Part shown: in pieces, positions 1 to 64,000 of the stretch
Layout: every line of letters starts with the position of its first letter
Position numbering within the stretch: the stretch's first letter is position 1
DNA from: a virus
Virus record (IMG/VR): IMGVR_UViG_3300023176_006361
Location: 1 to 64,000 of that record
Reading direction: 5' to 3' (one strand)
Length of the DNA stretch: 64,000 bases
Made by a program: the position numbers and the translations under genes
The notes under the pieces: model-generated
The model's database searches: none
The model's input: only the letters and a program-made list of their open reading frames with translations
What the model was told of the DNA's origin: nothing

Positions 1-569
1 CGGTTCCAAAGTGGTTCCAAAAGAATGTTGCTGAAACGAGTAGCAAGTATGTTATTGACAGTATCTTTACCAAGATAATGGTCAATGCGATAGACTTGTT
101 TCTCGCGTAGATGTCTAGCAACCACAGTTGATAGATTATCAGCAGATTTATAATCGTGCCCAAAGGGTTTCTCAATAACAACACGCGAGAGTTCTGGGTT
201 GTTGAGGAGTCCTGCTTCTTTGAGATTGATGATAGCATTCTCATATCGTTCTGGGGGTACGGATAAGAAGTAAGTTGAATCATCTGCATCTGGTAGATTT
301 TTCAATGAGTTTGGATTATCCAAATCAGTGCTAATCCAATCCAGACGATGGAGAAAATCTTCAGGATACTCTCCCAAAGATTCTACCCATGTTTGTTTCG
401 CAATCTCACGACGAGATGTCCCTACAATCACAAGATTACTTGGAAGTAAATCTTTCTGATGTAGTTTATACAGAGCAGGGATTAGTTTTTTCTTTGCCAG
501 ATCTCCAGTAGCACCGAAGATTACTATCTGGTAAGTAAGTATTTCAGTGTGCGGTTCCGTTTCCATCAT
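1..569 (-). CDS. zwf: Glucose-6-phosphate dehydrogenase, 5' part (truncated by window edge)
   Basis: Manual translation gives MMETEPHTEILTYQIVIFGATGDLAKKKLIPALY...VIEKPFG...RIDHYLGKDTVNNILATRF, i.e. the G6PD NADP-binding and active-site motifs. In-frame ATGs at 566, 569 and 593, so the start is uncertain. Not in the ORF track. Confidence 0.95.
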   Translation of the reverse strand, partial: MMETEPHTEILTYQIVIFGATGDLAKKKLIPALYKLHQKDLLPSNLVIVGTSRREIAKQTWVESLGEYPEDFLHRLDWISTDLDNPNSLKNLPDADDSTYFLSVPPERYENAIINLKEAGLLNNPELSRVVIEKPFGHDYKSADNLSTVVARHLREKQVYRIDHYLGKDTVNNILATRFSNILLEPLWN

Positions 570-672
570 AGTCGTCCGAGTTATAGTAGTCATTTTCACC
601 TTTTCGTAGCCCGAAATATATCGTGGCCAATACAAATGGTATTGCCACCCACTTGAGTGCTTCACCTAACAT
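544..672 (-). CDS. ndhP: NdhP-like small subunit of the NDH-1L complex (42 aa)
   Basis: Manual translation MLGEALKWVAIPFVLATIYFGLRKGENDYYNSDDYDGNGTAH: one TM helix, then a FG..(G)..Y..D.Y.GNG.AH C-terminus characteristic of cyanobacterial NdhP. Overlaps the gnd stop and zwf start. Below the ORF-track size cutoff. Confidence 0.85.
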   Translation of the reverse strand: MLGEALKWVAIPFVLATIYFGLRKGENDYYNSDDYDGNGTAH

Positions 673-1681
673 CATGACCACCAAACATTGCTCGCATACC
701 ATTCAAGACTTTGTTCGCAAATCGTCCAAGTCTTCTGGACTCAAATCTTGAGTAGAGAGCAGTAGTAATAACAGGGGCTGGAACACCGAGATCCACAGCA
801 CTGTGAACAGTCCAACGACCCTCACCACTGTCTGATACTCCCCCATCGAACTTGCTAAGCTCTCGATCGCTGCGTAGTACAGTAGCGGTAAGATCAAGTA
901 ACCAACTACCAACAACGCTACCACGACGCCATAACTCAGCCACTTCAGCAACATCAATATCATACATATAATCTTGAGGACAATCCATTGGAGCGACCTC
1001 AGCATCTCCTTCCTTGACATACTGTGCTCCTGCATTTGCCTCATGTAAAATGTTGAATCCCTCAGCATATGCTTGCATGATTCCATACTCAACACCATTG
1101 TGAACCATCTTCACAAAGTGACCAGCACCTGCAGGTCCACAATGCAACCAACCATGCTCAGCAGAAGTCTCATAACTTAGAGGATCAGTGCGAGAGGCAG
1201 ACCCGATACCTGGGGCGAGTGCCCTGAAGATAGGAGCGCAGACGGATACTGCAGTATTTGCACCACCAACCATAAGACAGTATCCACGCTCCAAACCGTA
1301 AACACCACCACTAGTACCACAGTCAAGATATTGGATGCCCAGTTTAGACAACCTTTCTGCCCTGCGTCTAGAGTCTTTAAAATTGGAATTGCCATGATCA
1401 ATAATAATATCGCCTTCCACACAAAATTGTAGTAGCTCATTGAGTGTGTCCTCTACTGTTTCTGCTGGTACAACCATCATGTAAACGCCAGGACCTTTGC
1501 CACTGACTACTTGAACAAGGCTTTGAATAGAAGTGGTATATCCACTGATATAACCCGCTTCATATTGTGCCTCAGCTTTTTGAACATTGTTTCTATACCC
1601 ATGCACTTCATGTCCTGCTTTGATAAGACGACGAGACATGCCCTCGCCCATTCGTCCTAATCCAATAATTCCTACTTTCAT
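662..1681 (-). CDS. gnd: 6-phosphogluconate dehydrogenase (decarboxylating), short type
   Basis: GLGRMG dinucleotide motif, DHGNS, GTSGG, GAGHFVKMVHNGVEYG, DSGEGRW, MRAMFGGH. Confidence 0.97.
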   Translation of the reverse strand: MKVGIIGLGRMGEGMSRRLIKAGHEVHGYRNNVQKAEAQYEAGYISGYTTSIQSLVQVVSGKGPGVYMMVVPAETVEDTLNELLQFCVEGDIIIDHGNSNFKDSRRRAERLSKLGIQYLDCGTSGGVYGLERGYCLMVGGANTAVSVCAPIFRALAPGIGSASRTDPLSYETSAEHGWLHCGPAGAGHFVKMVHNGVEYGIMQAYAEGFNILHEANAGAQYVKEGDAEVAPMDCPQDYMYDIDVAEVAELWRRGSVVGSWLLDLTATVLRSDRELSKFDGGVSDSGEGRWTVHSAVDLGVPAPVITTALYSRFESRRLGRFANKVLNGMRAMFGGHDVR

Positions 1682-1857
1682 TTTTTAAATAAATCCTCTA
1701 CTTGTTTTCTGGCATCTGCCATCTTTTGTTTTTCGCGTTCAGAATGTTTGTATCCATTCTTCCCATGTATGATAAAATGTCCCTGACAAAACATAGTTAT
1801 GCCAAATCCAAATAAGAGTATAACTCCTATCCATTCTATAATGTGATCTTGAGCCAT
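1678..1857 (-). CDS. Small membrane protein (59 aa), hypothetical
   Basis: Manual translation MAQDHIIEWIGVILLFGFGITMFCQGHFIIHGKNGYKHSEREKQKMADARKQVEDLFKK. Fills the gap, ATGA overlap with the gnd start, one TM helix. Confidence 0.7.
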   Translation of the reverse strand: MAQDHIIEWIGVILLFGFGITMFCQGHFIIHGKNGYKHSEREKQKMADARKQVEDLFKK

Positions 1858-2054
1858 GGTAATAATGGTGGTATTACTCCAATCAATCTTAGTAGTCCTT
1901 CAGCAAATAAAGCAAGAACCACCCAACCGACGCACATACTAATGATAGAAGCATTACGGTTGTGTCGTCGTATTGCTGCATCAATCATCTCCTGAACTTT
2001 TTCTTCAGTTAGTCTTTCGGGGGGTTCAATATCCTTACCCCAATTCTTGAACAT
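1836..2054 (-). CDS. Small membrane protein (72 aa), hypothetical
   Basis: Coupled to the ptoX stop (TAATG overlap); hydrophobic C-terminal half. Confidence 0.75.
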   Translation of the reverse strand: MFKNWGKDIEPPERLTEEKVQEMIDAAIRRHNRNASIISMCVGWVVLALFAEGLLRLIGVIPPLLPWLKITL

Positions 2055-2554
2055 TAGATTTTCTCCATAGCGAGGTTTAGTTCGTAGGCATGATGCAGTT
2101 CATCATTCAAGATCTCAAGGATCTTGTCATCGTGACCATTCAAAGCAAGATACTTAGTATATGTAGTAGCAGCATGAATCTCTACTTCATACGACAGATG
2201 GTATGCAGACTTAGGAGCCACCCAATAATAAACCACATTGATCCAATAATAGACAAGGACGAGGTGTTTGGCAACAAAGCGATCGATAAAATAAGCATTA
2301 CCGCCCCTGCTCTCCATATATTCCAGATGTTCTGTTTCATTGACTGACTGCTCGAAGTGTTGTTTCATCAATTGAAGGTGCTCAGGACCACGCAATCCCA
2401 TACTTTCACGAAAATGTAATACACTCAAGAAAGCAAAATAGGGTGCCCGAGCAATTTCCTCAAGCACCCAAAAACGTTGATAGTCTCGACCTCTATAAAG
2501 ATAATCAATAATTGAAATAGTAAGATTCAGAATAAACTCGTTGAAAGCTTTCAT
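2054..2554 (-). CDS. ptoX: Plastoquinol terminal oxidase (AOX/PTOX di-iron family)
   Basis: RFWVLEEIARAPYFAFLSVLH, NETEHL, EVEIHA, NDELHH (ExxH di-iron ligands). Confidence 0.95.
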   Translation of the reverse strand: MKAFNEFILNLTISIIDYLYRGRDYQRFWVLEEIARAPYFAFLSVLHFRESMGLRGPEHLQLMKQHFEQSVNETEHLEYMESRGGNAYFIDRFVAKHLVLVYYWINVVYYWVAPKSAYHLSYEVEIHAATTYTKYLALNGHDDKILEILNDELHHAYELNLAMEKI

Positions 2555-2694
2555 GGATTGCGAGGATCAATGCCTAAACTAATTAGGTAATCTCTCCACC
2601 AATCTGGATCTTTGTGTTTCCATTTCGGAACAGAAGTACCCTTATCTGAATAATATTGAAACAAAACTTCATCTATAATCTGTGCGACTTCCAT
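2551..2694 (-). CDS. Hypothetical protein (~47 aa, MEVAQIIDEVLFQYY...GIDPRNP)
   Basis: 3' part of the 79-aa track ORF. The internal ATG at 2694 minimises overlap with the upstream gene; ATGA overlap with ptoX. Confidence 0.55.
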   Translation of the reverse strand: MEVAQIIDEVLFQYYSDKGTSVPKWKHKDPDWWRDYLISLGIDPRNP

Positions 2695-2878
2695 ATTCTT
2701 CTTCCTCTTCATCAACGTCCTCATATGCATTGACCACATATGGTCCATGGGGTTTTCTAGATTCGGATCTGACATATCGTTGCTCATCATTTACAGCAGA
2801 AATCCAAACAGATAATTTCATGATAATCCAAATCAGTGCTAAAGGGGTAAAACATGCGATCAGGATTACAGATTTCAT
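2669..2878 (-). CDS. Small membrane protein with acidic C-terminus (69 aa)
   Basis: N-terminal TM helix and DVDEEEEE tail; packed directly after the 88-aa gene. Confidence 0.7.
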   Translation of the reverse strand: MKSVILIACFTPLALIWIIMKLSVWISAVNDEQRYVRSESRKPHGPYVVNAYEDVDEEEEEYGSRTDYR

Positions 2879-2880
2879 AG

Positions 2881-3147
2881 TTATGCACTTATGGGATTGT
2901 TATCTTTATCGTGCCTCTGATACGTTCCAGGAGTCCTGGCAGTATTATCAGCATTTCTTGCTTGATATGTTCCAGGAGTTCTCACAGTGTTATCTGTATT
3001 ACGTGCTTGGTAGTCACCATTGTAATCTCTGTAAGTCACAGTGCTCCAACCCTCAGTACCAGAAAACTGATTGACAGTTGTAAATCCTGGTTGGGGATCA
3101 TCTGGATCGTTATTAATGTCTCGTCTGACGTAGTTAGTGTTTGCCAT
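2881..3147 (-). CDS. Hypothetical protein with 15-aa tandem repeats (88 aa)
   Basis: YQARNTDNTVRTPGT/YQARNADNTARTPGT/YQRHDKDN; TAA-A-ATG junction with the upstream gene. Confidence 0.75.
   Translation of the reverse strand: MANTNYVRRDINNDPDDPQPGFTTVNQFSGTEGWSTVTYRDYNGDYQARNTDNTVRTPGTYQARNADNTARTPGTYQRHDKDNNPISA
2898..3013. repeat. 45-bp imperfect tandem repeat (~2.5 copies) inside the 88-aa gene
   Basis: tgatacgttccaggagt at 2918 and tgatatgttccaggagt at 2963; third partial copy at 3008. Confidence 0.8.
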
Positions 3148-3148
3148 T

Positions 3149-3934
3149 TTAGTTATCTACGAGGATCATATCAAAAGTAGCACCGCCGCCCATGGTGTTC
3201 CCAGAGATTGCCTGAACTTCCAGGTCAGTCTTTTCAGTAAATTTCAGAGGAACTGGATAGTCATAATTCATAGGTGTAGCAAATGTTCCTAGTTGTGCTT
3301 TGGTGTTGAATGCTCCACCGAAAGGTCTTGCTACAAATCTAAAGATACAATCTTTCTGCTTATCAACAGAACATTGGAGCTTCATAAGGTAAGCAGTTTT
3401 GCCAGCAGGAACGGTATAAACTGACATTAGTGTTTGTCCTGCTCCTGCTAAAATAAATGCCCTAGCAGCACTATCAACTGTAACAGTAATCAATCCAACA
3501 TTAGTTGTCTCACCAGATGCTGGAGTTTTTACAAATGCTCTAAACACACGAATAAAATTGACAGCACCTGCTGCTCCACCAACAGTAATGTCTTCCGAAG
3601 CAAGAGCATAGTTTTCGTCCAATCCAGATACTGTGATTACAGCACCAGCATCATCCGTACTTCCTGAAGTTGCTGTTGCTCCACCAGCAGTTCCAATATA
3701 TGGATATGCTGTAGTTCCGTCCCAGATTGCTTGATATGTAGAAGCAAATGATGTTCTATATCCAAACTTATTGACGTGTGAATATCCATCTAACAGTCCA
3801 GCAGCAATAGGAATGTTAGCAGCAGCACCATAACTGTTGAGTGGATTGCCGTTTTCATCGGCAATCATCACTACCTCAAAAATTGAAGTACCATTGTTTA
3901 AAAATTCTTGTGATTGTTTATTCCATTGTGCCAT
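3149..3934 (-). CDS. Hypothetical protein, probable virion structural/decoration protein (261 aa)
   Basis: Ala/Gly/Thr-rich beta-type composition; MAQWNK..Q.F.N....FEV N-terminus of a kind I recall from cyanomyophage g16-g17 region proteins. Confidence 0.7.
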   Translation of the reverse strand: MAQWNKQSQEFLNNGTSIFEVVMIADENGNPLNSYGAAANIPIAAGLLDGYSHVNKFGYRTSFASTYQAIWDGTTAYPYIGTAGGATATSGSTDDAGAVITVSGLDENYALASEDITVGGAAGAVNFIRVFRAFVKTPASGETTNVGLITVTVDSAARAFILAGAGQTLMSVYTVPAGKTAYLMKLQCSVDKQKDCIFRFVARPFGGAFNTKAQLGTFATPMNYDYPVPLKFTEKTDLEVQAISGNTMGGGATFDMILVDN

Positions 3935-3944
3935 TTTTTATTCC

Positions 3945-5126
3945 TCAGCAGTTCCAAGCTCTAAGTGACTTATTGATTCTGCTATCGGGATCGTTAGCAG
4001 TTTTGGAAGAAGTAAGTTTCTTCTTCATACCAGACATTCTGGCGCAGAAAGATTTACGACGAGGATTGCCAACTTCCTTTGAAGGTGCTTTTAGATCAGA
4101 ACCAGGATTTTCTCTTTCGTAGGACTTACGTCCCTTCTCATTGAGACCACCCTCTTTATTCTTTCCTGATTTCTTTGTCCATGCTGCACCTTCTGTAAAG
4201 TCCTTGAAAGATTTCTTTTCCTCTGGTACACAATTTGGGACTTGTTTACCACCCTTATTTTTCATTCCAACTTGCTTGTATCCTTTCCAACAAGGACCTT
4301 TCTTTTCTGCTAGAACTTGCTCACTAAATGATTCGTTTGTTGGGTGAACAGATGCGATTGTGAACTTGTCCCACATTTCAGGACCATATCCACACTCCAT
4401 TCTACTTTCTTGTTTGCCGCATAACTGGCAAAATTTACGCTCCCCGCCACCATATGATTCGCTGGTAGAAGACTTCCATCCACCACCTGCTTTTTTGTAT
4501 TCCTTTGCTGCCCATCCATTCGCATACGCTGAAGGATAGACATCAAACTTTGCTTTTGCTCTGGACTTCATCTTAGACCAGAGTGCTGGATTGGTTGGTA
4601 CATTCTTTTCTTCGATGTACTCCTCCCCAATATTATTGGATACCATTTTGGGTTTTCCTCCCTTACCTTTACGATCTGCAACTGGATCTGCTTTACGCTT
4701 TCTCTTTACAGCATTACCGATCTCAGACTTTGACATCTTTGCTGCTTTCTCTTTGGATAAGCATTTTGGTTTTGGTTCGCCAGGTTCTCTAGCACACTTG
4801 CCAACACGCTCGCCTTTGGTGTTATAGCGATCCCAACCGCCGCCACCAGCACCACCTTTCTTACCTTTGCCAAACCAATCGCGAAGATCTTCTTTCATAA
4901 CAATCAGAGGTAAAGCGGGATTCTGCTCTGACCTAGAGAATGACAAAAGAATAGCACCAGGATATACTTTCTCCAAATCATCTTGGATATCTTGTCTTTT
5001 GACAACATTTCCTTGACGATAGAAAAACTGGGAATACTTTCTTCTACCTCTATAGGAAAACTCTACAATGTAGATGTATCCCATAGACTGTATTCTTTTC
5101 TCTATTAGTTTGTCTACTTTTTTCAT
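3945..5126 (-). CDS. Modular Lys-rich protein (393 aa), candidate internal head polyprotein
   Basis: String of short basic modules (DLRDWF..., VPTNPALW...YPSAYANGW, CQLCGK, PCWKGYKQVG...VPNCV, AAWTKKSGKN...SFCARM...WNC) separated by Glu-ending linkers; late promoter upstream. Confidence 0.85.
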   Translation of the reverse strand: MKKVDKLIEKRIQSMGYIYIVEFSYRGRRKYSQFFYRQGNVVKRQDIQDDLEKVYPGAILLSFSRSEQNPALPLIVMKEDLRDWFGKGKKGGAGGGGWDRYNTKGERVGKCAREPGEPKPKCLSKEKAAKMSKSEIGNAVKRKRKADPVADRKGKGGKPKMVSNNIGEEYIEEKNVPTNPALWSKMKSRAKAKFDVYPSAYANGWAAKEYKKAGGGWKSSTSESYGGGERKFCQLCGKQESRMECGYGPEMWDKFTIASVHPTNESFSEQVLAEKKGPCWKGYKQVGMKNKGGKQVPNCVPEEKKSFKDFTEGAAWTKKSGKNKEGGLNEKGRKSYERENPGSDLKAPSKEVGNPRRKSFCARMSGMKKKLTSSKTANDPDSRINKSLRAWNC

Positions 5127-5146
5127 CTAGAGACAGTCAGTTTCTA

Positions 5147-5545
5147 CTATTTATCCTTTTGTGATTGCTTTAGTATCTTCTGCAATTCTGCTGTACTACC
5201 CACAAAGACAGCATTATTTGTTACATGAGTTGGAGATTTATCCTCTCCAAGATCCTTCATCTTCTTCTGAAGATCAATCAACTTATCTGTGGCGTCAGCA
5301 ACGTTCTTGATAAGTTGACCAGCGACTTCATATGCTCTGGGAGAATCTGACTCCTGTGCCAATTCAAGAATACCATTGACTGCCTCTTGACCCTTTTCAA
5401 TGAGAGAATATAAATTACCTCTCGTATAATCATAGTCTTGATCTGGATCAGACTCAACTTTCTTTATCTCAGATTTTATTGGTGCTTCTACAATTTCTGT
5501 AGATTTCACATCAAATGCGTTGTCAATGGTATCAAAATCTTTCAT
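5147..5545 (-). CDS. g16: Terminase small subunit (gp16)
   Basis: DYDYTRGNLYSLIEKGQEA...SPRAYEVAGQLIK...NNAVFVGSTAELQK; follows g15. Confidence 0.92.
   Translation of the reverse strand: MKDFDTIDNAFDVKSTEIVEAPIKSEIKKVESDPDQDYDYTRGNLYSLIEKGQEAVNGILELAQESDSPRAYEVAGQLIKNVADATDKLIDLQKKMKDLGEDKSPTHVTNNAVFVGSTAELQKILKQSQKDK
5148..5155 (-). promoter_or_regulatory. T4-type late promoter (GATAAATA)
   Basis: NATAAATA overlapping the g16 stop, ~22 nt upstream of the 393-aa gene. Confidence 0.65.
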
Positions 5546-5550
5546 GGTTC

Positions 5551-6369
5551 TTAGAATGAATTGAATGTAATAGAGGTGCTGAATCCAAAGTCTTCATCAT
5601 CAAGTGAAGTCAATAATGAAGTATCGTCTGCATCTACATCAGTATCACTATCTTGGTCAGTTGTTGCCTTAGGTGTGACAGTATAAGTAACTTCTCTCCT
5701 TGCAGTAGTTGTATTTGTATCTGAATACATATTTGTAATAGCAGACTTGATAACTCCAGAATCTGCAACTGGACCAAACAGATAAGTTTTAGCAGTGAAT
5801 TGAAGAGTCCAGATAATTACTTGTCTCTTGTCAAAGTTACCTTCATACTCATCTCTATAGTCAATACTGTTCAATACGATAGGAATATCTCTTTTCTCAT
5901 CAGTTTCCTTGATCATCTTTACAGTGATACTAAAAGATGGTTGAAAGAACGGGAGAATTTGTTCTACGATTTGAAGACCATCATCCTGGTTCTTTACATA
6001 TATTGCCAATTCAAAATTGACATTATATGGAACAGGCATAAATTGTTTAGTAATCTTATTAGCATCACCGTCTTTGGGAGTAATGATAGTCTTGAGAGGT
6101 GCTAACTTTCTTGTAGGATCATATTGCATACCAAGAATTTCAAATGACATTCTAGGCAGCACAATCTGAACATCCTTGCCTTGAAGATCAGGTTGCTGTT
6201 GAATCCTTGCTAAAAACTTTTGAGTTGGTCCATATGATAATGGAACTTTGGAAACTTCTACAACATTTCCTGAAGCATCAAATCTATTGATTTCAAGATT
6301 GTTGAAAAGCGTACCAAAACCAACTACAGTTTTCCTAAGTACTTCGTTGTAAAAATAGTCTCCAAACAT
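5551..6369 (-). CDS. g15: Tail sheath stabilizer/completion protein (gp15)
   Basis: YFYNEVLRKTVVGFGTLFNN, VPLSYGP.QKF, LPRMSFE, QIVEQILPFFQP; synteny. Confidence 0.93.
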   Translation of the reverse strand: MFGDYFYNEVLRKTVVGFGTLFNNLEINRFDASGNVVEVSKVPLSYGPTQKFLARIQQQPDLQGKDVQIVLPRMSFEILGMQYDPTRKLAPLKTIITPKDGDANKITKQFMPVPYNVNFELAIYVKNQDDGLQIVEQILPFFQPSFSITVKMIKETDEKRDIPIVLNSIDYRDEYEGNFDKRQVIIWTLQFTAKTYLFGPVADSGVIKSAITNMYSDTNTTTARREVTYTVTPKATTDQDSDTDVDADDTSLLTSLDDEDFGFSTSITFNSF

Positions 6370-7277
6370 TAGAATTCACCAAATGGATTTTTCTCAGTAA
6401 AGTCAAGTATGCTATCAGCATAAGATTCAATACTCCTATTATATGTATTATCTTCCGTACTATCAGTTATATACTGAGTCTCAATTTGCTGAGAACCTGA
6501 GATAGTAGATTGCTTCATTGTCCAAGTAGCATTAGAAGTTTGTCCAGTAATGACTTCTCCTTCCAAGAAATTCTTACTCTTATCAAATACTACAAGAATA
6601 TAGTTTGTACCATCCCAAGATACTGTTGTTGCTGTAGCACCACTTGTAGCGCCTACAACCTGCTCTTCAGCCTGGAATGTACCACTATGGGCAGCAGTGT
6701 CATCAAAGACAATACTTGTCTTGACAGATCTTTCAAGTTCAATATCGTCGATCTCATCAACTCCAGTATTGAGATCTTCACCAGAGTATTCAAAGAGTTC
6801 ACATCTAAGATCATATGTATAGAACTGACCAAGTTGATAGAAGTCTGCTTGGTGCTCTACATATTTGATTTCAAATAATCCTTTAGTAAGTGGGAAGAAA
6901 ATAAGATCTCCTTCTGCAGGACGATCATCTGCTAACTTACCCGCAAAGTTTCCATCAAACTCTTGTTGCCACCTACGCTTTGATACTGCAAATGTAAGAG
7001 CATCGTTATTCTTCAGTCCGAAGCGAGTCAGGGTATCGTCCTGAACACCATCGAACTTATCATAACTCTTTAGATACATTTCGATTTCTACAGACGCATC
7101 GAAGGATGAGATAGTGTCTTCATGAAAAAGACTATCTATCTTGTTCAATGTTCTTGGCAGATAATAAACAGTGCTACCATGGATCTTGATCTGTTCGTCG
7201 ATCAAGTCCTGAGCGAGAGTTTGTTCTGCTGTTGTCCCACCATAGGCAGGAAAATATGAACTCTTTTGACTTGCCAT
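6369..7277 (-). CDS. g14: Neck protein (gp14)
   Basis: EQIKIHG..VYYLPR, RPAEGDLIFFP, LFEIKYVEH..FYQLG, DFTEKNPFG; synteny. Confidence 0.92.
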   Translation of the reverse strand: MASQKSSYFPAYGGTTAEQTLAQDLIDEQIKIHGSTVYYLPRTLNKIDSLFHEDTISSFDASVEIEMYLKSYDKFDGVQDDTLTRFGLKNNDALTFAVSKRRWQQEFDGNFAGKLADDRPAEGDLIFFPLTKGLFEIKYVEHQADFYQLGQFYTYDLRCELFEYSGEDLNTGVDEIDDIELERSVKTSIVFDDTAAHSGTFQAEEQVVGATSGATATTVSWDGTNYILVVFDKSKNFLEGEVITGQTSNATWTMKQSTISGSQQIETQYITDSTEDNTYNRSIESYADSILDFTEKNPFGEF

Positions 7278-7278
7278 A

Positions 7279-8091
7279 TCAACCGATCATGTCTAGTGGT
7301 GGAAGTTCATATGTTGAAAGCATCTTATCTTCCAGATCTTTCAACTCGCCAATAGCATCATCATAGATTTGTCTGCCATCAAGTTCTACTCCTCCTGGGA
7401 ACTTGACACCTTTGAACTTGATTAGATTCTGACCCCACTGTCTTTTGATCAGTGAAGTGAGATATTTTTTCAGGAAAGAATCATTGTATACCTGAGTCAT
7501 GGTAGTAGGATCGAGTGCTCTATGGCAATCGATTACAATGAACTGTCCTTCTTTTACATCATTAGGGTCTACATCAATATACAATCTATCAACTCTTTTG
7601 TTGAATCTAAACTGCACCATTGCACCACTATTCAAGACAAAATCGAGATCCTCAAGATATGATTTTGTCATGTAGTAGTTGAGAATATCTACAGCACCAA
7701 ATTGATAAAGATCATTGAGAAAGATTTGATACTCAATGCCAAACATGTTTCCACGAATGGCAGAAGATGACATACCAAAAATTTTATTGATGCCGATAAC
7801 ATGATCTGGCACTTCAATATAATTATTTCTCTCTTCCCAAGCATCTCCACTTGGTGAAGTATTTGTTACGTTACCTGATTTGAAACGAGTTACATCTGCA
7901 GCAGTGAACTCATGCTTCAGGAACATTCTTTCGACACCTTCAAAGTGTCTTTCATTATAATATTGTACTGCCTCTTCAACAAGATCTTCAACTTGTGAGT
8001 CGTCAACATTGATATCAATAACTGGCTTACCCAGTCGTCTCAAACAATATTCTTTCAACTCAGCTTTGGTAGCAGGTTTAGTTGCTGACAT
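7279..8091 (-). CDS. g13: Neck protein (gp13)
   Basis: LKEYCLRRLGKPVIDINVDD.Q, KRQWGQNLIKF.GV..PGGV.LDG, C-terminal PPLDMIG. Confidence 0.94.
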   Translation of the reverse strand: MSATKPATKAELKEYCLRRLGKPVIDINVDDSQVEDLVEEAVQYYNERHFEGVERMFLKHEFTAADVTRFKSGNVTNTSPSGDAWEERNNYIEVPDHVIGINKIFGMSSSAIRGNMFGIEYQIFLNDLYQFGAVDILNYYMTKSYLEDLDFVLNSGAMVQFRFNKRVDRLYIDVDPNDVKEGQFIVIDCHRALDPTTMTQVYNDSFLKKYLTSLIKRQWGQNLIKFKGVKFPGGVELDGRQIYDDAIGELKDLEDKMLSTYELPPLDMIG

Positions 8092-8118
8092 TTACGTACC
8101 CACGGGAACCCTTTTATG

Positions 8119-8126
8119 TATTTATG
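8119..8126 (-). promoter_or_regulatory. T4-type late promoter (CATAAATA) for g13-g16
   Basis: NATAAATA 28 nt upstream of the g13 ATG, immediately after a terminator. Confidence 0.75.
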
Positions 8127-8151
8127 AAAAAACCCTCCCGAAGGAGGGTTT
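8127..8151 (-). terminator. Rho-independent terminator with C(UUCG)G tetraloop
   Basis: Minus strand AAACCCTCC-TTCG-GGAGGGTTT then a U-tract, just after the stop of the 2090-aa gene; classic T4 CUUCGG hairpin. Confidence 0.9.
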
Positions 8152-8159
8152 GATCTGTA

Positions 8160-11100
8160 TCATGCCTGAGATTCAGACCAGGAGACTCTAGCAGAAGCAA
8201 TAGTGTATCTTCTAGAAGTACTCTCGTAAGTATCGTCAGGGATAACGACAACAGTCAGAGTGTCAGGTCCGTTGGGGAAGGTATAATCTCCACCAAGGAT
8301 TGAGTTACCCAGAGTTGCAATTTCACCCAGTTCTTGAACTGTAGTATCGTTTGCATTTGCTCTGAACTCAAACAATGTAATTCCGTTAGAAACACGGTCA
8401 ATTAGTTTCGCGAATTCAGCATCTGTTGCGTGTGAGTGGAAGACTACCTGGGACAGTGCAGGAGAACCAACACCAGACCAGTTAGGTTGTGAAAGGTCAC
8501 CATTCAGAACCAGTCTAATTGTACAAGATTTTCTAGGATCCTGAGATTGCTGGTTGACTGATGCACCAACTGAGGTTCCACCGTCAGAGACGGTAATTGA
8601 GACTTGCTTCAACTGAAGTTGCATTCTGTTGATCAGATCTCTAGTACCAAGGTTACCAGTTACACCAGCATCAACTGATGGTGCAAGTCTAATCGACAGC
8701 ATTGGATATTCTCTGTTTGCCTGATCCTCGTCACCGTCTGACTTTTGGTTCAGCAGATATGTAGTATCCGATGATGCGGAGAACAAGTATGCCTTGTCAT
8801 CCTCGAACTGACCATCCATAATAACAGATGCACCCCAGTGGAACAGTGATGGAGAGAATCTAGCACCAGCAACTCTGTCACCAAGATTCGCTACCTCATA
8901 ACGTGCTGGCAGGTTACCAGATCTGAAGTATGCTTCAGTAAACTTGTTACTGTGTACATACTGGTGAGCGTAGAAGACCTTACCAAACTGATCCTTGAAT
9001 CCGTAGCGGATCTTACCACCACCATACCAGGAGTAGTCAATGTAGCACATCTGAAGTTTCTTCAGATCCATTTCAAATCCTGTTTGACCAGTACCATCAC
9101 ATCTGTCAATATTGAATTGGGATTGTGGGGTCTTAGTATCAACAGTCTTAGTCATAATGACATTTGATGATGATACGCCTTCATATGCCTTGGTCAGATA
9201 CAGTCTTGAATCTGAAACAACGAATGCGATTCTGTAAGATTGACCACGGATAACAACATAATCATCAGGAGCAAGTTGCTTAGTGAAGATTGTGTTTTGA
9301 CCATTTACGATCTGAGAACCCTTGGTGACAGTTATTTCACCAGCAGTTTGTTGAGTAGAAGATCTTCTAACTGCATAGAGATTCTGACCATCATACTCAA
9401 AGAAGAATCCATTTTGGTCATCAAACATACCAGCGCGAACAACTGAATTGATCCAACCGTTCTTATTGAGTGTTGGGAAACCAGATGGTGTTACATCTGA
9501 TGGAGATCCTGCAAGACTGTAGGTGAACGTAAAATCAGTCAGAACTGTAGCAACAGTTCCATTTTCAGTGTTGAAATAGTTAGTTCCAGTCGAAACAGAT
9601 GTGTCTCTCATAGAGATAGAGTCACCAGCTTCAAGGAAGTGTGGTCTTCTAGTTCTTACAGTTGCAATTGGGTCACCATTTCCATCAGTACCAGCAACAA
9701 TTGAACTTACTTCAATTGGTGGATTGAAGTTGGTTGCAGTTGAATACTGCAGACCTTTACCTGACTGATAACGGAAGTATCTTCTGGTTTGTCTGACAAT
9801 TGAAGAATCAGCAGATGCACCTGGGTTGATCTCAACACCACCATCAAATGGTCTATGTAGAGCATATGAAGTTGGTTTTACATACAGTGCTGTAGGCAGC
9901 AGATATGGTTCATTATTATAGTTTTCGGTAGCAATTGTGATCGAGTGCTCACTACCCTGACCAGTGGATGTAATATTGACTGGATTTGTAGAGTAAGCAG
10001 CTTGGCGATAAGAGTATGAGTTAGTACCGTTACCAGCTAACTTGAAGTAACCATTGCCCAAATTGATCAAGAAGTAGTTGCCATCTTTAGACAAACCAGC
10101 AATCGTTGAGTTATCTTCAGCATGTGAATAGATAACGCGAGTACCAGTCAACATTTGATCTGAGATATCATTACCATCTTCATCAAGGATGCCCAAGAAA
10201 TTTCCATTGGAATCAGATTTTCCAAAGAAGAAAATATCAGTGGATGGATCACAAATAGTAAGTGGAGTAGTCTCCTGTGGATCAAAAGATATAACAATAG
10301 GAGTTTGTGGTTCAAGTACTGTCATCTCATCCTCATCTGAGATTGAGGTGATAGTCGTAGGAACAACTCTGGATTCAATTCTATAGAATCTATGCTTATT
10401 ATAATATGTTGCGTTACCAGTTGAGTTTGCAAGCGTAATTGGGTTGATACCCTGTCTTGCTTCTTCTGGTGAATTGTGAAGAGTAAATTGATAATAGTTC
10501 AGTGGATTGATATGGTACATATTACCATCAACAAGACCACCATAATCAGTACTATTTGTGGCTGGGTCTACACCAGCTTCCAGTGCTTGCCACTTACCTT
10601 CATTTCTGTAGTGAACTGCATCAGCAATTTCAAAACCATGGCGGCTGCTACCAGGAACAGTAACGGTTGTACCACTAACGTTATTATAGCTGTAATAACC
10701 ATAACCATAGTTATAACCAATATAACGTTCGTCATCAATCAGAATTTCTTCACCTGGAGTATATTGGTTGATCATGTTAGTCTCAAGACCACCACCAGTC
10801 GTTACTGACTCGGTGTAGTCATTCAGACGCTTCCACCATGAATCGCGAACACTATTAGGAGGTGTTCTGCCAATATTATTATCATTTGAATAGTTATATC
10901 TCAAGTCATCATAGTTACCCTGTGAGTCTTGAGTTGCAACATAGTAATAGTCGATATTACCATGTGTATGTTGTACAACGTCCCCAGCAAAATATTCAGA
11001 AGTAGAGTTCCACTTACCTCTATCAACCGTACCTTTCAGCAGGTTGGTTGCAATTCTAATAAGGTGAAGTGATCCTGTACCTGGACCAAATAATCTTACC

Positions 11101-14100
11101 TGATTTCTTCTTCTGAATGCATCACCTCTATCTCTGTGGAATGAGATAATAGTGTTGCTCCATCTATGAATATAGTATCTCTCGCCAAATTCAAGACCAA
11201 CAATTGGAGTTGAACCTGAGTAACCATTATATTCAACGAAGTCACCAGAGTTGAATTCGTGAGAACCGATAGTAACATAGTTACTATAAGTATTTACGTT
11301 TGAGTTGGAAGAACCATCCCAAATTTTATCTTTGGTGGTATATGTCAGGAGACCATTACCAGTTTGCTCACCAAATACACTATTTGCATACAGAGTATGC
11401 TGAATATTATCGGTGGTTGTATTACCATAGTTATAGTATTCATCAATGTATATTCCTGATTGTGCATCAGCAAGAGTCAATGAAAGACCAAACCAGTTCT
11501 TAGAAATTCTATGAACGTAATATGCTGTATTATTTGACAGATAAGTGTACTGTGGTTGAGTTACAGGATCAGGAAGTCCATCTTGACCAATCTCAGTACC
11601 ACCAGCTGGAACTGTATAGAGAACAGTTGTACCCGTCTTCAAACCATGATCAGGAATATAGAATCTTCCCAGTTTCAGGTCAACAGTTTCTTGTGGATAG
11701 AATGAAAGTGTCTTACCAAAAATTTGAGTTGGTGCTTGCATTCCATAAGAAAGACCATTCGCATCTCTAGATGTAATCTTGAATGAACCATCAATTGTAC
11801 CTCTAGAAGAAGTATCTTCAAAATAATGGTTTGGTGTAGATGTCGCAGAACCACCTGACATGTTCAATGTCAAACCATTATATGTTGTTGATAACTGGAA
11901 TCTATCTGTAGTAGCATTCTTTACATAGTAAGTAGATCCATTTTGAAGACCACCGATAACTGGGTTACCATTTGAGTTATATCTAATCGAAGATCCTTCA
12001 GTGAAACCATGACTAGGAATATATAATGTATCCTCATAAGGGTTATCAATGTTTTCTCCTCTGAACTTATGACGGAAGTTTGTTCCATCACCACTAAAGG
12101 TAGTAATATTAATAATATTTGAAGTAGCGTTTTGTTGATTGACTTGGTTAGTGCTGCCAGGTTGACTATTGGATGTTGAAGACGATGCCAGTGTTACTCT
12201 GAAGTGATTATTAGTAACAGGAATCATCCAATACCAATAGTTAGCAGTCATACCACCAACAGCGCCACCAGTGGAGTTCTGAGCATCGAAACGATACTTC
12301 AACCAGTAGTTTGGCTCACCATCTTCATTGAAATCAAAACCGTGTTGAGGCGAGAACCAAGTGTTTGAAGTTGAAAGTTCTTCAATTTTCAGGACGAAGC
12401 AGTTTTCAACGTTTGCCCATCCTGTGATATCAACCAGAGGACCATTTGGAGTTCTGGATACTGAGAATTCAAAGTTGTTTGTAGAAACACCAGTGTTGAT
12501 AGAAGGGAATCTGACATAGTAGATTCTATCCTTCATATTCTGATCCCAGTTGTTATTGGTCTCAGTAATACCACCAGGAACTCCACTCTGAGAGAAGAAT
12601 ACTACCTTGTCTCCTTCTACAAAGTTTACAGTTGAGTGCTCACAAATAATTCTGTTTCTAGTTGCATATGAAGTACTTGTTTGTGCTCCACCCGATGCAG
12701 TGTTGTTTACTCCTTGAGCAAGTTTGATTGCAGGCCACAGAGAATATGGAGTACCCCAAGTATAAAGGTTTCCTTGAGATGTAATGTTCAACTGACCACC
12801 AACACCAGGACCATAGTATGGACCAGTATGTCCAGGATCTCTAGATGAGAATGAAGTTGTCAGACGAATAGTATCAGCATCAACATACTTGACATAGTAG
12901 CAATAACCATTAGACATACCACCTGGAGTGCCATTAGGCGAAGGTCCAGAAACAAAGACTACTGGTTGACCATCTTTGAATTCGTGACGAGGAATCTTGA
13001 TGGTATCTGCTGAAACATCAATAGACTCTGGGAAGAAATATCTTTGCTTTCTACCATATCCAGCAACTAATGGATCGCCAACTTCAACAATATCATATTC
13101 ATATGGATTGAGAAGCGTTGAAGAATAACCTCTACCAAACAGCGTCATCTCCAACTGAGTAGCAGCTTGGTTTGCATCAGTCAGGGTAAATGAAACTGGA
13201 TTACTTCCTGCACAGTTTGATGCACTACTTGCAAGTTGATAATTTTCATCATCAATTCTAATTACATAGTAAATACCGTTACCTGGGTTTGTTGATCTAG
13301 CGTCAGTACCAGTTTGACCTGCTGCCGTAAATCCAGTAACGTTACCATTTCTATATCTCAAGAACATCATGTCGCCTGTTACCAGACCATGATTTGCTAC
13401 TGCACCATTTACATAGTGTGTGATGGTATTAGTACTTGAATTCATGTAGCCTGCATTTGCTACCAGGAACTGCTCAGTATCATTACCACCTGGCTCCCAC
13501 AGCGTCATTGCTGTAGTTTCATATTGGTTGATATCTTCTGACCAGTCAACTGCACCACCTGAAGTGAATGCTCTACCATCAAACTCCTTTCTTCTTACAG
13601 CAATAGAGTTTGTAATGTAGAATTCTGTACCAATTGCAAAGTTGGTTTCTACTGGAGTTGTGATTGTCAGGGTACTTTGTGCTGCCTGATCAGTCGTAAC
13701 AGCAGAGTAATTACCAAGATTTAGTTTTGATCCAACATAGAATCTACCAATAATAACGTTGGTGTAAACTGTAAAGAGATCTCCAGAAGATTGGATTGGT
13801 CTAGATGCTTCATAGATGAAAGTTTTATCATCTGGAATTGACTTGATGATAAATGTTCCTTCTGCTGAAATATCTTTCAGACCTCTGATGTCAAGGGGAA
13901 TGCCGTTGACAAGACCGTGAAGTGATTTGGTTGTAACAGTAACTTCTGTTGATCCTGCTGTCGCTGTTACTGATGAAATATCTTCCAGAGGGACATCTCC
14001 TGAGGAAGAATAGAAAGATGGAATTTGATGAATTCTCTCAAGAGTTTCCCACTTAGTTGACTGAAGACCATATTCAAAGTCAGTATCAATCAGAGTATTT

Positions 14101-14432
14101 GGGTTAGAAACTCTGAGCTTACTAACTGGATCGACAAAAGTCTCAGTAGGTTTGAACTCTGCTCCCTCTTCATCAATAAAGATCTGAAGTTTGTCAGTAT
14201 CTGCATGAGCTGCAGTTACCGTATCAAAGTTCAGAGTATAAGTAGTTTGATCTGAATCAATGCTATACGCCGTACTAGTAATCCTTAGGTCAGGATCACC
14301 TAATGCGTAGATTGTTGTGCCGCGTGTAGCATTATTGATAAACAGTAACTTCTTCAGATCAACATGACCATTGATAGTTACTGTTTGCGCCGAAGCGTCA
14401 AATACGTAATCGTAAAGTAATTTTTTTGCCAT
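8160..14432 (-). CDS. Large virion structural/fibre protein (2090 aa) with ~9 internal beta repeats
   Basis: Repeats of type HG(F/L)..G..V.Y...GG...G..YYV......F.L; a CBM5/12-like W...Y..GDVV segment; conserved-looking RQTRRYFRYQSGKG / GMFDDQNGFFFEYDG C-terminal domain. Confidence 0.85.
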   Translation of the reverse strand: MAKKLLYDYVFDASAQTVTINGHVDLKKLLFINNATRGTTIYALGDPDLRITSTAYSIDSDQTTYTLNFDTVTAAHADTDKLQIFIDEEGAEFKPTETFVDPVSKLRVSNPNTLIDTDFEYGLQSTKWETLERIHQIPSFYSSSGDVPLEDISSVTATAGSTEVTVTTKSLHGLVNGIPLDIRGLKDISAEGTFIIKSIPDDKTFIYEASRPIQSSGDLFTVYTNVIIGRFYVGSKLNLGNYSAVTTDQAAQSTLTITTPVETNFAIGTEFYITNSIAVRRKEFDGRAFTSGGAVDWSEDINQYETTAMTLWEPGGNDTEQFLVANAGYMNSSTNTITHYVNGAVANHGLVTGDMMFLRYRNGNVTGFTAAGQTGTDARSTNPGNGIYYVIRIDDENYQLASSASNCAGSNPVSFTLTDANQAATQLEMTLFGRGYSSTLLNPYEYDIVEVGDPLVAGYGRKQRYFFPESIDVSADTIKIPRHEFKDGQPVVFVSGPSPNGTPGGMSNGYCYYVKYVDADTIRLTTSFSSRDPGHTGPYYGPGVGGQLNITSQGNLYTWGTPYSLWPAIKLAQGVNNTASGGAQTSTSYATRNRIICEHSTVNFVEGDKVVFFSQSGVPGGITETNNNWDQNMKDRIYYVRFPSINTGVSTNNFEFSVSRTPNGPLVDITGWANVENCFVLKIEELSTSNTWFSPQHGFDFNEDGEPNYWLKYRFDAQNSTGGAVGGMTANYWYWMIPVTNNHFRVTLASSSTSNSQPGSTNQVNQQNATSNIINITTFSGDGTNFRHKFRGENIDNPYEDTLYIPSHGFTEGSSIRYNSNGNPVIGGLQNGSTYYVKNATTDRFQLSTTYNGLTLNMSGGSATSTPNHYFEDTSSRGTIDGSFKITSRDANGLSYGMQAPTQIFGKTLSFYPQETVDLKLGRFYIPDHGLKTGTTVLYTVPAGGTEIGQDGLPDPVTQPQYTYLSNNTAYYVHRISKNWFGLSLTLADAQSGIYIDEYYNYGNTTTDNIQHTLYANSVFGEQTGNGLLTYTTKDKIWDGSSNSNVNTYSNYVTIGSHEFNSGDFVEYNGYSGSTPIVGLEFGERYYIHRWSNTIISFHRDRGDAFRRRNQVRLFGPGTGSLHLIRIATNLLKGTVDRGKWNSTSEYFAGDVVQHTHGNIDYYYVATQDSQGNYDDLRYNYSNDNNIGRTPPNSVRDSWWKRLNDYTESVTTGGGLETNMINQYTPGEEILIDDERYIGYNYGYGYYSYNNVSGTTVTVPGSSRHGFEIADAVHYRNEGKWQALEAGVDPATNSTDYGGLVDGNMYHINPLNYYQFTLHNSPEEARQGINPITLANSTGNATYYNKHRFYRIESRVVPTTITSISDEDEMTVLEPQTPIVISFDPQETTPLTICDPSTDIFFFGKSDSNGNFLGILDEDGNDISDQMLTGTRVIYSHAEDNSTIAGLSKDGNYFLINLGNGYFKLAGNGTNSYSYRQAAYSTNPVNITSTGQGSEHSITIATENYNNEPYLLPTALYVKPTSYALHRPFDGGVEINPGASADSSIVRQTRRYFRYQSGKGLQYSTATNFNPPIEVSSIVAGTDGNGDPIATVRTRRPHFLEAGDSISMRDTSVSTGTNYFNTENGTVATVLTDFTFTYSLAGSPSDVTPSGFPTLNKNGWINSVVRAGMFDDQNGFFFEYDGQNLYAVRRSSTQQTAGEITVTKGSQIVNGQNTIFTKQLAPDDYVVIRGQSYRIAFVVSDSRLYLTKAYEGVSSSNVIMTKTVDTKTPQSQFNIDRCDGTGQTGFEMDLKKLQMCYIDYSWYGGGKIRYGFKDQFGKVFYAHQYVHSNKFTEAYFRSGNLPARYEVANLGDRVAGARFSPSLFHWGASVIMDGQFEDDKAYLFSASSDTTYLLNQKSDGDEDQANREYPMLSIRLAPSVDAGVTGNLGTRDLINRMQLQLKQVSITVSDGGTSVGASVNQQSQDPRKSCTIRLVLNGDLSQPNWSGVGSPALSQVVFHSHATDAEFAKLIDRVSNGITLFEFRANANDTTVQELGEIATLGNSILGGDYTFPNGPDTLTVVVIPDDTYESTSRRYTIASARVSWSESQA

Positions 14433-14484
14433 TTTTCTTTCCTAGGTCTTTATTGTCAGAGGGAGGGAGAGAGAGAATTATTGA

Positions 14485-15378
14485 TTAGATACCAAAGGTA
14501 ATTGCATATCCAAGTGCTTTGACTGAAAGTGCTTGGAGTTGATCTTGAGTAACCAATGATGCTGAATTAGTACCTTCAGTGAAAAGTTCCCAATTAGACG
14601 AAGAAGTCAAGGGATCATTGTTGGTTGATTCTAAGATATTTATATAAGTACTAGGTGCGCGGAAAGCAACATCACCTGGATAATAGGTGGTTCCCGCACT
14701 CCAAACACCTTTCCAAGAGAATCCTTCAAGTACCAGATCCCAGGAAGTTTGACCTGGCTGGTTTGGTGCTACGCCAACAGTCGTTGTTTTTGCAGTGTAT
14801 GCATATCCACCAAACTGGACTACGTTACCAGGAGCGTATGTAACCAATGGATCATACGTTCCAATAACAGAGAAACCAGTTGTCAAAATGTCCCAAAAAT
14901 CATTGGGGGCATTCAAATACTGGTTTGGTTGTCTATTGTTATTTGCCTGCTTTGCAATGTAAGTATATCCACCAAAAGAAACAATGTCTCCTGGTTGATA
15001 TGCTGATAAGTTATTCCAACTATCTTCAAATTGGAAACCACCAACATACTCTGAGAAGTTTGCCGCAGCAAATGCGGAAGTAGAAGAGTGTGCAGTAGTT
15101 ACTAAGTAAAGAGTGTTTCCAAATTTTACTACGTCATTGAGACGATAGAAAGTATTCTGTGCCCATTCACCAACGTTGCGTACACCCTCAAGATGAAGCG
15201 CCCAATTAGATAAATCGTTGGAATACCAATCAGTAGCTGCTGCAGTTGACGTATGGTTTGTAGTACAAACGTAACTGTTTGCACCAAACTTGACGATATC
15301 GTCGATGACATATGCAGTGCCACCAACCCAATCACCTTTCCACTTGAATTTTAATCTGCCAAGTCTAAAATCTGCCAT
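14485..15378 (-). CDS. Virion protein with five CBM5/12 (chitin-binding-like) repeats (297 aa)
   Basis: Five W/Y....Y...D.V.FG...Y repeats; hydrophobic C-terminus ALGYAITFGI. Confidence 0.8.
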   Translation of the reverse strand: MADFRLGRLKFKWKGDWVGGTAYVIDDIVKFGANSYVCTTNHTSTAAATDWYSNDLSNWALHLEGVRNVGEWAQNTFYRLNDVVKFGNTLYLVTTAHSSTSAFAAANFSEYVGGFQFEDSWNNLSAYQPGDIVSFGGYTYIAKQANNNRQPNQYLNAPNDFWDILTTGFSVIGTYDPLVTYAPGNVVQFGGYAYTAKTTTVGVAPNQPGQTSWDLVLEGFSWKGVWSAGTTYYPGDVAFRAPSTYINILESTNNDPLTSSSNWELFTEGTNSASLVTQDQLQALSVKALGYAITFGI

Positions 15379-15383
15379 TGTTG

Positions 15384-15758
15384 TTACTTAGGTCCGTTTG
15401 TGTTGTAATCGTAAGTTTGTCCCATACGGGCAACTAAAAATCCATCGTCATCGATGAAATAGGAAAGATTTCTAGAATCGAAACGATACTGAAAGTATGG
15501 ATCGATATCTGGATCTTGTACTACTGGATTGCCATTCGCATCAACTGTATAGTCATCAAGAGTGCGGAAAATAGGTTCTCCATTAGAGTCAAGTTTTGGT
15601 TGACTAATAAGATCAATCACATCATTATCATCGCCTGTGACTTTGGTGTATGTGAGCATACCGTCAGCATCGCGATCCATGGCATGGAAGTCCCAAGAGA
15701 CATTTCCGCCTCCGCCTCCACCTCCTCTTGCTGTAATGTCTGCTAGATTGATTGCCAT
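15384..15758 (-). CDS. Hypothetical virion/adaptor protein (124 aa)
   Basis: Tightly packed in the fibre cluster; poly-Gly linker after a short N-terminal segment. Confidence 0.75.
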   Translation of the reverse strand: MAINLADITARGGGGGGGNVSWDFHAMDRDADGMLTYTKVTGDDNDVIDLISQPKLDSNGEPIFRTLDDYTVDANGNPVVQDPDIDPYFQYRFDSRNLSYFIDDDGFLVARMGQTYDYNTNGPK

Positions 15759-15759
15759 T

Positions 15760-16704
15760 TTATGTTACAATTTTCCAGTTGGTTCCATTATATACTAATA
15801 AAACTTCCCAACCATCTGAATCTAAAATTAGCTGTGAATCTTGAGTATTCAAATAGTCAAGGAAATCCGCGCCAGTGGCACTAGAGTCAATAGTAATATT
15901 ATTTATACTCCATTGATTTGTTACATCAACAAATCTAATAAAATCTCCTACGGAAGGTGTTGCTGTCATGTCAATTTGATAGACACCTGCCGTGCTGTCT
16001 AACATATAATTTGAATTATATGTATTTGTAGTTCCGTCAATAGTAAATGCTCCAGTCTTTACCGCGACACCATAGTTGACATAAGATAAGACTGTTTCTT
16101 TATTTAGAAGCGGAACCCACGTAACTACACTATTTACAAGTTTTGTCAGATAGTAATCACCGTTACCATCTGCAGCAAATTGACCAACTCTTTGAGCAGT
16201 TGGGAGACTTGCTGCACCCAGATTCAATTTATCTGGAGTGATCGCTCCGTCAACAATTTTATTTTCCGTGACGGCATCATCTAAAATTTTAGATGAGTTA
16301 ATTGAGTTGTTAGCTAGTTTATCTGCCGTCACAGATAGGTTAGCTAACTTAGATGTTGTGATATTTCCGTCTAAGATTTTCGCAGCGATGATACTACCAT
16401 CACTGACTGTTCCGATGTCTAGTCGATCACCGAAGATAACAGCAAAGAATGTATCGTTCGTTGCTGGAGCTGTGGTGAACTCAATCAGATCGTTATTGAT
16501 ATTATAGTCAGTCGCAGGTTCAAGAACAGCACCGTTCAGAACTGCCATCACCTGAAACGCACCTGGATATACAGGGTCACCTGAAACTCTCAAATAGAAA
16601 TCAGTAGAAGATCCGTTGAATCCAGACCCTCCACCAAATCTATCTAACGGAAAATCAATCTTTCTTTGATTACCAGTCTTTGGTATATTACCAATATATG
16701 CCAT
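15760..16704 (-). CDS. Tail-fibre-associated protein (314 aa) with gp9/gp10-like C-terminal domain
   Basis: MAYIG N-terminus; VLNG..LEP..DY.I...I.F..AP domain; 10-aa (D.SVT..KL) repeats; C-terminal ..DST.G.Y.I....TPSVGD.I.FVD....W..NNITI...LVYNGTNWKI. Confidence 0.8.
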   Translation of the reverse strand: MAYIGNIPKTGNQRKIDFPLDRFGGGSGFNGSSTDFYLRVSGDPVYPGAFQVMAVLNGAVLEPATDYNINNDLIEFTTAPATNDTFFAVIFGDRLDIGTVSDGSIIAAKILDGNITTSKLANLSVTADKLANNSINSSKILDDAVTENKIVDGAITPDKLNLGAASLPTAQRVGQFAADGNGDYYLTKLVNSVVTWVPLLNKETVLSYVNYGVAVKTGAFTIDGTTNTYNSNYMLDSTAGVYQIDMTATPSVGDFIRFVDVTNQWSINNITIDSSATGADFLDYLNTQDSQLILDSDGWEVLLVYNGTNWKIVT

Positions 16705-16717
16705 GGCTTTTTGTTTC

Positions 16718-16725
16718 TATTTATG
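16718..16725 (-). promoter_or_regulatory. T4-type late promoter (CATAAATA)
   Basis: Intergenic, 14 nt upstream of the ATG at 16704. Confidence 0.7.
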
Positions 16726-16738
16726 GTTAGAGTTCAAA

Positions 16739-19700
16739 TTATCTTGCTCTACTGTTAGAACCGAATGCTTCTTTAGACCAAGCAAAGTACACATAAGTTC
16801 TACCACTAAAGTCAGTTGCTCCACTAGATCCTTTCCTCAGTTTGAATCCATCAGCTAAGAAATCTACATACCTGTTATTAGCAGAGGTTGTTTCTACAGC
16901 ATTTGTATGACAATATATTGAATTTACTATAGTGTTGCGGGAGTCTCTAGAGTCATTCCACATAACCCATTCTTGAAAATCTGTATCATAAGACTTGACT
17001 ATGACGACAGCTGGACGGAAACCACACGATACATATGTACCGTTGTCATCTCCTGATCCAGGATATGTTCCAATACTAAAAAGTCCAGGAACACTGTGCC
17101 AATTATATGCAATCCAATCTTCAGAAGCATTTCCTAAATATCCTGATGAAACTGTAGTAGCATTTGCAGCAAATGATGATGTATTTGTTGCATCATCATT
17201 TAGTAACATATAACCATTGATAGTATTGGTATTGAATCTCCAATACCAATCACCAGCATCATCAAGTCTTTTTACGAGAGATACTTCTGGTGGTTTTGAA
17301 AGTCCATGAGCAATTACTTGGGAGGAACCGTTTACAGTATATTTGATAATAGAAAAACCATTTGTAGTTGATACTGAAGATCCTGTTATTGTAGAAGTTG
17401 AACCAGTCAATCCCGCAGCAGATGCAGTAGCATATCCAACACCGTCTTTATTGAAGGTATTAGCACTGCCACCAGCGGATAACCCCCAAGCAACGTATTT
17501 ATGATTATCAGCATTTACTGTATCATGTGTTCCTACAGTAACTTTTCCAACTCCATTACCAGTAACTCTTCCAGATCCCTCGGCCCAGTTTCCATTAGGG
17601 TAAGAATGTGACCAACTTCTTACACTATCAGCAATAATCTGATCGGTGCTATCAACATTAGTGCATTTGATCCACACAAAGTCTGGTTCTGTTTGCATAT
17701 CTAAATGCACTGACCTACCAGATACTCCATTACCATCATAATAAGCTGTTCCAACATAATCATTTGCATCAATGCCCACCTTATCATCAATATTTGCAGA
17801 ATTTAGAGACTTATATCCAGTTGGTGCAGGATAAAGAAATCTCTTAGACCCAAAATTGAAATGTCCACTCAAATCTCCACCACCATTTACTTGATGTATA
17901 CCTGGGGTATATCCATGAAACTCAGGGGCGGACCTCAAAGATGAAATGTCAATTGCTCCTTGAGATGTCCCGTTTTTATAGAAAACTACAGAATCATTAT
18001 CAGCATCTAAAGCAATACCAATTACGTCATATTTATTAAAAGTATCTCCATAAGCAGTACCAGCACCACTATTCAGAACCTTCTTATCACCGTCCATATG
18101 ATAACTTACACCCTTATCTCTCGCAGTATCTTTACTTGGGTTGATACCAATCATAGCTGCAGTAGCATAATCAGTATTGGCAGCTGAATCATGAATAACT
18201 TCCCAATAATATTTTCCAGAAAATACAGTAGTGTTTGCACACGAAACTGTATTAGGACTATTTGATATTGTAAATTTCAGACCACCTTGTGAAATTACAT
18301 AAACATCATCTGTACTCTTGATATTGTATTGGTCAAGAAGAACCGCATAATTTCCTGAAATTTCTCCACCAATTCCAGTATCTAATGTGGTGTCTCCTGA
18401 AGTTGGACTGTCTTTAGTAAAGTCATTATATTGAGCATCATATCCAATCAAAGTTTTTCTAGTGCCATCAGATAATGTAATACGAATGTCCACTACTGAT
18501 GCGCCACCACCATTATTGGATCTCCACCCCATTTTTGTAAATGTTACAGCAGATCCACTATAAATTTGGTTCCAAGTTGGAGAAGATCCTGAAATAGCGA
18601 CCCATCCAGTATCTCCTCCAGTGTAATATGCTTTTGCCTCCTGAAAGCCATCATAACCCATTCTTGTTTCAATTTTGGTTACATCACTAATTGCTGTTCC
18701 AAACTGATATGAAGATTCTGTGTTATCGCCAGGAGCTGCACACCAACCAGTGGTAGCACGACCAGAAAATAATCCCCATTCTGGATATCTGAAATCTGGA
18801 ATTCTCCAATTTCCAGATGTTACTCCACCACCATAATATCCATTGCCCACCTTATGCCCAGTGCTATGAACATGATTTTCTCTGCCAGAACTATCTTTTC
18901 CAATTTGGAATCCATCTGTTGCTAAAACCATATCGTTTCCAGTAACATCAGCACTGGCAAGTTTTAGATGATATGAATTATTATGTGCTTTCATATTGTA
19001 TACTCTAAAGTTAGAGTACTTATATGTTCCACCAAGACCACTATTGCCATTTGTGATACCGATGTATCTACCCGTTAAATTGTTTGATGCTACATCAAAA
19101 CTAATTTGACCAAAACCTTTACCAGAATCAAACTGCCCAACAAAGTTAGGCACTACAGTAGTACTACATCCACTATTACAAATACTGCTACCAGTATTAG
19201 TTCCTCCAGAATGGAAGGCGATAAAGTTTGCTGTTGGGTCGCCACTTTGACCATCCATTTCCACATCAACAATAATTCTAGTGAATGGTGCGCTTGCAAC
19301 ACCAGTATCTACCCACCAAATTTTGTCATAACCAACAGCAGCTGATGTAGAAGATGATGCTTCAGAATCATTCCATGACTGGTTTGAGTTTGCAGTATCT
19401 AACCTATAAGAAGAATTTTCATCTACATATGAAGTACCATCATGCAAAGTATATCCATTGACTTCCACTGCATGTAAATAAATTCCTCCCAATCCTAAAT
19501 TATCAGTAGTGTTATAAGTTGTTCCAGCAAACTGAATTTCATTGATACTAGAATGTACTCCACAGTCTATCCAATATGGATTGGCATCAGAATAAATATC
19601 ACTTACTTTAGTCCCATTGACATAAATTTTATATGCAGAACCACTAACTAACAATCTCAGTTTTCCACTGAGACCAAGCGTACTGGTGTCCCAAGTCACA

Positions 19701-20950
19701 ATTTGGCCACCAGCAGCATTATTCATATAATCAAGTGTATATGATGCATCAAATGCTTTATCTGGACCTTGGCCAGCGGCAGCACCGTTCCCACTAAATG
19801 TCCAATAAGAACTATCGCTCCATACTTTAGGAGTGTTATTTAGATTATCTGAGTAAATATCACTCGCAGGAGTTGGATCAGTTCTACTGTCTACAAGGTG
19901 AACTCCATCAACTTTGAATCCACCAAATCCAGTTGCAGAACCAGATCCATCAAGATATCCAACTTCGATTTGGGTAATAGTTCCTGTGAAAGGATAATCT
20001 GTCCACATATATCCAGAAGTATGTATTGGAATTACGTGAACATCTCCATTACTATCCGTAATTCTACAAGTAGAAGTGGATGCTCCACTATTAGCATAAA
20101 AACTGAAAGTTGCTTTTACTGGAATGCTTACTCCACTACATGCAATGACATATTGATCAGTAGAAGATTGATTTACATTGAATCGTTCATTATGTTCAAA
20201 TCCAGTAAACAAATCTGAAATACTTCCACTATTGATTTTGCTATGTGGGTCAGATCCAGTAGCACTATAGTTTGTTCCTGAGTTTACTGTAACTTGTTTT
20301 GCCTGTTTTGGTGACCAAATACCGTCAACATATTCTCCGAATACTGCTGGATATAATGCAGACCCAGAAACAAACTGAACATCTGCCATGAGTCCACCCA
20401 ATATAGATGTATCATGAGATCCTAATTGGTGTCTTGATTCAGTATTCCAATCAGTTTTATCACTCAAACTATAATGAGTAGCAGTAGAAAAATTGTTAGG
20501 TGGTATTCTTTCACCGTTTACATATATTCTAACTCTATCCCATTGTTCTGGAAAACTAGTATCTACAGAAACAACAAAATGATACCATCCAGCAGCATCA
20601 TTAAAAACTGCTGATGTGATGTATTGTGATACATACGCACCTTGATAATCTAGATATTCTAATTGTCCAGTAGGACCAATTTTCAATGCTGTTGTTGGAT
20701 GTGTTGGTCCATAGGTACTGAAGATACCATGGTCACCTCCTGAATTGAATTCAGATCTTTTTATCCAACCACTCCAAGTCCACTTTATTCTATCTCCTGG
20801 ACCTGGATCATAAACAAAGTGATTATCCTCCATTCTTATAGAATTTTCAATTAGATATGCATCAGCATCACCTCCAGATGCTGGAGAAAATCTAATACCC
20901 TTGATTGACAGGGGAGAAAACGACCCCGCGTTTGTTGCAAAAATTGACAT
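16739..20950 (-). CDS. Putative receptor-binding/fibre protein (1403 aa), LamG-like + SPRY domains
   Basis: WTWSGWIKR...GWYHFVVSVD..RVRIYVNG (LamG/ConA); SGKYYWEV...DVIGIALDAD...FYKNG.SQG...FNFG (SPRY); C-terminal PDFVWIK / FRPAVVIVK / YVYFAW repeats. Confidence 0.85.
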   Translation of the reverse strand: MSIFATNAGSFSPLSIKGIRFSPASGGDADAYLIENSIRMEDNHFVYDPGPGDRIKWTWSGWIKRSEFNSGGDHGIFSTYGPTHPTTALKIGPTGQLEYLDYQGAYVSQYITSAVFNDAAGWYHFVVSVDTSFPEQWDRVRIYVNGERIPPNNFSTATHYSLSDKTDWNTESRHQLGSHDTSILGGLMADVQFVSGSALYPAVFGEYVDGIWSPKQAKQVTVNSGTNYSATGSDPHSKINSGSISDLFTGFEHNERFNVNQSSTDQYVIACSGVSIPVKATFSFYANSGASTSTCRITDSNGDVHVIPIHTSGYMWTDYPFTGTITQIEVGYLDGSGSATGFGGFKVDGVHLVDSRTDPTPASDIYSDNLNNTPKVWSDSSYWTFSGNGAAAGQGPDKAFDASYTLDYMNNAAGGQIVTWDTSTLGLSGKLRLLVSGSAYKIYVNGTKVSDIYSDANPYWIDCGVHSSINEIQFAGTTYNTTDNLGLGGIYLHAVEVNGYTLHDGTSYVDENSSYRLDTANSNQSWNDSEASSSTSAAVGYDKIWWVDTGVASAPFTRIIVDVEMDGQSGDPTANFIAFHSGGTNTGSSICNSGCSTTVVPNFVGQFDSGKGFGQISFDVASNNLTGRYIGITNGNSGLGGTYKYSNFRVYNMKAHNNSYHLKLASADVTGNDMVLATDGFQIGKDSSGRENHVHSTGHKVGNGYYGGGVTSGNWRIPDFRYPEWGLFSGRATTGWCAAPGDNTESSYQFGTAISDVTKIETRMGYDGFQEAKAYYTGGDTGWVAISGSSPTWNQIYSGSAVTFTKMGWRSNNGGGASVVDIRITLSDGTRKTLIGYDAQYNDFTKDSPTSGDTTLDTGIGGEISGNYAVLLDQYNIKSTDDVYVISQGGLKFTISNSPNTVSCANTTVFSGKYYWEVIHDSAANTDYATAAMIGINPSKDTARDKGVSYHMDGDKKVLNSGAGTAYGDTFNKYDVIGIALDADNDSVVFYKNGTSQGAIDISSLRSAPEFHGYTPGIHQVNGGGDLSGHFNFGSKRFLYPAPTGYKSLNSANIDDKVGIDANDYVGTAYYDGNGVSGRSVHLDMQTEPDFVWIKCTNVDSTDQIIADSVRSWSHSYPNGNWAEGSGRVTGNGVGKVTVGTHDTVNADNHKYVAWGLSAGGSANTFNKDGVGYATASAAGLTGSTSTITGSSVSTTNGFSIIKYTVNGSSQVIAHGLSKPPEVSLVKRLDDAGDWYWRFNTNTINGYMLLNDDATNTSSFAANATTVSSGYLGNASEDWIAYNWHSVPGLFSIGTYPGSGDDNGTYVSCGFRPAVVIVKSYDTDFQEWVMWNDSRDSRNTIVNSIYCHTNAVETTSANNRYVDFLADGFKLRKGSSGATDFSGRTYVYFAWSKEAFGSNSRAR

Positions 20951-20957
20951 GATCTAT

Positions 20958-20965
20958 CCTCCTTA
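20958..20965 (-). promoter_or_regulatory. Strong Shine-Dalgarno (TAAGGAGG) for the 1403-aa gene
   Basis: Perfect anti-16S complement 7 nt before the ATG. Confidence 0.8.
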
Positions 20966-21961
20966 TCAAGCGAAGTTCTTGGAAGCAGCGCCAAGCACTT
21001 CCCAAGCAGAACTTCTTCTAATCAGTGTAAATGAAAATACGTCTACAGCATTTGCTGTTCCTGTTGGTGCAGCACCACCAGACCATTTGATCGTTGCACC
21101 AACGCCTCCGATTTGCAGAGTGCTAACGATATATGGAGTTCCTCCTTGGGAAACAATGAACGAAACGTTTTGAATTTGACCGTCTACTGCAGGTAAGTTT
21201 GTAACGTTCAGAGTCATGTCTCCAGTTGCACCACTCAGATATCCAATCATTCCGCTGTTAGAATTCAGAGTTCCTGCATTTGTTGTGAGCGTGACATCTA
21301 CAACACTTTCAATTACTCTATTCAGATTGACTGAAGAAGAGAATGTATTTGCTCCACTGAAAGTATTTGTTCCTGCAAGAGCAGCGTATCCTGCAAGATC
21401 TCCAAGAGCAACTTCTGTATAGTTTGTTCCGTCGTTAGTTGCTTCCCACTTAGCAGTAGAGTTGTTGTAACGGAGAGTTCTTTCTGAGGTTACTGTACCA
21501 GCACCATCTGTTGTCTGTACTACCGAAATACCACCAACACCTGCTACCACGTTTTGACCAGTTCTCATCCTGATGATGGAGTCAGCAACATCAAGATCGG
21601 TCGTGTTGATCGCGGTGGTCGTACCCGAGACTGTAAGGTTACCAGAAACAGTCAGGTTGCCAGTGATTGTCTGACCACCAGTTAGATCAAGAAGTTCTTT
21701 CCATGCACCAGCATGTGCATAGTATGCTCTACCAGCATTACCTGCGCCAGGACCAATGCCATGAACATGTGCGAACATGCCATGATACGTTGATGGGTCT
21801 GGTAGGTCTGCAGAATCATCATAGTGAAAACGAATCTTGTTTCTTTGACTCGTTAGTTCTAGTTGATCTGTTGCTGCAACAGCACCTGTAATACCGTAAG
21901 TCGCTGTGGGTGCTCCTGTTCCAGCAAGGTCAGTAATAGTGTTGACTCTAATGGTAGACAT
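20966..21961 (-). CDS. Tail fibre protein (331 aa)
   Basis: MSTIRVNTI N-terminus; YHGMFAHVH...YYAHAGAW module; ITGNLTVSGNLTVSG triple-beta repeats; C-terminal W.GG.APT.TANAVDVFSF domain. Confidence 0.8.
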   Translation of the reverse strand: MSTIRVNTITDLAGTGAPTATYGITGAVAATDQLELTSQRNKIRFHYDDSADLPDPSTYHGMFAHVHGIGPGAGNAGRAYYAHAGAWKELLDLTGGQTITGNLTVSGNLTVSGTTTAINTTDLDVADSIIRMRTGQNVVAGVGGISVVQTTDGAGTVTSERTLRYNNSTAKWEATNDGTNYTEVALGDLAGYAALAGTNTFSGANTFSSSVNLNRVIESVVDVTLTTNAGTLNSNSGMIGYLSGATGDMTLNVTNLPAVDGQIQNVSFIVSQGGTPYIVSTLQIGGVGATIKWSGGAAPTGTANAVDVFSFTLIRRSSAWEVLGAASKNFA

Positions 21962-21983
21962 TTTATACTAAGTACCTTTTTTC

Positions 21984-21991
21984 TATTTAGT
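21984..21991 (-). promoter_or_regulatory. Possible late promoter variant (ACTAAATA)
   Basis: TAAATA core 23 nt upstream of the ATG at 21961. Confidence 0.5.
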
Positions 21992-22259
21992 TACCGTAGA
22001 CTGTTCGTGGGAAAATTTGACCGTATCTGGTGACTGTGCTCCTTCCACGGGCAAGTGATGATGCACCTTCACCAGATTGAATTCCAGAAGTATTAATGTT
22101 TTCTGGAACAAATGCAGATCTCAACTTTACAATTGAGCCGAGTTCTAGTGCAGTATCCCAGGTGACATCAACAATTTGAGTTCCAAAAGTTTGATTTGAA
22201 ATAGAAGCATCAGTTGCTGTCTGTAATGAAATATCTGATTTCAGTGAAATGTTTGCCAT
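21987..22259 (-). CDS. Small hypothetical protein (90 aa), paralog of the adjacent 110-aa gene
   Basis: MANISLKSDISLQTATDA... and C-terminal G.I.PR; TAATG overlap. Confidence 0.75.
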   Translation of the reverse strand: MANISLKSDISLQTATDASISNQTFGTQIVDVTWDTALELGSIVKLRSAFVPENINTSGIQSGEGASSLARGRSTVTRYGQIFPRTVYGN

Positions 22260-22591
22260 TAGTAGATGCTCCTGTAGAAACTTCTTCTATAAGGAATATA
22301 TGTTCCTCTTGGATATAAAATACCAGTTGGTCTTCTGATGCCACGTCTAGAAACTTTTCTAGAAATTGAAGAGGTATCCTCAAAGTTTTCGTCTCTATTA
22401 TTCATCCTCTCTTGAATTACTTCCCAAGAGAAGTTTGTATTTGAATAACTATATGCAGCAGCTCGTTGTGTTGCTGTAGAATTTCCACTTGTCAGTGTTG
22501 GAATAGTAGAAACTCCCAGAGATGCGTTACCAGGGGTAGCATCTCCAGAAGTTTGAAGTGAGAGATCTGATTTGAGAGTAACAGCAGCCAT
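22259..22591 (-). CDS. Small hypothetical protein (110 aa)
   Basis: MAAVTLKSDLSLQTSGDA...; Arg-rich GILYPR tail; TGATG overlap. Confidence 0.75.
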   Translation of the reverse strand: MAAVTLKSDLSLQTSGDATPGNASLGVSTIPTLTSGNSTATQRAAAYSYSNTNFSWEVIQERMNNRDENFEDTSSISRKVSRRGIRRPTGILYPRGTYIPYRRSFYRSIY

Positions 22592-24432
22592 CAGGTTGTT
22601 CTTGCAGCAAATACTACGTATCTTGATACCAAGTCAGTGTCTATTCCAAAGAATGGTTGGTTTGTTCTTCCAGCAGGAACAATTACTGTATAAACTTCAG
22701 ATCCACTAACTGTAATTGTATCTCCTGGATAGATTACAGTTTCTCCAGGTTCTGCGACCAACTGAATAACAACAAAATCATCTGGAAGATAATATGGACA
22801 TGGCATCATTGCAGAACAAACTGGCAAACCTTTCAGTGGTTTGTGAGAATCTGCAGCAGCACTAACAGTGAAAGTTCCACCAGCAGCACCTGAAATTGTC
22901 ATAGTATCATAGTTTGAATTTCTATAATACTGTTGAATTACGTTGTTCAAAATTCCAGCTTGATTTGCATATCCATCATTCCATTTGTGACCATCAATAT
23001 TGATTCTATATTGATCAACAATTCTATCTGAAGTGTGATAATGAGTTCTATCAATAGAATGCCTTTGATATCCAAACAGACATTCTCTTGCTCTACATGC
23101 AGAGTGAAGTTTACCTACAGATGGAGCATAAGTTTGATCTCCTACACCAAAATGTGGTTTGGATGCAGAATATGAATCATATGGTTCTTGGCAATCATTT
23201 GTTACCATCAAGAACCCTTCATTTACATTGTTCCAATAACCAAATTCTCTATCAGCTTGGGTTCCATATAACGTAACACTACCTTGGAACACATGGTCAA
23301 GATCCCAAATATTTTGCCCCCAAAGAGTCCCTTTGTTCAAAGAGAACGTTGCAAATCTTTCAATATTTCCATTAATGACTTGCTGGAATTGAAATACAGT
23401 ATAATTAGTATCTTGTGAAACAGGTGCTCTATATGTAACAATTTTTAGTGGGTAATCAGTTGGGTCAACTTCTCTAGCAAACCTGAGTTTTAGACCCATA
23501 CCATCAGAGTCTGAATCATTTCCTCCAACATAAGTTGGGAAAGATGCTGCTCTTTCAGCACTATAGTGCTGATAGACTGCCTGACCATTCGTGTCATATG
23601 TCAAATGGTTACCAAAGTTATCCATTCCTGGGTCACCAAAAAATCCACCTTGAAGACCATATCCATCCCAACCAATGTATGGAGAGTACAACTCATTGAG
23701 GTTGAAGTTTGGACCCGACTTCATTGTAATAAAAGATCCAGATGAGTGTGGGGCAGTTACTGCGAAAGAATAGTATGTAATTCCCCTTGCTTTATTTGCA
23801 TCATTTGTAACTCTACAAACTCCTGCGTATGGTTGCCCCCAGTTAACAAATGCTGAATTATGACTCAATGCAAGATCTTTGTCTGACCACCACCAGTTTG
23901 TTGCACCACCTTGAGTTGCATGAACTTTGATTGCTGGAACTGTTGCACTTCTAGTGCCAAAAGTGATGTCAGTAGCAGTTGAACCACCAATATCAGCAGC
24001 TGATAAGGTAATTGCAGCATCATTCGCATATCCTGATCCACCATTTCTGATATAGACAAGAATTACCTTTCCTTCAATACCAGAACTATGATCTGAACCA
24101 TAACGCCTTACGGTAACAGTAGCAGCAGTTCCACCACCAGGAGCAGTTAGTTGAACATCCCACTCCGCGTAATAAGTTCCATCCGAAACACCATCGGCAC
24201 TCAGATTTCTAGTTGGAGTATTTGCATTTGAGATTGGATAAATCTGTCCACCAACTTCACTCCAACCATCAGTGGGTGCGAGAAGTTTTCTCATTACTCC
24301 TGTAGTTGCAGTACCACTGTGATGACCAGCACCACCAGTACCCAAAGCAAGTTCTAGAGCATCAAGAACTTGCTCACTTGTCCATCCAGTATTGCCTGAA
24401 TTTACTAAAAATTCTGTTCTTGTTACTGCCAT
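22591..24432 (-). CDS. Putative fibre tip/virion protein (613 aa)
   Basis: Beta-rich; I.NGGSGY motif; C-terminal PCPYYLPDDFV...PGDTITVSGSEVYTVI. Confidence 0.8.
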   Translation of the reverse strand: MAVTRTEFLVNSGNTGWTSEQVLDALELALGTGGAGHHSGTATTGVMRKLLAPTDGWSEVGGQIYPISNANTPTRNLSADGVSDGTYYAEWDVQLTAPGGGTAATVTVRRYGSDHSSGIEGKVILVYIRNGGSGYANDAAITLSAADIGGSTATDITFGTRSATVPAIKVHATQGGATNWWWSDKDLALSHNSAFVNWGQPYAGVCRVTNDANKARGITYYSFAVTAPHSSGSFITMKSGPNFNLNELYSPYIGWDGYGLQGGFFGDPGMDNFGNHLTYDTNGQAVYQHYSAERAASFPTYVGGNDSDSDGMGLKLRFAREVDPTDYPLKIVTYRAPVSQDTNYTVFQFQQVINGNIERFATFSLNKGTLWGQNIWDLDHVFQGSVTLYGTQADREFGYWNNVNEGFLMVTNDCQEPYDSYSASKPHFGVGDQTYAPSVGKLHSACRARECLFGYQRHSIDRTHYHTSDRIVDQYRINIDGHKWNDGYANQAGILNNVIQQYYRNSNYDTMTISGAAGGTFTVSAAADSHKPLKGLPVCSAMMPCPYYLPDDFVVIQLVAEPGETVIYPGDTITVSGSEVYTVIVPAGRTNQPFFGIDTDLVSRYVVFAARTT

Positions 24433-24433
24433 T

Positions 24434-26746
24434 TTATGCCTCTAATTGTACTACTTTGAGAGTTACGGTAATTTGTTGTTGGGAACCACTACGATTCGTT
24501 ACTGACGCATAAATGCTAGTATTGGGTGTGGCTTCATAGTTGAATCCAATAGTTCCAGGAGTAATTTGTTGAGTGCCATCGACTCTAACTTCTGCAATAA
24601 CACCAGATCCTGGTGATGGGTCAGTACCTTCCCCTCTATTTAGATCATTTGCTCTAGAAGCTGCAGTCGTATATAGTCTTACCCAAGCATCTGCTGATGT
24701 TGTAATTGCCAAAAGAACATAAGACTTGAAACCTGTAAGGTTTACATTGGAATCAGTGGTGTCAGTTGCGATATTCTGGGTCTGTGCTGCAACATCAGTT
24801 CTTGCTTGCAGAGAACCTGTTCCTCCACCACCACCACCAATAACCTCTGCTGGTGCCCATTGAGAACCATTCCACTGAAGATAATGTCCAGCAGTGATTG
24901 TTTGACCACCACCAGTTGTTCCTGCAGCAGATGAAACGTTAGCAAGATCACCAAGATTCTGAGGAACTGTTGGTTTGTTTAGAATCTGTGCAACACCAGA
25001 AGTCGCATCCCAATCACTATTGACTTGAGTTGCTGCAAGGTTGGGAAGGTTCTGGAGATTGTTGTAATCACCATACTCTGAAGGGATGGGGATATTATGG
25101 TAGGTCGTACCATCGTTGGTAAATTCCCACCTATCACTTGTCTCATTCCATCTGACTCTAGTGTCGTTAGAAGCAGAACGTTCAACAACAACTGAAGCAT
25201 TTGCAGTTGGTGCAACAGGAATCGTCAGTTCAATAGCAGTCTGTGAACCAGAACCACCAAAGTTTGTGTTGAGAGTAATCTGAGTACCACTATCAATACT
25301 TGCAACAGTTGCTGCTCCAAGTGTCAGTGTTCCTGCATTACCAGTAATCGTTACCGATGCACCTTGCGTTATTCCTGAAGTTGATGCAAGGTTAGTGACA
25401 ACTGCAGAGTTTGCAGAGGCATCACCAGTGAATACGCCAAGATTGTCATTCAGAACAACTTCATTGTTAGTGACATTCAGAGTCGCAACATTATTAGTTG
25501 TTGTGGTTCCAGTAACATTCAGGTTACCAGAAACTGTAACATCAGTGAACGTTGGTGATGAATTTGCAGTAACAAGATCAGTTGGTTTGTTTTTGATGTA
25601 TGCAACACTTGTTGTCGATGTTTGAGTCCAGTCTGCTTGAACTTGAGCAAATGGTTGACCACCAAGATCGTTATAGTTCAGTTGGGAGTTTACCCAATTA
25701 GATCCGTTATATCTAAGAACCTGTGCAGTAGCAGGAGTGTTTACAACAACATCAGACAGACCATCCAGATCGGATGCTCCACCAGTGCCACCACCAACAA
25801 TACCGCCAACAGCACCACCACTCAGGTTAGAGAAAACACCAACCTTGAGTTCTTTACCAGATGCAATGTTGAACGCTTGTCCAGATCCTACGTTGATGTT
25901 ATCGCAGAAGGTATAAGCATAATCTGTAGATGGATTTACAGTAACTGAAGAAGTTGTATTCAGATCAGGAGCAAATCTAATCTCTGGTGTATTTGCATCA
26001 AGAGGAATATCGCCAACATTGAGTGATGCACCACCAGTTGCAACAGAACTCCAACCAGAACCATTATGAGTTCTGAGTTCATTCAGAGCATCATCATAAT
26101 AGATATCTCCTTCACCAAGACCTGCTGCGTTTGCTGCAATCTCGTCAGCATATCTGACATATAATTTTTTTGAAGTTACCGAATCATCAGCAATCTTTGC
26201 TGTGGTAATATTTGCATCTTTGATGTGATCAGTGGTGATTGCTCTCAGAGCATCAGAAGTTGTGCTATTACCAATCTTAGATGAAACGACCGCACCATCT
26301 CTGATGTGATTGTTGGTAACTGCTCTAAGGCTATCTGATGTACCACTAGAAGATAATTTAGCACTTGTAACAGAACTGTTCTGAAGTGCTGCAGTATCTA
26401 CTTTATTGGCAAGATCTGCTGTCTCTAAGTTGATATTACCTGTTCTTCCTTCAAAAGTTTGAACGCCTGAAGGTGCAACTGATACAATATCAACACTTTT
26501 CTGAAGATAGCGAACAAGAATCGCATCTCCCTGAGCGGGTGTTGATGTAAAAGTAATTTCGTTTTTTAGTGTGCCACCAATTTCATATTCTTCAGTGTTC
26601 TTCAGAACACCATTGATGAACACAAGCAATTCCGTATCCTCGTTTACGGATTTTGAAAGTGTTTCTGTGGCGTTACCAGAAGCAGTGATCGACTGTTCAG
26701 CAAGATCAACTGTACTATTTTCTACTCCGTAACCGATATATGGCAT
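24434..26746 (-). CDS. Tail fibre protein (770 aa)
   Basis: MPYIG N-terminus; VFINGVL...EY domain; 10-aa SVT..KL repeats; L.DL.DV....P...QVL.YNG..W repeats; QADW/NSDW...ILNKP motifs. Confidence 0.85.
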   Translation of the reverse strand: MPYIGYGVENSTVDLAEQSITASGNATETLSKSVNEDTELLVFINGVLKNTEEYEIGGTLKNEITFTSTPAQGDAILVRYLQKSVDIVSVAPSGVQTFEGRTGNINLETADLANKVDTAALQNSSVTSAKLSSSGTSDSLRAVTNNHIRDGAVVSSKIGNSTTSDALRAITTDHIKDANITTAKIADDSVTSKKLYVRYADEIAANAAGLGEGDIYYDDALNELRTHNGSGWSSVATGGASLNVGDIPLDANTPEIRFAPDLNTTSSVTVNPSTDYAYTFCDNINVGSGQAFNIASGKELKVGVFSNLSGGAVGGIVGGGTGGASDLDGLSDVVVNTPATAQVLRYNGSNWVNSQLNYNDLGGQPFAQVQADWTQTSTTSVAYIKNKPTDLVTANSSPTFTDVTVSGNLNVTGTTTTNNVATLNVTNNEVVLNDNLGVFTGDASANSAVVTNLASTSGITQGASVTITGNAGTLTLGAATVASIDSGTQITLNTNFGGSGSQTAIELTIPVAPTANASVVVERSASNDTRVRWNETSDRWEFTNDGTTYHNIPIPSEYGDYNNLQNLPNLAATQVNSDWDATSGVAQILNKPTVPQNLGDLANVSSAAGTTGGGQTITAGHYLQWNGSQWAPAEVIGGGGGGTGSLQARTDVAAQTQNIATDTTDSNVNLTGFKSYVLLAITTSADAWVRLYTTAASRANDLNRGEGTDPSPGSGVIAEVRVDGTQQITPGTIGFNYEATPNTSIYASVTNRSGSQQQITVTLKVVQLEA

Positions 26747-26747
26747 T

Positions 26748-27143
26748 TTATGCGATCTCCATGTAACTTACAATGACATCCAGTGATGCTGCAGCACTTG
26801 ACTGTGCTTGTAATTTATCGCCTGCGCCACTAGCGACATTATATGCCATTACGATTTTATTACCAGCCATGATCTCAATAGAAGATCCTGCAGGAATTGG
26901 GATATTTCTACATAACCAAATATCTTCTGTCGCAACTGGATTTTGTCCTGCTACAGTCAAACTAACTGCAGGACGATCGATCTTGACGGAAGCATTGACG
27001 GCACTGGTTGTAACATTACACAAGGTAATACCAACAACAACAGTTTGCTTATCAGTCTGTCCAGTTCCTAATTCTTGGGTATAAACATCAGTAAGACCAA
27101 GACCTACTGCTGCTTTAGATGCTGATCTAAATTTACTTGCCAT
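26748..27143 (-). CDS. Small virion adaptor-like protein (131 aa)
   Basis: MASKFRS... all-beta, ends LDVIVSYMEIA; lies between the 82-aa gene and the MPYIG fibre. Confidence 0.75.
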   Translation of the reverse strand: MASKFRSASKAAVGLGLTDVYTQELGTGQTDKQTVVVGITLCNVTTSAVNASVKIDRPAVSLTVAGQNPVATEDIWLCRNIPIPAGSSIEIMAGNKIVMAYNVASGAGDKLQAQSSAAASLDVIVSYMEIA

Positions 27144-27150
27144 TTTTTTA

Positions 27151-27399
27151 TTATCCTAATGCAATTGTGAGTGCGATTACTTCGTCTTCTGAAACACCAG
27201 CAGTAAAGGAATTCACAGCGTCGGTCAAATTAGTGAAGTTGCCTTGAAGTTGACCAATGTCGCCAACGTTCTCAGAGATCTGGTTGATCTTTCTTCTTTG
27301 ACCTTCAAAAGTATCAGTAGTAAGAACTACTGGTTTTGTAGAAGTATGTGGTGAAGTGGGAGTAGAAAATATTGCTACTCCCCAAGATGATTGTGCCAT
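27151..27399 (-). CDS. 82-aa fibre anchor/adaptor protein
   Basis: N-terminal SSWGVAIFST strand, TDTFEGQRRKIN motif, coiled segment, C-terminal IALTIALG. Confidence 0.75.
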   Translation of the reverse strand: MAQSSWGVAIFSTPTSPHTSTKPVVLTTDTFEGQRRKINQISENVGDIGQLQGNFTNLTDAVNSFTAGVSEDEVIALTIALG

Positions 27400-27400
27400 T

Positions 27401-30400
27401 TTAGGTTACGTTGATTCTTGCCCTTACATAATAATTGGTTGACGATTCCAGGACGACATTAGAAGGTACTTCCAGTTCCAATAAATTCTCGGTATCTGTA
27501 AGTGACTCATAAATGACATTGCTAAATGAAGCATCGTCAGCAATCTGCCAATCAGTTGAAGTATGTGAATAGTTAGCAGTGTCATAGCTAACATTATTTA
27601 GGTTGATGGTTGGTCTCAGACTTGTTTCAATTGGTAGATTGAATACTGGTTGATCAACAACGTTTGTTGTAAATGCTACTGGAGAACTCCATGCACTATC
27701 AAAACCAGCACTATCTCTATATCTAACTTCTACTGTATAAGTAGTGTTCCAATCAAGAACAGGAGCCAAGAATTCAATTTTTTGTCCACTATCTCCAGCA
27801 GGATCAAAGTCTACAGCAGTTGTATAAACAATCTGTCCATCACTCACTCTAGTAATTCTCCAGAATGAATATTCGTGACCATTACCAAGATAACTGATGA
27901 AGAGGCTAGATTGAATTCTAGGTTGTCTTACAAAAGTTTTGGTGGTTATGGCATCTACAAATCCTGCAGGGTTGATAGTAGGATTTGCAATAAACTGAAG
28001 TGTCAGGATTGCTGCGTTTGAATATGCAACTGCAGCACCTTCAGACTGAGCACTTAGACGATAATAATAACCATTGTTTGTAGAGTCTCCAGTAACTGAT
28101 AAATTATTTGAAATTGATGAAGGAATATCTGTCCAAGTAGCACCTTGATTAGAACTTACCTGCCAAAGATAGTTGATCGTTCTGTTGCTGGTAACAGATG
28201 CATTTGCAGTAAACGTAACTGGAACACCAGCAGTAGTAGAAACACTCTGGGGTTGTTGTGTAAAAGTAATGACTGGAGTCAATACTGTCAGAGTCGCAAC
28301 ATCAGATGTTATTGGTGAATTAGTTGCAGCAGGGTGACTAATGATGACTCTATATTGATCACCATTGTCATTCGCAGTTACTGTTGCTGGAGTTGTGTAT
28401 GAATTAGTTGTTTCTCCAACAAGTGGCGTCCATGTATTGCCATTATCATCTGACTTCTCCCACTGATATGTAACTACTGATGCATCAGATGCATTAGCAG
28501 TTACCGTGAAATTGGCCGCATCAGGTTGATATCTTGTTTGATCTTGTGGTTGAGAAACAATTGCAATGGTAGGTCTGACATTGACAGTCAGAGATGCTGC
28601 GTTAGATGTAATATCTCCTGCAGAACCTACAAGACTTACGACAACTCTATATTGATTTCCACTTGCTGAAGTAGCTACATTAGAAATAGTATACGAGTTA
28701 TTGACAGCACCAGTAATAGGTGTCCAAGTAGAACCAGAATCTGTAGATTCCTGCCATTGATAAGTTGCAGTTCCGCTTGATACTGTAGTCGCTACACTGA
28801 ATGTAACATTCTGAGTATCATAAACTGTTTGATCAGTTGGTTGAGTATCGATCGCAAGAGTTCTTTGAACAGTCAGAATAACTGCATTAGCAACAACTGA
28901 TCCAAGACCAGGAATGGATCCAGTTACGCGATAATAATCATCATTATCATCTGCGTATGTTGTACCTGAAACCGTCAGAGAGCTTGAAGTTTCCCCTGCA
29001 ACTGCCGTCCAAGTAGATCCTTGATCATCAGATCTTTCCCATAGATATGTGATTGATAGACCACTATTTGTGGACATGGCAACAGTAAATGTTGCATCTG
29101 TACCTTCGTTTACAGTCTGATTTGTGAGTTGAGTATCAACTGTAATCGAACCCTGAGTTACAGTCAGAATTGCAACATCAGATGTCAAAGGAGTATTGAC
29201 TGCTGAAGTCGATGAAACCTGTACTCTGTATTGATATCCAGTGTTTCCTGCTGGAGTTTGAATGCCACTCAATGAGAGAGTTGCATTTGTTTCTCCAATC
29301 ATTGTGGTCCATGTAGAACCATTGTCAGATGACTCTTCCCACTGATATTCCAGAGGAACATCATCAGTGCTTGCTGCCGTTACTGAGAATGTTGCAGTCT
29401 GACCTGAGATGATTGAAACATCTGCTGGTTGTGATGAAATAGTCAGGAAAGATCCAACATACTGCAAAGGCATTGCGTTGGAATATGTGGTTGCTGATCC
29501 AGAATCAGTAATCTCTAATCTAATCAGAAGATTATTAATTGCAGAAGTATCGTCTTTGATCGTCAAAGTTGTGTTGGTTTCACCAGAGAATCCAATTTCA
29601 GATGCAGCAATATTTGTCCAAGTTGCTCCATTATCAGAACTCTTCTGCCACTGGTATGTGTGTGGTGCAGTTCCTGGTGCTATATCATCAACAGTAATTT
29701 CTCTTGGGTTACTTCCACCACCTTTTGCAAGGACGGTCATACCATCTACCCAAATGTCATTTACATCAAAACCACCATTTGCTGGACCATTAGGGTTATT
29801 TCCACCTGGATCAGATGGTACAAATGCAGATCCTGGTTGATAATATGCTTGTCTCAGTGATGTACCAAAGATGTATGGATATACAGGAACATTACTTGAG
29901 TCAACAGTAATAAAGTATGCATATGTTCCATTTGGATAATCTGGGGTTACACCATAACGTCCGTTTGAACTATCAAGTGTTCCAGATCCTGGAGAATAAG
30001 TATAGTCTTGTAGGAATGAACCTGCACTCAAAGTTACTGACTGACCACTAACAGTAATAGTATCAGTATATTTGAAACCTACAGGTCTATGGGTATCAGT
30101 ATTGAGTTGACTAAATGATGAAGTCATTCTCGTAGGAGATGACGTATTATCATTGGCGTTTGTATAACCCCATGGACCATAAATTGGGTGACCATCAAAT
30201 GCCCAACCAATGATCTTAGAGTGACCATCAGGATGACGGAAATTATCTCCATTATAATTTGTTGTTTTATAATATGAATTTCCTTGTGCTACTGCACTCC
30301 AGTCGCCACTGAATAAGAATGTACCGCTGTGATAATGATATTCACCATTTTGTTCTGGATGTCCACCAGCACTGTCTACACCATAATACAATTCATTGTG

Positions 30401-33400
30401 AACAGCATTATACTCAAATCCTGGTGGTGGATTGTCTTGACTTCCTGGGAGAGCACCAGGACCAGCAGATGGGTTGAATAAAACAACACCATTAGATGCG
30501 ATACCAAGAGCACCAAGAGTCCATGGTGTCAATGATGGTGAATTTGTACCACCTCTATAAACAATTGTATGATTTAGAGTTTGTGCTGAAGTAGTATTTG
30601 GATTAGCGCCGTTTGGATGTGGACCATGAGTTGCTGGATCTGGAAGTTGATCAGAAACAATCGTCATCAAATACTCTGAAGCAGAGAAGTTGCTGCTTGT
30701 CAATGACAAACTATCATCAGCACTTACTCCATTTGGTCTAATGATATTGATTGCCGATCCAACCTGAGTTTGAAGTACCGTTAGAACTTGTGCAGTGGAT
30801 GTAACTGAACTGTAGAAAGAAGTTGAGTCAGCATCAGAAGTCCCTCCAGTTGTGGTAAAGTCGTAATAGATACGTGATCTAAATGAATAACCATTCAAAG
30901 ATAATGGTGGTAAAATTTCAAGTGTTCCTGTTCCAAGTCCAGATGTATACCAGGACTCAGTTCCATCAATATACGTATAACCATTTCCATCATCATATTC
31001 CCAGAGAATTACTCCATTTGGAACTGCGGGTGTTGAAAGATTTGTATAAGTTACTGTAAAAGTATATGGCGTGCTTTGATTGACACTACCTGTAGCAGGA
31101 ATATCTGTGCCGACACTATAGACTGGATCAACACTAACTACTCCACTTGTTCCTCCTTGAGTTTGTGAAACAAGCAGTTGTGGATGATCAATAAGAACAA
31201 CTAATTGAGCACCATCATCACTAGGATTGAATCCATCAATTGATGCTTCACCAACTCTTACACTGTAGAGTTGATGTCCATTAGATCCAGTTTGTCCTTG
31301 AAGTGCTTCGATTCCATATGGACTACCAGGAAGATACGAAGGATTTGCTGGCGTTGCCCCAGGATCATAACCAAGAGAAATTATTGGGGTAGATCCATCA
31401 CTGAAAGTCGCTTCAATTTCTACTCTACCTGTATTTGCTCCAGCAAAAATATTTGTCAGAGAAGCATTATCCCAATAAGTATTATGAGTAAGTGTTACTG
31501 TAGCAGTGAAGGTTCTTGCTAGAGTTCTAACATCCGCAGCATTTCCCGAATCTGCAGATACTACGCATGAGAAGAAGTAACCACTTATGTCAGTACTATC
31601 AGGAACAGTCAAAGTTGCTGTATTGACACCACTGACATTAGCAAGAACTGCTGCATCATTCCACTGTCCATTATTGACTGCTGCTTGAGTTGTAGCATAC
31701 TGCCAACCATAACTCAAAGATCCTGCATCAGAAGCAGATGCTGTAACAGCAAAAGTAGCAGTTCCACCATCTACTGGATATGATCCATCTCCAGTTGCAT
31801 TAGATGGTTGAACATCGATTGTAATTACTGCGTTATTAGTGCCTGAGAGTGTAAATGAACGATCAAGTACATTTCCAGAAACTTTTTCTCTAATACGGAA
31901 TGTGTAAGTTTCATCTGATGGACCTGAAGTTGCAGTTCCTGAAAATACACCAGTTGCAGAATTAAAGGTAAATCCAGAACCAGTAATTGTATAAACACCA
32001 TTACTCTCTGTAAATGCTGAGGTTGACCCAGTATCTACTAATTCAAATTCTGGTGTGATGTATTGGGAACTTACAGTTTCTCCAGCAAAAGTAGTGGTTG
32101 TTACTGATACTGTAGTTGTAAATGTAGATCCATCATTGAGAGTTATACCATCAATGTTATTTGGAGTTTCGCTCCAAGTAGTTGTCAGATCAACAAATGG
32201 GAAGAAGATGCCTTGACCGCCGTCATATGTAACTGACTGAGTTCCTGAAGAAACTGGATTATATCTTCTTTCTTCTTCTGGGTTTGCATTGAGATAAGCT
32301 GCTCCCCAACGACGACCAGCAAGACCGAGTTCAGAGAATCCACTACCAGTTGATTGTATAACTCTTGATTTTGGAACAGGGAATTGCTTTACAGCAATAC
32401 CACCACCATATTCCTCAGTTTCTAACTGAGCCCAAATATCACCAGCGACGAATGGATTACCGTCAGGTGCATTTCCAGACCTTACAACGCTTGAGTAATT
32501 AGTAATCCAATTATAAATTGCATCATTTGCAAAGAAAGTCCCTTCAATTTTGGTGAATCTCATTGGCCATCTTGGACGACCACCAATAATCGAGTCATCA
32601 TCTGCTTTATTGAACATGCTGCCGCCACCTTGTTCGGTGCCAGTTGCAGTTGTATCAGCAGTGAATGTAATAGTTTTATTTGTAGAGTCAATTGCCGTGA
32701 CTGTTCTCCACTTAGAGCAAAAATCTGGGAGAGAAATACCACCAATTGTTGCTTCAGTAACATTTGTTGCAGAAATAAGCTCTGCTCCCATTCCTGGATG
32801 ATTTTGGCAATAGTAGTAATAACTTGCTGATGTAGCAACAGTACTAGGAACGTCTGGGTGAGTATCTCCTCTTGGATCAATAAATTCAATATAACACTCT
32901 ACTCCGCCACCAACAGCAGCACTATAAGTTGCTTTATCTACTTCTCCTTGCCCAGCAACAAAATAACGAATACAATTGTTGGTGTTCAAGCTCAAACTAG
33001 TAAAATATGCATCAAAGGAATCTCCACCAGAATGAGTTCCATCTGATGTTGGAGAAATATCTAATGGATGAGTTGCATTAGATGCATCAGTTTGAAGGAA
33101 TCTATAAACTACACCTTGTTCAATGGAAAGATTTGGTTGAGATGCAGGAGATCCAGCAGCAACACCATTTTGAATTCTATCAAATGCAAATACTCCACCA
33201 GAAACAGTTACTTCATATTTTATGATTTCGCCAAGGTTGAAAGTATCTTTCTTTCTCTCATCGTGAAGTAGAGTTGTTGGATTTTGTGTTCCAGGATCAG
33301 TAACTCTGGGAAATTCAAATTCAAAAATATCACCTTGCTGAGGATTCAGTGCAGTATATACTGCATCATGAAGACTCAATGTAACATCAGTAGAACCGCT

Positions 33401-35305
33401 TGTAGTGCTAAGAGGATATCTCTTTGCTGTATCATTAGCAGCAGTTGTCATAAAATACGTTGTTGCTGCACCCTGACTGACATTGGTGAAATTTTGAAAA
33501 CCAACTGCAGATGGATCCTGGACTGTATGGTCAGTAAAACTTACAGGAGACTCTGCCGCCAGCGCAGCATTTGGTTGACCAAATTGTGCCTGTGCATCAT
33601 AAATGTCTCTCCAAACTGCAACCATGCCTGCAACAAGTGGAGATGAGAATGAAGTTCCACTGATTGTTACATGATTTGCTCCTGTATAATCAGATCCAGT
33701 AGTAGTGCTTGATGTCCAATCATAACTTGGGCAATAAATTCCTTGACCAGGAGCATAGCAAGTAACAGCTTCACCATAGTTGGTAAAAGTTGCGAATGTC
33801 TGACGATTACTTACAAGTCTCGTAGCACCAACAGTAAGTTTATCAAAACCACCACCTGACATTCCATAAGTATTTGATGAATAATTTGTCAGACTGATTT
33901 CTGGATCAAGTTCAGATTGTATACCAGAATCTCTTACACCATATCCAATTCTTGTATTTTTTGGACCATAATTTTGAGGATTGCTATCTGCGTCCGTCCA
34001 AGTCATGCCGTTACCAGCAGATCTAACGAGAGTAACTCTTGGTAATGAAGCAATTCTTGCCTCAGCATCTTCATATGCCTCATCAAAATTTGTTGTTGGT
34101 AAATTAGCTTCTCGAACAACAATTGTGCCAGTCATCGCTGAGTGAAACTGGCAAACATAAGTCAGAGTACCAGAATTATCTAAGAGCTGAGAAGTATCAA
34201 TCGTGACCTCACCAGTTTGATTATCTCCAGATGTTGTTGTAGCACCAGAAAATGCACCAAAATCATCATTGACCAAGAATGGGTGTCCAGATGCATTCAT
34301 GTTCATAACAAGAATGTCACCTTTGGTAACAGTCAGAGTCGGATCATTTGCATTAGTGTGTGTCGTAGTTCCATCAGTTCCAGAAAAAACATAATCACTA
34401 GAACCATTGTTACCTACATTGAAATTATATGTTTGTGGAGCATAGTTTTCATTTCTCCCCATGAAAGGAAATTCGGGAGTAGGAGAACTCAGACCAATAC
34501 TTACATTGACAACAGAAGATCTTGGTCTTGTATTTCCGTCAAGAGTATTTCCTTTGAATTCTGCATCGTCAGGATCATTGTGTCTATAAACAGCATCCCA
34601 TGCTTCCAGCATCTTAGTAGTAAAGATGTCACCATTATCATCAGATACTCTCAAAGCATAAATTTTTGCCTTATTTGCAACGCCAGCAAATCTACCTGCT
34701 GCCATGATTGCACAATAAGTTCCATGTCCATCTGAAACGTTGCTGCCAGTTGACTGAGGTTCATTTCCATCTGTAGTCCCTGGATCATATAGAGATGTTG
34801 GAAGTTCGTATACTCTGTAGTTACTTTGCTCAGTAGATCCATTCAGATTCGTAACATAATCTGGATGAAAAAATTCTGGGTGAAGTCCTGCACCAGATCC
34901 TGTTGGTCTGCTAGCACCTCGAATGCCTGAGTCAATAACATAGATATCTACATTTTCGCCATCATTTTTTGTGGAAAACGATCCAACGTTTGGATTTGAA
35001 TCATCATAATCCAACCTTGAAATCGCATCCAAATGCCAATACCTATTGCCAGAAGTTGCTCCTGGAACATAGGTACTTCTTGTTGCGTGAAGCTCAAAAT
35101 TACAATGATCTTTAGAAACCTTGCCCAACTCTAAGGCAGAAATTTCATTATAAAGTCTTTCTTGATCATCGCCGTCAAAGATGATTATGTCTAGACTTTT
35201 TAGAATCTTATATGAATCAATAGTTACGGAGGAAGAAACATCAGTCGCGATCTGCTCTAGAGATGCAGAAGGGGATGTTCTTTTGAGCAGGACTTTATTA
35301 GACAT
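27401..35305 (-). CDS. Giant multidomain protein (2634 aa): S8 subtilisin-like protease + 2 cupredoxin-like domains + YHYH domain + Ig repeats + FN3-like C-terminus
   Basis: Catalytic D (VDIYVIDSG), H (DGHGTYCA), oxyanion N (SAGNG), S (SGTSFSSPLVAG); CQFHSAM and CQNHPGM; GEYHYHSG...GWAFDGHPIYGP; repeated QP......G..ATF.V.A....L.YQW..S.D.G.TW. Confidence 0.9.
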   Translation of the reverse strand: MSNKVLLKRTSPSASLEQIATDVSSSVTIDSYKILKSLDIIIFDGDDQERLYNEISALELGKVSKDHCNFELHATRSTYVPGATSGNRYWHLDAISRLDYDDSNPNVGSFSTKNDGENVDIYVIDSGIRGASRPTGSGAGLHPEFFHPDYVTNLNGSTEQSNYRVYELPTSLYDPGTTDGNEPQSTGSNVSDGHGTYCAIMAAGRFAGVANKAKIYALRVSDDNGDIFTTKMLEAWDAVYRHNDPDDAEFKGNTLDGNTRPRSSVVNVSIGLSSPTPEFPFMGRNENYAPQTYNFNVGNNGSSDYVFSGTDGTTTHTNANDPTLTVTKGDILVMNMNASGHPFLVNDDFGAFSGATTTSGDNQTGEVTIDTSQLLDNSGTLTYVCQFHSAMTGTIVVREANLPTTNFDEAYEDAEARIASLPRVTLVRSAGNGMTWTDADSNPQNYGPKNTRIGYGVRDSGIQSELDPEISLTNYSSNTYGMSGGGFDKLTVGATRLVSNRQTFATFTNYGEAVTCYAPGQGIYCPSYDWTSSTTTGSDYTGANHVTISGTSFSSPLVAGMVAVWRDIYDAQAQFGQPNAALAAESPVSFTDHTVQDPSAVGFQNFTNVSQGAATTYFMTTAANDTAKRYPLSTTSGSTDVTLSLHDAVYTALNPQQGDIFEFEFPRVTDPGTQNPTTLLHDERKKDTFNLGEIIKYEVTVSGGVFAFDRIQNGVAAGSPASQPNLSIEQGVVYRFLQTDASNATHPLDISPTSDGTHSGGDSFDAYFTSLSLNTNNCIRYFVAGQGEVDKATYSAAVGGGVECYIEFIDPRGDTHPDVPSTVATSASYYYYCQNHPGMGAELISATNVTEATIGGISLPDFCSKWRTVTAIDSTNKTITFTADTTATGTEQGGGSMFNKADDDSIIGGRPRWPMRFTKIEGTFFANDAIYNWITNYSSVVRSGNAPDGNPFVAGDIWAQLETEEYGGGIAVKQFPVPKSRVIQSTGSGFSELGLAGRRWGAAYLNANPEEERRYNPVSSGTQSVTYDGGQGIFFPFVDLTTTWSETPNNIDGITLNDGSTFTTTVSVTTTTFAGETVSSQYITPEFELVDTGSTSAFTESNGVYTITGSGFTFNSATGVFSGTATSGPSDETYTFRIREKVSGNVLDRSFTLSGTNNAVITIDVQPSNATGDGSYPVDGGTATFAVTASASDAGSLSYGWQYATTQAAVNNGQWNDAAVLANVSGVNTATLTVPDSTDISGYFFSCVVSADSGNAADVRTLARTFTATVTLTHNTYWDNASLTNIFAGANTGRVEIEATFSDGSTPIISLGYDPGATPANPSYLPGSPYGIEALQGQTGSNGHQLYSVRVGEASIDGFNPSDDGAQLVVLIDHPQLLVSQTQGGTSGVVSVDPVYSVGTDIPATGSVNQSTPYTFTVTYTNLSTPAVPNGVILWEYDDGNGYTYIDGTESWYTSGLGTGTLEILPPLSLNGYSFRSRIYYDFTTTGGTSDADSTSFYSSVTSTAQVLTVLQTQVGSAINIIRPNGVSADDSLSLTSSNFSASEYLMTIVSDQLPDPATHGPHPNGANPNTTSAQTLNHTIVYRGGTNSPSLTPWTLGALGIASNGVVLFNPSAGPGALPGSQDNPPPGFEYNAVHNELYYGVDSAGGHPEQNGEYHYHSGTFLFSGDWSAVAQGNSYYKTTNYNGDNFRHPDGHSKIIGWAFDGHPIYGPWGYTNANDNTSSPTRMTSSFSQLNTDTHRPVGFKYTDTITVSGQSVTLSAGSFLQDYTYSPGSGTLDSSNGRYGVTPDYPNGTYAYFITVDSSNVPVYPYIFGTSLRQAYYQPGSAFVPSDPGGNNPNGPANGGFDVNDIWVDGMTVLAKGGGSNPREITVDDIAPGTAPHTYQWQKSSDNGATWTNIAASEIGFSGETNTTLTIKDDTSAINNLLIRLEITDSGSATTYSNAMPLQYVGSFLTISSQPADVSIISGQTATFSVTAASTDDVPLEYQWEESSDNGSTWTTMIGETNATLSLSGIQTPAGNTGYQYRVQVSSTSAVNTPLTSDVAILTVTQGSITVDTQLTNQTVNEGTDATFTVAMSTNSGLSITYLWERSDDQGSTWTAVAGETSSSLTVSGTTYADDNDDYYRVTGSIPGLGSVVANAVILTVQRTLAIDTQPTDQTVYDTQNVTFSVATTVSSGTATYQWQESTDSGSTWTPITGAVNNSYTISNVATSASGNQYRVVVSLVGSAGDITSNAASLTVNVRPTIAIVSQPQDQTRYQPDAANFTVTANASDASVVTYQWEKSDDNGNTWTPLVGETTNSYTTPATVTANDNGDQYRVIISHPAATNSPITSDVATLTVLTPVITFTQQPQSVSTTAGVPVTFTANASVTSNRTINYLWQVSSNQGATWTDIPSSISNNLSVTGDSTNNGYYYRLSAQSEGAAVAYSNAAILTLQFIANPTINPAGFVDAITTKTFVRQPRIQSSLFISYLGNGHEYSFWRITRVSDGQIVYTTAVDFDPAGDSGQKIEFLAPVLDWNTTYTVEVRYRDSAGFDSAWSSPVAFTTNVVDQPVFNLPIETSLRPTINLNNVSYDTANYSHTSTDWQIADDASFSNVIYESLTDTENLLELEVPSNVVLESSTNYYVRARINVT

Positions 35306-35513
35306 TCTTCTTTAGCAATTCCTTGAGTAGGGTTTTTATTTCAGATATTTCTTGCTTGAGATTATTTATATCTTCAACCGTTGTGTTCAATTTATGATGC
35401 TGTTTTTTGGACTGCATATATCTTTCATATGCAGTCCTGTCGGTATTGACTACAGCCCCCGTTTCCATGTTCTTGCGTAGGTCAGAATGACCTTCAATAC
35501 GTGCTTCTTTCAT
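35298..35513 (-). CDS. Small conserved cyanomyophage protein (71 aa)
   Basis: IEGHSDLRK..ETGAVVN.D...Y..Y then a coiled-coil tail; follows the VrlC-like gene. Confidence 0.8.
   Translation of the reverse strand: MKEARIEGHSDLRKNMETGAVVNTDRTAYERYMQSKKQHHKLNTTVEDINNLKQEISEIKTLLKELLKKNV
35363..35370 (-). promoter_or_regulatory. T4 late promoter consensus TATAAATA upstream of the protease gene
   Basis: Exact consensus 58 nt upstream of the ATG at 35305, inside the 71-aa gene. Confidence 0.55.
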
Positions 35514-35514
35514 A

Positions 35515-38500
35515 TTATGCGCTAGCGATACATCTTAGATCTTCAATTTTTGGAACATATGCTGGTCCCTTCTCATCATTCAGTCTCATGATAATTTTGA
35601 CAGAGAACTCAGAAAACTCTGGAAGATCTTCAACTGTGAACTTATATTCCTTGAAGGAATCAGCAAATTCTTGTGATGGATCAAGGATGTCTGAATCATC
35701 AACTTCAATATCATCTGCATTATCTGCTAAACCACTTGTCTCCTCATCGAAGTCAACTGGGAAGATGAATGCCTCTGCAACAGCGAGTTCAGTTGGAGAT
35801 CCAGCGGCAGTAACATTAGCAACTGTTACTTGAACTCCCGATCCACCACCAGCACCATCAAAAGTAGGATCAAATGTTAGATATTCTCCATCTTTATACC
35901 CAACACCTGGAGAATTCAGAACTACTGAAGAAACAATACCATTTGCGTCTACAGTGATATCAAAGGTTGCCCCAGAACCAGCAGATGGAAGATTTGTAGG
36001 TGAGTTTGGATCATAGATAGCTGCTACATTAGAATAAGAACCCTGAACATAACCTGCACCACCGCTGGTCAATGTTTGGTTTCCAGTCAAAGCATTTCCT
36101 GTTCCACCTGTATTTGAATCAATTATAACTCTAGGAGCAGACAGGAATCCAGATCCTCTCTTAGTAACCAAAATGTTAGTGAGAGTATTTGTATTAGTAT
36201 CAATCACAGGAGTAACTTCAGCACCATTTGCTGGTTCAAGAGTTACTGCTGGTGCAGTTGTATATCCTGCTCCACCATTTGTAATTTCAATCGATCTAAT
36301 AGAAGATTTCTCAGTAAACTTAGGATTGAAGTATCTCCATGGTTGTGAACTGATAATCTTATCAGATGAAGTAGGTCTGATTCGATACATTACTTGAATG
36401 TCTTTGTTAGCAAATAGATTTGCTGTCAAACGAACATCAATATTAGTAGCAGGGTTTTCCAGATTTACTGTCTTAGTCTGATACTTAGCACTATGTGATC
36501 CCATTTCACCTTCTTCTTCAGTTCTATAGAGGAATCCTCCACGATCAATAGGATCTGTTTGGAGATAATAGTCTGTAGATGCTCCAACAACCTGGAATAC
36601 ATATGGGGTCAGAGATGCAGTTGTTTGTGGTGGAGCAAATCTCATTCCTTGCTGAAGAATGAGTTCACCAGAAGCACTATTTACACTAGTAGTAGGAATC
36701 TTCAGATATCTGATATCAATATATTTTTCCTCTTGGTTTATACCAACAACCTCTGCTTGAATTATACCTGTTGAAGCTGATTCAATAGATCCTGTCACAA
36801 AGTTTCTAACTCCATTTGGATCTACCTTATAAACGTTCTGGATTACAGAACCAATTCCAATACCACCAATTTCTGCAGTACCGCCAAGTGAAGGGGTATT
36901 ATCAAAAGGATATAAGCGATAAACCTTATATCCAAATCTTGCTTGATCTGGCATTGGTTTATCAATTCTATTAGAAACTGTAAAGAGACTTACACGATCA
37001 AGATCAAGCACAGGAGAAACCGCATCATTTGTGGTTGACATGGTTATGTTGTACTTCAGAGACTTTCTACCATCATTTCTATAGATTTCATTGATTTCAG
37101 AAAGAACTGCATAGTTATCAGTCAGATAAGTATTCCTACCAGGAACAACAGAAATTGTTTCAGTTGAGAATGCATTTGGATTGTCATAATCAACAGAGTC
37201 TGCTTTCAAGGCATCGATGGTGTGCGAAACATTACAACTTGGGAACTGAAGAAGAGAGACTTGAGGTTGTAAAGTCTGGAACTGCTGGTTTTCAGTTGCA
37301 TATGCAAATACTCCACCGCCCCTACCACTTTCAGTTGCCTGATCATTCTGAGAGTTAGGATCTTTTGAAATCAGAACATCATATGAATCTATACCAACAT
37401 TCAAAATTTGATGGATAGAGTTCATCTTAGAAATGGCGATTCCATTCATAAGAGCATCTCCTGTACCAACACCCTGAACTCCCTTGAGAATCACGTAATC
37501 GCCCTCTGACATTCCATGGTTCTTGTGAGATACTCTTACAACTCTTGGATTAGAACCAAAGAGGTTGTCAGCATAAGCAGAAGGTGCAGATGCACTGCTG
37601 TAAATACTTTCCCCGATCGAGTTGCCACCTCTATAAGAGAGTTTATTGGTTTCAAATGGCGCAGGACCCATTCTGATGAATGGCATCTTATCATTTACAA
37701 GTTCGACAGATGCTGTAGATGTTGTGGAGAACTTAGCACGATTCAGAGTAAACTTGACATCTTCAAACTGATCAGCAGTCCAAAGAGTAGAGTTCTGAGA
37801 CTTGAAGAGAGATCCAAGATATGGTTGAGTAGAAACTCTCTGTGTTGTCCCAATTTCATTCTCACCAAGGCGAGAGATATACATGTTGTAATCGATGCTA
37901 TTTGAAACAACAACGAATGCATATTCAGTATTATTTTCAAGATAAATTGGTGATGGGAACTTGAACTTGGTTCCAACACTTGCATCATCTGAAGTACCTA
38001 CTCCCATCTCAACTGCATGAGATTCTCCTCTAATTCTGGAAATCGCTGTTGCTCCAGCACCATCACCCTCGATTGAAACTGAAGGTTCTGAAGTGTAACC
38101 AGATCCTGGATTAGTAACTACAATCTCAACAATTCTTTGGAGTCTTGCATCAATTTTTGCATATGCAGTTGCTTGTACACCACCAACTTGTTGTGGAGAT
38201 CCAATTGTAACTGATGCTGTAGTATAAGTTTCTCCAGTGTTTACCATCTCAATAGATGCTACCTGGAAAGAATCTCTTGCAATATTGACAATAGAAGTTG
38301 GTTCTGGGAATCTTTGAATTGAAAGAACTTCTCCTGGTTGGAAGTCAATTCCATTATGATTACTCAACTCAAGAGTATATGTTGTATTGCTGAAGTTTAC
38401 TGTAGTAGTTGTTCCTGTAATCTCTAAATTAGTTTTGACAGTTCCATTTGCACCAGAGGTCAGTCCAATAACAGTTTCTCCAGCAACGAAGGAAACTGCA

Positions 38501-41500
38501 CTATCACTTACAATCTTCAACTTAGTTGTTGGATTGACAGTAACTTCAGAGAATGGAATTGTTTTCTTGCCTGGAGTTCCAAGAAGAGTTTCAGTCAGAT
38601 AGCATCTAGTTGGTACATTTTCACTCTTTGATTGGAAGAAGACTTCCAGACTTGAGAGGAACATACCATCTTGATATCCTTCAACCATGAAAGTCTGAGC
38701 AACAGGGTCAAAGTAGTTTGTATTTGCTTCTTGATTAGTTCTAACACCATCAACAAACTGAGTCTGGTCTTGCTCAGAAACAGATCTTTGAGTAATGGTA
38801 GGAACTCTCGTAGAAACGATAGTTTCCTGCACAGTCTCCATGAGACCCATTGCAAAGTATTCTGCTTCTGAGAAGGTATCTACATCAACTTCTCTTTCAC
38901 TGTTTACAGAACTGGAAGTAAGTCTGAACGTTCTTTCACCAACTCTGAATGTTCTTGTAGAACTAGAAGTGTCATAAATGATATCATCCAGATTTCCAGT
39001 AAACCTTTGGAAATTGTATGATGAATCGGAAGAACTTGTAGAAACTCTTCTACGATCCAATTCATTATCAGAAATTCCTCTAGTAGCGAGTTCATTAGTA
39101 ACATTAGTGGTAAATTCTCTAAGAGGAGCTGCGCCATTGGGAATGATAAAGACACCACTAACATTACCATTATCATCAGTAATGATTGGTTGACCAAATC
39201 CTTTAGGAGAGTTTAGTGCCTCTCCAGTGTAGTTGTTATCTGGGCAAACCCATGCACTAACATCAATACCCTCAAAGAATGCGTAGAGGCGAGTATTTGG
39301 TTTGAGTGCTGTAGAAGTAAATCTTACTACTCTTGCTCTCATATTTGGTTGGAATGCCATTCCAACTACTCTATCACCAAAACTTTGCTGAACTACATTA
39401 GATCCAGCAAGACGATTTTGTGTTCCCTGTCTAGTTCTGGTTCTTGTTCTGCCCAGTACACTAGTAGTAGTGTTGACAGTTACACCAGCAACTAGAAGGT
39501 CTCTAGTTCTACCAGAACCATTTGGATTTCTAATCCTCAGATTATCTGGAAGATTTCTTTGGAAATCTCTCATCCATGGCATCAAGTTGCCAGTTGAAGA
39601 TGTATCTCTAGCAAGTTCTTGCTGACCACTCCAAGAAGTCTGCCATTCATTCCAAACAGTACCAAGAACACCGTTCTCGTCTGCCATATTCTGAATGGTG
39701 TCAAAGAGATTGTTATCGTTGACAACCAAGTTGGGTCTTCTCTCAGTATCCTTCCACTCATCAAAAGGAGGATCAAGAGTAAGAGATCCTTTATACTGGA
39801 ACACCAAGAATGGGTTCAGGTTGATAGTTTCAGTAGCAAATGGATTCTTGATAAACTCTTGCTCAGTATAATCAAGAGTAATCAAACTTCCTGCCTTTTT
39901 GTAACCCTTAGCAGATCTTGATGCATCATCAGTTACCTGCTCTCTAAGAGATACTTGATTTGTAAAATGCTGTGGTCTCAGTTGCTGAGACTGCATGTCA
40001 ATAGCACACTTATATTCAGTAGAGAAAGTGTCTCCAACATTATGTCCAGAGAAATTATCTACAACAATACCACTCTTGAATCTATCAAGACCTGTTACTG
40101 CATCTTTGATTGAAGTATTGAGTGTGTCTTGCTCAAGAAGACTGAGAGTGGTGTAATACTCCATTCTCTCAATACGATCTTCAAGTTTGCGAATATCCTT
40201 CATGGTATATCGCTTGTAATTATATACCTTGATCGATACCTCTGATGGATCAAATGTATATGCAGGTACATCAAGATCAAAGAGTCTGATAGACTCTTCA
40301 AGTGCTTGTGGATATTCTGGGAGAATAGAAGGTACGCCTTGAACTACTTCAAATACACCTCTTCTTGTCAAATAGACACTATCCTTTCTTGGAAGATAGA
40401 AGTCATATGTGAGTTCAAATGAATCACCTGGAACAGGAACAAATGTATCTACCGTTGTAAATCTAAGTGCCCCAAGTTCTCCCTTATCTTCAGCACCAGC
40501 AACATATCCTGTAGTTGATGTTCCAGCACCTATATCAGCAGAGGGTCTGAAATCAATTGCATCTCTAAGTTGAATTGCACCACTCTTTTCTGAATAGAAT
40601 ACGGGAATATCATCATAAAGAAGAGTAATATTGTTTGCATTCAGATAAGAATCAACGGAGAAAAATTCTCCATCATTAGAACTGTGATCAAAATATGTGA
40701 AGTCAACCAGAAGTTGACCACTTGGTTCCTCTGAACCTTTTTTACGGATCAATCTTGCAATGTCGTAAACATTGTCTCTTTGACCATTATCAAAGATGAA
40801 ACGCTCTTTGATATCAATGTCGGTTACAAGAGCAGAAGCATCTGGATCAGCAGACATATAAACTGCATTTAGTTTGAATCCATCAACTTTACCAAGATTG
40901 ATAATTTCTTTCTTGTTGTAAGTAGAAACTGCTAACTGGGCATTTTTGAGAATCTTAGTTCTTGGTCTAGCGTTTCTGATAAAAATAGGAGCAGTCAGTT
41001 TGATAACGGCACCATTGAATGTCGAAGGGAGACCACTGAATACGATCTGACCGTTTGTTCCTCCTGTAGCAAGAGTTCTTTGATTTTCGTAGAGTGACAA
41101 ATCAATAATGTCACCAACTGATAATCCACTACTAGTTCCAGCATCAGCGACAACTGCAGTGTATCTATTTGAGAATCCATCAAAGTCTCTATTCTCACCA
41201 CTCAGAGTGAATGTAAGTGACCCACTACCGATAGTAGAAATAAATTGCTTGAGCGTCTTGAAGTTGAATCCAGTCTCAGTCTTATCTTTTGCAGTTGTTT
41301 TTACTACAGAATCTGGAGTTTTTAGAACCAAAGTATTTTTATCTGCTCCACCAACTCTTGCTTCAATCTTGAAGAGTTGTGCATTTGTTACATCATCAAC
41401 AATAGAACCATAAACATATACTCTAGAGGTATTTGTAAGTAATGTTCCTCTTCTCTGAACATACTTTACGCTATATCTTCTCTCAACTCCAGCGTCAGAT

Positions 41501-44151
41501 ACAACTTTGATCAGATCATTAGACCTCAGGTTTTTTCTAGGATCAGCAGTCAAACTGGTAATTTCAAAATAAGTATTTGATGCCTTTCCGTTTACCTGTG
41601 CAATTTCGATTGCATTATAGAAGTTTTCGTCATCAAGAATTGTATCTGCAGAGAACTTGCTGTTAGCAGCACCACCAGAGATAGACTTGATGTCCTTCAT
41701 GGTATAAGTTCTTACAGTGTCACCCCAAAGATCAACTTCGAGCAATGCTGCAGTACCTGTAGTCATTGTAATTGTCGCTACAGGAACACCACTGTAAACA
41801 GTTGCATTATCTGATTTGAAGTGCCATTTATTTGGGAAAATGTCCCCACTTGATTCTCCATCATCAAGTTCAACAGTCATCAGTCCACCAATTGAGTTGA
41901 CATCTAACTTATATGGAAATAATTGACCACCAACTGCTCTATCTAATCTTACAGACTCTAAGCTATTCAGATTAGGACCAATTTTCAATTCTGTTGTTGC
42001 AGTTGGATTGGCAATTTGAGAATAACCAGATCCGCCATCAAGAACTTTGATTGATTTGATAGTGCCGTTTTTGATGATTCTTGCCTGTGCTCTTCTGCCC
42101 TCATTACCATAATCTGGATCTGTGACGATCAATTCACCATCTTTGAAGGTTCCAATAACATTTGAAAGGATAATTTCATCCCAACCCTCTGCACTAAAAG
42201 ATGCTTCAACAATACCTGTTGCACCAGAAGATGAACCTGTAATCTTTGCACCATAAGTTTTTACACCACTGGCATAAGCACCAACAGTTACATTACTATG
42301 TACTTTCAAAGATGTGAATGTTGTAGTATCAAAAATGCCAAGTCTAAAGATTGAATCACGATTATCTTTACCAGAAATCAGACCATTACCATCTGTAGTA
42401 GTAGAAATCGATGTCAAATATTTTGGATGAGCACAACCGATAGGAACAGAAGAAAGTTCATCTACACGTCTTACAATTGCTCTATCAGTTCCACTAGAAA
42501 CATTTGATGTATTTACATCTTGTACAGTGGTGCCACTTTGAATAAAATCCCCTGGAGTCAGGGAAACTAGCATGGTATAAACATGACGAGCATTAGATCC
42601 TGATGTGATACCATTTTGTGCGGTTCCTGCAGCAGCATCTGCTCCTCTAAGAATAGATCCTTCAACAATATTTCCAGTTTTATCTGCAGGTTGTTGATTG
42701 CTGGTTGCCATACCACCAATCAAAGAATCTGTCCAATCAAAAGTTGCTTGTGCGTCTAAATTCTCAATTTCAATAAGATAATAACGCAGTGGAGCAGAAC
42801 CTCTACCACCTTGGGTCAAACCTAAGTAAGAGTCTGTAAATCTTCCATAAAATTTGAGTTGTGATAGTGCTTCTGTGCTAATAGATCCAGAAACAATGTT
42901 ATCAAGATCAGTTGAACCAAAAACGTTTTGAACATTCAAGAATGCACCTTGAGGTACAGAAATACTTGCTCTTTCTCTGGTCAGGGTCTCTCTTGCTCTA
43001 TCAAAAGTTTTGAATTTTGTACCAGTGCTTTCAATTTCATATCCACGAACATATGCCTTACCTGGAGAAATTGCTGCAACAATGGAATCTTTTGAATCAT
43101 CGAAAGAAAGACCATTATATGTGCCGTCATTACCTAGAGGATAAACTCCATTGTTTTCTCCATCATCATCATGGTTTTTGATTTCTAAACCATAATTTCT
43201 TACAATGTAGTCTCCAGACTCATCATAAGTTCTTCTTGCAAGAATCTCTTCAATATCAGACCAGGATTTCTTCTCTACCTTTCTCTCAATGATTCCATCT
43301 CTAATTCTGAGAAGTTCAATGAAGTTGTTCTCAACAGCAGCATCAATCAATCTAGATGCCAGAGTGAGTGTAATCTTGAGACGATGAGCACCAGGAGCAG
43401 CATAGTTGCTGAAACCAGCAGCGTTATCATTCAGAGAATTATCTTCATCTGGAGTAATAAGCTCTTCCTGTACGAGGAAACCAACTCTACAAGTTGGAGT
43501 AGTTGAATACTTATCAACAATAAGTGTTTGAGCAGCATTACGTACAAAATGCCCATTGACGTAATAAATACCTTCTTGAATAAAGACAGCAGAACCATTC
43601 CCCGTTGCGGTATTCTGTGTCAGTTCCAGAGTGGTGGCAGAACCAAATGGTTTATAAACAGTTGGTCTTGCAGAACCTGTAATTCCTACGACGGCAGTTG
43701 GAGAACCAACAATATCAGAAGAAAGAATTTCACCTTCTTGGAATCTTCTATTTGTTGTAGCAGTACCACTGCTTTCATATCTTACAAAAAATGTTGCAGA
43801 ATCTGCTGAGGTTTCCTCAGTAGCATTCAATACTTTCGCTACAACACCAGTAGTTTCGCCAGTCAGAGTAGCACCCAAAAATTGTGAGAGGGTGAAACCC
43901 TGAGAAAAACTAGAAATTTTTACATATGCATAGCTATTGTTGAAAGATACCTCTCCAGGGACCACCATGGATCCCTCTTTCATGAGGTATTTTCCAACAC
44001 TTTCAACTTGATTTTGAAGAACTGACTGTAATGTCGTCAGTTCTCTTGATTGAATTGAATATCCTGGTCTAAAAAGAACTCTGTAAAAATCCTTATTAGA
44101 ATCAAAATCGTCGTAGTAAGGAGTTACATTTAGATTCGTACTCTGTGGCAT
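35515..44151 (-). CDS. VrlC/DUF4815-type giant baseplate-associated structural protein (2878 aa)
   Basis: TNLNVTPYYDDFD..K.FYRVLFRPG..IQSRELTTLQS, APGAHRLKI, RRTYDESGDY, KRYTMKDI..LE.RI..MEYYTTLSLLE, DPVAQTF; directly after g8. Confidence 0.88.
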   Translation of the reverse strand: MPQSTNLNVTPYYDDFDSNKDFYRVLFRPGYSIQSRELTTLQSVLQNQVESVGKYLMKEGSMVVPGEVSFNNSYAYVKISSFSQGFTLSQFLGATLTGETTGVVAKVLNATEETSADSATFFVRYESSGTATTNRRFQEGEILSSDIVGSPTAVVGITGSARPTVYKPFGSATTLELTQNTATGNGSAVFIQEGIYYVNGHFVRNAAQTLIVDKYSTTPTCRVGFLVQEELITPDEDNSLNDNAAGFSNYAAPGAHRLKITLTLASRLIDAAVENNFIELLRIRDGIIERKVEKKSWSDIEEILARRTYDESGDYIVRNYGLEIKNHDDDGENNGVYPLGNDGTYNGLSFDDSKDSIVAAISPGKAYVRGYEIESTGTKFKTFDRARETLTRERASISVPQGAFLNVQNVFGSTDLDNIVSGSISTEALSQLKFYGRFTDSYLGLTQGGRGSAPLRYYLIEIENLDAQATFDWTDSLIGGMATSNQQPADKTGNIVEGSILRGADAAAGTAQNGITSGSNARHVYTMLVSLTPGDFIQSGTTVQDVNTSNVSSGTDRAIVRRVDELSSVPIGCAHPKYLTSISTTTDGNGLISGKDNRDSIFRLGIFDTTTFTSLKVHSNVTVGAYASGVKTYGAKITGSSSGATGIVEASFSAEGWDEIILSNVIGTFKDGELIVTDPDYGNEGRRAQARIIKNGTIKSIKVLDGGSGYSQIANPTATTELKIGPNLNSLESVRLDRAVGGQLFPYKLDVNSIGGLMTVELDDGESSGDIFPNKWHFKSDNATVYSGVPVATITMTTGTAALLEVDLWGDTVRTYTMKDIKSISGGAANSKFSADTILDDENFYNAIEIAQVNGKASNTYFEITSLTADPRKNLRSNDLIKVVSDAGVERRYSVKYVQRRGTLLTNTSRVYVYGSIVDDVTNAQLFKIEARVGGADKNTLVLKTPDSVVKTTAKDKTETGFNFKTLKQFISTIGSGSLTFTLSGENRDFDGFSNRYTAVVADAGTSSGLSVGDIIDLSLYENQRTLATGGTNGQIVFSGLPSTFNGAVIKLTAPIFIRNARPRTKILKNAQLAVSTYNKKEIINLGKVDGFKLNAVYMSADPDASALVTDIDIKERFIFDNGQRDNVYDIARLIRKKGSEEPSGQLLVDFTYFDHSSNDGEFFSVDSYLNANNITLLYDDIPVFYSEKSGAIQLRDAIDFRPSADIGAGTSTTGYVAGAEDKGELGALRFTTVDTFVPVPGDSFELTYDFYLPRKDSVYLTRRGVFEVVQGVPSILPEYPQALEESIRLFDLDVPAYTFDPSEVSIKVYNYKRYTMKDIRKLEDRIERMEYYTTLSLLEQDTLNTSIKDAVTGLDRFKSGIVVDNFSGHNVGDTFSTEYKCAIDMQSQQLRPQHFTNQVSLREQVTDDASRSAKGYKKAGSLITLDYTEQEFIKNPFATETINLNPFLVFQYKGSLTLDPPFDEWKDTERRPNLVVNDNNLFDTIQNMADENGVLGTVWNEWQTSWSGQQELARDTSSTGNLMPWMRDFQRNLPDNLRIRNPNGSGRTRDLLVAGVTVNTTTSVLGRTRTRTRQGTQNRLAGSNVVQQSFGDRVVGMAFQPNMRARVVRFTSTALKPNTRLYAFFEGIDVSAWVCPDNNYTGEALNSPKGFGQPIITDDNGNVSGVFIIPNGAAPLREFTTNVTNELATRGISDNELDRRRVSTSSSDSSYNFQRFTGNLDDIIYDTSSSTRTFRVGERTFRLTSSSVNSEREVDVDTFSEAEYFAMGLMETVQETIVSTRVPTITQRSVSEQDQTQFVDGVRTNQEANTNYFDPVAQTFMVEGYQDGMFLSSLEVFFQSKSENVPTRCYLTETLLGTPGKKTIPFSEVTVNPTTKLKIVSDSAVSFVAGETVIGLTSGANGTVKTNLEITGTTTTVNFSNTTYTLELSNHNGIDFQPGEVLSIQRFPEPTSIVNIARDSFQVASIEMVNTGETYTTASVTIGSPQQVGGVQATAYAKIDARLQRIVEIVVTNPGSGYTSEPSVSIEGDGAGATAISRIRGESHAVEMGVGTSDDASVGTKFKFPSPIYLENNTEYAFVVVSNSIDYNMYISRLGENEIGTTQRVSTQPYLGSLFKSQNSTLWTADQFEDVKFTLNRAKFSTTSTASVELVNDKMPFIRMGPAPFETNKLSYRGGNSIGESIYSSASAPSAYADNLFGSNPRVVRVSHKNHGMSEGDYVILKGVQGVGTGDALMNGIAISKMNSIHQILNVGIDSYDVLISKDPNSQNDQATESGRGGGVFAYATENQQFQTLQPQVSLLQFPSCNVSHTIDALKADSVDYDNPNAFSTETISVVPGRNTYLTDNYAVLSEINEIYRNDGRKSLKYNITMSTTNDAVSPVLDLDRVSLFTVSNRIDKPMPDQARFGYKVYRLYPFDNTPSLGGTAEIGGIGIGSVIQNVYKVDPNGVRNFVTGSIESASTGIIQAEVVGINQEEKYIDIRYLKIPTTSVNSASGELILQQGMRFAPPQTTASLTPYVFQVVGASTDYYLQTDPIDRGGFLYRTEEEGEMGSHSAKYQTKTVNLENPATNIDVRLTANLFANKDIQVMYRIRPTSSDKIISSQPWRYFNPKFTEKSSIRSIEITNGGAGYTTAPAVTLEPANGAEVTPVIDTNTNTLTNILVTKRGSGFLSAPRVIIDSNTGGTGNALTGNQTLTSGGAGYVQGSYSNVAAIYDPNSPTNLPSAGSGATFDITVDANGIVSSVVLNSPGVGYKDGEYLTFDPTFDGAGGGSGVQVTVANVTAAGSPTELAVAEAFIFPVDFDEETSGLADNADDIEVDDSDILDPSQEFADSFKEYKFTVEDLPEFSEFSVKIIMRLNDEKGPAYVPKIEDLRCIASA

Positions 44152-44188
44152 TGTCTATTCTTCCAGATAACGGGGGGGAATATAATAA

Positions 44189-45847
44189 TCAGAACTCGAT
44201 TACAAGTTTTACGTCTTCGATTTGGTCAGCTGCTCTGGTAATAACTCTTCTATTTTCAACGTAGATAACATCGCCAGAATACTTAGAAAATTCAGGTTCA
44301 CAAAGACCATTTACAAATGTACCTTGCTGTTGAATTGTTCCCTGACTAGATCTGTTGATTGGACGATCTGCACTAGAACCAGTTCCTGCAATATTATTTA
44401 CAGTACCACCGCCAGTTGCTGCAGTATAGAATGGATGAAGTGAACCATCAGCATCTCTCAGTTCAGGGTCATTTGGTGATTGAGTATATCTCAGAATTGC
44501 AAGGTTTCCTGAAGAATTGTACTCATAGTAATCAACAACTCTACCCTTCGCTACAACGTTGATCGTATCAGTTCCTCTAGTTACAGTATATGCCTGTGTG
44601 ATGACTTCATCTTTTGCAAAAATTCCTGTACCAGTTGAAGTATCAATAATTGCAGCAAATGTACCACTAGCAGTATCTGATGTCAGTGCAGCAGATCCAG
44701 TAGCATCTTGGGGATCTTTCAGAACACCGATTCTTCTAAAGTCTTGGTCAACGTAGAAGTCAGTTGTTTTGTCAGCAGCAGTTGATCTGTTACCATAGAT
44801 CAATCTGGTGTTGAGCATAACTCTCTTTGCACCCAGTTCTTTTGAGACATTTGAACCATGTCCATTTTGTGGGGGAATTACAATCTCAATGCTTGGTGCT
44901 GTGTAACCACTGCTTGGCAGTGTTGATGAAGGAGTACCTGCTCTCAGATTGGCAACAGAAGTGTAGTACGTAGCGCCTGGAGCAAGATCTACAGTTGCGA
45001 AAGTGTAGTTTCTACCTCTAGTTGTAATTTCAGATGCAGTTACCTCACCACTAGCGTTTGTGGTCAGTTTCAGTACAGCAAATCCGTTAGTTGCGTCATC
45101 ACCATCACCTTTGACTCTGAAGTAAAGGTCTGTAGAGGCAGGAAGACCTGAACCAGAACTCTTGAGAAGTGAAACATCAAGAGCACCGTCTACAACTGAA
45201 CTACCATAAGTAGTTTCTTTGACGGGAATAAAGTCTGTTGAGGTAAAGAACAGAACGTCGTTAGTTTCCAGTTTGTAAAGATACTGATATTGATACCCAT
45301 CAGACAGGGTTACAATTTGATCTGCGTTTGCCGCTGCAGCAGTAGGTGCTGTAGTACCTGTAACTGAACCAGTTGGGTTTGCAGGAGTTACGCCATTATT
45401 CAAAACCTTGAATACCTCATAGGTATCTGGGTTCATTACATAGAACTCAGAGTCCATAAGGTTTGACGTACCAGAAGCGGTTTGGTTCGACTGGTTATAG
45501 TTTGGACGATACATGGTAAACTTTTTACCTTGTACCCAGTTATATCTTCTGACAACCTTTCTAACGTTTGAAAACCCTACTTTCTTCAGCGATAGAATAT
45601 CGTCATGGATTTCATTATAGAAATCTGTATTATCATAAGGAGGTGGAACATTGCCTTCACTCAGAGTTGGTGAAGCACTGGTTCCATAGTTGCTGTTCGC
45701 ACCATACGCAGAATACCACGATTGATGCCTTCCAATGAAGAAGTAGATGTTGTTAGAGTTAGTGCCACTATTGGTTGTGTCAAACGCTTGTAAAAATTTC
45801 TCTGCGTTATGAATTCTAAACTGCTCAGTAATTAGACTGCTAGACAT
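44189..45847 (-). CDS. g8: Baseplate wedge subunit (gp8)
   Basis: LITEQFRIHNAEKF, IYFFIGR, VVRRYNW, FYVMN...VFK, DGYQYQYLY, DFRRIG..KDP, YSGDVIYVENR..ITRA.DQ.ED.KLVIEF. Confidence 0.9.
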   Translation of the reverse strand: MSSSLITEQFRIHNAEKFLQAFDTTNSGTNSNNIYFFIGRHQSWYSAYGANSNYGTSASPTLSEGNVPPPYDNTDFYNEIHDDILSLKKVGFSNVRKVVRRYNWVQGKKFTMYRPNYNQSNQTASGTSNLMDSEFYVMNPDTYEVFKVLNNGVTPANPTGSVTGTTAPTAAAANADQIVTLSDGYQYQYLYKLETNDVLFFTSTDFIPVKETTYGSSVVDGALDVSLLKSSGSGLPASTDLYFRVKGDGDDATNGFAVLKLTTNASGEVTASEITTRGRNYTFATVDLAPGATYYTSVANLRAGTPSSTLPSSGYTAPSIEIVIPPQNGHGSNVSKELGAKRVMLNTRLIYGNRSTAADKTTDFYVDQDFRRIGVLKDPQDATGSAALTSDTASGTFAAIIDTSTGTGIFAKDEVITQAYTVTRGTDTINVVAKGRVVDYYEYNSSGNLAILRYTQSPNDPELRDADGSLHPFYTAATGGGTVNNIAGTGSSADRPINRSSQGTIQQQGTFVNGLCEPEFSKYSGDVIYVENRRVITRAADQIEDVKLVIEF

Positions 45848-45876
45848 CGCTAAAAATGTAGGGTTTTTGCTTAGAT

Positions 45877-45890
45877 TATTTATATTTATT
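45877..45890 (-). promoter_or_regulatory. Tandem late promoters (AATAAATA overlapping TATAAATA) upstream of g8
   Basis: Exact T4 consensus at 45877-45884 plus an overlapping second copy; intergenic. Confidence 0.8.
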
Positions 45891-45899
45891 CCTGGAGCA

Positions 45900-48800
45900 T
45901 TAGATGTCCAGGCGAGTTGGTCTGGTGGTTCTTAGATAATCTCCTTGTGCGTGTGCAAATGCACATGAACCAGAAAGAATGATTCTATTACCACTCCAAT
46001 CAATTTCTTCATAACCAATTGTTTCATTGCCAAATTCAACAAGACCATATACTTGAGATGCAATAGAAACCTTGACAGTGTTCGCTACATTACTTATAGG
46101 AGTTCCAGAAAGGAGATTTTGACCTGGATTCAATCTTAGAATAAATGTATCAGTGTCAATGATTCTATCAACGTATCCTTTTACAATTAGAGATCTCTCT
46201 TCATATATTTCCATATCTGGTCTCAACCAGAACGTATTACCTTCAACAATCATATAGTTGAAGCCATGAACTCCCTGAAGAGATAATGAAGTATCTCCAG
46301 GATTTGCTGCAGCAGCAAGAATGCCACCAAACTCCTTAGTAGTTGATACTGGAGTAATGTTGAATCGAATTGTTGATGATACATTATTTGGATTGTACTT
46401 AGAGTACAAGGATGAAAAGTATCTTTCTGCAACCTGTTCAATTCTCAAATCTGAGTATGCCTTGGTCAAATCAGCAATAGACATTGTTGATTCCACATTG
46501 AACTTATTTGTTTCAAGTGCTTGGAATGTTGGATATGCACGAATTCTTCCAACAGAGATAATATTTGGTTCAGCAAGAGCAGAATCTTTTGGATAAACTG
46601 GATTTGCCTGCAGATAATCATATTCGCGTGATACATCCTCATCAATACCATCTTGATGCTCATGCTCAGTCATGATAGTGACTTCTTGACCAGCTCTGGT
46701 TACAGTAGTTGTACCTTGGAGGAAACTGGAAACTGTGAACTGTTGTGCTTCAAGAACCATGACAGTCTCAAGGACTGTATCAACACTTGTCCAGAAATTA
46801 TATTGATTTCTAGTGGTTACAAGAGGATAGACACTATTGATTACCTTATACGCCCTTGTGACAACGATATCAGGAACCTGGAAATAATCACGACCCTCAT
46901 AATCAACAATACAGCGAGAAATTTGTTTGTTCTCGTCAATTTCAGCATGAGCAAGGGCAAATACACCAGTATCTGTCTCTGCTGGTTTGATTACAAGAAT
47001 TGGTGCAGTATCATAATCTAATCCAGTTGGGAATGATCCTGTGAGAGATTCAATAGAGTGGATTCTGCCATTTTCCTTAGAGGAAACAGTTACACTATTT
47101 GAACCGCCAAGATCTGTACTAACTGTTGCACCATTTGCAATTATTCTGTCTGGCAGAATTTGGAATTCAACTTGATTATTTCCAAGATCGGAAATAACAG
47201 TACCGACAGATTCTCCGCCAGAGAATACTAAAGTTCCAGCAGGATATGCTGTAGAATCAGAAAGAGTCATTGTAAACCTGACTCTCGCAGTAAATGATGC
47301 CTCACGACCTCTGGTAATTCCACTATAATCTGAGGTTTTGAATTGAGTTTGCTTGAGACCAACGATAGCTGTATCAATTCTAAACTTATGAATACCAGTA
47401 CTTGTTCCAAGAGTAATTGCTTGCTCTGGAGGAGCACTCAGAGAATCATAGTAATTAGTGTAAAGGAATACTCCTCTATCTCTAAATGAATACCCGAGAT
47501 AATATGTGTTACCACTTGTCAAACCTGGAATGTCTGCGTTACCTTCGTTAGTATAAACCAACTTTGTACCAGAAATAAATCCAGATGTCGATTGTGTCGA
47601 ATAATCTTCAAAGTAGATCTTATTTGCTTGATCAACATAGAAAAGGGAAGAACCTACATTTGAAGCATCAATAAAATAATCATTATATGTGTCAAGGTGC
47701 TCCCATTCAATAATATCCCTATTGGTAATGTCAACCAGTTCTCTTTCAGCATTCTCACCATCAACTAAAATGCTATCATCAGGTCTAAAGTATTCTCTAA
47801 TTGGATAATATGCCTTTGGAAGAGATCTGAGACGCTTATTAGTTTGTGTACCATCATCAAGTACATAGTAAACTTCATTTCCATTATCATCATACTGAAC
47901 ATAAGATGGATCGTATAGAGGAACATTATATCCCCTAAGAACTTTCTCAAGATCCTTACCATACCAATAGAATACGTGGAGTTCACTTCCCGCAAGAACT
48001 GGATTATAGAATTCCAAAAGGGACTCATTGATTACATATGATTGTCCAAATTCTTGAATAATACCATTCACAACAACAATAATTTGAGAAGAACGATTTG
48101 GAATAATCAGACTTCCATTAGCTCTCATAATAAAGGTTGTTGTTGGTGATGATGTGTCTGGAGTATCCAATACAGTATACTTACCATTTGAATACGCAAA
48201 GAACTGTTGAGATTGACCCTTTCTCTCAACATAAGACTTTCCAGGATTTCTTGATAAAGTAGAAAGATATGATGGATTACTGATAACAGATGTAATTATA
48301 CCAATTGAAGACCCAATTGCAGATTCTACATTTGCACAGGAACCAACATAACTTCCAGTAGCACCATCAATAGCAATTGTATTATCAAAATACTGCGTAA
48401 GACCATGTGAACCCTGCACAGTTACAGTTTGATTCTGCATTACTGCAATGGCAATGTCTCTTGCATGATTGAAAGTTTCAATTGATTCTGCCTCTTCACC
48501 AACAAGATGTTGGAGTGCTCCACCTGTTGCGTACAGATTTGCAGCATCCCAAGCTGGTGCATTTCCACCATAGCGAAGAACATCAACGACAGCACCGAGA
48601 ACATCAACAACATCATCAATACAATTCTGAGAACCTCCAGGAACATTGAATCCTGGATTATTTGCAAGCATTCTCTCTACCGCTTCGTTTGCGATAAAGT
48701 TCTTATTGATTTCAATCAAGTTTGAAGCATCAAGAAATCTATCAGATTGAGTAATAGTTCCAAGAAGTTTGATCGTTGATGTTGCTGAAGATGTTGTTCC

Positions 48801-51800
48801 AGTAATTGTTTCTCCAGATTGGAAATCTCTTTCCAAAACCTCTACTTTCAAAAGACCTTTGTTTTCATAACCAATAGGAGTTCTAGAAAGAATTTTGCCT
48901 CTAGCATTACTGGTTCCACCAGTAATAATTTCATTGTCAGAATAATTCAGAATATTTGAAACATCACTGATGTTGATAATCTTACCAATTCTCTTTGGAG
49001 GAGAAGTAAATATAATTTCATTCGTAGTATCATTTATTGTATATGAAGAACCAGGAATTTGAATTACGCCATCAAGAAATACTAAAGCAGTTTCATTTGG
49101 TTCTAATGGATCACTTGGAGCATAATTTGGTTGTTGTGCAGTATATTGTAAATTGAACGTTGTCTGATAGTTATCAAATTGATCAGAAATGTCAATATAC
49201 TTCTTCGCGTAATCTCTATTGTTGGCAACATCCGAGAATCCAAACATTCTACCAACAAACTTTGCAGTTTGGGTATGTCCATTGACTGGATCAACAAATT
49301 CTTTTGGTGGTTGTGCAAAAATAATTTTTTGCTGCAACTCCGTCTTAGAAAGTTGATTTTCTGGGTAGAATTTATGGTAAAGTTTTGTTCCAGTTACATA
49401 TGGATATGCAGCATTTTCTTCTGGTGTTCCAACACTATAATCGTAGGTAGATGACTTGATGGTTGCAAAATAGCAATATCTACCCTCTGGGAATTCTGGA
49501 GTTACACAGAATCTTCCATTATACTCATCAAGATCACCACTTCCAGCAGTATATTGGAAATCTGCAGTGAAATATCCAATCTTATAGATGATTGGTGTAG
49601 ATACAATTTGTGCCCAAGCAGTTGGAGTCTTTATCCACATGTTCTGGGAGAATGTCCCATTTACTGAAGAGAGGAGTAGTTTTCTATTGATTGGATCATA
49701 AGAATCTACAATTCCATTTACACCAGCAACAGTTGTATCATCAGTATCACTTGTAACCTGTGTACAGATTTGTGAGCTGGTAAAGATATCTGTTGAACCA
49801 GTGAATGAAACAAAATTCAGTACAATAAATTCAACAGAATCTACTGGAGGACCAACTTCATCAGATTGAAGAATTGTTCCATCGGGTAAGAAGTTTCTGG
49901 TGGCGATAGTTCTTTCAGCGTAACTTGACTCAATTTTCTTGATAGAAGACACTGAGGAATACGCATTAGAATAACCATATGGTCCATAAATTGGAGTTCC
50001 ATCAAATGCCCATCCAAGAATCTTAGAGTGTGCAGTTTGATTTTCAGTATATGCTCCAGTTGTAGAGATATTATCTCCACGCTGTCTTCTCAAACCAATT
50101 GGGTTAGCAGTGTGATAATAATTACCAGTCAAACTTGATTTGCCACCATATGAATCTGTTGCTGGTGAAGATCCCGTTTCATTGACAATCCATATATTCT
50201 TATCGTTATAACTTTCTTGTTGTTGATTATTATAAAGTAAAGTTCCGTTTGACCATAATCCAATTGCTCCAAGGGGAGTGTCTTCTTTGTCAATAGGTGC
50301 AAATGTCTCTTTTGGAATCCTTTTGATATAATCAGAGAAAACTGGATTGTTTCCAGTGTATGGTCCAAGAGTTGCTTGATATGATGGAATTCCTCTACCT
50401 TTGATGTAGATAAATTCCTCATCAATATACGTTTCTTGAACGTCTGCTTGTCCAGATACTGTGGTAGAACCATCATTGATATCTGTTGTTGTTCCAGAGA
50501 TATACCAAGAATCAAACTCTAACTGACCAGAGTTAGATGTTGCGATTTGGAGAGACTCGATCTTCTTATCATTGATAATGGTATATGCTTTCCCAGGTTC
50601 TTGAGCAACTCCATCAAGTGTAACTAAAAGGTTGTAATCACTATATGGTTGAATTGGTGACCCTTGCTCTCTAATATCATATGTCTTATTGACATTATCA
50701 AACAGAGGAGTGATGTCATCAATAATTGCTAAGTCAATGGCAACAGTTCCTTCAGCAGAAACAACAGAACCAGCTCCTGGTTTTTCAACCATTCTGAAGA
50801 ACTTATTGATGATAAGAGTTTTCAGGTTGCCATTTTCGGCAACATTTGCAGGAGTTTCTGAGTTGATGTCAATAAACTCTTTGTAGATCTCAATTGTGAT
50901 CTGTTTGTATGGGTTCTGAACATCACAGATAATCTCTGGGAAGTATGAAATGCTTGTAGGAAGCACTTTATATGCCAGTCTTTCTCTGTTATGTGCAGCA
51001 TCTGCAAATCTATCCCTAGGATGATATTCAGAGATTTGAATATACTTTCCATCAGGATCATCTTTTACTGCAATAATATGATAGATCTTGTCTTGAATAA
51101 GAACTCCAGTAATTGTCTCGTCATTAGCATTTATTGATTCCCACTGGATTTCAAAGTCACCTTCCGCATAATATCTAAATGAGTCACCTACTTCAATGTT
51201 TTGACCATTTCTAATGTAGATATATCCATCAGAATCAACTTCAGTTCTAGAATCAAAGTTGAATCTATGCTGCAGTGGAGGACATGTTGTTGAACCACCC
51301 AGAGGGACTGTAGAGACGCTAGCAGAAGAGTCTACAATAACCTCACCAAATACCAAGAATCCTGCGGGGTGAGTGGATTCTTTGATAATTTCTCTCCATT
51401 CAGATACAGGAATTTGTGATCTGATAACGTATGAGAAATCTTGATAGAAGTAAGAATCTTGGATCTTCTGAGAAGATGTGCTAAGTTTACCCAAATCATC
51501 AGAGAACAATCCACTGATCTGAGTAATTGAATTGACAATTGATGCGAGTGATGGAGTATTTACAGTTTTTGGTACAGACCTTGTGGCACTCAAATATCCA
51601 AACAAAGGTGCATCTACAACAAATTCACCAACAACAGGATTGACTCTAATTGTTTGATTGATTTCATTGTAATCGATAACAATTCCTCTAGCAGTTGGAG
51701 TGTTTACATCTCCCTGATATACTCTTTCGCCCCTTTCATATTTTGTACCAATAGTTGGTTGAAAATTTCCATTGGAATCTTTACCAACATTAATCAATTG

Positions 51801-54800
51801 CATAGAAACTGGAATGGTAGTTTCTGGGACTAATGTAGGATTATTGGAGAATCTTGATCCAGGATTTGTAATCTTGATTCCAAGAGCTTTACCAATAGTA
51901 GTGGATGATGGCAAAATCCTTACATTTTTTGGATCTTGTTCTACAAGAGTCAATGTTGTATTGTTTCCATACCCAGATCCACCACTAGTTACAGAAATAG
52001 CATTGATAGTTCCTGTATTAGAAACTTCTGGAGCCAATACAGCACCAGAACCTGTACCATTGACAATAATAGTTGGATTTACATATCTATTACCACCATA
52101 GTTGACGGTTACACTAGTGATAGCACCAAACGCATTTGTTGCAATTGTGTATCTCAGTTCGTCAGATTTTCTAAAATATACACCTTTGATTTCTGGAAGA
52201 GATTCATATCCAAATCCTTGGTTTGTAATATCAACTCTTGCAATTTCACCAAGAGCATTTGTAGAGACAACTCCAAATTTTTTAGTTCCTCTAGCATTAC
52301 CTTCAACTCTATTTCTAATAATATAATCAAATGATGTGGATTGGACATTGAAAATGCCTACACCACCAACATTATAAGGATCTTCGATAAATCTAATCTT
52401 TGGAGAACTATCAGTAATAAGACTATTAGTATTATTATAATAAAGATTTACGATTACTCTATCAATAACTTTCAAAGAAACCGTTGCTCCAGCATTACCA
52501 GGAGTTCCAGATCTTTCTACAGAAAGACTATTTGCATACCTATCATCTAAGAAAAATGAAAGAATCGTTCCAGTATTAGAAGCATCCGAAACATCAAAGA
52601 TATAATTATGACCATACACAAAACTTAGATTTGGATTTTGTTCTACACCATTAGTATGGACACTTGAGAACCCAAATCTATTGGTTCCAGGTATAAAGGT
52701 AACAGTGACATTGGTAGTCGTAGTATCTGACGCTGGATCTCCAAATACTTCTACAAAGTCTCCATTGATCAAACCATGTGCTCTATCTGTTGTTAGAGTT
52801 GCAATAAGTTCAGACAAGTTAGTAATCTGAGCATTTTCTGCATGTGTAGATGCAGTTGTATTGCCAAACGCTCTGGTGACTCCAAAAACATTACCAGTTA
52901 TTGAATCAATTCTAATTTGCTCATTACCAACCTTGAAGATGTTACCAACGTTGAAGAAATCAATATTATTTGGTTTGATATACAGAGAAGTAGAGTCACT
53001 TTCAATAGAAAGATTTTCTACAGTATCAACATCGACTGTTTGCTCTTTGCGATCTTTGAATGTACTGGTAGTAGTAAATTTCTGATGATTCTCAAGATCT
53101 ACCGAAACATAATAAACATCAGAATTAAAAGTTCCCTGACCATTCACAACAGCTACATTGATGCCAGTAGAATGAGTTGTTGCAACAGTTCCTCCCTGTG
53201 CTCTAGAAACCGTCAACTCAGTTCTGGTCTTAGATACGACACGCATCTGCTCCGAACCAACAACAATATATCTGTTGATTGGGAAAAACTCTGTACTAAC
53301 AACAGAGATTGTTGTATCTTCTACAGAGACATCTTCTGTAAGGGTTGTTTGATTACCACTACCAATTTCTTGAATGGTTTCTGAACTCCAAGTTCCAGAA
53401 TTTATATCAAAGTTACCAAATTTTGGAAGATCGCTAGCATCAGGACCTTCAGCAATTTCATTGACCCACAAATATCCAGTGGTTGATGTAAGTTCTTCAA
53501 TTCTTACAATTTTTGCAGAAGCATCAGAATTAGATCCTTTTATGTATGTGCCAACAGAAAATATGTCCATAGTTGCACTAGTGACATACAATCTTGCAAT
53601 ATACTCACTAATCTTTCCTGTTGCAATTTGACTAGAGATCTGTAAGTCAGATTTATGAGTGGTTGCAGTTGTCCCATCAAATGAACGAACAACAGGAACT
53701 TCTTTGACGTTTATTACTTGTGAAATATTCTGAGAATATCTGGGATCATTCTCAGGTGCGTTTGCAATTGAAGTGCCTACAGTTGGAATTGGATACCTGT
53801 TTGAAGATCCAGGTTGAGTTATCATTTCAACCTTCAGAGTATTTGTCTCATAATCAATACCAATCACATTTGCAATCTTGACTACACTACCAGCAACATC
53901 AGCATAAATTGAATCTGCTATAGTTTTACCCTCACGATACTTGTAAAAGAATCCTTGATCTGTCGCAGGACCAACAGGAGTTGTTGCAAAAATATTTGCA
54001 ATTCTGAAATAAGCATATCTAAGATTATTTGTCGCTGCACCATTTACATATACGACTTCATCTTCAATTTCAAGTGTGTCTCCTGTAGACAAGTTAGAAA
54101 TATTATAATCTTTAAGAAGAATACTAGTATCAGTATTAGAGGTCTCAATAGCAGTAATAAAGTTCTGTGTAGTCTTTGAACTATCAGAAATTACATCACC
54201 ATCGTTGATTCTATTATAAGTGAATGTGGAGGTTGGTACATCATAAGTTGGTGCAGGAATTGTCATTCTCTGCGATCTTGAATCAAGATTGCCATTGATA
54301 TCCCCTGCAGAGATTGATGAAGTTGCGATGATAGTACCAGAAGAATCTTTTGGTAAGATCGATGAAACTACACCTGAGAAACCAGCACCTTGGGTATTTG
54401 TGTCATCAACATATAATTTATCTCCAGCACCAAATTTTGGAGTAATAGTTACTCCAGAATTTACGTAGTTTGTACCACCATTTTCAATAATTACTGAATT
54501 GACAGAACCAGAAGATACATTTGTAACCTCTGCATTTACTGAAGTTCCAAACTGAGGAATATTATCATTATTGTCTCTAACTCTGATTACATTACTTGGA
54601 AGATTTCTGAGAGTAGAACCTGTACCAAAATTGATTGTTTCTGGAGCAAATTTATAAGTTGGACCAATTACATAAGGATATCTTGGTTTTACGACCTGAC
54701 CATCATTTTTACCAGGATCATCGCTTTGATGAATTGTCAAGAAGTAACAATATCTACCCTCAGGAAACTCTGGAGTTTTGCAGAATCTGCCATTATGTTC

Positions 54801-57449
54801 ATCAAGATCTTTATGTAAAGGATCGCCTTCTGGTTTATACTCATAGTCTTCAACAAATGCACCAAGAGCATATTGTCCAATTGCTGGACCAGTTCCTTGT
54901 GTACGACCAGACTTCAAATAATATGATGATCTAATTCTCTTTAGAGGTGATGTCGTATCAAATGGATTTGTATATCCAACAGGACCATAGATTGGTACTC
55001 CATCATATGACCATGCAACAATGGGTGAGTGAGATAAGTTGCCCTGAGACTCGATTTGACCATTGATATTATCAGAAAGTGTATTTCTGATACCTACTGG
55101 ATTGCCAACATAGTAGTAGGCATCATGATATTCTGGAATAGATCCAGGGAAAACATATCCATTTTGACTATCACTAAACTTAGAATATTCTTCATAATTA
55201 TCTCTACGCCATTGACGAACCTTAGCAATAGCAGATGCACCACTGGCACTTGGTACTACATATATTTTTGTTTTTGTTTTATCATAATCATATCCTCCAG
55301 CAATTTTTCTGACACTAATAATTCCATTATTTGAAGGATCAATAGTCTCTACAACAAATTTAGCACCTCTACCTCTCCCAGATTCGTCTACGATAACAAT
55401 ATCTGGTACTTGAGTATAATCTTTACCACCGCTAATCTTTGTCAGTGAATCAATTGCTCCTGTTTTATCATTTGCTGCAAAATTTGCAGTGAATAACGCA
55501 CCAGATCCAGCAGAAATAGTTACATTTGGTGTAACATTATATCCTGCACCAGAATTTTGAAGAGTAACCGAAACTACTTTTCCACCGATAATATTTGCTG
55601 TTCCATATGCACCGCCTGTGCCGTCGATAGAAACTACTGGTGCTGCTGTATATCCAGATCCCCCACTTGTTATTTCAATCTCTTGAATATCACCTTGCTC
55701 AACAAGTTGCCTATCTGTACTACTGGTCAAAGTTCCCGTTGGAGAAACAATAGGAACACCATCAACAGTAACAGCAATCGTTGAATTATCTGGAAGTCTA
55801 GTTTTAGATTCACCAAATTTAGGCGATTTAGGGATCTTCTTTAGATGTCTTTGGGAAGCTGGTTCTAAGTTTGTATTCGGTCCAGATGCATTGATATCAC
55901 CAATACTTCCAGAAACATCTGGGAATCCACTAGAAGAAACATAAACTGCTTCGTAATTTTCAAAAACTTGAGTGATGCCAGCAGCAACCCTATATCCAGA
56001 AGTCAAATAAGCATTACTCATTTGACCAGCAACATTTACCTCTCTGACCTGACCATCATTACCTGGGACATTTTGTCTCCAGTATGAGTTGAGGGGAATA
56101 TCTTGACTCTTTCCAGAAAGACCTAACTCAAGAACATCACCCTCTTTTACAAAAAGTCCAGGGGATTCAATCTCAACGTCTTCAATTAGACCAGATGGTC
56201 TAAAAGATGCAAAATATCTTTCCTGAAGTGGATTTGTATCTGTGCTAGAGACAACATATAAGATGTTTGAACCATAGATAAACTTATTCTTTGTTACACC
56301 AGTAAAAGCGGCCGATGTACGAATTCCATAGAATTCAGTAGCAGTCTTTTCTTTGTATGAGAATGAGATCGGATCTCCAACAGCATTATTGATACCTTCA
56401 ACATAGAACTCGCCATTGATTTCTGGGAATCCTACAGTTGAGTCAACAATAATTGATTGATTATTTGGACCAAACGTTGTTCTACTAATTGTTTGGTTTG
56501 TTGGTAAAAAGTTTCCAATAATTGACTCATTATTCAAGAAAATTCTATAAATGGTAACATTTCCAGATTTGATAGGAACAACCTTCTCAATGGAAGCAGT
56601 CGCTTCTTTGATACTCTCATCAAAACCATAAGTAATCTGTTTCAGAACCAAACCTGGCAGATCATCTATTGTTACGCCAGTATTGAATTTGATCAGAGAT
56701 CCTTGAATGATCGTATCTTCAGACCAAGTTGATACTGAAGATTTGAGGAGCTGTTCATTTGGATATCTGACAAGAACTTTCTCATCATTGAACGCACTTC
56801 TGAATAAGAATCCAATTGCTGGACTTGTGCCCTTTGAAGTGTAAAAATCCTTGATATACTTCAGAATTGTTGGTACTGAAATATCAGAGTTCAGTCTTTC
56901 AATGGGAATACCCGAGAAATACTGACTCTTTAGACTTTTGAAAAGATTTGCTAGGAAAAGATGCGAAATATTGGTAACTTTCGTTCCAGATGCGAATGAT
57001 GAGGTTTCTGTAGTGATAAATTCGCCATCATTCAAAAGATCACCAAGTTTTACTCTACCAGAAGATGCTCTTTTTGCTTGAGTTACTAATCCAGTCGCAC
57101 TAATGCTTTTATATTGTACTACTTCTCTATTAGTACCATCATCAATCAGAAGAAGACCCTCTTGAGGAAATCTCTTATAAATTGGTTGACCATTCGAGTC
57201 TGAATTTATGCCGAGTTGAATATCAGTATCATTAGACGCTAGATTTGCACCCAAAGTTGTCTCAAGAATCAGACCATCTCTGTAAAAGTCCGAATCTTGA
57301 TAACTTTGGATTTTTCTCAGAATATTAGAAGAAAAACCATCTACTTCTTGTGATTTGTAGTATTCTTTGAAGAAATCTACAAATACTGGATACTCCTGTC
57401 TAAAAAAGTCAGGTAACTGACTATCGACTAACTGAGAAATATTGATCAT
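45900..57449 (-). CDS. g7: Baseplate wedge initiator (gp7-like, 3849 aa, extended with many inserted domains)
   Basis: ISQLVDSQLPDFFRQEYP.FVDF.KEYY, LKYIKDFYTSKGT, KIQDSYFYQDFSYVIRS...W...IK..THPAGF; between g6 and g8; two YHYH-like domains. Confidence 0.88.
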   Translation of the reverse strand: MINISQLVDSQLPDFFRQEYPVFVDFFKEYYKSQEVDGFSSNILRKIQSYQDSDFYRDGLILETTLGANLASNDTDIQLGINSDSNGQPIYKRFPQEGLLLIDDGTNREVVQYKSISATGLVTQAKRASSGRVKLGDLLNDGEFITTETSSFASGTKVTNISHLFLANLFKSLKSQYFSGIPIERLNSDISVPTILKYIKDFYTSKGTSPAIGFLFRSAFNDEKVLVRYPNEQLLKSSVSTWSEDTIIQGSLIKFNTGVTIDDLPGLVLKQITYGFDESIKEATASIEKVVPIKSGNVTIYRIFLNNESIIGNFLPTNQTISRTTFGPNNQSIIVDSTVGFPEINGEFYVEGINNAVGDPISFSYKEKTATEFYGIRTSAAFTGVTKNKFIYGSNILYVVSSTDTNPLQERYFASFRPSGLIEDVEIESPGLFVKEGDVLELGLSGKSQDIPLNSYWRQNVPGNDGQVREVNVAGQMSNAYLTSGYRVAAGITQVFENYEAVYVSSSGFPDVSGSIGDINASGPNTNLEPASQRHLKKIPKSPKFGESKTRLPDNSTIAVTVDGVPIVSPTGTLTSSTDRQLVEQGDIQEIEITSGGSGYTAAPVVSIDGTGGAYGTANIIGGKVVSVTLQNSGAGYNVTPNVTISAGSGALFTANFAANDKTGAIDSLTKISGGKDYTQVPDIVIVDESGRGRGAKFVVETIDPSNNGIISVRKIAGGYDYDKTKTKIYVVPSASGASAIAKVRQWRRDNYEEYSKFSDSQNGYVFPGSIPEYHDAYYYVGNPVGIRNTLSDNINGQIESQGNLSHSPIVAWSYDGVPIYGPVGYTNPFDTTSPLKRIRSSYYLKSGRTQGTGPAIGQYALGAFVEDYEYKPEGDPLHKDLDEHNGRFCKTPEFPEGRYCYFLTIHQSDDPGKNDGQVVKPRYPYVIGPTYKFAPETINFGTGSTLRNLPSNVIRVRDNNDNIPQFGTSVNAEVTNVSSGSVNSVIIENGGTNYVNSGVTITPKFGAGDKLYVDDTNTQGAGFSGVVSSILPKDSSGTIIATSSISAGDINGNLDSRSQRMTIPAPTYDVPTSTFTYNRINDGDVISDSSKTTQNFITAIETSNTDTSILLKDYNISNLSTGDTLEIEDEVVYVNGAATNNLRYAYFRIANIFATTPVGPATDQGFFYKYREGKTIADSIYADVAGSVVKIANVIGIDYETNTLKVEMITQPGSSNRYPIPTVGTSIANAPENDPRYSQNISQVINVKEVPVVRSFDGTTATTHKSDLQISSQIATGKISEYIARLYVTSATMDIFSVGTYIKGSNSDASAKIVRIEELTSTTGYLWVNEIAEGPDASDLPKFGNFDINSGTWSSETIQEIGSGNQTTLTEDVSVEDTTISVVSTEFFPINRYIVVGSEQMRVVSKTRTELTVSRAQGGTVATTHSTGINVAVVNGQGTFNSDVYYVSVDLENHQKFTTTSTFKDRKEQTVDVDTVENLSIESDSTSLYIKPNNIDFFNVGNIFKVGNEQIRIDSITGNVFGVTRAFGNTTASTHAENAQITNLSELIATLTTDRAHGLINGDFVEVFGDPASDTTTTNVTVTFIPGTNRFGFSSVHTNGVEQNPNLSFVYGHNYIFDVSDASNTGTILSFFLDDRYANSLSVERSGTPGNAGATVSLKVIDRVIVNLYYNNTNSLITDSSPKIRFIEDPYNVGGVGIFNVQSTSFDYIIRNRVEGNARGTKKFGVVSTNALGEIARVDITNQGFGYESLPEIKGVYFRKSDELRYTIATNAFGAITSVTVNYGGNRYVNPTIIVNGTGSGAVLAPEVSNTGTINAISVTSGGSGYGNNTTLTLVEQDPKNVRILPSSTTIGKALGIKITNPGSRFSNNPTLVPETTIPVSMQLINVGKDSNGNFQPTIGTKYERGERVYQGDVNTPTARGIVIDYNEINQTIRVNPVVGEFVVDAPLFGYLSATRSVPKTVNTPSLASIVNSITQISGLFSDDLGKLSTSSQKIQDSYFYQDFSYVIRSQIPVSEWREIIKESTHPAGFLVFGEVIVDSSASVSTVPLGGSTTCPPLQHRFNFDSRTEVDSDGYIYIRNGQNIEVGDSFRYYAEGDFEIQWESINANDETITGVLIQDKIYHIIAVKDDPDGKYIQISEYHPRDRFADAAHNRERLAYKVLPTSISYFPEIICDVQNPYKQITIEIYKEFIDINSETPANVAENGNLKTLIINKFFRMVEKPGAGSVVSAEGTVAIDLAIIDDITPLFDNVNKTYDIREQGSPIQPYSDYNLLVTLDGVAQEPGKAYTIINDKKIESLQIATSNSGQLEFDSWYISGTTTDINDGSTTVSGQADVQETYIDEEFIYIKGRGIPSYQATLGPYTGNNPVFSDYIKRIPKETFAPIDKEDTPLGAIGLWSNGTLLYNNQQQESYNDKNIWIVNETGSSPATDSYGGKSSLTGNYYHTANPIGLRRQRGDNISTTGAYTENQTAHSKILGWAFDGTPIYGPYGYSNAYSSVSSIKKIESSYAERTIATRNFLPDGTILQSDEVGPPVDSVEFIVLNFVSFTGSTDIFTSSQICTQVTSDTDDTTVAGVNGIVDSYDPINRKLLLSSVNGTFSQNMWIKTPTAWAQIVSTPIIYKIGYFTADFQYTAGSGDLDEYNGRFCVTPEFPEGRYCYFATIKSSTYDYSVGTPEENAAYPYVTGTKLYHKFYPENQLSKTELQQKIIFAQPPKEFVDPVNGHTQTAKFVGRMFGFSDVANNRDYAKKYIDISDQFDNYQTTFNLQYTAQQPNYAPSDPLEPNETALVFLDGVIQIPGSSYTINDTTNEIIFTSPPKRIGKIINISDVSNILNYSDNEIITGGTSNARGKILSRTPIGYENKGLLKVEVLERDFQSGETITGTTSSATSTIKLLGTITQSDRFLDASNLIEINKNFIANEAVERMLANNPGFNVPGGSQNCIDDVVDVLGAVVDVLRYGGNAPAWDAANLYATGGALQHLVGEEAESIETFNHARDIAIAVMQNQTVTVQGSHGLTQYFDNTIAIDGATGSYVGSCANVESAIGSSIGIITSVISNPSYLSTLSRNPGKSYVERKGQSQQFFAYSNGKYTVLDTPDTSSPTTTFIMRANGSLIIPNRSSQIIVVVNGIIQEFGQSYVINESLLEFYNPVLAGSELHVFYWYGKDLEKVLRGYNVPLYDPSYVQYDDNGNEVYYVLDDGTQTNKRLRSLPKAYYPIREYFRPDDSILVDGENAERELVDITNRDIIEWEHLDTYNDYFIDASNVGSSLFYVDQANKIYFEDYSTQSTSGFISGTKLVYTNEGNADIPGLTSGNTYYLGYSFRDRGVFLYTNYYDSLSAPPEQAITLGTSTGIHKFRIDTAIVGLKQTQFKTSDYSGITRGREASFTARVRFTMTLSDSTAYPAGTLVFSGGESVGTVISDLGNNQVEFQILPDRIIANGATVSTDLGGSNSVTVSSKENGRIHSIESLTGSFPTGLDYDTAPILVIKPAETDTGVFALAHAEIDENKQISRCIVDYEGRDYFQVPDIVVTRAYKVINSVYPLVTTRNQYNFWTSVDTVLETVMVLEAQQFTVSSFLQGTTTVTRAGQEVTIMTEHEHQDGIDEDVSREYDYLQANPVYPKDSALAEPNIISVGRIRAYPTFQALETNKFNVESTMSIADLTKAYSDLRIEQVAERYFSSLYSKYNPNNVSSTIRFNITPVSTTKEFGGILAAAANPGDTSLSLQGVHGFNYMIVEGNTFWLRPDMEIYEERSLIVKGYVDRIIDTDTFILRLNPGQNLLSGTPISNVANTVKVSIASQVYGLVEFGNETIGYEEIDWSGNRIILSGSCAFAHAQGDYLRTTRPTRLDI

Positions 57450-57453
57450 TCGT

Positions 57454-59331
57454 TTACGACTCCGCTAATACCTGAAGGTTACCTTTTTGTAGTGACAGAA
57501 AAACTTCTCTTTGAGCAAAAATATCTAATTGGGCAGGTCTTGCCGTTACTTTTACAATAGATCCAGCTTCACTGGTCTCTGTGATAATGATTGAATTCTT
57601 TTGACCTAAAAGAATCTCACCTTTAGAGTAATCTACAGTTCCAATTGGATCTCCAAGATATGTTTTGATTGAATTGTTCAAGTAATACGCCCTTACATTT
57701 TTGATTGTTCTGTTACTATTTACATAGTCACCAGAGAAGTCATCTTCAAGGAAAAATGTTTGGGTATAACCTTGAAGTTTGAATCCTGTAGAAGTTATGA
57801 CTGGTGCATCAGTATCTACAATAAACGGATTTACATAACAGAGTTCATACGATGCTTTTGTATTCAGAATCGCTTTCAAATCTTTTCTCATCGTAACGGA
57901 AGTTACGTTTCTACTGATTGAGGAATCAGCATCATCGATAACACCTACTAATTTACTATATTTTAGTTTTCCACCAAATTTATTCAATGCTGTTGAAGCT
58001 TCATACAAATCAATCGCACTTTCTACCAAACTTCTGATTTCAGAAGAGGTTTTTGTGGTTGTCTGGGCATTATAATAAATTGTACTGTTTACTACAGGAT
58101 ATAATACTGATGGATCTACAATATCTGTAGAAAGGGACGCTACTTTATATTGCCTTAGTTTTTGAGTAATGAAGGTTTTTGTGCTAGCAGAAAGAATTTC
58201 ACCTGATTTGGGTCGAATTACAATCTTTACTCTTCCATATTCTGGAGGACTTGCTTCTTCACCACCATAAGCGAAAATATCATCTACATTTGGATAAACA
58301 AATCGAACGATAGTGGCATAGTCTGCAACTGTTACTGCTCTATTTTGTGTTGCGTAGAATCTTGGTGCCTGAAACTTGATTGAGTCAATAGTTTCTGGTT
58401 GAGCACCACCTTCGGTTGTTGGTGCATTAGCAATGGTAACTGTTTGTGAAGTCGGAGTTACCAACAGATTATTTACAGCATTTCCAGAAAAGATGAAATT
58501 GCTATTACCCTGAATACCATTTGCATCTGCTCCACTAGAAACGATATAGGTAACTACGATTCTTGAACCGTTAGCAAGTTTTTCACCAATAACACCGTCA
58601 CCAAAAACAATCTCGTATTTTTCATCTTCAATTTCTTGAACAAAGTATACTTTACTTTCAGAGTTGATTTGAGTAATATTTACTCCTCTTGTATATACGG
58701 TTTGTTCTGTTGACTGAGAATTTGGTTGAACTTTCACAATCAATGTATCAAGATCAATTCCAGTATTTGGAACAATAAACCTTTGATCGAGATTTGAGTA
58801 ATCTACGTCAAAAGTTGTAGAAATATACGTACCCTCATATAATCTTACTGCAGTAAACGCTGCCGTTCCTCCCAATCCAGGACTTAGTGGGTCAATATAA
58901 GTGATTGGTGAAACGATATCAACAGGAGTTGATAAAGAGTAAGTTACTTTGTCTTTGACTGCATTGAAAACTGTTCCTGCCTTGATCGTAATTGAACCAG
59001 GAGAACTACCAATCAAACCACCAAATGTTGAAAATACATTGAAGTTGAAGAGAGCACTAGAAGACTTTGCAGATCTTGGAAGATAACCAAGATTTTTAGC
59101 ATGTAGGACAACATTGTCTCTCAGGATAGAAGAATCCAGAAAAGACTCATTCGCGACCATGTTGGCAACGAATGATTGGTAATGGGTGTTATATGCAAGA
59201 AGATCTACGATGTTTGAAAGGGCAGAACCTTCAAAATCGTAGTCGGTAAAGTCTGTATTATTTCTGAGATAATCTTTCAATAAAGATTTGATATTCTCAA
59301 AATCTAATTCGGTAAGTTTAGTGTTTGCCAT
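57454..59331 (-). CDS. g6: Baseplate wedge subunit (gp6)
   Basis: LDFENIK..LK.YL....FTDYDFEGS.LS...DLLAYNTHY, FGDG..G, QNRAVT..DY, GGEE..PPEYG. Confidence 0.95.
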   Translation of the reverse strand: MANTKLTELDFENIKSLLKDYLRNNTDFTDYDFEGSALSNIVDLLAYNTHYQSFVANMVANESFLDSSILRDNVVLHAKNLGYLPRSAKSSSALFNFNVFSTFGGLIGSSPGSITIKAGTVFNAVKDKVTYSLSTPVDIVSPITYIDPLSPGLGGTAAFTAVRLYEGTYISTTFDVDYSNLDQRFIVPNTGIDLDTLIVKVQPNSQSTEQTVYTRGVNITQINSESKVYFVQEIEDEKYEIVFGDGVIGEKLANGSRIVVTYIVSSGADANGIQGNSNFIFSGNAVNNLLVTPTSQTVTIANAPTTEGGAQPETIDSIKFQAPRFYATQNRAVTVADYATIVRFVYPNVDDIFAYGGEEASPPEYGRVKIVIRPKSGEILSASTKTFITQKLRQYKVASLSTDIVDPSVLYPVVNSTIYYNAQTTTKTSSEIRSLVESAIDLYEASTALNKFGGKLKYSKLVGVIDDADSSISRNVTSVTMRKDLKAILNTKASYELCYVNPFIVDTDAPVITSTGFKLQGYTQTFFLEDDFSGDYVNSNRTIKNVRAYYLNNSIKTYLGDPIGTVDYSKGEILLGQKNSIIITETSEAGSIVKVTARPAQLDIFAQREVFLSLQKGNLQVLAES

Positions 59332-59333
59332 TA

Positions 59334-59735
59334 TTACCTAGTGCTCTCTAAGTAGAATTCGATTTCTTGAGGGTTCGGTTGACCAATGATTTCAAATTCG
59401 ATAGTAACATCGAATCTATTATTATCTGGGTCAGGGTTTACTCTAACCCTGTTCAAAATAACTCGCTTCTCATATTTTTTGATAGTTCTAGAAATCTCTT
59501 GAGAGATTCTAGCTGCTGTACCAAAATCTAGATTTTCAAAAAGCAGTTTTCTAATTCCTGTTCCAAGCTCTGGTTGAAATGGTCTTTCTCCAGGAGATGT
59601 AAGAATCAAGTGCTTTACAGCAGCTTTTATCGCTTGCTCATTTTTCTTGATGAGCAAATCACTAGTTTTAGGATGCTTTCCAAAACTAAATGCTAAGTCT
59701 TTGAATGATCTTGACAGTATGATAGGTTGCGCCAT
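59334..59735 (-). CDS. g25: Baseplate wedge/sheath initiator (gp25)
   Basis: FKDL..SF..HP, AIK..VK.LILT.PGERPFQP.LG, YEKRV; directly upstream of g6. Confidence 0.93.
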   Translation of the reverse strand: MAQPIILSRSFKDLAFSFGKHPKTSDLLIKKNEQAIKAAVKHLILTSPGERPFQPELGTGIRKLLFENLDFGTAARISQEISRTIKKYEKRVILNRVRVNPDPDNNRFDVTIEFEIIGQPNPQEIEFYLESTR

Positions 59736-59759
59736 GAGGCACTATACAAAGTCGGGTTA

Positions 59760-59770
59760 TATTTATTTAG
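59760..59770 (-). promoter_or_regulatory. Late promoter(s) (CTAAATA/AATAAATA) upstream of g25
   Basis: Intergenic overlapping TAAATA cores ~25 nt before the ATG. Confidence 0.75.
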
Positions 59771-59774
59771 TTTA

Positions 59775-59993
59775 CTATTCAGACCATCTTTCTACAAAAT
59801 CATCGAATCCGCCCTGACCCCCACATGGTCTAGAAAGTCTATCCTCTGGTGGTCTAGCAGCTGCTCGCTTTTTGTTCTGTTCGTGGATTTTCAACCACTT
59901 TTCTGACTCAACTTCGGTAATTAGAGTCATTCCAGATTCCATAAACATGTCGCCTTTGTCTACAGAACCGTCTAAATGTTGTGGATGTGACAT
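59775..59993 (-). CDS. Conserved hypothetical protein (72 aa)
   Basis: AGGAG RBS 5 nt upstream; SGMTLITE motif. Confidence 0.75.
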   Translation of the reverse strand: MSHPQHLDGSVDKGDMFMESGMTLITEVESEKWLKIHEQNKKRAAARPPEDRLSRPCGGQGGFDDFVERWSE

Positions 59994-59995
59994 TT

Positions 59996-60685
59996 TTACT
60001 CCTGATTTAGTGAATCAGAACTTTTTTCGGGGTTGCTATCCCGTTCTTTTGCTGTTTTCCAAAAATATTCGTCTTCACGACCCATTCCAAGACGATCAAA
60101 ACCATTCTCAACTGAGTAATATTGGGTTGAAACCTTGAAATCGGGCATTTTGGGGGTTTCTGGAGTCAAACTATTGTCAAAAATGCGTAATCTGTTGTTT
60201 GGATACAGTGCATATTGACCATTTTCAAGTTCAATTAGGTTATGTGACTTGTGTTCAGCGGGATTTTCGCTTGTTGCATAGTCAACTACATCTGGATCTT
60301 GGTGATAATTGTCCAAAGTACATACATAAGTACCTTTTTGAATGCCATGATCGCGTGTGTAGCACTCAAAATCCATTGAACCAATGAATTGTTTGGTAAC
60401 AGAGACTACACCATAGTCCATACAGTTCCAAAATTGAAGATTTGGAAGATTCATGTCTGGATCTGGAGTCACAGGTTTGGACAAAAAGGCACTAATTGGT
60501 AATTTGTCATACATTGCAGCATATTCTGGTAAATATGTCTCAAAATAAAAAGCGCGTCCAGGCATCGACTTAGCCGACACCCAGACGCCTTTGACAAACT
60601 CACCATGACCAAACTGATGATCAGTAAGATATTCTTTGCGAACCCATACTTCTACTGATGGTAAGTTAGTAACTAGACAACTCAT
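59996..60685 (-). CDS. Conserved hypothetical phage protein (229 aa)
   Basis: Clean ORF after a late promoter; WVRKEYL.DH..GHGEF, LQFWNCMDY, EHKSHN...L.NGQYALYPNNR. Confidence 0.85.
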   Translation of the reverse strand: MSCLVTNLPSVEVWVRKEYLTDHQFGHGEFVKGVWVSAKSMPGRAFYFETYLPEYAAMYDKLPISAFLSKPVTPDPDMNLPNLQFWNCMDYGVVSVTKQFIGSMDFECYTRDHGIQKGTYVCTLDNYHQDPDVVDYATSENPAEHKSHNLIELENGQYALYPNNRLRIFDNSLTPETPKMPDFKVSTQYYSVENGFDRLGMGREDEYFWKTAKERDSNPEKSSDSLNQE

Positions 60686-60703
60686 CTCACAAGGGGTTTC
60701 TTT

Positions 60704-60711
60704 TATTTATC
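60704..60711 (-). promoter_or_regulatory. Late promoter (GATAAATA)
   Basis: Overlaps the stop of the 48-aa gene, 19 nt upstream of the 229-aa gene. Confidence 0.6.
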
Positions 60712-60853
60712 CCTTGCCTTGACCTCGACTACGCTTACGAGCAGCATTACGACTTGTAGCAGCATATTTGGTATGCTTTCCCGATCCCTGACGAGTTTTC
60801 TTGGGAGGACCAGGCTGCCATTCAGACTTCAGAAAAGATTTGACTTTTGCCAT
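60707..60853 (-). CDS. Small highly basic protein (48 aa)
   Basis: Manual translation MAKVKSFLKSEWQPGPPKKTRQGSGKHTKYAATSRNAARKRSRGQGKG; fills the gap and sits behind a consensus sigma70 promoter; not in the ORF track. Confidence 0.85.
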   Translation of the reverse strand: MAKVKSFLKSEWQPGPPKKTRQGSGKHTKYAATSRNAARKRSRGQGKG

Positions 60854-60876
60854 TAGATCAAATTGATTACGGATTC

Positions 60877-60905
60877 ATTATAAAGCATGGAGAGAGTCGT
60901 GTCAA
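60877..60905 (-). promoter_or_regulatory. Perfect sigma70-type (early) promoter TTGACA-N17-TATAAT
   Basis: Minus strand TTGACA (60905-60900), 17-nt spacer, TATAAT (60882-60877). Confidence 0.88.
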
Positions 60906-63280
60906 CCCTCTCTGCTGATATCGAAGGAGTTACAGAAGTCTCCATTTGGAGGAGACTGTGTTCCAGAAGAAGTGCCATTAGATGCCCAACCATAAGGAGA
61001 AGGTGATCTATATGTACCAGGGATGTACTTGAATGCTCCAATTGTTGCTGTACCATCACCTGCAATGACAGAACTGTTTCCATCATAAATGACATTACCT
61101 GCCCAAAGTATAACAAGTTGACGTACACCTGATGTTGGTGTGCTCTCTGGTCCACCAGATCTTGTATACCAACCATAATCGGGTCTATTGGACATAAGAA
61201 CTGGATATTCTGCAATACCTCCTTGTGCAGTATATGGTCCTTCGATTGCAGACTCAATAACAATTCTAGAGTTTGGATTACCACCAGATCCTTGGTTATC
61301 ATCCTGATTGTCAGATGAGACTCCAGTGACGCCAGAAACAATAGTGGAGTGAATATAACCTGATCCACCGCCACCACCAGATGCATTACGGGTGGAGTTA
61401 CCATTATCGTTACCGCCGCCGCCTCCGCCGCCGCCGTACCATCCACCACCACCGCCTCCGCCGCCTCCAGCGTTGGGGTATCCATTCTGCTGACCATCGC
61501 CGCCACGACCACCTTGTAGTCCACTACCAGCACTACCGCCAGCACCACCACCATTACCACCAGAGGACTGAGTACCAGCACCACCTCCAGTAGATCCGAT
61601 TTGGGTATCACTGGAAGATGTACCTCCACTGCCACTCTGACCGCCTCCAGTGCCGCCAGGAGACGACCCATGACCAAATCCAGTACCACCAGCACCACCA
61701 GCGATCATAAGGGCATTAGACTGCGATGCAGAGGTTCCTGTGAAAAGACCTGCATATCCACCACCCCTACTGTTACTGACCCATCCATATGATGTACCAG
61801 CATCACCACCACCAGTATCAACTTGTGCTAGGTAATTTTGGTTTTGTACAAAGTTATAAGATCCTGTTGAATAACCTGCTCTGATACCATTTCTACCTTC
61901 TCCCCACATCCAAATACGACGACTCTGATCCTGATAAGGAATCAAAGTAAAGTCTCTTGTACTGAAATTATGAGCATCAATGATCAATGGACCATGTACA
62001 GCAAAGATCCAGTTGTTGACAGTTTCGTTCGTAAGTCCTGATGTGATGGCAGGAGAAACATACATGTCATAATCATAAGTAATGATTGTTGCAATCTCAG
62101 AGAATACAGGAGCAGCAGCATTGACATTAGTAACCTTACAACGATAAGAGTCACCACTGTCTGTTGCTGAATTCAATGCTGCTGTTGTATATGTCGCAGA
62201 ATTAGCGCCAGAAACATCATTGAAGATCTGTTCATTCAATTCTCGCTTCTGCCACTGGTAAACTAACGTACCAGGAACATCCAACGTTGCTGTGACATTG
62301 AATGTTGCTATGGATCCATTGACACCTGTAACGTCATTAGGATTGACTGTAATCGTGATGTTTGCAGGTGTGACAGTCAGAGTTGCTGAATTTGATATTT
62401 TTTCTTGATTGTATATTGAACTAATCTTACAACGGAATACTCTACCGTCATCATCAACATAAGATGTGTTTGCAATCACCAGAGACGTTCCTGTCTCTCC
62501 TGGCATATCTACAAACGTGTTGAACTGGTTTCTTTCTTGCCACTGATAAGAAATTGCTGATCCATCACTAATTGTTGCTACTACATTGAATGTAGCAGTA
62601 TTTGTTGCCTGAACTGTAACATCATCAGGATTTGCCGTTGCAGGATTGAACTCCATGACTGCCCATGTGCCAATCTCAGTATCAAAACGTAGTTCTTTAC
62701 TCCAATCAGTAGATATACATTCTGTCAATGTAAATACAAACTTACCACTATGCTTTGGTGCTTTTGTAACTGTAAATGTTCTTGCATTCAAATCTACAGT
62801 TCTGACCAATACATCATTATCAAATGCTGCACCACCCACAAACCCTTTGAGAGTTCGTAGATAGTCAATTCTCATGCCTGGTTCAATATCAAAGATTAGT
62901 TCTCTGCCATATGTAAGAACATCACCCGTTACAGGATCTTGATAACCTAAGAGATTAACGGTTGTAGAACCACGATTGATAATTGCAACAATTTCAATTT
63001 TCCTCGCATTTGGTGCATCAACATTTGTGTGATACTTCGCATGGACCCAATATTCTTTGTTTTGCTCCAGAACATCCTCTACATTGAAAGAGAGCTTCTT
63101 GCGATGCTCCACACTTACGTCCTGATAATAAACAACATCAGGAGGATTATTATTCCTCCCAAACATAAAAGTCTTTGAGATCTCCCAAGAGGTCGCTATA
63201 TGATTCTTCTCAGTAACTCCCTCAAGTTCAGTGATCTGCAGATCGCTTGGGAGGTTGAACTTATATGGCGTCTTCGACAT
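60902..63280 (-). CDS. FN3-like + 2 Ig-like + glycine-rich (polyglycine-II/ALK-LTK-like) fibre/adhesin protein (~792 aa)
   Basis: Start reassigned to MSKTPY (TAATG overlap with the PAAR stop) instead of 63346; YQWQ Ig repeats; GGGYAGLF...LMIAGGAGG...GGGGWYGGGGG...GGGGSGYI. Confidence 0.82.
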   Translation of the reverse strand: MSKTPYKFNLPSDLQITELEGVTEKNHIATSWEISKTFMFGRNNNPPDVVYYQDVSVEHRKKLSFNVEDVLEQNKEYWVHAKYHTNVDAPNARKIEIVAIINRGSTTVNLLGYQDPVTGDVLTYGRELIFDIEPGMRIDYLRTLKGFVGGAAFDNDVLVRTVDLNARTFTVTKAPKHSGKFVFTLTECISTDWSKELRFDTEIGTWAVMEFNPATANPDDVTVQATNTATFNVVATISDGSAISYQWQERNQFNTFVDMPGETGTSLVIANTSYVDDDGRVFRCKISSIYNQEKISNSATLTVTPANITITVNPNDVTGVNGSIATFNVTATLDVPGTLVYQWQKRELNEQIFNDVSGANSATYTTAALNSATDSGDSYRCKVTNVNAAAPVFSEIATIITYDYDMYVSPAITSGLTNETVNNWIFAVHGPLIIDAHNFSTRDFTLIPYQDQSRRIWMWGEGRNGIRAGYSTGSYNFVQNQNYLAQVDTGGGDAGTSYGWVSNSRGGGYAGLFTGTSASQSNALMIAGGAGGTGFGHGSSPGGTGGGQSGSGGTSSSDTQIGSTGGGAGTQSSGGNGGGAGGSAGSGLQGGRGGDGQQNGYPNAGGGGGGGGGWYGGGGGGGGNDNGNSTRNASGGGGGSGYIHSTIVSGVTGVSSDNQDDNQGSGGNPNSRIVIESAIEGPYTAQGGIAEYPVLMSNRPDYGWYTRSGGPESTPTSGVRQLVILWAGNVIYDGNSSVIAGDGTATIGAFKYIPGTYRSPSPYGWASNGTSSGTQSPPNGDFCNSFDISREG

Positions 63281-63621
63281 TATCCAATTTCTAATGCAGG
63301 TGCTGCAGGTGCTGAAGTAAATACTGGTGCTCCACCCGCAAAACAATTAGGGGATCCCTTGGCTACTGCGGTACATGTAGCATCACTCACACGCCCACCA
63401 CCAACACCATTGACAATGACTGTCCGTGATCCGATAGTAATCGGTGCAGCATGTGTCGGACAGGGACTGCCAGGAAGTAGGTGAGCAGTATTATTATCAC
63501 CCTGTCTACTCCATGGTATATTATTGATAAACACATCAGCTGATCCCTTTGCTCTGACCATGCCAGAACAATGAGGAACATCTGCGTCTCCAATTCTAGT
63601 AATTGGCATTGATGCTGCCAT
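63280..63621 (-). CDS. PAAR spike-tip protein (gp5.4-like) with a C-terminal extension
   Basis: ITRIGD...HC...GS.DVFIN....RQGD...H.....C..H...I..GS.TV.VNG....RVSD..C...AKGSPNCFAG. Confidence 0.9.
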   Translation of the reverse strand: MAASMPITRIGDADVPHCSGMVRAKGSADVFINNIPWSRQGDNNTAHLLPGSPCPTHAAPITIGSRTVIVNGVGGGRVSDATCTAVAKGSPNCFAGGAPVFTSAPAAPALEIG

Positions 63622-64000
63622 TATCCCTCCTTGATTTCAAATGGGTCGTATCCTTCTCTACCACGCCCTCTATCATATTTAGTTTGCATCGCTACAGGAT
63701 CAGATTGCTTCTGTACTAATGTTTGACATAATGTAGGATTCCTTAGAGGATTATTCTCTACCTTATGTGTCAATGTATGGGTCTCTACAACAGGTACACC
63801 ATCTAATACTAAGTTTACAACAATCGTATATGTCAATGTCACAAACTGTGTGGGATCAGGACGATACTCTGTAAGATGATCATAATGTCCACCATCTGGT
63901 AACTTCGGTGGAAAATCAGGAGATAACAACATATCAGTCAAACCATCCTCGTTTGGTGATGTGTTTTGCTCTAATTTCTTCTGCTGATCTTCTCCATATG
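63621..64000 (-). CDS. Hypothetical protein, 3' part (reading frame open to the window edge)
   Basis: The track ORF starts at TTG 63941, but the frame has no stop upstream to 64000 (YGEDQQKKLEQNTSPNEDGLTDML...). Confidence 0.7.
   Translation of the reverse strand, partial: YGEDQQKKLEQNTSPNEDGLTDMLLSPDFPPKLPDGGHYDHLTEYRPDPTQFVTLTYTIVVNLVLDGVPVVETHTLTHKVENNPLRNPTLCQTLVQKQSDPVAMQTKYDRGRGREGYDPFEIKEG

What the first reader, a model, noticed from the sequence alone, without database searches (positions are those of the whole stretch)
27151..27760. Split FN3-like domain: the next gene appears to supply the missing last beta-strand of the 2634-aa protease (donor-strand docking or +1 frameshift)
Seen: the giant protein ends in two tandem FN3-like repeats. 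Repeat 1 closes with VEVRYRDSAGFDSAWSSPVAFTT. Repeat 2 stops abruptly at YYVRARINVT*, and the next gene starts MAQSSWGVAIFST. Joined across ACC TAA A ATG (+1 shift), VRARINVTKMAQSSW aligns gap-free with VEVRYRDSAGFDSAW, and the following W....F(S/T)T strand also matches with a one-residue offset. The related FN3-like domain at the N-terminus of the 792-aa fibre (YWVHAKYHTNV-[~110-aa insert]-ISTDWSKELRFDT) carries an insertion at this same F-G loop, so the loop tolerates a break. TAA-A-ATG is also the junction at 3148, 15759, 24433 and 26747, which favours two real genes over a sequencing indel. Inference: the 82-aa protein (strand + TDTFEGQRRKIN + IALTIALG) is a hub that clips a huge enzyme onto the virion by beta-strand complementation, like pilus donor-strand exchange. 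I do not know of this being described in phages.
Basis: partly seen in the sequence, partly recalled or inferred. Interest (0 to 1): 0.85.

Follow-up and report, generated by a model that had tools for sequence, protein, structure and literature searches.

The report
FN3 domain split across two phage genes
In a marine cyanophage, a giant protease-bearing protein ends in a fibronectin-type domain that lacks its last beta-strand, and the next small gene starts with a conserved peptide resembling that strand; the split is real, but whether the peptide plugs into the domain remains an untested hypothesis.

Summary
The 2634-aa protein (27401..35305, minus strand) ends ...YYVRARINVT*. One base later the 82-aa gene starts MAQSSWGVAIFST.

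The split is neither a sequencing error nor a likely frameshift. The isolate phage S-BM3, six IMG/VR contigs and DNA contigs from two studies all keep stop + 1 nt + ATG. The last sense codon (ACC/ACT/ATC) and the spacer base (A/T/C) vary, and the ATG is always kept.

The domain is a widespread tandem-repeat FN3 whose full form ends YYVRVRYqdsnGsSdWSatvsFTT. An AlphaFold model gives a complete first FN3 and a second that stops at strand F.

Appending the 82-aa N-terminus to the truncated domain adds 6-8 bits against a full-domain profile. That ranks 1-2 of 623 N-termini in the contig. The peptide is under purifying selection and is predicted disordered when alone.

The case against is substantial. 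About 72 Prochlorococcus-phage contigs have the same truncated FN3 followed directly by neck gene gp13, with no donor peptide found. Unrelated proteins also end after strand F, followed by a terminator. A short strand-only profile scores the peptide only 2.6 bits.

Verdict: trans strand complementation is plausible (about 0.4) and unproven.

The parts
27401..35305 (-). Gene for the 2634-aa giant protein (T4-GC 519 type). It carries an S8 peptidase, a YHYH domain, Ig-like repeats and two C-terminal FN3 domains.
   Evidence: ORF and translation. Pfam YHYH, E 7e-37. PF00082 and PF13927 are precomputed for this protein. The S-BM3 homologue is annotated peptidase S8.
27662..28000 (-). Repeat 1: a complete FN3 domain, ending ...VEVRYRDSAGFDSAWSSPVAFTT.
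   Evidence: The AlphaFold model has six strands including G at model residues 108-111. VIA-align gives Z 11-12, rmsd 2.0-2.5 A over 91-100 residues to whole FN3 domains.
27404..27661 (-). Repeat 2: an FN3 domain truncated straight after strand F (...NYYVRARINVT).
   Evidence: The full-domain profile match stops at position 90 of 127. The last strand of the AlphaFold model is residues 191-198 of 199. All 22+ family members end the same way.
27400..27403 (-). Junction: TAA stop (27401-27403) plus a one-base spacer (27400) before the ATG.
   Evidence: The spacer is A, T or C in relatives, and the last sense codon is ACC, ACT or ATC. DNA contigs from two studies and one RNA-library contig bridge it unchanged.
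27328..27399 (-). Residues 1-24 of the 82-aa protein (MAQSSWGVAIFSTPTSPHTSTKPV): an N-terminal extension resembling the FG loop plus G strand.
   Evidence: The profile alignment SdWsatvsFtt / SSWG-VAIFST adds +6.7 to +7.7 bits. SSWG, F11, T13 and P14 are invariant. pN/pS is about 0.2-0.3. pLDDT is below 50 when folded alone.
27250..27327 (-). Residues 25-50 (VLTTDTFEGQRRKINQISENVGDIGQ): a motif shared with the extreme N-terminus of large virion structural proteins. It forms the start of a long helix.
   Evidence: phrog_6005 'virion structural protein', profile positions 6-31 of 1512, E 4.7e-4. The >990-aa protein of L010 starts MASIQVYKTDTFEIQRRKINQ. Helix 28-66 in the model.
27151..27249 (-). 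Residues 51-82 plus the stop: the end of the long helix and a short C-terminal helix ending EDEVIALTIALG.
   Evidence: helix 71-81. Conservation.

Best explanation
The window comes from a T4-like cyanomyovirus close to Synechococcus phage S-BM3. Its giant S8-peptidase protein ends in an FN3 domain that stops right after strand F, which leaves an open edge and a partly exposed core.

The next gene is translationally coupled by TAA-A-ATG. It encodes an 82-aa protein with three parts: a free, disordered 21-24-residue N-terminal peptide (AQSSWGxAIFSTP), a long helix carrying a motif otherwise found at the very N-terminus of large virion (fibre-like) proteins, and a short C-terminal helix.

Proposed mechanism (inferred): the N-terminal peptide lies down as the missing FG loop and G strand of the giant's last FN3, a form of fragment or donor-strand complementation. 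This joins the giant protein non-covalently to a small helical adaptor, which in turn docks to the virion or to other fibre proteins.

Shown:
- the two genes are separate;
- the domain is truncated;
- the peptide resembles the missing piece, with the right combined loop length;
- the peptide is conserved under purifying selection and occurs only next to the truncated partner.

Inferred: physical insertion of the strand, the adaptor role, and virion location.
For: - The split is conserved in S-BM3 (88% nt identity) and in six IMG/VR contigs down to 52-58% domain identity, always as stop + 1 nt + ATG.
- The full-domain consensus ends YYVRVRYqdsnGsSdWSatvsFTT. The giant stops after YYVRARINVT.
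- AlphaFold gives a complete domain 1 (G strand at 108-111) and a domain 2 that ends with F. The fold is a tandem FN3.
- Appending the 82-aa N-terminus adds 6.7-7.7 bits with the alignment running through F-T-T, rank 1-2 of 623. Relatives add 5.8-7.5 bits.
- From the last R of strand F to the last T of strand G, the joined chain has 17 residues (18 with K at the joint) against 18 in the consensus.
- The N-terminal extension has pN/pS about 0.2-0.3, the same as the rest of the protein. SSWG, F11, T13 and P14 are invariant.
- Folded alone, residues 1-27 are disordered.
- The TDTFE.QRRKINQ motif sits at residues 6-31 of phrog_6005, and at residue 9 of a large protein in L010, a locus without the giant gene and without the extension.
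- Every locus with the 82-aa gene has it directly behind the truncated FN3.
- Precedent: in phage DT57C, N-terminal strands of fibre protein LtfA are donated to the sheets of LtfC (PMC10713586).
Against: - About 72 of 80 IMG/VR loci (P-HM1/P-HM2 type) carry the same truncated FN3 (...TTYYVRIRFNVNPT*) followed at -1 to +3 nt by gp13. Its N-terminus has no extension compared with the window's own gp13.
- None of 1602 Met-starts in P-HM2 matches the G strand.
- Other multi-FN3 proteins end after strand F (RYKGSSSL*, RHSGSDE*, RYLSEPTP*). For RYKGSSSL* the gene is followed by a terminator and no donor lies nearby. An open-ended FN3 can evidently exist without an adjacent donor.
- The strand-only profile gives 2.6 bits, rank 12.
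- The strand needs a one-residue deletion to align.
- One metagenome variant (P0010) replaces AIFSTPTSP by an out-of-frame stretch.
- No structure of the pair could be predicted.
- No evidence places either protein in the virion.
Confidence: 0.42

Rival explanations
1. The truncated FN3 is a self-sufficient C-terminal module. It may bury its open face by self-association, or dock on a neck or baseplate protein. On this view the 82-aa N-terminus resembles a G strand only as a leftover of an old gene fission or by chance, and it now serves another contact.
For: Class B loci keep the truncated FN3 next to gp13 with no donor anywhere in P-HM2. Three other families end after strand F, one followed by a terminator. 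The strand-only profile score is weak. AlphaFold folds strands C-F of domain 2 with pLDDT 79-89 without any G strand.
Against: The extension is under purifying selection as strong as on the rest of the protein. It ranks first or second of 623 N-termini in the contig. The combined loop length fits. It is found only behind the truncated partner. An old fission and present-day complementation do not exclude each other.
Confidence: 0.4
2. The open FN3 is a socket filled by a strand from some other virion protein in both phage classes. That strand is internal or not FN3-like, and the 82-aa protein is not the donor.
For: Truncation after strand F recurs in several families. In class B the gene sits beside gp13, where wac sits in T4 (own knowledge). 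Beta-strand donation is known in phage fibre docking (PMC10713586).
Against: No candidate strand was found in P-HM2 with N-terminal or internal scans. This view does not explain the G-strand-like, conserved N-terminus of the adjacent gene.
Confidence: 0.12
3. Programmed +1 frameshifting at ACC-TAA-A makes a fused 2717-aa protein with a complete FN3 (NVTKMAQSSW).
For: The frames differ by +1 and the joined reading aligns with the full domain. Stop-codon +1 sites exist in other systems, such as prfB and antizyme (own knowledge).
Against: The last sense codon is ACC, ACT or ATC and the skipped or spacer base is A, T or C, so no shift site is conserved. The ATG is kept in all relatives. The same TAA-A-ATG joins four unrelated gene pairs in the window. 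In class B the spacing to gp13 varies from -1 to +3.
Confidence: 0.04
4. A one-base sequencing or assembly error splits a single gene.
For: None beyond the +1 frame relation.
Against: The same split is present in an isolate genome, in six IMG/VR contigs from different samples, and in Logan contigs of two studies, with 0 differences and 0 indels. An RNA-library contig bridges the junction unchanged.
Confidence: 0.01

Closest known systems
Donor-strand complementation/exchange in chaperone-usher pili (own knowledge)
   Same: An Ig-like fold lacks its last (G) strand. A partner carries a disordered N-terminal extension that could fill the groove. The contact would be non-covalent but could be very stable.
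   Different: There is no periplasmic chaperone or usher, and no homology to pilins. The fold here is FN3 and the donor is a small helical protein rather than the next copy of the same subunit. The chain is cut inside the FG loop, so the donor would run antiparallel to F exactly as the native G strand does. Strand insertion has not been shown here.
Beta-strand donation by fibre N-termini in T5-like phage DT57C (LtfA strands augment LtfC sheets; PMC10713586)
   Same: In a phage virion, N-terminal strands of one protein extend the beta-sheet of another to attach an appendage.
   Different: In DT57C complete sheets gain extra strands. Here a canonical domain would be completed by its own missing strand, encoded at the start of the next gene.
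Tandem-repeat FN3-like domain of phage and bacterial surface proteins (consensus H.S.DWQ...YYVRVRY...S.WS....FTT; 739 representative proteins)
   Same: Repeats 1 and 2 of the giant protein are members (E down to 1e-78 for multi-copy proteins). The fold is confirmed as FN3.
   Different: Repeat 2 stops after strand F. Most copies elsewhere are complete: 17 of 29 C-terminal copies end after strand G.
N-terminal motif of phrog_6005 'virion structural protein'; possibly T4 gp9/gp10 N-terminal domain
   Same: Residues 25-50 of the 82-aa protein match phrog_6005 positions 6-31 (E 4.7e-4). An ESM Atlas neighbour cluster carries PF07880 in 54% of its members (score 0.87).
   Different: PF07880 itself gives no hit on the protein or the contig. 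The 82-aa protein has no fibre body behind the motif.

Membership tests
FN3 fold (repeat 1) | Seven-strand beta sandwich, A-B-C-C'-E-F-G | tested here: met
   AlphaFold model with pLDDT 77-95 over residues 41-110 and a G strand at 108-111. VIA-align Z 11-12, rmsd 2.0-2.5 A over 91-100 residues, covering whole FN3 chains.
FN3 fold (repeat 2) | Presence of the FG loop and strand G | tested here: not met
   The profile match ends at position 90 of 127 and the protein ends 3-4 residues later. The model's last strand is F, residues 191-198 of 199.
Donor-strand complementation (pilus-like mechanism) | Acceptor domain lacks its last strand | tested here: met
Donor-strand complementation (pilus-like mechanism) | Partner has an unstructured N-terminal extension whose sequence fits the missing strand | tested here: inconclusive
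   In favour: +6.7 to +7.7 bits in context and rank 1-2 of 623, and residues 1-27 have pLDDT below 50 when folded alone. Against: only 2.6 bits with the strand-only profile.
Donor-strand complementation (pilus-like mechanism) | The strand physically occupies the groove of the acceptor | not testable with these tools
No multimer prediction is offered.
Chaperone-usher pilus family (membership) | Pilin homology, periplasmic chaperone and usher genes | tested here: not met
   Pfam and PHROG scans of the neighbouring genes show only phage structural families. This is an analogy, not membership.
Programmed +1 ribosomal frameshift | Conserved shift site and no need for a separate start codon | tested here: not met
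   The last codon is ACC, ACT or ATC, the spacer is A, T or C, and the ATG is kept in all eight relatives. The same junction occurs at four unrelated gene pairs.
T4_gp9_10_N (PF07880) | Profile match above the curated cut-off | tested here: not met
   No hit at E <= 10 on six family members or on the 76.8-kb contig. The only pointer is an ESM Atlas lead.
T4-GC 519 / phrog_27200 giant proteins | C-terminal FN3 followed by a truncated FN3 | tested here: met
   phrog_27200 positions 1643-1829 of 1832, E 2.8e-39. The S-BM3 and P-HM1/2 homologues are annotated GC 519.

The most novel reading that the evidence does not exclude
Cyanomyoviruses use an 'open-ended' FN3 domain, cut after strand F, as a general docking socket at the C-terminus of giant appendage proteins. 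In the S-BM3 lineage the missing strand is encoded at the start of the next, translationally coupled gene. One canonical domain would then be assembled from two polypeptides, probably as they leave the ribosome, which would be a split-domain assembly code for virion appendages. The truncated ends seen in the P-HM-type and RYKGSSSL-type proteins would be sockets for donors not yet recognised.
Probability: 0.3. Interest if true: 0.8.

Novelty: new variant of a known kind. Interest (0 to 1): 0.55.

Why it matters
If the peptide does complete the FN3, this would be a natural two-gene split of a canonical FN3 domain used to fasten a 2634-aa enzyme-bearing appendage to a phage particle. That mechanism is known from bacterial pili and, more loosely, from T5-like fibre docking, but I found no description of it for FN3 domains of phages.

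It would give a simple rule for reading fibre modules in the poorly understood hypervariable structural regions of marine cyanophages: look for a domain that lacks its last strand and a neighbouring gene that starts with that strand.

It would also offer a small natural peptide/domain pair for protein engineering.

If it does not, the finding still documents a conserved, unexplained open-ended FN3 at the C-terminus of a protein family found in about 80 ocean virus contigs.

Tried and rejected
- **Joined-chain fold.** I did not resend it in any form.
The contexts of P0008, P0010, P0011, P0111 and P0122 could not be read directly.
- **Fused homologues.** The 'longer' search for fused homologues of the 82-aa protein found none. 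This is weak evidence.
- **tblastn of the 82-aa protein in phage genomes** hit only S-BM3.
- **Pfam** on the 82-aa family found nothing, and PF07880 found nothing on the contig.
- **PDB sequence search** gave only a chance coiled-coil hit.
- **Donor strand in P-HM2.** An N-terminal scan of 1602 starts and an internal strand-profile scan found no credible candidate. The weak A1 match inside PHM2_092 (E 0.004) was not followed further.
- **Donor near the RYKGSSSL* proteins:** none found.
- **Loci for P0111, P0067 and P0096** in IMG/VR: none found.
- **Sequencing error** is rejected.
- **Covariation** between strand and socket was not attempted. Only about four distinct sequences exist.
- **Literature searches** for donor-strand use in cyanophages, and for virion proteomics of this protein, found nothing relevant.
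Full report
**What is there.** All genes in this part of the window lie on the minus strand. The 2634-aa ORF (27401..35305) ends ...SSTNYYVRARINVT-TAA. One base (A, 27400) follows, then the ATG of an 82-aa ORF (27151..27399) that starts MAQSSWGVAIFSTPTSPHTSTKPVVLTTDTFEGQRRKINQ.... That includes the four other TAA-A-ATG junctions and the FN3-like domain with a ~104-aa insert in its FG loop in the 792/814-aa protein.

**Origin.** The nearest isolate is Synechococcus phage S-BM3, a T4-like cyanomyovirus of the Kyanoviridae, at 88% nucleotide identity. There the giant gene is annotated peptidase S8 (T4-GC 519), and the same 82-aa ORF follows it. The region lies between a VrlC-like giant and a run of fibre-like genes. 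gp13, gp14 and gp15 lie 20 kb further on.

**Not an error, and not a likely frameshift.**
- S-BM3 has ACC TAA T ATG.
- Six IMG/VR contigs, down to 52-58% identity in the domain and 70% in the small protein, all have stop + 1 nt + ATG. The last sense codon is ACC, ACT or ATC and the spacer is A, T or C.
- Twelve or more DNA runs from about ten studies hold all sampled words of the stretch.
- The contigs of the two DNA runs laid, from two studies, show 0 differences and 0 indels. One 151-nt contig from an RNA library bridges the junction unchanged.
- The small ORF cannot start further upstream, because its frame has a stop three codons before the ATG.
- No shift site is conserved, the ATG is always kept, and the same junction joins four unrelated gene pairs. 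Programmed +1 frameshifting is therefore unlikely (about 0.04).

**The domain.**
- A full HMMER scan of 1.8 billion representative proteins with the last 89 residues found 739 proteins, many with 5-25 tandem copies.
- A profile of 250 complete copies ends ...ttYYvRVRYqdsnGsSdWSatvsFTT. The giant's second repeat matches only to profile position 90 of 127 and then the protein ends.
- AlphaFold on the last 199 residues (11-row alignment, pLDDT 77.8) gives two domains. Domain 1 has strands up to G (108-111). Domain 2 has strands at 131-134, 146-154, 162-166, 175-177 and 191-198, and nothing after F.
- Foldseek and VIA-align identify tandem FN3. Domain 1 covers whole FN3 chains at Z 11-12 and rmsd 2.0-2.5 A.
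- The first half of domain 2 is less confident (pLDDT 62-73). This is a soft observation only.

**The 82-aa protein.**
- The family is small: five 90% clusters plus the loci, at 68-100% identity. No longer (fused) form was found (weak evidence).
- Invariant residues include S4, S5, W6, G7, F11, T13, P14, S16 and P17, and the block K22-N39.
- Folded alone it is poorly defined (pLDDT 54.8). Residues 1-27 are disordered, followed by helix 28-66 and helix 71-81.
- Residues 25-50 match positions 6-31 of phrog_6005, a 1512-position 'virion structural protein' profile (E 4.7e-4).
- In IMG/VR locus L010 a protein of more than 990 aa starts MASIQVYKTDTFEIQRRKINQ directly after the VrlC-like gene and a 71-aa ORF. 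That locus has no GC 519 gene and the protein has no N-terminal extension.
- Residues 1-21 of the 82-aa protein are thus an add-on in front of a motif that normally sits at the very N-terminus.
- Synonymous and non-synonymous counts give pN/pS of about 0.2-0.3 for codons 2-21, the same as for codons 22-82. The add-on is a functional peptide read in this frame.

**Does the add-on look like the missing strand?**
- I joined the truncated domain to the first 26 residues of every Met-start of 40 aa or more in the 76.8-kb contig and scored each against the full-domain profile.
- The 82-aa N-terminus adds 6.7 bits (7.7 with K at the joint). The background mean is 0.66 with sd 1.2. It ranks 2 and 1 of 623.
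- It is the only candidate whose alignment runs on through the G strand: SdWsatvsFtt against SSWG-VAIFST.
- Relatives add 5.8-7.5 bits.
- The two chain ends together give an FG loop of normal length.
- Against this, a free search with a 20-position loop-and-strand profile scores the peptide only 2.6 bits, below several out-of-frame segments.
- The resemblance is real but short. It counts because the gene was specified in advance by its position. I estimate p at about 0.002-0.003.

**Evidence that a donor may not be needed.**
- A search of IMG/VR with the C-terminal module returned 80 loci.
- Six are the S-BM3 type described above.
- About 72 are the P-HM1/P-HM2 type (Prochlorococcus phages). 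In these the homologous protein ends ...TTYYVR[IAV]RFN[VI][ND].[TVIL]*, and the next gene, at -1 to +3 nt, is neck protein gp13.
- That gp13 has no extra N-terminal residues compared with the window's own gp13.
- None of 1602 Met-starts in the whole P-HM2 genome fits the strand. The internal scan found nothing in gp13 or gp14. P-HM2 has no 82-aa homologue.
- Outside this family, P0034, P0042 and P0057 end ...RYKGSSSL*, P0067 ends ...RHSGSDE* and P0096 ends ...RYLSEPTP*. All stop just after strand F.
- By comparison, 17 proteins end with a complete copy, and 6 are cut elsewhere, mostly ending flush with the domain match and so probably partial ORFs.
- For two RYKGSSSL-type proteins the stop is followed by a clear hairpin terminator, and no donor lies nearby.
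- An open-ended terminal FN3 is therefore a recurrent natural design. It either needs no donor or takes one that cannot be recognised by sequence.

**Reading.** The most economical history has three steps. An ancestral protein had a complete last FN3 followed by a helical tail. It was cut in the FG loop into two coupled genes. The small gene was later lost, or never gained, in the P-HM lineage. Both lineages share the junction ACCTAA-N-ATGGC. The small protein's N-terminus is still under selection and occurs only behind the truncated partner. I therefore favour continued complementation in trans (0.42) over an autonomous truncated domain with an unrelated role for the peptide (0.40). The margin is small. 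The hub or adaptor role and the virion location are inference from gene neighbourhood and from the phrog_6005 motif.

**Comparison with known systems.** The mechanism would work like donor-strand complementation in chaperone-usher pili (own knowledge). It is not a member of that system, since there is no pilin, chaperone or usher. In phages, N-terminal strands of fibre protein LtfA extend the sheets of LtfC in DT57C (PMC10713586), so strand donation in appendage docking is known. A canonical FN3 split across two adjacent genes is, as far as my searches show, not described. I rate it a new variant of a known kind.

**Limits.** The S-BM3-type family has only about four distinct sequences, too few for covariation analysis.

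Noticed in passing
L119-L193 (IMG/VR); L002 4270-4272; L003: In ~72 Prochlorococcus-phage contigs the gene ending in the truncated FN3 is coupled (-1 to +3 nt) to neck gene gp13. This is the position that wac (fibritin) holds in T4 (own knowledge). The family may be a neck or whisker-like appendage.
   Followed up: partly
P0034, P0042, P0057, P0067, P0096; L043 7885, L042 3085: Unrelated multi-FN3 phage-like proteins also end just after strand F (RYKGSSSL*, RHSGSDE*, RYLSEPTP*). Two are followed by a hairpin terminator and then a gene starting MPNPLFRYPLD. An open-ended terminal FN3 is a recurrent design.
   Followed up: partly
P0010 (ENA contig of 160,935 nt): A variant of the 82-aa protein reads residues 9-17 in the +1 frame (VSDILYSCFT instead of VAIFSTPTSP), which implies two compensating indels. 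It is either an assembly error or a natural variant that destroys the strand-like segment.
   Followed up: no
window 60902-63346 (-): The 792/814-aa protein starts with the same FN3-like domain, carrying a ~104-aa insert in the FG loop (profile positions 35-93 at residues 44-108, positions 97-108 at residues 213-224). Ig-like repeats follow.
   Followed up: partly
window 3148, 15759, 24433, 26747, 27400: Five gene pairs are joined by exactly TAA-A-ATG. Five of the six TAAAATG words on the coding strand are gene junctions, so this looks like a preferred coupling signal.
   Followed up: partly
L044 6588-6924 (JFJP01039046.1): A multi-FN3 gene is broken into four ORFs by frameshifts. The first break lies inside an FG loop, and the reading continues in the +2 frame as ...HGAVDQSSNITFTST. 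It is either a pseudogene or a sequencing error.
   Followed up: no
window 27401-35305 (-): My Pfam scan at E <= 0.01 lists YHYH, Ig_3 and a weak cupredoxin match, but not Peptidase_S8. The precomputed list for the same protein does include PF00082, so the protease domain is probably interrupted by an insert.
   Followed up: no
window 27341-27491: A contig from a salt-marsh metatranscriptome library bridges the stop/start junction without change. This is compatible with co-transcription of the two genes but does not prove it.
   Followed up: partly
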